A DNA stretch of 63,188 bases, the filler included, from Octopus bimaculoides (taxonomy: Eukaryota): NCBI RefSeq assembly GCF_001194135.2. It is 8 parts of 7 records of this genome, joined end to end, with 100 filler letters (N's around TTAATTAATTAA, not from the genome) between each part and the next. Parts side by side here need not be neighbours in the genome. Positions count along the whole stretch, not along the records: positions 57,199 to 60,886 come from NC_068991.1; 7 more parts are not named here. One strand, given 5' to 3'. Under the pieces are notes generated by a model. It saw only the letters and a program-made list of their open reading frames with translations. It was not told the DNA's origin and made no database searches. The number at the start of each line of letters is the position of its first letter. Position 1 is the stretch's first letter. Positions 1-63,188 of this stretch are shown piece after piece. The position numbers were made by a program, and so were the translations under genes.

Positions 1-23882: not shown

Positions 23883-26800
23883 TTACTTCTATTCCAATAA
23901 TAAAACTTCATTCTCGCTTTTGAACTTACGTAAAAATTAAATTATTGTATCAGTTATAGTTGCGCTTATAATGACTATTTCATTATGTAGCCATTACAGT
24001 TATTCAGAAATACAATTTCTGAAATCATAAAACTGGATTTCATTTCGAAATCTTCTTCCTGTCTCAATATGACGGACACGTAATTTTAATTTCCTGCAGT
24101 TACCTTCATTCAGCAGAAGCAGAATTTTTTCTGAAATAAAGTGGCGATTTTACTCTGCATAAATGTGTTCGTAATTGCTTTTAATTCGTAGCATCAACAG
24201 CTACTGATTTATAACGTTTAATCAATCTGCTAAATAAACTATTCCAACAAATGACAGAGTTGGCATGAGGATGTAATTTCGGAATAGTGCAGAGACATGA
24301 ACCAATTTCTAGACTTCTGAATTTACAAATCCGGTAATACAATGAAATTCAAATAAAAATACTTTACAAAACATTAAGCCAAAAATTGAACGGGCCTCTA
24401 CAATGTTTTTACATTATAACATACATTATTTGGTCAAGAATAGCAATGATAGAGAAATAATAACAATCAAAGGAATATAGTAAAATTTAACAACGTAGAT
24501 GTATCGTTGGCAACGACAGAAACACGAGAATATGATGATTTCTGAAATTACATTTGTAATAATGTGTAAACTGCGCGGAGAATATGTATTTATTTCACAA
24601 AAAAGGAATTGCTATCATGTGCAAAATATAAAATCACTCTACAAAAAATTCTTAAATAGTGACACTTTCTACTCTTTCTACAAAATCTACCTTATCCATA
24701 AGTGTTCCATGTGCTGCACAAGCTGAGAAATTCGATTTCAGCAATATTTCCTACAAATCTAAGAGACTATATGAATTTCTTACTAACTTTAGGAATATGT
24801 CTTCTTTACATTTCCTTTAATAATATTTAGTAGAGTTGTCTTTCCTGATTAAAACCAAGAGCCAATTTCAAAAAATGTATAATAATAACCCTTCTTCAGC
24901 ATAGATGGTTACCAGCTGTGCAAATCACGCTTTAACTATTATCTGCTCATTTTATATGTCTTTGCCAAAAATGAACTCCAGTTGCAAATAGGAAAAGAGT
25001 ATGATTATCAGTGTATTATCAGTGTATAGTAGTTTTTCACTTACTATAGTTTCTATATGCTCAAGGCCTATCTGCAATACAGTTATTTCTAAGATTTCGT
25101 GACCATAGACCAGTAGTCATTTATTTCGTATTTGGAAAGACAACAGATTTTGTCACCAGTTACGTTCAATAAAATTAGTAATACACAACTATTTGTAAAT
25201 AATCAAACCTAAAACTAAATATACTTGAAATTCTATTTCAAAAGTTTTCAAAATATTGACTAATGGTTTTTATTTAGGAATCCTATCCTAAGACACTGGT
25301 TTATAATAATGGTTTCAAAGATTGACATAAGGCCGGAAATATCAGAAGATGGGGTCATGTCGATTACAACGACGTTAGTGTTACACTGGCACTTATTTTA
25401 TCAATCCGGACATGACGGAAGGCAATATAGACCTCAGCGGAATTCGAATTCAGAACGTAAACGCGGACGAAATTCCGCTTACAATTCTGTCAGCTCGCCT
25501 CCTTAAAACCGGTTTATAATGTATTTCTACTATAATGTATTTCTATCGATACCAGGAGAGAGATACGAAGAGTGAAGAGAACGGCTGCAAAGATTCCCAT
25601 TCCACCTTCATACACACTCATATGGATCGAGCTGATGTAAGGTTGAAGAAGGAAAGAAAGTATAAAGACAGTATAAAGAGAGCATGATGAAAGGAACGTG
25701 GAATAGAGAAATAAAAAGATAAAAAGACAATATTTTTATTACATATGCATAAATTTCCGAAATATGTAGCTGGTATATTCATGAAAAATCCTGACAAAAA
25801 CAAACCAATTTAAGATAAAATGCAAGTTGTAATTCTATCAGCTATCGAAATAGTGAAATATTGCGGGAAGAAATAGTAGACTGAACACCGACAAAAGTAT
25901 AAAAGTCACAATTAAGGCCAATGAAAGAAATTTGGGTAATTTAAGAATTAAGGCAGCTATACTCATACACAGACTAGGACCCCAAATTAATGTCAGGCTG
26001 GTTTGGCAATCAATATATGATTTAGTTACATCTGGATGCGGGTAGGTTCATTTTTGATATGCTCATCTATTGTTTATAACTAAAAACAAAGAGAAAAGAA
26101 GAAACAAAGGGGAAAAAAGGAAGTTGCACGTATAATACATAACTTAGAAACAACGCTACACATGTACCAACACACACAGGTATTGAAACGTGGCCGACCT
26201 TACGCACTTCTCATGAGGAATTCCGGAATAAGTTTCGTGAGACCACTGCTGAGGCGCTTCCGAAAAAAGAAAAGCCGTTGGAAAACCGATTATAGCAGCG
26301 ACTCCATCTAAGAATAGCTGAAAAAGAAATTTTATTCCAAAATATTAGACTATGGATGACTAAATTACGACAGGTATATAGTCCATTGTTTGTATTATAG
26401 TGCATTGTTGTACCATTCAAAACTTTTTTATTCTTTAGACTAAAAATGTTTTTCTAGCATGATCAGCAATATAAGTTGCGAATATGCGGATATGATAATC
26501 GTTTTCTGCACATGCGCTCCAAAAATAGGTATTAGTCAGAATACTTGACGGAAAGCAAATCTTATTCCTCATATATATACAATCCGATACGCACACACAC
26601 ATATGTCCATACAAGTGTATATATATATATATATTATATATATATATATGTGTGTGTGTTTGTGTGTGTGTGTGTATGCGTGTGTGTGTGTGTGTGTGTG
26701 TATGTGTGTGTGTGTGTGTGTGTGCATGTGTGTGTGTGTGTGTGTGTGTGTCTGTGCGCCTACTTGCGTATGTATACTCACTTAATTATTTTAATAATTC

Positions 26801-26969
26801 TTCGTTTAATTTTCGTCCAACATTGTGCTCGGAATTTTCCTTCTGAGAACGTGTAACGCCTTGACGATGCTACACAACATCTATATGATTTTCCTAGATT
26901 TTTTATCTTCTCCCGGCACCCCGTTTCCGGACCACATCACTCTCTCTCTCTCTCTCTCTTTTTCTCTCT

Positions 26970-27017
<48 letters not shown>

Positions 27018-27353
27018 CCAAAGCATTCATAATTTTGTTTTGGGAGTGGTTTTGAGAAGAACATTCTAGCTTTTACAGAATCATTCTTCGAACTAACTTC
27101 ATTACTATCATTTTGTGACTACTCTCTTAAGTTTTGCTGACATAGTTTTTCCTATCGTATATTTTAGTTCCAGAAAATCATCTGTGTAAAACTTCAATGG
27201 CACGTCGACTCTCATCTAACTCGACCTCAATGTTCGAAATTTTGTCATGTAGCGTTCACTTGGCTTCTGGTATGTTGAAGTTAACCTCATTCGGAGGGCA
27301 CGTTCATGTGTGTTATGTCCGTATGTCTGTATGTGTGTGTATGTGTGTGTGTG

Positions 27354-27416
<63 letters not shown>

Positions 27417-27630
27417 GATGACTCTCTGTAACCTTGTTCTTATAACATCGGGGTTTTGATCGTATGGTCGTGGTTTCGAATCCTGTAATAACAGAAATAA
27501 TTATGATACAGCTAACACGGTAAAAACGCCGATAAATGGAGTCGTGACTGCCTTATATGCAAATAAATACAATAAATGCTTATGCACAGACAAATGAAAA
27601 TGTCCTTTGATGAATCTTTGTATGAGTACA

Positions 27631-27960
27631 AATCTTGTGTATAAATGTACCGTACACACAAGGGGAGGGCCCTGTGTTTACATTGGGCAGACGACTAATC
27701 CGTTTAAGAATCATTATCGTAATCATTTTGCCAGCTTTAAGACAATCACTAAGAGACTTTCAGCATCTTTGGCAAATTTTGTATGGCAATTGAAGGAGGA
27801 TAAAATAAGGTACAGCATAACTTGGTCCATAGTAAGGCATGCGAAATAATATAATATAATTTACAGGAGATGCCGTCTCTGCTCCAATGAATCGCTGTCT
27901 ATTATGTGGATTAACGATGAGATAATTAATAGAATTTCTGAACGATTCTCGAGATTCCTA
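27631..27960 (+). mobile_element. Penelope-like GIY-YIG remnant, subtype 2 (C-terminal CxLC)
   Basis: NLVYKCTV...VYIGQTTNPFKNHYRNHFASFK...SLANFVWQLKE...YSITWSIVRHAK, then RCRLCSNE after a frameshift. Confidence 0.75.
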
Positions 27961-28449
27961 CGCGCACAATGCAGTGGAAATGAATTTTCAGTAACCATTA
28001 ACATAATTTGATTTACTTTAAGGTATGGATGACTTAAGTTTACTTTTAACCTCCACATTCTTAGAAACATCGAGTTGATAGTTAACTCGCTCTGTGATCA
28101 TGAGTGCACCAAACCGCACGGTTGCGTATGCTCACATTTTCGCGGATGCTCGTATGAGCGAGAGTAATCGCGCCATGCAGCTTTCCCAAGGACGTTTATA
28201 CATCCACATTTGTTAACGGTTATTTTTAATACTTTCTCAATGGTTTGCGTGTTCGTTTCACTTTTTTTCTTCTGTGATCTTCTGGCTGTAACGAGAAGTT
28301 ACATGTCCGAACTGTTATTTTAACGTGTTGTGTTTATTTATCACCCGACGAGATACATCTGCACATGCAGGTGCTCCTGAACCAGTGGTTGAGCGTCGCA
28401 TCCATGAGAGGTCGATGCTAGATATGCCGAAACAATTGTCGTGATTAAT

Positions 28450-28471
28450 NNNNNNNNNNATTAATGATAAC

Positions 28472-28526
<55 letters not shown>

Positions 28527-28527
28527 T
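28450..28527. repeat. (AAT)n microsatellite (also 47055-47130)
   Basis: Directly visible. Confidence 0.95.
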
Positions 28528-29444
28528 GACAACAAAAGAAAGAATGAAACCTCGGTACTATGTAAATAGAGGAATTTATATATATAATATAACATTATCA
28601 GTAAGTTGTAATAATAATACTCCGAGTTTCAAATACAGGTATAGAAAGCTTCTAGGCACTTTTCATTAGTTATTAAGACAAGAACGCTATGAAAAAAAAC
28701 CGTTGAAGAAAGGTAAGTTACTCTTATAGGCGTAGAAAAATAAAAGTAAAAGATATAAAATATAAAATAGATAAAACATTGATAAAAATTCACGCAACCA
28801 CATACTCATAAAGATGTATGAATATCCATATATATACATACATATAGATACATGCGCATATACATACACACGCATATGCGTATATATGTACAAATGTACA
28901 CACACACAGACGTATATATGCATACTGAACATCATCCTCGCATAGATGATATATGCCTACTTTTACGCATAGACATTTATACAAATGAAAATACATACAC
29001 AAACATAAAACGTATACATATATGTACACTCGCCGCAAACATGAATGTACATACATATGCATATGTATAGAGGTGCATATATATATACATATATACTCAC
29101 CTACCTGTCAACGCACCTACAACCGCAGATATACAAGCGTATATACATGCATATATGTATAAAGGAAGGGGTCATGTGCATGGCAGTCACTCTTGTGCAA
29201 CGGATGCATTCTTACACTCATATGTATACATACATTCATACACATATATACACATGCACATACATATTCATTTAATATATTCTTATACATACAAATACTG
29301 CACTTTTATATAGTCACACAATTGAACAAAGATGGAAAATGAAAAAAAATTACAAAAAATATGTATAAAGCAATAAAAAAATGTTAAGACATGAAAGGCT
29401 TGTACATTGACATAATAAAAAAACAGGTTCTGTCTGTGATATTA

Positions 29445-30156
29445 AGGGGCCCCAAAACGTAACAAGTATTTTGTCATATGTGGACATAATCCAAAACCTT
29501 CAGGTCTAGAATTTAGACATGTAGAGGGGTCTAAAGAACTTTTCCAAATGAGCCATCTTTCCATGTCGCAAAGACCACTATAAGATTCAGCTATAAGATT
29601 CCAGTGAATTCTTGTTCTTTTAACGACCATATATAACTGGATAATTTGGTTGTTTTTCTTTTATCCCAGTGTCTGAAGCTTAAGGTTTGATTATTGAACC
29701 TAGCTTTAAGATTTCCCTCTGTGAGACCCACATTCTTCTTTGATGAAACTGTGTCCTTTGCGGTCGTAGAATCTACGGTGGTTTCATAAATGATGGTCTC
29801 GGTCATGCAAGCTCCATTTAGCGGGCACACGTCTTTATCTCTGCAGGAACAGCTGGCTTCATGTTTTTTGTGTTGTGCGCAGTTATATATTTTTTAATTT
29901 TTGGTTGAACGAAAACTAACCTTTAGTTAATGCCTAGTAAAGAGCTTCATATATTTATGATTTATTGGTAAGTGCCTATCTATAAGTGATAAGAAATATT
30001 TACCTATATTAAAGGTCACTTCGGAGGAGTAAGGGGATGTGAACCAGATAATTTCTCTATGTATCTATTGTCTTTCCTTTATTTCTGAACTAATAATAGG
30101 TTTTACTTCAACGGTTTTTTAGAGCGTTTTTGTCTCAATAACTGATGAAAAATGCG
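29445..30156 (-). mobile_element. Penelope-like linker plus GIY-YIG remnant, subtype 2, running into a gap
   Basis: EIIWFTSPYSSEVTFNIGKYFLSLIDRH, CSCRDKDVCPLNGACMTETIIYE...VGLTEGNLKARFNN..LSFRH...LSSYIW, GLCDMER...CLNSRPE...CPHMTKYLL. Confidence 0.8.
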
Positions 30157-30769
30157 NNNNNNNNNNNNNNNNNNNNNNNNNNNNNNNNNNNNNNNNNNNN
30201 NNNNNNNNNNNNNNNNNNNNNNNNNNNNNNNNNNNNNNNNNNNNNNNNNNNNNNNNNNNNNNNNNNNNNNNNNNNNNNNNNNNNNNNNNNNNNNNNNNNN
30301 NNNNNNNNNNNNNNNNNNNNNNNNNNNNNNNNNNNNNNNNNNNNNNNNNNNNNNNNNNNNNNNNNNNNNNNNNNNNNNNNNNNNNNNNNNNNNNNNNNNN
30401 NNNNNNNNNNNNNNNNNNNNNNNNNNNNNNNNNNNNNNNNNNNNNNNNNNNNNNNNNNNNNNNNNNNNNNNNNNNNNNNNNNNNNNNNNNNNNNNNNNNN
30501 NNNNNNNNNNNNNNNNNNNNNNNNNNNNNNNNNNNNNNNNNNNNNNNNNNNNNNNNNNNNNNNNNNNNNNNNNNNNNNNNNNNNNNNNNNNNNNNNNNNN
30601 NNNNNNNNNNNNNNNNNNNNNNNNNNNNNNNNNNNNNNNNNNNNNNNNNNNNNNNNNNNNNNNNATATATATAAATATATATATATACACCTATAGCTCG
30701 AAACCTGCGTCCATGCTGTGGTACCACAGTTGGCGTGCTACAACTTCATTATTTGAAACTTTCTTTGAT

Positions 30770-32095
30770 ATGTTCCATTTGGTGAATAAAGGAGTTTGAT
30801 GCTGCTGCTTTCTTCTGTGATTCCTCCTGTGAGGTAGGCTCATCCGGAGACTTGACCGTATGCGATCCAGTTTTATTTTGAACACGCTATATCCACATCA
30901 TGCACATCTCTCAAGCATTTTGGAAGGATATAGAAGCGCTGTGAGCTCTTTAAACTCAATCTGTTTCTGTATCTGGTCCTGTATTTTCATGGCGATGCTA
31001 GGATATTTGACATTATGCAGCTGTTTTGTGATTTTCAATGCCTAGGTTTGGTAGAAGTGCTTCCAGAATATTCTTGATGTGTATCACTACATATCTTTCC
31101 CGCCTTCGTTCTAAGGAATACAGTATTAACTTTTCGGTTTCCCCCAGGAGCAGACAAATTGCATTGCGACAACTTTCTTTGTATAACTTCGCTGGATTGC
31201 TTGGAATTCCCACCTTAACTTTTTAGTGTGTAGTGGCCATAGTTAGCAGCAGTAGTCTATGCGGCTGAGAATAAATGCCCTCCAAATGACCATCGTGCTT
31301 TCTTATTCTCTCGTTCTAAAAGCTCGGAGATTACATCCATCTAGCCGTCTACATTTTATCACGAAATTAGTAAAATACTCCTAGAAAGATGCATCATTAC
31401 TCCTGACAATGTTCAGGTCACATTGTTGCTTGATTCAGGGATAGCAATTCCTCTTGGGTCAGTGAAGCCTGTCTACATTTCACAATGCTTCGTGGCGCTG
31501 GTAGCGCAACGCTTGGAAATTTCCAGCATTAAAATGTATGTCATTCTCCTCACTCCACTTGTATATTGCATCCAACTCCTGTTGCAGATGCGCAATAATT
31601 CCAGGGATCTGAATTCCCGAGATATTTTTGTGCTTAAGAGAATTTTGTGTCATTTGCATAGCCAGGAATAACAGCTATCTGAGCAGTTGAGGGCATGTTT
31701 GAAAGATCCACCAAGAATAGCAGAGGCCCTAAGACAGTGCCCTATGGAACACCACTTATTATTTTCGTTTCCTTTGAGATGGATTCATTGGCCACTGCTG
31801 CCTGACTTCTATCTCTTAGAAAGTTGTGTAGCCACTCTATAAGTTCTTCAGCTATTCTGAGGTCACGTAGTTTGTGACGTATCACACCATGGTCCACTTC
31901 ATCAAAGGCTTTTGCAAAGTCAAGATATGCCACTTCTCCATTTGAGTTACTGAATAGATGTTTTAATAGCCAGTGGGAGCGCTGTAATAGCCAGTGGGAG
32001 CGCTGTAATAGCCAGTGGGAGCGCTGTAAGAGCTGCGTTTGGCAGCTTCTACCAGGTGGAAAACCGTACTGGCTGTCAGTCAGTTCAAACGTCAA
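30770..32095 (-). mobile_element. CR1/L2-group LINE: decayed RT domain and C-terminus
   Basis: QYGFPPGRSCQTQLL, YLDFAKAFDEVDHG, SGVP/GTVLGPLLFL, YANDT (YADD-like), YKWSEEND, LYSLERRRERY, PDEPT...AAASNS. Confidence 0.85.
31964..32026. repeat. Perfect 21-bp triplication inside the CR1 RT
   Basis: (taatagccagtgggagcgctg)x3, translated as (LQRSHWL)x3 on the minus strand. Confidence 0.95.
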
Positions 32096-32675
32096 ATTGT
32101 CTTTGCCACTACATAATTTTGCATACTGCTCTTCGCAATTACAGTCGTAGCCTTAATGGAAATTTTGAATTACAAGCGTATGTTTGAGAGAGAGGGAGTG
32201 TGTGTGCATGTGTGTGAGTGCGTGCGCGGACGTGTTTTGTATGTGTGTGTGTGCGCGTGTTTTTATTTGTGAGTTTTGAAGATCCATCTTCACGTGTACT
32301 AATGTCCATTTCTTCCGTCACAGAGGTTAATATACCCTAAAATTAGACTATTTTCAGATGTCAATATAGGATGAAGGTTTATATAGGAGCCTGACTAGCA
32401 TAGTATTAAGATAATCGAAGAAACATTGTAAAACTCCAATTGATTACAAAGAGATGCACTTCACACATCCAAGGTATGATTCAAGGGGCATAATATATGC
32501 ACCAGAGGGTGTATAATAGAAAATGAAATGAAGAAAAGAGTAATCCAAACCGATATTACGATCACTTCAGTAAACACTTTTATCGCATAAAGCATATAAA
32601 TTAATGCATTTCATGCAATTGACATTGTTCACTCACTTATATATGCATACAAACAGACAACACACATATACATAC

Positions 32676-32708
<33 letters not shown>

Positions 32709-33159
32709 NNNNNNNNNNNNNNNNNNNNNNNNNNNNNNNNNNNNNNNNNNNNNNNNNNNNNNNNNNNNNNNNNNNNNNNNNNNNNNNNNNNNNNNNNNNN
32801 NNNNNNNNNNNNNNNNNNNNNNNNNNNNNNNNNNNNNNNNNNNNNNNNNNNNNNNNNNNNNNNNNNNNNNNNNNNNNNNNNNNNNNNNNNNNNNNNNNNN
32901 NNNNNNNNNNNNNNNNNNNNNNNNNNNNNNNNNNNNNNNNNNNNNNNNNNNNNNNNNNNNNNNNNNNNNNNNNNNNNNNNNNNNNNNNNNNNNNNNNNNN
33001 NNNNNNNNNNNNNNNNNNNNNNNNNNNNNNNNNNNNNNNNNNNNNNNNNNNNNNNNNNNNNNNNNNNNNNNNNNNNNNNNNNNNNNNNNNNNNNNNNNNN
33101 NNNNNNNNNNNNNNGCATCGGTTGTCAAGCGATGCTGGGGGGACAAACCCAGACGGAAC

Positions 33160-36100
33160 AGCTCAATCAACATCTGTCCGAATTATGCACCACTCTTCAC
33201 TCTTTACCTCATAATAATTACTTAAATGAAAATCCACCTTCAGATGATACACAAGATAGAACCCCCTCCACGCTTTTACGGTCAATTAAAAACCGCATTA
33301 TACACATATGGAATGAAAAACTTAAAGCCAGAAAATTTTCTGTTTGGAACATGATCAAAAACAACCACAAGGCAGAAATTTATGAACGCTGGTTAAATTC
33401 TACCCCATAAATTCCAAATTAAACGCATTCCAAACGAACAGGACCAACAAAGACAATTAGGGAGAAGCTAACACTGGAAAAAATGAAGAGAGAAATAGAA
33501 CTCCATAAGCTTAGAGCGCTGAGCAATGAACAGAAATTTAAAAACATAGATGAGGAAATCTACAACAAATTAAAGAAACATTCGGATGGTCAACGCTTGG
33601 AAAGTGTCTTTAAACTGTGGAAAACAGCTTGTGAAGCTGAAGAAACAAGCTCGCTACAACGATGGGAAAAGCATGCTGATTTCTTTATTAACTACGAAAC
33701 ACAGTTCAACATAGAATACGCATCGGAGAACCCCTTCCTGAAGAAAAATAAACCAAATCATACACAGAAATGAACTCAGGCTTATCTAACACAAACCACA
33801 GACGGTCAAGGGGAAACAACTCCACCGTTCCAACCTATTACATCCCAAAATAACTTACAAACAACAATAAGGAATTCAGCCCACAATAGAAAATCTGGAC
33901 GCAATGTTCAAGGCATCCTACATACAAATCAAAGTTTCCATCGAAACCTCCAGACTAACCTAAACTTTTGGGAACCAATACCTACCAATCCACCTCCATC
34001 ATCTCACAATAAATGGAAGAATTTACCTCCAAGACTTAACCCTCAACAAGACACAACCTAACTAGACAACATAACTTCTCCCTCCACCCACATTACAACA
34101 TTAAAAATAAGTTTAACCCTAACCACATCAACCATAGACAATATAACAACCCTCAGTACAACCATAATCTAGCCCGCTTCACAGCCATTCCACCACCAAC
34201 ATATTACCACAGACACACTTTACACCCATTTTCTCCTCAGCAAACCAAACACAATACAGACTTTCCACAACAATCCACTTACTACAACCATTTTTTAGAC
34301 CTAGAGCAGAGAAACAGGTGAAATGGAACAAAATGTACAAGAACAACCTGAAATAATCAATTTATCAAAGAAAATCCTAAGTGCTACACAAACTAAAATT
34401 CTAGCAAGAGGTCTAAAGTTTACTCCAACTCCTCGCAGATCGAACCCAAATGAAATTAAGGATAACACTATGGATTTCTGCCTAAAATTACGCCTCACAG
34501 AAGCACTTCACAACTACACCAGCGAAGATGAATCTATAGTAAAAAACAAAAGTGAATACTGTCTTAGAAAGGGCAGAAATGAAGCACTTAATGCTTTTTT
34601 GTGAACACATTACCACTTTTTCTTTGAATGCCCTACAAAAACAACGAATTACATCCAACCTTAATGTAAATGAATGGAAAGATCTAATCGAGTTAAAAAA
34701 TGATATACACCTCACCATTAAAGAAGCCGACAAAGGAAGTGCGGTAGTGGTGATGGACACAGAGTACTACAAAAAGTTAATGTTCTCCATGTTGGAAAAT
34801 AATATTTACTATGAGATGATAGTTCAATACAACCCACAGAAGACTCTTAAAAACTAATCCTCTTTACTTCAAATACATGGAAAGGGCCTAACTAAACATG
34901 AAATTCACTATTTATCCAATTTTGAATATATACCTAGTCTATTCTATGGATTACCTAAACTACACAAAATTCCACATATTTGTAAAGCTTGCAAAGTTTC
35001 TCCAATCCTCTGCATTAATGTTCCTCCCCCTACTGACCTCAAACTGAGACCCATCATTGCTGGCCCTGCTTGTGAAACCCACAGGTTGAGCAAATTCCTC
35101 GACATCTTGCTCAAACCGTTTCTAAAATATGTGAGAAGCTTCATCAAGGATGACTTAGATATGCAAAACCACCTCCCGAATACAATAAGTGAAGGAACCC
35201 TGTTAGTATCATTCGATGTGGTGAATTTGTACACCAATATACCATACGATTATGGAATAGAAGCGATCTCCTTCTGGCTAGAAAAATACCCACAAGAGAT
35301 CCCAGAGCGCATCAACCACAGATTCATAATCGCAGCACTCAAATTCATCCTACTGAACAACTATTTCATCATGTTTGATACAGCTTACTATCGACAAAAA
35401 TGTGGAATTGCAATGGGAACACGAGCTGCGCCAGCAATTGCGAACCTTGTAATGGATTACCTAGAGCTGAATATATATCATTCATCATTACAAAAATATG
35501 ACACCTCTTTTCATTGCTATTTAAAGGAGAACTGGAAGAGGTATTTGGACGATTGCTTTATAATTTGGAAAGACAGCATGGACAAACTCCTTGATTTCAA
35601 AATAATGCTTAACAATATTAATAGCATCATACAATTCACCATGGAACACAGCAGTAAACAACTCCCTTTTCTTTACATCTTAATTAAATAGTCAATAACC
35701 ACATAGAAACAGACATCTATAAACCCACAGATTCTAAACAATACCTATTATTCAACTCATGCCACCTCAAACACATAAAAATTAATATACCTTATAATCT
35801 GGCGAAAAGAATCTGTACCATATATTCGTGATCGAAGACTCCTTGAACTCAGATCAATACTACTCAAAAGACATTACCCAATATTTTTAATAAATGATGG
35901 CATCAAACGAGCTAAGGAAATAAACATACAAACATTAAGGAAAGTCAACTGAAATACTAAACCAGACTTAACAATACTCCCATACATCTCCACACATAAC
36001 CCTAGAAACAACGAAGTCTTTAACGTTATCATCCAAAATCTTCCCATCCTCACAGGAGATAAAACAATGAACAAAATTTTAGACTCACACAAAATTATCA

Positions 36101-36302
36101 AAAGTAAAATGCAACCTAAATCACTGAAAAATATATTAACCAGCGCAAGACTGTATCCATTAACAACAGAACCCAAAAATGAAAAAATGTGGCCGACCTA
36201 ACTGTGGTACTTTTCTCCACCTTATGGAGGGTTCAGAGTTCCACTTTAAACAAGATGAAATATTTAAGATTAAATCAAATTTCACTTGTGCCTCAGAAAA
36301 CC
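33160..36302 (+). mobile_element. Long Penelope-like retroelement pseudogene: N-terminal extension, RT and Cys linker, truncated just before GIY-YIG
   Basis: INLSKKILS...RGLKFTPTP, IKEADKGSAVVVMD, FYGLPKLHK, LRPII, LVSFDVVNLYTNIP, GIAMGTRAAPAIANL, KRYLDDCFIIW, KPTDSKQYL, CGRPNCG. Multiple stops and frameshifts. Confidence 0.92.
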
Positions 36303-36399
36303 AGTATGTTTGAAAAGTAGGATAATGTAATACATATTAAGCAAGATTTAGTAAACTGTGTTGGAACGTGGAGAGTGTAACCATGGTAGTAATTAGAAT

Positions 36400-36950
36400 G
36401 TAATTTAAATTTTATTTTTAAGCGCTTAAATGTTTGAGGTTTTGTGTACCTATTGGGTGGAAATTTCTTAGGTACGTGTACACTTTTACTTGTTCGTCCA
36501 TTATTACCACCACTTGGAATTTTTGGGTAATCTAGGATGTATGATTCGGCTTTAATTTTAGTAAGTTATTCTATTCGTATGTACTTGTTGTCTCCCCTTA
36601 ACTATAATAAAATTATAACAGCTTTACACTATGTATCTATTCATTTTATGATTATTAATGTTATGTTGAGAAGTTGCAGAAAGCCATAGTCGGCGTCGTA
36701 CCATTTATATCACAATGTTCTCCTCCGTACCATTTATTTACTGGTTCGTTCACTTCATTTACATATCTACTGAAACCTTTTTAACTTTTGCCTTTGGTTC
36801 AAATATAACTGACCATTTCTAGAGATGGATTGACTTTGGTCAATTCCATTGCGGACAACATGTGGTAGAGTGTATAATATTTCAGTAAGTGCATCATTGT
36901 AAGAACCCTACGGCTTTGTATTTGGATAAATCTTAACTAGCCCTATTGAC
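36400..36950 (-). mobile_element. Possible decayed PLE of another family between the two plus-strand copies
   Basis: Weak motifs only (LPHVVRNGIDQ; ILDYPKIPSGG). Confidence 0.3.
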
Positions 36951-37519
36951 GATATAATAAGTGCTATTCTATTTCTAGACATATTGGTAATTTTTGTGTT
37001 TTTTAGTGCTAACTACATTTCACTACTATTTAAATATCTTTGTTGCCCCTTTATATAGAAATAACCCGTTGATGTTTCCCTAGACCACTGCTATTACACT
37101 CTTTTGCCTATCGACTTCAAAGCTCCACGCTGGAAGATGGTATGCTTTTAATATATTGTGCCGTCTGTCCTCTTCTCGACACCCTGTTCTTTCCTATTCT
37201 CTTTTCCTTTCGTTTATTTTATTTTAAGCATTTGTATTCACTCTCATGAACCTCCATGTACTAGATCGAATGTCCTATGAAGATAATGACTTATTTTCGA
37301 AATTCTTTCGTAAGCACCGACTGGCATTCGAAGCGAAAACGACTGTAAGAAATGTTATGTCATAAAAATGTTATGTCATGTTTTGTATTTAAAAATAATC
37401 TACAAATGTGGATCAATTCGTTGATTAAAATTTTTCTCTATTTTCTAATAATTTAAACTTGATTCCTGATAAACTTTTGTTTATTCTGTTGTCACCTATA
37501 TCCTACGAGCATTTTTTGC

Positions 37520-38870
37520 CTGGAGGATTTGGAAGATTGCTTTATACTTTGGAACGACAGCATGGACAAACTCCTCGATTTCAAAATAATGCTTAACAAT
37601 ATTAATAGCAACATACATTCACCATGGAACACAGCAGTAAACAACTCCCTTTTCTTGACATCCTAATTAAAATAGTCAATAACCACATAGAAACAGACAT
37701 CTTCTATAAACCCACAGATTCTAAACAATACATATTATTCCACTCATGCCACCCCAAAGACATAAAAATTAATATACCTTATAATCTGGCGAAAAGAGTC
37801 AGTACCTTAGTTTCGGACTCCTATAGTCGTGAACGAAGACTCCTTGAACTTAGATCAATACTAATCAAAAGACATTACCCAATATCTTTCATAAAGGATG
37901 GAATCAAACGAGCTAAGGAAATAGACATACAAACATTAAGGGAAGTCAACCGAATTAATAAACCAGACTTAAAAATACTCCCATACATCTCCACACATAA
38001 CCCTAGAAACAACGAAGCCTTTAACGTTATCACCCAAAATATTCCCATCCTCATAAGAGATAAAATAATGAACACAATTTTAGACTCACACAAAATTATC
38101 AAAAGTAAAATGCAACTTAAATCACTGAAAAAAATATTAACCAGCGCAAGACTGTATCCATTAACAATAGAACCAAAAGGGAAAAAATGTGGCAGACCTA
38201 ACTGTGGTACTTGCCCTCACTTTTTGTGCCTCGGAAAATCTAATCTATGCCATTACATGCTTAGGGTGCAGTAATAACTATATTGGCCAAACAGGAAAAT
38301 CACTCCGTAGAAGAACCACTCTCCACAAAGAACAAATCCGTCACCCACATTACAGACAGATACAGGTTAGTGGACACATAGAAAAATGTGCGAGGAATCG
38401 TAATCCTAGTTTCCTAATTTTTCCCTTCTATCAATGTTCACAGAACACCTTAACACAACAAAGAATGAATAAAGAGGCAATTTTCATTAATAAATATCTT
38501 CCTCAACTAAATATGAACACATAACATAGTATAGAACACTACTAATCTTCCATTTAATACCACTAACCCCCATACATCCCATACACCATTCACATTACAG
38601 ATCCAGATCTACCCTAATTGCACCAAATCCAGAACTAATTACCTCCCTTACACATAATCTTTTTACTAAGGGACTAATAGACTTTACACCGTTCAGAATT
38701 CGGTGTGCATTGAAAGCAATGATTAGTTATATTACGAAACCGGTATGCTTTTAAATCTCTTTAACAACTCCCAATAATTACCTTTATTACCTTTATTCCT
38801 ACTTCAGATCATCTAAATGTATATATCTATCGTTACTTTTCATAAAAAGCCTTAACTTTTTTTGATTTCC
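37520..38870 (+). mobile_element. Second copy of the 33-36 kb PLE family: RT end, linker, GIY-YIG (stop at 38524) and 3' UTR with a degenerate HHR at 38707-38748
   Basis: High nucleotide similarity to 35530-36300. NLIYAITCLGCSNNYIGQTGKSLRRR...FINKYLPQLN. About 62-nt frameshifting deletion in the linker. Confidence 0.92.
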
Positions 38871-38924
38871 AATGTGCATTTTTGCTTATTTTTCTGCTTA
38901 CTTTCCCTTTACATTTCCACGTGT

Positions 38925-39100
38925 AGTATCTATTTTGTTTGGACTTCTTTCAGCTTCCGTCTACCAAATCCACTCACAAAACTTTGGTCAACCCGAGGCT
39001 ATAGTAGAAGACACTTGCCCAAGGTTACACGCAGTGGGAGTGAACTCGGAAACATGTTGTTGGTAAGCTAGCTACTTGTCACACAGCCACTCCTGCGCCT
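38925..39100 (-). mobile_element. SINE family B 5' half (further pieces at 33115-33155, 42270-42335, 42440-42600, 42690-42820, 48062-48290, 59885-59980, 62290-62450, 63115-63175)
   Basis: Matches the full-length copy at 52688-53095. Confidence 0.8.
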
Positions 39101-39756
39101 ACATATATATATANNNNNNNNNNNNNNNNNNNNNNNNNNNNNNNNNNNNNNNNNNNNNNNNNNNNNNNNNNNNNNNNNNNNNNNNNNNNNNNNNNNNNNN
39201 NNNNNNNNNNNNNNNNNNNNNNNNNNNNNNNNNNNNNNNNNNNNNNNNNNNNNNNNNNNNNNNNNNNNNNNNNNNNNNNNNNNNNNNNNNNNNNNNNNNN
39301 NNNNNNNNNNNNNNNNNNNNNNNNNNNNNNNNNNNNNNNNNNNNNNNNNNNNNNNNNNNNNNNNNNNNNNNNNNNNNNNNNNNNNNNNNNNNNNNNNNNN
39401 NNNNNNNNNNNNNNNNNNNNNNNNNNNNNNNNNNNNNNNNNNNNNNNNNNNNNNNNNNNNNNNNNNNNNNNNNNNNNNNNNNNNNNNNNNNNNNNNNNNN
39501 NNNNNNNNNNNNNNNNNNNNNNNNNNNNNNNNNNNNNNNNNNNNNNNNNNNNNNNNNNNNNNNNNNNNNNNNNNNNNNNNNNNNNNNNNNNNNNNNNNNN
39601 NNNNNNNNNNNNNNNNNNNNNNNNNNNNNNNNNNNNNNNNNNNNNNNNNNNNNNNNNNNNNNNNNNNNNNNNNNNNNNNNNNNNNNNNNNNNNNNNNNNN
39701 NNNNNNNNNNNNNNNNNNNNNGTATATATATATATATATATATATATAAGCCTCAC

Positions 39757-39796
<40 letters not shown>

Positions 39797-40552
39797 GTGA
39801 GGCTTATTAAAAATTTAACAATCTAAAGGCAAGTATAATACATAGACGTAACTAAAGTGACAGAGACTACTAAATGATACTGGCATTGCTAGAAATTAAA
39901 GTCAAACCGACTCAATAATCACACATGCAAATATAATTGGCACACTTGGTTGGCAATTATATGTTATGATTCTGTATTGCTCCTGTTTATATCTCTCTCA
40001 GAGAGTTAATATAGCTTATTTTGCCTTTTACGTGATCAGGGACGGTTTGTCGCTGGAAAAAGCATATAGTGTTTTGCGAGTGGAGTGAGCTTTCATGACT
40101 AGCTGCTGATTAACACACGCTGAGGACAAGTAACCACCCAAAAACTCGAGTCCGTGTGTATCACGTAAAGCTAGAAATGGGAGCGATGATCTCCCCACCC
40201 AAAAACTAATCGGACACAGAATGTGTATTGTTAGCCAGCTTGAAGATATGTCTTCCTGGGTCTATAAACCTAAGTAGCACTGTCTCAAAGAAAACCTTAA
40301 ATAAGAGAACAGAGTCTAAATCCCTAGGGTAAATAATTATATTTAAAGTATAAATCAATTAATACATTAAAAGTTATATTCGTTTAAAAATTTAAAATAA
40401 ATTTTCACGCTAGATTACATATTCATTTAGCAGCATATTCGCATACTAAACCATCTATAAAATACATATATACACTAAAACGCACAGATGCATGTACATA
40501 GTTATATACATAAATAGACATATATAGGCGAGACAAAAATATATATACAAAT

Positions 40553-40625
<73 letters not shown>

Positions 40626-40824
40626 TGTGTATTTCTTCTATCTTAATGAATAAAAATTCTTCTGATAGAATAAATGGGTTAATAGAAACAAATGTAGCAA
40701 AGAACACAAAATAACTGTGGTTAGCTCCTGTTTTTAAGGCCGGAACTCCTTGAAATTTTGGGTATTTGAGTATATTTAAGAATTTAAGGATTGGAGAAAA
40801 CGCATGTTAAAATTGCATACTTTA

Positions 40825-40908
40825 TTCCTACATATGTTTCAAAGGATTACAACCTGTGCGATCCATAGGGATGTTTGATATTAAAATTGTAACCTTCTCA
40901 TCAGGGAA
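40825..40908 (-). ncRNA. Type I hammerhead ribozyme motif with extended stem II
   Basis: 5'-TTCC CTGATGA gaagg-ttacaa [~35-nt loop] ttgtaa-t-ccttt GAAA catatg TA GGAA-3'. Stem I TTCC/GGAA, palindromic ACATATGT stem III, GUA triplet. Confidence 0.75.
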
Positions 40909-41514
40909 AGCAAAAAGATCTTCTTGTGTATGCATATACAGGTGAGTTGTTACAGACGAAAGAAAGGGAAAGTATATATTAAGCTTAGGGAAGAGGAAGA
41001 GAAAAAGAAAAAAAGAAAGAAAGAGAAACAGAAAACAAGCGAGAGAAGAGAGAGAAAAAGGTAAAGGCGTAGGATGCTACTTAAAGATGCTATCAAGTAG
41101 CGAGCGCAGGAAAAGATACTTCATAAATTTTGTGCAACGAACGTACACATAAATTACATCATGACGCATATATACAAACAATATTTTAAAAAGCTGCTCA
41201 GCGTGTACAATGTTAAAATTCGAATTATACAACATTTGAAAATGCTGCATCATATATGAAATTATTTACAAATTTTATGTAATAATTTAAATAGCTGTGT
41301 AAAATAAAATGAAATTAAATTAAATAATAAAAATGAACCTTGGCAAAGCTTAAGCTTGAAATTAAATTTGTAAAACAGTCGAAGGCTTTCTTAACAAGTC
41401 TAAATGTATTCAATAACGTTGCGATGCGAAATAACCATACACTGTAAAGACAAATTCAAAAGCGGCAGATGAAAATATTTCGAAATTCAAAACATATTAC
41501 CCTCTTAGTATTTT

Positions 41515-41900
41515 GTCGGTCGACATTTTAAATTTTGTTGCGTGCCTCCAGGAATTTAAGAGCTCGCGTCTCTAGTTCAAAGTGCCTTTCTCCTGAAACA
41601 GAATAAAATACTTCTCCGAAAGGCAAAGATCACATTTCATAGGTCTTTTATAAGCACCATGTCTGTAAACTGATTCGTTATCTAGGATTTTCTAGGATAC
41701 ATTGAAATAAACCTACAAAGCAATTGTACCGTAGCAGACAAAAGCCCACGTCCCCTACAAAACCAATGCGTGCTTCTTAACGTAATATACGAATGTAAGC
41801 GAGAAACAGAGAAGAGGCGTGTTTCACCTGTTTTCATAGAAACATCCTACCTCACATCCAAGCATCCTCATCATAAATTTTCTAGAAATTGCCATGAATG
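41515..41900 (-). mobile_element. Penelope-like GIY-YIG remnant, subtype 2
   Basis: KILDNESVYRHG, MKCDLCLSEKYFILFQEKGTLN*RRELLNSWRHATKFK. Confidence 0.7.
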
Positions 41901-42334
41901 CTCAGAAGAATCCCTCTGCATTTTAATGAGTGAAGAGGTACTCGAGGGGGCTTATAAGTTGTAACAATTGATTCAAATACACGTTATTACACATAGGAAA
42001 ACACATAAACAGGAATCTGTGAAAAATATAGTTCTAAGGGTCAGCATTTTCTAGTTCTAAGTGTACGAAGTTCAACGTAAATATATACATGTATCAGGAT
42101 GTCCTCTGGTTCAACCCGATTTTGGTTCGCATGTGTCACCCAACATCGCATGTTTCGCAGCATCTTAGGGCCAGTTAAATATGGTGACTATCTACAGTTA
42201 GCAAGATTAATGTTTCTTTTTCTTTACATACACTGACATACCTCTTGACTAAATGCACTGAGTGTTTATTTTTCAGTTTCCACAATAAACGGGTTCAGTC
42301 CCACTGCATAGCACCTTAGGCAAGTGTCTTCTAC

Positions 42335-42416
<82 letters not shown>

Positions 42417-42598
42417 AGTGTGTGTGTGTGTGTGTTTATGTGTTTGTGTTTGTCCCACAACATCGCTTGACAACCGATGGTGGTGTACTAGGCTTACAAA
42501 GTTCTAGGCTTACAAAGAATAAGTCCTGGGGTCGATTTGCACGACAAAAGGCAGTGCTCCAGCGTGGCAGCAGTCAAGTGACTGAAACAAGTAAAAGA

Positions 42599-42635
<37 letters not shown>

Positions 42636-43486
42636 CTTTTAATTGTTTCAGTTGCTAGTGACAATGGTGAGGCACCGCTTTGTATTTCAGTTTCCATCTA
42701 CCAAATCCATTCACAGGACATTAGTTGACCGGAGGCTATAGTTGTAAGAACTTCCCCGAGGTGCCACAGGACTGAACCTGGAACCATGTGGTTGGGAAGC
42801 AAGCTCCTTACCACGCAAAACGCCTTCTCGTGTATATATATATATATGTGTGTGTGTATGTGTCTGTGTGTGTGCGTGTGTGTAGATATATATATATATA
42901 CATAGATGAGAGACAGATATTCTCCGTATAGAATACATTTCGTAGAGCTCAAGAGACTTAAACTTTATCAGGTACAGGAGTAAGTGTAAGGATAAGTAAG
43001 TTAGGTATGTCGATATACAAAATATATTAAATGCATTTAATAGAAAAAATGTACATCTGATTAGGGGTTATTAATGAGGCTAGCGATAGCCTGATTAATA
43101 AACCTTAATCCTGAAATTTCTTTTCTGCTCCCACTGTTCTGTATCTAAAAACTCCTTCTTCTAAAACGCTTAGTTCTCCACAATATCATTGCAGCTTAAT
43201 CTCCTTTCTGTCAAGACTCCAAACGTACAATTCTTCCCTCAAACGGAAGCTAGTATTATCCGGTGATAGAATCAATTTACAATGATTATCGACTACTAAG
43301 CCCCCAGAAACAGCTCTTGCATTTGTAAAAGTCTTATTCAACCCATTTAATTCCAAACATAATTTCTGTTCAGGAAGTCGGACCTTTTTCAATGTAAACA
43401 TATATACATTTTTCTATATTAAATGTATCTAATTATTTAATACTTTTGGTATATCGACTTAACTAACTTGCTCGTCCTTACATTTA

Positions 43487-43538
<52 letters not shown>

Positions 43539-43547
43539 CAATATATA

Positions 43548-43851
43548 TAGGGGTTGGACAAAATAATGGAAAAACCTAGCATCATAATTTGGAAATATCT
43601 ATAAAACCGTCAAATGTTTTTTTGATTTATTATTAGTGTTGATTAATATGTTTGGCTAAAATCGATGTTTCTTTTCAGATATCATCAGAAAAAGTTAATT
43701 AAAATTCATTAAAATGACGGATCTATCGGACTTTCAAAGAGGTCAAATTGTTGGTTCTCGTATGGCAGACGCTAGCGTAACGAAAACAGCCGTAATGTTT
43801 GGTGTATACAGAACTACCGTCTATAAAGTAATGACAGCCTTTGAGAAAGAG
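43548..43851 (+). mobile_element. Tc1-family transposon left end: TIR and transposase N-terminal HTH
   Basis: TIR-like (t/c)aggggttggacaaaataatggaaa after a TA tract. ATG at 43714 starts MTDLSDFQRGQIVGSRMADASVTKTAVMFGVYRTTVYKVMTAFEKE. Confidence 0.85.
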
Positions 43852-44382
43852 AGATATAAATCAGCGACCATCGAATAAAAATGAAAATGATGTTGTTGTT
43901 GTCAGAGAGAGAGAGAGAGAGAAAGAGAGGTGCTGTTTGATACCATTCCTTCTGTCATTGTTATTAGCATTTTGTCTCTTCTCTTGTTTTTCACTCTTAC
44001 TTATTCTGTTACTCCTTTATTGCGTGATTTTGGGAAAACTTACAAACAAGCTCATTATTATAATAGATAATCATTATAAATACTTCAGATTTACCATATT
44101 GAACCGTCCTCATTTTGTATAATATTATATGAAATAATGCAGGGATGTATCAGTATCGGTAGAAGAGTTGATATGTGTGGTTGTGATCAATAATGTGCCT
44201 GTTATTGTGAGTGATTGTCCACATGCGCTGATATCACTGAACTTGAGAACATGTAAGCATGGATTCGTATATAGTCGAATGTCATTAGACCAGAATATAC
44301 ACGTTAGAATGTGAGTGTAAACATGTATGAATGAGTATACAGATAAATTTGAGTCTATATCTTATACATCCCGACACATTCC

Positions 44383-44426
<44 letters not shown>

Positions 44427-44886
44427 TACATACATACATACATACATACATACATACATACATACATACATACATGTGTCTGTGTGTGAATTACACGTTA
44501 AAAAATCGGACGAACCTAGTGTATGTTTAACGATCAAGGATTATCTACCAAAATCACGAGCCCGCAGAAGACCCGGGTGGTTTTCTGGCATGCTAGAAGA
44601 CCACTACGAATGAGGCTCCTCTCCACTTTTTTAAAAACATGTCTCTGGGAAAGGGTCATTGCCATAAAAAACTAGATATACAGCGACCAGTATTATACAT
44701 CTTGCGGATCATTTGCTTACGCTTCAGATCATCGCATTCTCACATTCCTAAACAATTGACCCATATTGGTACTCGATATCTTGCTCTAGTTTGGCTCTTT
44801 ATCATGTCAGTATGGTACAGTAGGCCTGTTGGGTGTTGTACAGGCCTTATTTGACCTAACAATTTTGTTCAGAGATGTTCATCTTA

Positions 44887-44990
<104 letters not shown>

Positions 44991-45125
44991 TAATACAGGG
45001 TATCTAAGAGATACCGCCACGCTGAAAAATAGCAGTCAAATTCTGACTCTAAAACCACAATAAATGTCCACATAGTACAAGGAGCGAAGACGACAACAAA
45101 ATAAACCAGTAAAAATAACAAGATA

Positions 45126-45184
45126 ATTCCAGATCCTGGATTTCTGGCTTTGCATAAATAATGCTTTGCCTTCATCGGTGGAAT
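45126..45184 (-). ncRNA. Type I hammerhead-like motif (inverted copy)
   Basis: Reverse complement of 45693-45751. Confidence 0.6.
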
Positions 45185-45692
45185 ATACTCAAGTACATGA
45201 AAACAAATATATAAACAGTATACTTACATATACGGACGTATACACACATATATATGCACGTATGTACACGACTAGGATCTGGAATTATCTTGTTATTTTT
45301 ACTGGTTTATTTTGTCGTCGTCTTCGCTCCTTGTACTATGTGGACATTTATTGTGGTTTTAGAGTCAGATTTGACTGCTATTTTTCAGCGTGGCGGTATC
45401 TCTTAGATACCCTGAATTATAATTTTAAATAATTATTACCTTTGATGGTTTTTATTCCGAAGCTGGCCACTTGATAAGATCAATATTTTAAATATCGATC
45501 TTACCCTTATTTATATAAATTAGTTTTGTCAGTGTATTTACTGCGCTGATATTCTGTCAGTATCGCACAAGGAGTTTTTAGGCGGGCTATTTAAGCTAGT
45601 CGTGTGCATACGTGCATATATATGTGTGTATACGTCCGTATATGTAAGTATACTGTTTATATACATATATTTGTATTCATGTACTTGAGTAT

Positions 45693-45751
45693 ATTCCACC
45701 GATGAAGGCAAAGCATTATTTATGCAAAGCCAGAAATCCAGGATCTGGAAT
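45693..45751 (+). ncRNA. Type I hammerhead-like motif (variant core CCGAUGA)
   Basis: ATTCCA CCGATGA a GGC aaa GCAT tattt ATGC aaa GCC a GAAA TCC a GGA TC TGGAAT. 6-bp stem I, stem II hairpin, near-palindromic stem III, AUC triplet. Predicted cut after 45745. Confidence 0.6.
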
Positions 45752-46045
45752 TATCTTGTTATTTTTACTGGTTTATTTTGTCGTCGTCTTCGCTCTTGTA
45801 CTATGTGGACATTTATTGTGGTTTTAGAGTCAGAATTTGACTGCTATTTTTCAGCGTGGCGGTATCTCTTAGATACCCTGTATTATAATTTTAAATAATT
45901 ATTACCTTTGATGGTTTTTATTCCCATGCTGGCCACTTGATAAGANNNNNNNNNNNNNNNNNNNNNNNNNNNNNNNNNNNNNNNNNNNNTTAATTAATTA
46001 ANNNNNNNNNNNNNNNNNNNNNNNNNNNNNNNNNNNNNNNNNNNN

Positions 46046-46245
46046 GTGATGTTGGCCGTGGTGGTGATGGCAGTGATGGTAGTAATTGTTGTAGTGGTGG
46101 TGGTAGTGGTGGTGGTGGTGGTGGTGATGGTGATGGCGGTGGTGGTGGGGATAGTGGTCATGGTGGTGATGATGGTGATGTTGGCCGTGGTGGTGATGGC
46201 AGTGATGGTAGTAATTGTTGTAGTGGTGGTGGTAGTGGTGGTGGT
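46046..46245. repeat. GGT/GAT/AGT trinucleotide-derived low-complexity tract with a 129-bp direct repeat
   Basis: gtgatgttggccgtggtggtgatggcag at 46046 and 46175. Confidence 0.9.
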
Positions 46246-46339
46246 GTATGTTTCGGCGGCTTATCTGCATGTATATTCATATAAATATATATATATGTAT
46301 GTATGTATGTATATATGTGTGATCATGACTGCATCTGTG

Positions 46340-46370
<31 letters not shown>

Positions 46371-46899
46371 GTATGCATGTGAGTGATTGTATGTATATGT
46401 GTGTGTGAGAGAGGAAATGGAGAGAAAGAAGGAGTAATAAATGTTTGGAAGAGAAAGAGATGAAGTAGAGAGGGTGATAGGAAGAGTATAGGAGAGTGGG
46501 AGTAAGGGAAGAGAGAGAGAGTGGGAGGAATAGAAAAATTGGGTGAAAGTGATGTAAAATATATGAGTGATTTTGATCCTGGCTCTGGTCAAATTTTTCG
46601 AGATAAATTATTCTCTTTCAGGCTCAGGTCCCCTCTGGGAAGTTGCTTGAGTTCTCCGCGAATCCAGGGGTCCAGTATTTGTCTATTTATGGAGTAGTTT
46701 TGTTCATAAGGGTCTCGGTTTATTGTTTTGACCAGAGAGTAGGGATTTTAATCTGTTAAAACGGCCGGATTGGTTACGGCTGGAATGCTTTTGATCGAAG
46801 TCCTAGCCAATCAAGGCCCACCTGGGGCAAAACAACAACAACAGTTTCTGATTGGGACTCAAAGCTAGCGATTTTTATGGGATTATATGAGTCGATTAT

Positions 46900-47055
46900 A
46901 TGGACTCGCAGTACTCTACTAGTACTTCATTTTCATCGACCTCCAAAGGTTGGAAGACCTGGTCGGGATTTGAACTCAAAACGTTAAGAGCCGGAAGAAA
47001 TGCGTCTGTGCATTTTGTCCTTGAACTATCGATTCTGCCAGATCGACGCCTTAGT

Positions 47056-47130
<75 letters not shown>

Positions 47131-47480
47131 CCTTTCTACTAAAAGGCACAAGGCCTGAAATTTAGCGGGAGGGGACTAGTCGATCCCAGTGTTCAGCTGG
47201 TACTTATTTTATCGACCCCGAAAGGATGAAAGGCAAAGTCGAACCCGGCGGAATTTGAACGTGAAGACGGACGAAATGCCGCAAAGCGTTTCGCCCGGTG
47301 TGCTAACGATTCTGCTAGCTTACCGCCTTAATAACAACATCAACAACAATAAAAATTATAATAATCCTTTCTATTATAGGCACAAGGCCTGAAATTTTGG
47401 GGGAGGGGGCTAGGCGATCACATCGACACCAGTGCGTAATTGGTATTTATTTCATCGACCACGAAAAGACGAAAGACAAG
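46900..47480 (-). mobile_element. Three head-to-tail SINE family A copies separated by (AAT)n tails
   Basis: Reverse-complement family A bodies at about 46900-47050, 47130-47330 and 47360-47480. Another at 49250-49460. Confidence 0.8.
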
Positions 47481-48679
47481 GTGTTAGGGTGTTGTGGTGA
47501 TAATCATGATGGTAGCAGTAGTGATGGTGATGGTGATGATGATGATGGTAATGGTGATGATGGTAGTGGTTGGGGCAGAAGTTGATTTGCTGACGGTGGT
47601 GGCGGTGAGAGTGCTAATGTTTGTGACGTCAGCTACGGTGGTAGTGATAATGATGGTGATGATGACAGTGACCGAGATTCAAAGATTACTTATAAGGGAA
47701 ACGTGTATCCGATGACGTCAAAGGAAACGAAAGCCCGCTTGCTCCTTTTTTTTATTCATTTTTTTAAAGATGGCTGTGAGTCCAGTATGACGTAAGCATT
47801 GTCTCAGCTAAAGACTAAACCAACAGGCTGGCTACACGTGCCCACAACATCACGTGACTTGGTGTACGACATTGGCTACGATGCGAAACGAGAGAACCCT
47901 AAAGTGGGTCCTTTACTCCTTCAAAGTTTTGGTTTTGCTGTTTGATTGGCTTTGTCATGTGTTGAAGATTGCTGTGTCTCTCAACCATTCTTTGCCTATG
48001 GACCCTCGTTCATTCCTGTTTTACTCAAGTGGACCCTCGTACCCGTTCATGGTGTAAAAAAAGTGGATTTGGTAGACGGAAACTGAAAGAAACCCGTCGT
48101 ATATATACATATAGACACACACAGACACACGATGGATTTCTTTCAGTTTCTGTCTACTAAATCCACTCACAAGGCTTTGGTCGGCCCGAGGCTATAGTAG
48201 AAGACACTTGCTCAAGGTGCCACGCAGTGAAACTGAACTCGAAATCATGTGGTTGGTAAGCAAGCTTCTTACCACACAGCCACGCCTGCTTGGAAAATCA
48301 GACAAGGAAAATCAGACAAGGAAAATCAGACAAGGTAGAACATGCTAAAATAATTTTATCATGAAGAACATNNNNNNNNNNNNNNNNNNNNNNNNNNNNN
48401 NNNNNNNNNNNNNNNNNNNNNNNNNNNNNNNNNNNNNNNNNNNNNNNNNNNNNNNNNNNNNNNNNNNNNNNNNNNNNNNNNNNNNNNNNNNNNNNNNNNN
48501 NNNNNNNNNNNNNNNNNNNNNNNNNNNNNNNNNNNNNNNNNNNNNNNNNNNNNNNNNNNNNNNNNNNNNNNNNNNNNNNNNNNNNNNNNNNNNNNNNNNN
48601 NNNNNNNNNNNNNNNNNNNNNNNNNNNNNNNNNNNNNNNNNNNNNNNNNNNNNNNNNNNNNNNNNNNNNNNNNNNACAA

Positions 48680-48773
48680 GGCTGCAGAGGAATGTTGGTT
48701 CTGGTTTTTGATTGTTTATGCAGCAGCAGCCGAGGAAGGAGACGGCTAAGAAAAAGAAGAGAAAGAAGAAAAA

Positions 48774-48810
<37 letters not shown>

Positions 48811-49235
48811 AAAGAGAAAGACGGGAGTGGTATGACAGTAGTAGACTGGTCGTAGAATTTTCTTAAATGGTCAAGTGACCTAAAAGTGACCTGTTGTGGT
48901 TGTAGCAGTAGTGATTGGAATTGTTCTGAATAAATTCATGGGTAGTGACTGTTCTGAATGTATCATTTTTAATATTTGCGTGGGTATTACCCTAAGGCCC
49001 TTGTAGTAGTGTCATCTGTGAAAGAAGCATGAAAAAGGGGTTTATATTTTGCGATGAAATATGATATTATTCTAATGCGGTGACTATAGGTTGCATTATC
49101 TTTGAATTTATAGAGGGAAAAAATTTTCAAGTTGGGTTGTTTGTTAGTGGCGCAAATATCGATGTGTTCGCTTAATGCTATTTTTCTGTATTCCCGAATT
49201 TTAAACTGGGATCTATGTACGGTCATCCTCTTTCT
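48680..49235 (-). mobile_element. Penelope-like GIY-YIG C-terminus and pyrimidine-rich 3' UTR
   Basis: RKRMTVHRSQFKIREYRKIALSEHIDICATNKQP.LKIF.LYKF...YFIAKYKPL, homologous to 38330-38524. Confidence 0.75.
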
Positions 49236-49539
49236 AACAAAAATAATCCTTTCTACTAATAGACACAAAGCCTGGAATTTGTGGGGACGGAGATAGTCAA
49301 TCACATCGACCCCAGTACTTGACTGGTATTTAATTTATCGACCCTGAAAGCATGAACGGCAAAGTCGACCTCGGCGGAATTTGAACTCAGAACGTAAAGA
49401 CGGACGAAACACCGCTCAGCGTTTTGTCCGGCGAGCTAACGATTCTGCCAGCTCATCACCATACAACAACAACATTAATGATAACAACAATAAGAAGAAC
49501 AGTAATAATATTAAAAATTAGTAATAACAACAAATGTTT

Positions 49540-49928
49540 TTTTACTTGACACTCCGTCGGTTACGACGACGAGGGTTCCAGTTGATCCGATCAACGGAAC
49601 AGCCTGCTCATGAAATTAATGTGCAAGTGGCTGAGCACTCCACAGATACGTGTACCCTTAACGTAGTTCTCGGGGGAGATACAGCGTGACACAGAGTATG
49701 ACAAGGCTGGCCCCTTTGAAATACAGGTACAACAGAAACAGGAAGAAAGAGTGAGAGAAAGTTGTGGTGAAAGAGTACAGCAGGGTTCGCCACCATCCCC
49801 TGCCGGAGCCTCGTGGATCTTTTAGATGTTTTCGCTCAATAAATACTCATAACACCCGGTCTCGGAATCGAAACCGCGATCCTACGACCGCGAGTCTGCT
49901 GCCCTAACCACTGAACCATTGCGCCTCC
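49540..49928 (-). mobile_element. Near full-length tRNA-derived SINE family D
   Basis: Head ggaggcgcaatggttcagtggttagggcagcagactcgcggtcgtaggatcgcggtttcgattcc (A- and B-box-like), unrelated body, A-rich tail. Confidence 0.8.
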
Positions 49929-51252
49929 ACACAACAAATGTAATACCGACAACAACAACAAAAACATTCATTATATGTACACTAATAGACATCAATAGTA
50001 ACCTCCACTGGGGTGGTCATGGCCGGAATGCAATTGGTCAAGCAAACAGCTAGAGCGATCCTATATGGTCATACCATATGCAAGAAATAACAGCCCAAAC
50101 AGCCTACTCTTGTACAAATAGGCCACGTTGTATAAAGCTGTGTTGGGTTCATAGTACACAGGGGGAAAACGGGATGGCCGCGGTTGGAAGGCCTTTGGCT
50201 TTGAAATTTGCGTGTTCACGACTTCNNNNNNNNNNNNNNNNNNNNNNNNNNNNNNNNNNNNNNNNNNNNNNNNNNNNNNNNNNNNNNNNNNNNNNNNNNN
50301 NNNNNNNNNNNNNNNNNNNNNNNNNNNNNNNNNNNNNNNNNNNNNNNNNNNNNNNNNNNNNNNNNNNNNNNNNNNNNNNNNNNNNNNNNNNNNNNNNNNN
50401 NNNNNNNNNNNNNNNNNNNNNNNNNNNNNNNNNNNNNNNNNNNNNNNNNNNNNNNNNNNNNNNNNNNNNNNNNNNNNNNNNNNNNNNNNNNNNNNNNNNN
50501 NNNNNNNNNNNNNNNNNNNNNNNNNNNNNNNNNNNNNNNNNNNNNNNNNNNNNNNNNNNNNNNNNNNNNNNNNNNNNNNNNNNNNNNNNNNNNNNNNNNN
50601 NNNNNNNNNNNNNNNNNNNNNNNNNNNNNNNNNNNNNNNNNNNNNNNNNNNNNNNNNNNNNNNNNNNNNNNNNNNNNNNNNNNNNNNNNNNNNNNNNNNN
50701 NNNNNNNNNNNNNNNNNNNNNNNNNNNNNNNNNNNGGGCGAAGATGCATTCACTCAGCCAGTTATATCATAAAGCGCCGTTCTTGAAATCGGTCACGGAA
50801 TTGACCTGAGGAAGATTCTCTATCTCACGCCCTCTCTCTCTCCCTGTCTCCCTCCCACTCTCCTTATATGTGACATTTACTCTCTCTTTCCCTCTTTCTC
50901 ACTCTCTCTCTCTCTCTCTCTCTCTCGCTCTTTCTCTCACGCACTTTCTTTCCCTTTCTCTTCCTCTCTCCAAGACAATTCATCGAGGAATTTCTTTTTA
51001 TGTAGAACTACCGTAACAGATTTGATTGCCGTAAATTGGACCTTTAGCGGTGCAGAGAGAACTCCTCACTTTGTGTGCATCGGTGTGTGTACATACACAC
51101 ATACACAATACATACATACATACATACAAACATACATACACACACACATATACATAGATGTGTATATATATATATATATCAACAACAGTAATAAAATAAT
51201 AATAACGAGGTTTATTTCGAAGTGGCATAACATTACCTTTAATTATAAATAC

Positions 51253-51294
<42 letters not shown>

Positions 51295-51860
51295 TTTTAC
51301 GTAGACCTACACATGTTTCAACTGGACCGATTTTATATATGTATACATATATAAATATATACCTTAACACTTGAAGTTGGAAAAGCATACAATTGCCTAT
51401 TATTTGAGTGAGAGTGCACATTCGTACGTTCATACAAACATATACATACGCACTGATAGATAGACAGACAAACGGCCGCCCATAAGAACTACATACATAC
51501 ACACAAAAATAGATACATACGCACACACGTATATACATACATAGTATACATACATAGATACATAGATACACACACACATACATACATATATATATATATA
51601 NNNNNNNNNNNNNNNNNNNNNNNNNNNNNNNNNNNNNNNNNNNNTTAATTAATTAANNNNNNNNNNNNNNNNNNNNNNNNNNNNNNNNNNNNNNNNNNNN
51701 AATCTATGTATATGTTTTCAATGTGTACGAATAACAAGGAAAAAATAGTTACCAGGGTAGCAAAAATTCACATGAGTGGCAAAGATATTACAGCCTAGTT
51801 ATAAAGTTAGAAATTCCAGGGTTAAGTGAAATGGAGTCAAACGCAGGTATAATTCAAATC

Positions 51861-51900
<40 letters not shown>

Positions 51901-51904
51901 AAAA

Positions 51905-52370
51905 AATATCGGCCAGAGGGTCAAAGCGCTGTACTGTAAATCACTTATACGTGACATATGACCTGACCAATTCCCAACTGGAAGGTCAGTAGCAAGGCCG
52001 CTCTTGCGCTTCAAAGGTAAACTAAAAGTGATACAAGATTCCCTTTTCTTCCTGGGAAAACAAAGCATCAGAATGCAGAAGCTGGCACCAGTCCTGCTTC
52101 TCTTCAGTTCAAGGATTTGAGCAAACTCCACTCCAGCAACAGGACTCACTTTGTGCAAGCATGAAGACACCTTGGCAAAACGCTGCTCCTCTAAATAGAA
52201 ACCTTACCTGTCATTATGGTTCCGTAGTACGAAGCAAAGTAGGCCTTGCCGTCCACTCAAGAAAACACACAGGGAATGATCCACAAGAGTCCTCAATTTG
52301 TTCCATCTACGAAAAGGTTTGCAAGGCGCCAGCAGGCTTCAAGAGACATATTCGTGTCAATAGAGCATGA
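51905..52370 (+). mobile_element. RTE-clade LINE 3' end remnant with degenerate C2H2-like fingers
   Basis: ARPLLRFKGKLK, SWENKASECRSW...GFEQ, TCHYGSVVRSKVGLAVHSRKH, ICSIYEKVCKAPAGFKRH. Confidence 0.65.
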
Positions 52371-52687
52371 TTAACGCTTTGTTTTACGATAAGAGAATCC
52401 ATAATATATATATTTGTTATAGGATTCGATAGAATCTAGGGACATCAACAGGAACGACGTCAGAAATGGATAGGTACAATAACACAGAGTTCAAAGTGAG
52501 ACGGACAACAACGAAGGTATCAAATTTTGGAAGGATACTGCAAATGTGTAAGTACCAAATCCAATTTAAACTGTATATCCGATTCTGGGGTTGGTTCCAT
52601 CTGTGGTGTAGTTATAAAAAGAGAACAGAAATGAGGTTTAAAAATTACATCATAACATACAATCCACTATCTTCAGATAAAATTTTA

Positions 52688-53091
52688 GGCGTAGGAGTGG
52701 CTGTGTGGTAAGTAGCTTGCTTACCAACCACATAATTCCGGGTTCAGTCCCACTGCGTGGCACCTTGGGCAAGTGTCTTCTACTATAGCCTCGGGCTGGC
52801 CAAAGCCTTGTGAGTGGATTTGATAGACGGAAACTGAAAGAAGCCTGTCGTATATATGTATATATATATATATGTATGTGTGTGTATATGTTTGTGTGTC
52901 TGTGTTTGTCCCCCCAACATCGCTTGACAACCGATGCTGGTATGTTTACGTCCCCGTAACCTAGCAGTTCGGCAAAAGATACCGATAGAATAAGTACTAG
53001 GCTTCCAAAGAATAAGTCCTGGGGTCGATTTGCTCGACTAAAGGTGGTGCTCCAGCATGGCCACAGTCAAATGACTGAAACAAGTAAAGGA

Positions 53092-53095
<4 letters not shown>
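52688..53095 (+). mobile_element. Full-length tRNA-derived CORE-like SINE family B with internal TA/TG microsatellite
   Basis: Head ggcgtaggagtggctgtgtggtaag...gggttcagtccc, CORE-like ggcaccttgggcaagtgtctt, 3' end cagtcaaatgactgaaacaagtaaa then (GA)n. Confidence 0.88.
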
Positions 53096-53138
<43 letters not shown>

Positions 53139-54329
53139 AGTAAGATGTGAAGCTGAGATAATCTATTGATCATGACTAATCTAGTGAACATCGTTGGATA
53201 AATGGACTTATCTCAGATGCGACGATATATCTCATCTATAAAGAGCGCTAATCAGGACGAGGACTTAGCTCCTAAATACCTGACCAATAAGAAAAAAAAC
53301 AGGGTTGATTCCAGTCCACGGTACTGGTATATAAATGTCGCCTGTAACATGCCAATGTGGAAGATATCACAAATCTTAACAGGCTTTGCCACTCACAACG
53401 AATCTCTTCTACATGTAATGACATTGTTGCCAAAAACTGTTCACAATATAGTTTGAGCAAGGATTTTCCGAACGGTTATACCAAATAAATGCTTGAATCA
53501 ATTAATCTACATCAGTGAAAATAATGAATATTGATGGAACCTCTATATAATAATAACCACTATAAATGTTTATTGGTTGGTTGGTTGGTGGTTGATTTCT
53601 CTAGTTCGTCTTTACATCGTTTGGAGAGATGTAGTGGGAGGGAAGAAAGCGTGGAAAAGAAAGACAAAGAGTGATAACATACAAAGAGCATGATCGATGC
53701 ATATTCTAAGATTAGAGGCAGGCAATGTGTTATGTCTCAAGCTACTGCTATGTAGCACCTTCGGATGATCTTTACTCAACCGCTACACGATGGCTACTTA
53801 ACTCTCTACCACGGCTAGACTACATCTATTTATATGTCTTGGGCGATCCTACTTCTTCGCTTGAGGCGTCGACACAACACAATGAATGAAAGAACGCTTA
53901 GCATACACTCACAGTGAGAGAGAAAGTATCACAGAGGCAGAAGAGGGTAAGAAATGAATGGTTGAACGACGTGAGATATACAAATGGAAGCTTTGTTTTT
54001 TTTTTTCAGTTGTATATTGATTAATTTAATGTTTTAGTTTTTGGAAAATTTGTATTCATTTCATCTGTTGCATTTAAGGATAGTCATTTCTTTTTTCCCC
54101 AAATATTCACACGCACTATATATTCGTTCTTCACTCGTTTATTACTGTTCTTATTTTAACTCATGTTCATTGTCCAGAAATCTTGCGTCACACATCTGTA
54201 ATCTTTCCAGTGACACTTTCCGACCTCGTATGTGCTCCTGCTCTGCTTAATTCCTGGTATTACCCATGGTGGAAAAAGTATACTTCCAAAGTTACTCCTC
54301 ATATACACTTGGTGATATTCAAAGAAATG

Positions 54330-55190
54330 AAAGCAGTGAGATGGCAAAACAGTTAGCATGTCAGGCAAAATGCTTAACGGCATGTCGTTCGCCTTTACAC
54401 TTTGAGTTCAAATTCCACCGAAGTCGACTTTGTCTTTTAGTCTTTCGGGGTTCATAAAATAAGCGGCTTAATCTCTTCCCTGAAATTGTTGGCTTTGTGC
54501 CAAAATTTCAAAGAATTATATATGATAAAAACCAGAAATCCAGTATAGGCTCAACACATTTCTAAGACGGAGATAAAATCAATGAACCGTTGCTGGGGGT
54601 CTTCTGTTTCGCGGATTATTAATGCCTCGTTTAATGTCGTTGGGTGAATAAACAACATCTGGTGAACTACAGCAAAATTTACAGCTCTTTTATTGGATAA
54701 AGGACTAAAAAACGTTATTATCAAAGTTATAGAGGATTCTGTGACTGTATCTTTTAGTATTTGGGATCACTTTTAAAGGCGGCAGGCTGACAGAATCGTT
54801 AGCACACCGGACAAAATTCTTAGCGGTATTTCGTCCGTCTTTACGTTCTGAGTTCGAGAGCTACCGACGCCAATTTTGCCTCTCATCCTTTCGGGGTTGA
54901 TAAAATAAGTACCATTTGAATACCGGGGTCAATGTAATCGACATACCTGGCCTAGTTTCAAAATCTTAAACCAGAATTGTTCATCTTTTTAAAGACGGGG
55001 AGCAGGCAGAATCGTTAGCGCGCCAGGCAAGATGCCATCATTATGTTGTGTGTTCAAATCCCTTAGAATCCGACTTCATCCATCGTCTTTCATCCTCTCA
55101 GGCACCAGTTCAGCACAGGGGTCGATATTATCAACTTGAACCTTCTCTCGTAATTGCTAGCCTTGTGCTAAAATTTGAAACTAATATTTT
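54330..55190 (+). mobile_element. Three SINE family A copies (54330-54510, 54778-54975, 54995-55190)
   Basis: Family A head and body motifs. Confidence 0.8.
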
Positions 55191-55242
55191 GATCTCTTAC
55201 TTGAACTGAGGCCATGCTGGGGCACCACGTACTAGCATACTG

Positions 55243-55500
55243 AGTTTCCTCGCATGCCTCAGTGGTTAGAGCGTCGGGCTTCAATCATAAGCTAGTAAGA
55301 TCGATTCCCGGACCGGGCTGTATGTTGTGTTCTTGAGCAAGACACTTTATTTCACGTTGCTCCAGTTCACTCAGCTGTAGATGCGACGTTACTTATGCCA
55401 AGGTATATAGCTCTTGCCCCCCTTCGATAACATCGGAAACGTGGAGAGGGGAGGCTGGTATGCATGGGCGACTACTGCTTTCATATATTCGGGATGTCGA
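55243..55500 (+). mobile_element. tRNA-derived CORE-like SINE family C
   Basis: A-box cagtggttagagcg, B-box-like gatcgattccc, CORE-like gtgttcttgagcaagacacttta. Confidence 0.7.
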
Positions 55501-56071
55501 CGATCGCCCTGAACGAGATTGGTCTTTAAGCGACAAGGAATCATTCTTAAAGCGTAAACTTGTGTTTCATTCATGGCAGCACTGTCATATGCTGTTTGAA
55601 ACATGACAACTGTTTCAGCCACCGTTTTCCGCAGCAGAAAACAATTTCACGGAAGCACGCTGTTCCTTCATTCCAGCCATTGCAAAAATCGACCAACAGA
55701 GAAGAAGCATTGCAAATTAAAGACGTACAATGTTGCATTACTAGCTCACCCGAAGCTGCTGATCGGCAGATTGATGCCTGAGGATCGCATCCATCTGTTT
55801 CTAGCGGCGGAAGCCTGAACTACAACGGGCTTGTCCCACAGAAAACGTTTCCGGTTACTTTTGGGTACCTCCTCGTATATGTATGTGCATACGTTCATGA
55901 AGATGTTCTATTCCATTTGAATTTCCTGGAATTTACGCAAGGACAATCACGTGCGTATGACATAAACATGTCTACTAAAGAAACATACACACACACCTAA
56001 TGTGCGTAAATACTTTTAGATAAGTGCTTATACATATGTATGTTTAGGTGTATGTATGTACATATGCATGT

Positions 56072-56127
<56 letters not shown>

Positions 56128-56457
56128 ATGTATATAAATATCGATGCACACACACAGAGATACACACTAACTCACGCGCGCATATACACACATATACGTA
56201 TGCACACACGATAGCTCACTTATTCGCAAACAAAAGTGCTTTGTTATTGTCATAGTGACCGATACAAATTCTACCGTGGGAACTTAAATAAGCTAAAAAT
56301 ACAAACATAAATACACACACACACATACGCACACACGCACACACACACATGGAAACACATACATATACATACATAAATACATACAGGTACACACGCATAT
56401 ATGCATACACACTGCATACATACTACATACATAAATTCATACATACCAACACACACA

Positions 56458-56522
56458 CACATAAATAATATTTACATAAATAGAAAATAATATTTTCTAT
56501 TTATGTAAATATTATTTATGTG
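56458..56522. repeat. Perfect AT-rich palindrome, 32-bp arms with a 1-nt spacer
   Basis: cacataaataatatttacataaatagaaaata-a-tattttctatttatgtaaatattatttatgtg. Confidence 0.95.
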
Positions 56523-56854
56523 GTATATATTGACTAAATTTGACTGAAATTGGTGGGTGGGCGTTTGGCCAATCAGATTCACAAGGAACCATGAAAGCAT
56601 CGATTTGTGAGTTCGATACTGCCTGAGGGTTAACTCATCATTTTTCAGTTATTTGTTTATATTTAAAAATTGTCGCTTCAAATCGGATAATAAATATCAT
56701 TATGATATCTATAATGTAGAGTTATTATATATCTATGTATGTATATATATATTCATTCAAATTATATATGTACACGCATACATACAGATACATAAATATG
56801 CTGAAATCCATTCATTTATTCATAGAAATATCAATTTCAAATGTCAGCACACGG

Positions 56855-57034
56855 CCCACAAGTTCGAGGGACGGGATAAATCGGTTAGATGCAAACCAGT
56901 GTTCAACTGGTACTTATTTTTTCGAAATAAGTACTTTCATCCTAGAGGATGAAAGGCGAATTTGAACTCAAGACGGAAGAACTGCCGCTAAGCATTTTAC
57001 CCGGCGTGCTAACGATTCTGCCAGCTCACCGCCT
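56855..57034 (-). mobile_element. SINE family A copy
   Basis: Reverse-complement family A head ending ...gccagctcaccgcc. Confidence 0.85.
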
Positions 57035-57057
57035 TACATACAGAGAAAAAAAAAAAA

Positions 57058-57098
<41 letters not shown>

Positions 57099-57199
57099 NN
57101 NNNNNNNNNNNNNNNNNNNNNNNNNNNNNNNNNNNNNNNNNNTTAATTAATTAANNNNNNNNNNNNNNNNNNNNNNNNNNNNNNNNNNNNNNNNNNNNG

Positions 57200-57736
57200 A
57201 CACAGACGTCGCGGCTCACCGTAGACCACGTTTTACCAGGTTTTTCGAGCCAACAACGAGCAGACATTGCGAATCAAATGATAGCGAAAGATACACAGAC
57301 GTCGCGGCTCACCGTAGACCACGCTTTACCACGTTTTTCGCGCCAACAAGAAGCAGACTTACCGATTCACCAAACTCAACCGATAACGAAACGGATACAG
57401 ACGTCTACGCTCACCTCAGACCAGGCTTCACCAGCCAGTTTCGGGGAACACAACCCGAACTGTATCAATATTTATGTTCCACTGCAGGTCAATGCCCATC
57501 AACCACATCAAATCCCCACAAATCAAACCCCAACGAGAAACAAAACGTACACCACTACTTTCGGTCAGCCACATATCAGATTCCACAATCAACCTCCGCG
57601 CAATTTATATGAGGATCCCCCAGATATTAGTGAGCGCTTCAGACGAAACCATCCCAGTTTTTACCAAGAAAATCCACCAACTAGAAACCAGAGAGATGAG
57701 AGAGAATCATGTATAAACCCTGTTTGGCGGTATTAG
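57200..57736 (+). CDS. Putative terminal coding exon, unknown Pro/Thr/Gln-rich protein with internal repeats (paralog 1); 5' end hidden in the gap
   Basis: Frame open from the gap edge (TQTSRLTVDHVLP...) to TAG at 57734-57736. 93- and 102-nt in-frame repeats. About 54% identity (43/79, hand count) to paralog 2. Confidence 0.5.
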   Translation, partial: TQTSRLTVDHVLPGFSSQQRADIANQMIAKDTQTSRLTVDHALPRFSRQQEADLPIHQTQPITKRIQTSTLTSDQASPASFGEHNPNCINIYVPLQVNAHQPHQIPTNQTPTRNKTYTTTFGQPHIRFHNQPPRNLYEDPPDISERFRRNHPSFYQENPPTRNQRDERESCINPVWRY

Positions 57737-57933
57737 CTCTTTTGTACGAATTTAATCCACCGGAAAAGTGTGATAAGTGTCGTCTTAGTCCGCCTTAGAC
57801 AAGATTACAGCCGTAACATCCCAATCTACGACTTACCAGATACCAACAGAGATCAAAATCTTTCATTAACTGATTCACGTGATATATATACATACATATA
57901 TGTGTGGGTGTACGCGCGTACGCTTAATTATGT

Positions 57934-58023
<90 letters not shown>

Positions 58024-58338
58024 GTGTATTTCGATATTTCACTGTGTATGATGTATCTATAGTTCAGTATGCGGGACCTGTTAGATTGGTGTTCTCCCAG
58101 TGCATCGATCTGGACTACCTACAATCTGCTCAGCCTAAATAAATATATAATAGATATTAAAAACTCACCCCACTCGCTTTCGTTCGACATTGCCAAATTT
58201 GTCATGGATAATCAGTGTATATAAATTTTGTTACTGTGCAAAAATAGTGTATATTTCAGTGTGTATATATCGTTATGTTTCATTTTGTATTCGGTGTGTA
58301 GTTCTCTCAGTGCCAGGGTCGATCTTGGAATGTTTCAG

Positions 58339-58934
58339 GCAAAACAAAGTCAGAAGGAACTAACACTGACCAAGAGGAACACGTCGATAACTATCCCAGT
58401 CACCTCAAATCACCAATGCCTCACACGGTCGAAGCTTCAACGGTCACTCCAGACCAACATAGACCAGATTCCAAGAGCCACTTGAAACCAACACAATCAC
58501 CAAAACTCAATACTAACCAAGCCCCAGCAGTTTCTTCGGGCCTACAGAGAGTTGACTTTCCGAATCGTAACAATAAATCGGTGACTGCAATGGCCCAGAA
58601 TTCTCAACCCAGTACAAACCAAACATTACCAATCACTTTCGAAGAACACGGCCCAAAATGTATCAGTATTTCTCTTCCACTGAATGTCAATTTCCAACAA
58701 CCACCTAAAACTACTACACATCAGGCACCAACTAAGAACAACAAAGGTTACACCACTGCTATCGGTCCGCCGTATATCACGTTTTTCAATCCACGTCAGC
58801 CCACTTTGTATGAACGTCCCCACCCAAATATCTGCGAGCGCTTTTGTCGAAACCATCCTAGTTTCGATGCAGTTCTGTCAACGCAACACCAGAGTGATAA
58901 CACTAAACATATGAATCGAAAGTGCCAGTATTAG
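58339..58934 (+). CDS. Putative terminal coding exon, unknown protein (paralog 2)
   Basis: Frame open 58302-58934. Acceptor tttcag|GC at 58338/58339 (alternative ttctctcag at 58310). Shares FxEHxPxCIxIxxPLxVN, YTTxxGxPxIxFxN and ERFxRNHPSF with paralog 1, and the same Y-stop. Confidence 0.5.
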
Positions 58935-59077
58935 CTCATGCCAACTTAATTCACCATAGACTAACGATCAACATTCGTCTAGATCCGCCACAGACCAGAT
59001 TAAAGCTTCAGTCCATTATGTATCATACGCCAACAGAAACCAAAACCAAGAGCATTTATACATACATACATACATAC

Positions 59078-59167
<90 letters not shown>

Positions 59168-59974
59168 GACTACATTCTACTAGAACCAGAGCTAACAATT
59201 CGTCTTGATCTACTAAATGAGAAAATGAATACAGCTCAACACATGTAACTCAAATGAACAATTACGCCTTATGCTGAAGATGCTTGGAGATGTATTATAT
59301 ACTTCAATAAGTAGGTAGCTAGTTACGAATTATTCAATAGTTAGCGCATTCAATAATGTTCGTAAAGCAAAAACTGTCTTCGTCAACGTTAAGCTTTTCA
59401 AATACATGATATACTGTACCAGAATAAAATACTCATGGTGAACCAACTTCCAACTCATTGGTCATTACATTGTTCCATGTCCTATCCACGAATCCTGCAG
59501 TTGAATGTCTCCTTAATGTAAACTTAGCGTGACGTACGGGCGCTATATGCAGAATTGCTTTCCTTTTGAAAAGCTGTGTTGTTTTCATTAAGGTCGCACG
59601 CTGTTTACATGAAGAGGTGCATGGTTGAGCTTTACAGAAACCTTACTTAATTTATATCAATAGATGTGTTATTGATTTGTAAACATGTACCACAGCCCTT
59701 CACTAGGGGGCCCATTATAGGCTTTTATTACAATCCAATTAACTTATAATTTTACTGGATGTTCGTTTAACATATATGCAAAGTGTCAAGATTGGTTCAC
59801 TGGTGAAGGCATCAAGATGGTAACAGACAAACAGATAGACAGATCAAACTGTCAAAAATTGCCATTTATGTAAGAGATATATATTTGACTGCGGCCATGC
59901 TGGAGCACCGCCTTTTGTCGAGCAAATCGATCCCAGGCCTAGTAAGCCTAGTACTTATTCTATCGGTTCTTTTG

Positions 59975-60296
59975 CCGTGAGGAGGGATCCGGTTTCCAAC
60001 AAAGATACAAGGCTCCATCTTTGGGATGTAGTTATAACAAAAAAAAATTCACATTTGGAACTTGAGAAAAGTCTTGCATATTTTTACTGTTCCACTCACA
60101 GATTGTACTTGTGCGAATTAACCGGTCAATTTCTCTTTCTGAAAACCCCAGTTTATCCAGATTCTCCTTCAAGCATTTACTTACAAAACAGTCCTCCAAT
60201 TATTATTGGTATGAATATCAATTAATAGTCTGGATATAGAAGGTGGAGGTTTCGAAGCCGATGCTCAAAGAGATCCTCTTTTGCTTTGATTTTTCA
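59975..60296 (-). mobile_element. R4/Dong-like RLE C-terminus and 3' UTR (same family as 12056)
   Basis: LRNLHLLYPDY..IFIPIIIG, VSKCLKENLDKLGFSEREIDRLIR, QSVSGTVKICKTFLKFQM* (stop at 60049-60051). Confidence 0.8.
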
Positions 60297-60837
60297 AGGA
60301 GATATGTATGTATGTATGTATGTATGCGTGTAAGTATGTATGCAACTGTGTTCCTGTTTATGTATATAAATATAAATCTCTGCGTCAAACAGCGCTACAT
60401 AGTTTTATTTACGCTTCGAATACGATGTAAGACAGTATGTAGGTAATGTGTCGGATTCTGATGTCTCATATAATATCTAGTATTATATAATAACTGAAAC
60501 ATCATAGTATATTTTATGATCTGAAGATAAAAAAAAGAGACGTTTAACGTCTAGATCGGTAGAATTTCGATAAAAAATAAACCGATAAAATTACTATTTC
60601 GCTACCAGCTAGCGTATATCTTAAAAAATGAGTAAACAAACGTTTCTCAGCATGGCAGCAATCAGAAGATGTATGTATGTAGGTATGCATGTATATATGA
60701 GTATATGTGTGCGTACGTGTTTGTATGTATATATGTTAGTTTTTATGTATGCATTTATATACATATATATATGGAAGTATGTGTGTGTGTGTGTGCATGT
60801 ATTTATATACATCCATGTATGTATATACATACATATT

Positions 60838-60886
<49 letters not shown>

Positions 60887-61177
60887 NNNNNNNNNNNNNN
60901 NNNNNNNNNNNNNNNNNNNNNNNNNNNNNNTTAATTAATTAANNNNNNNNNNNNNNNNNNNNNNNNNNNNNNNNNNNNNNNNNNNNATATATATGCATGT
61001 ATACACACATATATGTATATACTTTCATCTACATGTGTATATAGATGCATATCAGGGTACAGGACGTTAGAACAATGAACTACAGACAACGGAAAACAGA
61101 AAGCCACTTGGAATTATTCATCAGCTGCCTCTATTCTAACTCGACGTTTCGAAGATAATATATATATATATACACAC

Positions 61178-61214
<37 letters not shown>

Positions 61215-61219
<5 letters not shown>

Positions 61220-61710
61220 CTCGGCCGCATTTGAACGCAGAACGTAAAGATGGACGAAACACCGCTAAGCATTTCGTCCTGCGTGCTAGCGATTCTGCCA
61301 GCTCGCCGTCTTCTTACCCATTATGATAAGGGTTTCAAATTTTGCTACAAGGGCAGCAATTTAAGGGGAGGAGATGTTCAACTGGTACCCCGGAAGGGTG
61401 AAAGGCCAAGTCGACTTCGGCGGAATTTGAACTCAGAACGTAAGAACAGACGAAATGCTTAGCGGCATTTCGTCCTGCGAGCTGACGATTCTGCCAGCCA
61501 GCCGCTCTATTAATAATCATAACAATCCTTTCTGCTGAAGGCACAAGACCTCAAAATTGTGAGAAGAGAGCCAGTCAATTATATCGACTCCAGTGCGCAG
61601 CTGGTACTTATTTCATCGACCCCGATTGAGTGAAAGCAAAGTCTACCTCGGAAAAATTTGAACTCAGAACGTAGCGGCAGACGAAATAGCACTAAGCATT
61701 TCGTCCTACC
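61215..61710 (-). mobile_element. Three head-to-tail SINE family A copies
   Basis: Reverse-complement heads at about 61305, 61500 and 61710. Confidence 0.85.
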
Positions 61711-61719
61711 ACTTAATTC

Positions 61720-62005
61720 ATAACAACAACATCAAGAACAATAATGCCCCCTCTGAGAATAAGAACTACAATAAACACAACGCCCTCTCTATGATAGCAA
61801 CAACAACAACAACACCGACTATATCTCGCCGCACCCCTGTCTTCTAAATCCTATAATAGCAACCATAACAAACAATAATAACATTAGACCCCGATTTTGA
61901 AAAACAACAAAACAGCAACAACAACAGCAACAACAACAATAACCAATAACATCACCGTCATTAGCAGCAACAACCACCACAACAACAACAACAGCAAGAA
62001 ACACA
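61720..62005. repeat. (AAC/AGC)n-rich low-complexity tract
   Basis: Directly visible. Confidence 0.85.
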
Positions 62006-62236
62006 GGTGTTGGAAATTTAAAGACCTTAAAAGTTTCTCTTAAAAAATACCCCTTCTACCCTGGTGGTCTGTAAGGTATGGGGGTGTATCACTGGTTGAG
62101 GTTTTATATGGGAACTGAGCATTATTATGGCTAAGTTAAGGGCGTTAATGGGGCCCCACCACTCACACACATCACATAAATATAAACATAAACATAAATT
62201 TATGTATATGCATATATATATGTATGTGAATGTGTA

Positions 62237-62284
<48 letters not shown>

Positions 62285-63188
62285 TTTCTTGTTTCACTCA
62301 TTAGACTGTAGCCATGCTGGGGCACCACCTTCAGGAATTTTTAGTGGAATGAATCAACTCCAATACTACTTCTTTCTTTGAAGCCTGGTGCTTGTCATAT
62401 CGGTGTTTTTTGCTGAACCACTAGGTTACGCAGACGTAAACACCACCATATTAATAATTTTATCTGGATGCTTGGAGACTACGATGATCCTTAGCAATAT
62501 CGCTGATGATGGTTAAGTTTTCTTTTCTGACCGTCATCTGTGTTTGCTGTTTGTGTTCAGTCCTTACACACACGCACACACACACACACATGTGTACGCG
62601 TACGTGCCGTGTGCGCATATATTTTGTGTTGAGTAAATTTACTACAGCCCCGTCTTTGCTTTCACTCCATCCCAGATACCGAGACATCAGTTTATGCTTT
62701 ATCTGTTTTAGGATTTCGTCCGCTGTCTATAAATTGCCTAAAAAGGATATCCAATGACCTGCTGACACCATCACGTAAGCAGTTCTGCCTGAAAGCGTGG
62801 AAACTATGGTGATCCTGAGCAAAGTTGTTGAAGAGGGTCAACATTTCGTATAATCTGTCAGTTTCACGTACTTTTGCCATCTGAGATCATTCTTTACACC
62901 TTTCCCCCACATGCCCAAATACATACATGCGCGCGCACACACACGCGTACACGCACACTCACATGTATTTCTTGTGACGTAAATTGCTTTCAGATATTTA
63001 ATTGTTACTCATATTTTGCGTAGTTGTAATGTTGCTACTCAGATTAAGTAATGATTCATTTACTTCTCTTGTGAGATATATACATTTCATAAATGTTCGA
63101 GCTGCTAGGTTGCTGGTCCATAAATACATCAACACCGGTTGTCAAGCATTGTTGGGGGACAAACAGATACAAAGGTATATATATATAT

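What the first reader, a model, noticed from the sequence alone, without database searches (positions are those of the whole stretch)
57200..59050. Tandem pair of divergent, frame-preserving paralogous exons encoding an unrecognised protein
Seen: two open frames (at least 178 and about 198 codons) about 1.2 kb apart. They share 43/79 identical residues by hand count. The two indels in the aligned core are both 3 nt, the tail differs by 2 codons, both end in Y-TAG-CTC, and homology continues about 130 nt into the 3' flank. Copy 2 has a phase-1 acceptor. AATAAA occurs at 58138 (between the copies) and at 59423. Many substitutions are non-synonymous, yet no stop or frameshift has arisen, unlike every transposon ORF in this window. 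I recognise no domain or transposon motif. Inference: alternative last exons of one gene, or remnants of a fast-evolving lineage-specific tandem family. There is little room between them for a full second gene.
Basis: partly seen in the sequence, partly recalled or inferred. Interest (0 to 1): 0.7.

Follow-up and report, generated by a model that had tools for sequence, protein, structure and literature searches.

The report
Tandem duplicated open exon, unknown protein
Two diverged copies of a roughly 1.2-kb unit lie head to tail; each carries an intact open reading frame, about 130 bases of downstream sequence and a simple repeat, and they most likely represent a duplicated last coding exon of an uncharacterised, probably disordered animal protein, but no tool here could rule out a repeat-element origin.

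Summary
Two + strand frames, 178 codons (cut by the piece's edge) and 210 codons, lie 1.2 kb apart. They share 42/77 residues in a C-terminal core (BLASTP E = 6e-23) and both end in Y-TAG-CTC. Homology runs about 130 nt past the stop into an (ATAC)n(AT)n microsatellite present after both copies.

Evidence for coding is moderate:
- Such long open frames are rare in shuffles (p = 0.005 and below 0.0005).
- All five alignment gaps inside the ORF are multiples of 3. None of the four in the 3' flank is.
- No stop has arisen where about 5 were expected.
- T is enriched at third codon positions.

Constraint on the amino acids is weak (dN/dS about 0.5 to 0.6, differences spread almost evenly over codon positions).

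The protein is 46-48% P/Q/T/N/S, has internal units of about 31-34 residues, and is predicted disordered (pLDDT 45). It matched nothing in Pfam, the PDB or two very large protein libraries. Those collections do not seem to sample the source genome, so neither orphan status nor copy number could be established.

Alternative last exons is the most economical reading (about 0.4) but is untested. An ORF from a repeat element remains a serious rival (about 0.3). Interest is modest.

The parts
57200..57736 (+). Copy 1: open frame of 178 codons plus TAG stop (57734-57736). Its 5' end is cut by the edge of the piece.
57200..57433 (+). In-frame internal tandem units in copy 1 (periods 93 and 102 nt, 31 and 34 codons). 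Units 1 and 2 are 88% identical. The third unit runs into the conserved core.
   Evidence: (D5, D7)
57434..57661 (+). Conserved C-terminal core of copy 1 (SFGEHNPNC...ERFRRNHPSF).
57737..57873 (+). 3' flank of copy 1, homologous to that of copy 2 (65% identity; gaps of 1, 4, 8 and 13 nt). Presumed start of the 3' UTR.
57880..58030 (.). Microsatellite A, (AC)n/(ATAC)n/(AT)n, at the right-hand end of unit 1.
58031..58338 (+). AT- and T-rich spacer (GC about 0.33) with no counterpart after copy 2. It ends in the acceptor-like tttcag (58333-58338). There is an in-frame TAG at 58299-58301.
58339..58934 (+). Copy 2: candidate terminal exon, 198 codons from the phase-1 acceptor (frame open from 58302, 210 codons), plus TAG stop (58932-58934).
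58632..58865 (+). Conserved C-terminal core of copy 2 (TFEEHGPKC...ERFCRNHPSF).
58935..59057 (+). 3' flank of copy 2, homologous to that of copy 1.
59058..59160 (.). Microsatellite B, (ATAC)n(AT)n, at the right-hand end of unit 2. Homology between the units stops here.

Best explanation
Shown: a unit made of a coding segment, about 130 nt of downstream sequence and an (ATAC)n(AT)n microsatellite was duplicated head to tail. The copies start about 1.2 kb apart. They have since diverged to about 66-74% DNA identity while both reading frames stayed open.

Inferred:
- The segment is the 3'-terminal coding exon, with the start of its 3' UTR, of a taxonomically restricted animal gene. The animal is probably an octopus, but that attribution rests on my memory only.
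- Unequal exchange between flanking microsatellites is a plausible way for the duplication to have arisen.
- The product is a P/T/Q/N/S-rich, internally repetitive and largely disordered protein. It ends in a somewhat better conserved block of about 77 residues: F-x-EH-x-P-x-C-I ... Y-T-T ... L-Y-E ... E-R-F-x-R-N-H-P-S-F.
- Selection has kept both frames open but has constrained the residues only weakly.
- The simplest use of two such copies 1.2 kb apart is as alternative last exons. One upstream donor would splice either to copy 1 or to the phase-1 acceptor at 58339, each followed by its own polyadenylation site. This would give two isoforms with homologous but different C-terminal tails.
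For: Tandem paralogy:
- BLASTP E = 3e-28, and E = 6e-23 for the core.
- Self-blastn aligns 57417-58007 with 58615-59163 at 66% over 598 columns. This covers core, tail, 3' flank and microsatellite.

Coding:
- Open frames this long are rare in shuffles (0.005 and 0/2000).
- In a codon-blind MAFFT alignment the ORF gaps are 6, 3, 3, 3 and 3 nt, against 1, 4, 8 and 13 nt in the flank.
- Redistributing the observed substitutions gives a mean of 5.4 stops, with P(no stop) = 0.003.
- Base composition differs by codon position, with T enriched at position 3 (p = 0.0013 for copy 2, 0.01-0.04 for the cores). Two non-ORF controls are not significant.
- The core is less diverged than the flank (JC distance 0.33 against 0.47).

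Exon start:
- GC rises from 0.33 to 0.48 and AT skew flips from -0.30 to +0.45 exactly at tttcag|G, 58339.
- That site ranks 6th of 191 AG sites on a crude score.

Not a recognisable mobile element:
- No Pfam family.
- No target-site duplication around unit 2.
- No tRNA-like head.

Precedent: 3' CDS exon duplications that give homologous C-termini through alternative poly(A) use are a described class, with LAMP2, TPM1 and TPM3 as examples (PMC8373072).
Against: - Constraint on the amino acids is weak. dN/dS is 0.50 in the core and 0.58 overall, and differences by codon position are 17/19/23.
- Excess identity over the redistribution null reaches only p = 0.07, and excess BLOSUM score only p = 0.06.
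- In copy 1's internal repeat, all 7 changed codons are non-synonymous.
- The A+C-rich, strand-asymmetric composition extends through the 3' flank. It lowers stop density in all frames. Copy 1 also has frames of 137 and 109 open codons in the other two phases.
- AATAAA occurs at chance frequency, including once inside the copy 2 ORF.
- The acceptor of copy 1 and any upstream exon lie outside the piece.
- The structure model is of low confidence (pLDDT 45).
- No homologue, transcript or orthologue could be examined.
Confidence: 0.4

Rival explanations
1. The unit belongs to a dispersed repeat family. Examples would be two 5'-truncated copies of related non-LTR retrotransposon subfamilies (end of an ORF, then a 3' UTR, then a simple-repeat tail), or an unclassified octopus repeat with its own ORF. 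The two copies would have landed at, or been amplified around, an ACAY-type microsatellite. The frames would be intact because divergence happened in active master copies, not in place.
For: - The layout 'ORF end, about 130 nt, (ATAC)n(AT)n' in both copies resembles the 3' end of a LINE.
- Some APE-type non-LTR elements insert specifically into ACAY, AC or TAA microsatellites (PMC3812793).
- About 66% of the O. vulgaris genome is annotated as repeats, with LINEs (12.9% of the genome) and SINEs (11.6%) the most abundant TE orders (PMC13282606). The prior for repeat origin is therefore high.
- The A-rich sense-strand composition spans the ORF and the flank.
- Weak constraint on the amino acids.
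Against: - No reverse transcriptase, endonuclease, zinc-knuckle or any other Pfam match in either ORF or in the other frames.
- The sequence is low-complexity, with in-frame units of 31-34 residues. To my own knowledge this is unlike LINE ORF2 C-termini.
- No target-site duplication around unit 2.
- No third copy on either strand in the remaining 1.7 kb.
- No relative among 1.84 billion representative proteins.
- Same orientation and near-identical extent at the 3' end fit a local duplication more simply.
Confidence: 0.3
2. The sequence is non-coding, or no longer coding. A duplicated A+C-rich, stop-poor segment would carry long open frames largely because of its composition and its 3n-periodic internal repeats. 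Alternatively, one or both copies are pseudo-exons that have not yet been hit by a disabling mutation.
For: - Differences are spread almost evenly over codon positions, and dN/dS is 0.5-0.9 depending on the segment.
- The identity and BLOSUM tests are not significant at 0.05 in the core.
- All three + frames are unusually open in copy 1.
- The model predicts disorder.
- No homologues were found.
- The finding was picked from a 60-kb scan, so its p-values need correction for how it was selected.
Against: - Five of five ORF gaps are multiples of 3, against none of four in the flank (Fisher's exact test gives about 0.008 by my own arithmetic).
- P(no stop) = 0.003 given the observed substitutions.
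- Codon-position compositional periodicity is present in the ORFs and absent from the controls.
- Flank divergence is JC 0.47. Using the calibration quoted in PMC13282606 (JC 0.09 = 25 My, 0.2 = 56 My, measured against a consensus), this implies tens of millions of years. That is long enough to break an unconstrained frame.
Confidence: 0.2
3. Two separate small genes in tandem, each with its own promoter. Copy 2 would be translated from the ATG at 58416 to give a 172-residue product.
For: - An ATG-to-stop ORF of 172 aa exists at 58416-58934, and one of 152 aa at 57278-57736.
- A TATA-like tatataaa lies at about 58220.
Against: - Two upstream ATGs, at 58275 and 58330, open short out-of-frame ORFs before 58416 (read).
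- The frame is open 38 codons upstream of the ATG, up to the acceptor-like site and the composition switch.
- Copy 1's frame runs open past its first ATG to the edge of the piece.
- Neither ATG-to-stop product is on record as a called gene.
Confidence: 0.1

Closest known systems
Alternative 3'-terminal exons derived from tandem exon duplication (for example the 3' exon sets of LAMP2, TPM1 and TPM3; PMC8373072)
   Same: Adjacent, same-strand, homologous coding segments of similar length. The frame is preserved, and each has its own stop codon and downstream sequence. The expected outcome is isoforms with homologous but distinct C-termini, produced through alternative polyadenylation.
   Different: Use of either exon is not shown here. 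The known examples encode structured, well conserved segments under clear purifying selection. This pair is low-complexity, predicted disordered and evolving close to neutrally at the residue level.
Taxonomically restricted ('orphan') fast-evolving genes in local tandem families
   Same: No detectable homologue or domain, biased composition, predicted disorder, high dN/dS and a local tandem copy.
   Different: Orphan status is not demonstrated. The searchable libraries seem not to contain the source genome's ORFs. Only the last 178-210 codons are visible.
3' ends of non-LTR retrotransposons with simple-repeat tails or microsatellite targets (Waldo/ACAY, Mino/AC, Dong/TAA; PMC3812793)
   Same: ORF end, short untranslated stretch and an (ACAT)n-type simple repeat, in the same order in both copies. 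The sense strand is A-rich.
   Different: No reverse-transcriptase or endonuclease signature, no target-site duplication, and a protein that is low-complexity with 31-34-residue repeats. Dispersed copy number is unknown.

Membership tests
Tandem-duplicated alternative 3'-terminal exons | Two homologous coding segments adjacent on the same strand | tested here: met
   BLASTP E = 3e-28. Self-blastn gives 66% identity over 598 columns with a start-to-start spacing of about 1200 nt.
Tandem-duplicated alternative 3'-terminal exons | Reading frame preserved in both copies, each ending in its own stop codon | tested here: met
   178 and 210 open codons, both ending in TAT TAG. All ORF gaps are multiples of 3. 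P(no stop) = 0.003.
Tandem-duplicated alternative 3'-terminal exons | Each copy has a 3' splice acceptor in the same intron phase | tested here: inconclusive
   Copy 2 has tttcag|G at 58339, phase 1. It ranks 6th of 191 AG sites and sits at a sharp composition switch. The matching position in copy 1, about 57141, lies outside the piece.
Tandem-duplicated alternative 3'-terminal exons | Each copy has its own polyadenylation site | tested here: inconclusive
   AATAAA lies 402 nt and 489 nt after the two stops. The motif occurs at chance frequency, and once inside the copy 2 ORF.
Tandem-duplicated alternative 3'-terminal exons | Transcripts joining a shared upstream exon to one copy or the other | not testable with these tools
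   No transcript data are available, and no collection here holds the source genome.
Non-LTR retrotransposon (5'-truncated copies) | ORF with reverse-transcriptase or endonuclease homology | tested here: not met
   No Pfam match at E up to 10 in either ORF or in the alternative frames. No hits in the protein libraries. Caveat: only the last 178-210 codons are visible.
Non-LTR retrotransposon (5'-truncated copies) | 3' untranslated region ending in a simple-repeat or poly(A) tail | tested here: met
   In both copies about 130 nt of homologous flank is followed by (ATAC)n(AT)n. A local duplication that included a microsatellite predicts the same layout.
Non-LTR retrotransposon (5'-truncated copies) | Target-site duplication flanking the insertion | tested here: not met
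   The only shared word of 8 nt or more between 58030-58640 and 59150-59230 is TATATATC, which is simple-repeat sequence.
Non-LTR retrotransposon (5'-truncated copies) | Many dispersed copies in the genome | not testable with these tools
   There is no third copy in the piece. The source genome is not in any searchable collection.
Any curated protein family (Pfam) or solved structure | Significant profile match | tested here: not met
   Pfam gave 0 families. A PDB profile search gave 0 matches at E up to 10. The AlphaFold2 model has pLDDT 45.3 and pTM 0.15, too poor for a fold search.

The most novel reading that the evidence does not exclude
A cephalopod-restricted gene whose last exon was duplicated tens of millions of years ago. 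Both copies would have been kept open while their residues, apart from a short C-terminal motif set (F-x-EH-x-P-x-C, YTT, LYE, ERF-x-RNHPSF), drift or diversify. The gene would then produce two interchangeable disordered C-terminal tails with a conserved short-linear-motif core, a new protein family with no relative outside the lineage.
Probability: 0.25. Interest if true: 0.45.

Novelty: new member of a known kind. Interest (0 to 1): 0.3.

Why it matters
If both copies are spliced as alternative last exons, this would be an invertebrate example of a C-terminal isoform switch created by exon duplication, in a protein family not present in any searched library. It would also show a reading frame maintained for a long time with very little constraint on the residues. 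That pattern suggests the function lies in length, composition or short motifs rather than in a fold. If the unit is instead a dispersed repeat, it is an unclassified ORF-bearing element worth adding to cephalopod repeat libraries. Either way this is a single-locus observation of modest general consequence until transcript and copy-number data are seen.

Tried and rejected
- Pfam on both ORFs and on seven other frames or ORFs of the piece: nothing usable.
- PDB profile search: nothing.
- Word-indexed search of 5.8 billion proteins with each copy: nothing.
- Full HMMER profile search of 1.84 billion representatives: one hit at E = 9e-4. It is an unrelated perfect-repeat protein (VPLTVEWH)n and was rejected as compositional.
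- Degenerate-pattern scans with tblastn confirmation of metagenome, viral and prokaryote genome contigs: nothing.
- Exact look-up of the two ATG-to-stop products: not on record.
- Positive controls for the presence of the source genome. The queries were a peptide from the open frame of the abundant octopus SINE, recalled from memory and partly confirmed by the fragment at 59888-59975, and an exact SINE 21-mer. The peptide was searched in the protein database and the 21-mer in the metagenome contigs and the paper texts. Nothing was found. The negative homology searches therefore say nothing about genomic copy number.
- Rfam: only sub-threshold 'miRNA' and snoRNA hits on microsatellites, rejected as artefacts. 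No tRNA.
- AlphaFold2 on the two-sequence alignment: pLDDT 45. A fold search was not run because the result would be meaningless.
- AATAAA as evidence for poly(A) sites: rejected, since the count equals chance.
- The conserved GTATTAGCTC at the ORF end as a 5' splice donor: considered and rejected. It is a weak match (no G at +5), and a run of 10 identical bases is expected by chance at this level of identity.
- Search for a target-site duplication around unit 2 and for a third copy: negative.

Full report
**What is there**

The piece is 57199-60886. It holds two long open frames on the + strand.
- Copy 1 is open from the first full codon of the piece (57200) to 57733, with TAG at 57734-57736. 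That is 178 codons, and the 5' end is cut by the edge of the piece.
- Copy 2 is open over 58302-58931, with TAG at 58932-58934, which is 210 codons.
- The two products align at 59/139 identities, E = 3e-28.
- A C-terminal core, SFGEHNPNC...ERFRRNHPSF against TFEEHGPKC...ERFCRNHPSF, has 42/77 identities, E = 6e-23.
- Both frames end in TAT TAG CTC (family D13).

At DNA level, self-blastn aligns 57417-58007 with 58615-59163 at 66% identity over 598 columns. The aligned stretch covers the core, the tail, about 130 nt beyond the stop, and an (ATAC)n(AT)n microsatellite that follows both copies (57880-58030 and 59058-59160). No homology continues beyond the microsatellites. There is no third copy in the remaining 1.7 kb on either strand.

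The repeated unit is therefore 'coding segment + about 130 nt + microsatellite', and the copies start about 1200 nt apart.

**Internal structure**

- Copy 1 begins with in-frame tandem units of 93 and 102 nt (31 and 34 codons). The first two are 88% identical (D5 and D7).
- The third unit runs into the conserved core. TQTSRLTVDHVLPGFSSQQRAD can be compared with IQTSTLTSDQASPASFGEHNPN.
- The upstream part of copy 2 matches that of copy 1 weakly and in several registers (E about 8e-4). The same unit structure is therefore present there in a more diverged form.
- Both products are 46-48% P+Q+T+N+S and have no hydrophobic segment.
- AlphaFold2 on the two-sequence alignment gives pLDDT 45.3 and pTM 0.15. 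It shows a single short helix over ICERFCRN. The model fits a disordered protein, and it was too poor to justify a fold search.

**Is it coding?**

Evidence for:
1. Open frames this long occur in 0.5% (copy 1) and 0 of 2000 (copy 2) dinucleotide-preserving shuffles.
2. In a MAFFT DNA alignment that knows nothing about codons, the gap runs inside the ORF are 6, 3, 3, 3 and 3 nt. Those in the 3' flank are 1, 4, 8 and 13 nt. Five of five against none of four gives about 0.008 by Fisher's exact test (my arithmetic).
3. Redistributing the observed substitutions at random over copy 1 creates a mean of 5.4 stops, and no stop in only 0.3% of trials.
4. Base composition differs by codon position, with T enriched at position 3. 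The p-value is 0.0013 for copy 2 and 0.04 and 0.01 for the two core-plus-tail segments. Two non-ORF controls from the same piece show nothing.
5. The core is less diverged (JC 0.33) than the 3' flank (JC 0.47).

Evidence against, or weakening:
- Differences are spread almost evenly over codon positions (17/19/23 in the core).
- Nei-Gojobori dN/dS is 0.50 in the core, 0.57 upstream and 0.92 in the tail.
- Amino-acid identity and BLOSUM score exceed the redistribution null only at p = 0.07 and 0.06 in the core.
- All seven changed codons between copy 1's first two internal units are non-synonymous.
- The A+C-rich composition lowers stop density generally. Copy 1 also has 137 and 109 open codons in the other two + frames.
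- The locus was selected from a 60-kb scan, so its p-values should be discounted.

My reading is that the frame has been under selection, and that the residues outside a few motif positions have been nearly free to change.

**Age**

A repeat-annotation paper on Octopus vulgaris equates JC distances to consensus of 0.09 and 0.2 with 25 and 56 million years (PMC13282606). Applied to the pairwise flank distance of 0.47, this puts the duplication at tens of millions of years. The estimate is rough and assumes the source is an octopus. That is long enough for an unconstrained 200-codon frame to have been broken. It also predicts that both copies exist in related species.

**Exon boundaries**

- At 58339 GC rises from 0.33 to 0.48, AT skew flips from -0.30 to +0.45, and GC skew flips from +0.30 to -0.31.
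- On a crude score (pyrimidine tract plus CAG|G), this site ranks 6th of 191 AG sites on the + strand of the piece. That is respectable but not unique.
- A phase-0 alternative at 58311 ranks 33rd.
- The equivalent position for copy 1, about 57141, is outside the piece.
- AATAAA is present 402 and 489 nt after the two stops. It also occurs inside the copy 2 ORF at 58572, and the total count equals the shuffle expectation. It is not evidence.

**Identity of the protein**

Nothing was found:
- Pfam.
- PDB profile search.
- Each copy against 5.8 billion proteins.
- A two-sequence profile against 1.84 billion representatives with full HMMER. The only hit was an unrelated perfect-repeat protein.
- Pattern scans with tblastn confirmation of metagenome, viral and prokaryote genome contigs.
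- Exact look-ups of the ATG-to-stop products.

These negatives have limited weight. I ran a positive control because the piece contains, at 59888-59975 on the minus strand, what I recognise from memory as the 3' half of the very abundant octopus SINE. A peptide from the SINE's open frame found no candidate in the protein collection. An exact 21-mer of the SINE is absent from the metagenome contigs and from the searchable paper texts.

The collections available here therefore do not seem to sample raw ORFs or DNA of the source genome. Copy number, orphan status and transcription could not be tested.

**Explanations**

1. Best supported, about 0.4. This is a duplicated 3'-terminal coding exon, with the start of its 3' UTR and a microsatellite, of a taxonomically restricted gene. 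Unequal exchange between microsatellites is a plausible origin. Both copies have been kept open and are most simply used as alternative last exons. Such duplications of 3' CDS exons, giving homologous C-termini through alternative poly(A) use, are a described class (PMC8373072).

2. Main rival, about 0.3. The unit is a dispersed repeat with an ORF.
   - The layout 'ORF end, short untranslated stretch, ACAT-type simple repeat' resembles the 3' end of a non-LTR retrotransposon.
   - Some such elements target ACAY, AC or TAA microsatellites (PMC3812793).
   - Two thirds of an octopus genome is repeats.
   - Against it: no reverse-transcriptase or endonuclease signature, no target-site duplication, and a low-complexity repetitive protein.

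3. Non-coding or decaying sequence, about 0.2. This is supported by the weak constraint on the amino acids and opposed by the pattern of gaps, stops and codon periodicity.

4. Two separate small genes, about 0.1. This is opposed by upstream out-of-frame ATGs, and by frames that stay open upstream of the candidate start codons.

**Verdict**

The kind of event, tandem exon or gene-end duplication in a fast-evolving uncharacterised gene, is known. Interest is modest until a genome-wide copy count and transcript junctions are seen.

Noticed in passing
window 59888-59975, minus strand: A fragment of about 90 nt (cggcaaaagaaccgatagaataagtactaggctt...aaggcggtgctccagcatggccgcag). I recognise it, from memory only, as the 3' half of the highly abundant octopus SINE. 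It has no tRNA-like head and no Rfam match. If the recognition is right, it supports an octopus origin for the piece.
   Followed up: partly
window 57880-58030, 59058-59160, 60303-60342, 60669-60886: Dense (AC)n, (ATAC)n, (AT)n and (TATG)n microsatellites. The last one runs into the end of the piece. All Rfam 'miRNA', snoRNA and scaRNA hits at relaxed threshold fall on these repeats and are far below the gathering scores, so they are artefacts.
   Followed up: yes
window 57200-57433: In-frame tandem units of 93 and 102 nt inside copy 1. Units 1 and 2 differ at 9 nt, and all 7 affected codons change the amino acid. This hints at relaxed or diversifying evolution of the repeat part.
   Followed up: partly
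window 57488: A strong acceptor-like site, ttccactgcag|GTCAAT, lies inside copy 1's core (rank 3 of 191). It is not conserved in copy 2, which reads ttccactgaat|gtcaat, so it is probably fortuitous.
   Followed up: partly
window 60032-60199, minus strand: A 55-aa ORF (EDCFVSKCLKENLDKLGFSEREIDRLIRTST...) next to the SINE fragment, with only sub-threshold Pfam matches (E about 0.1). It may be a decayed fragment of another element.
   Followed up: partly
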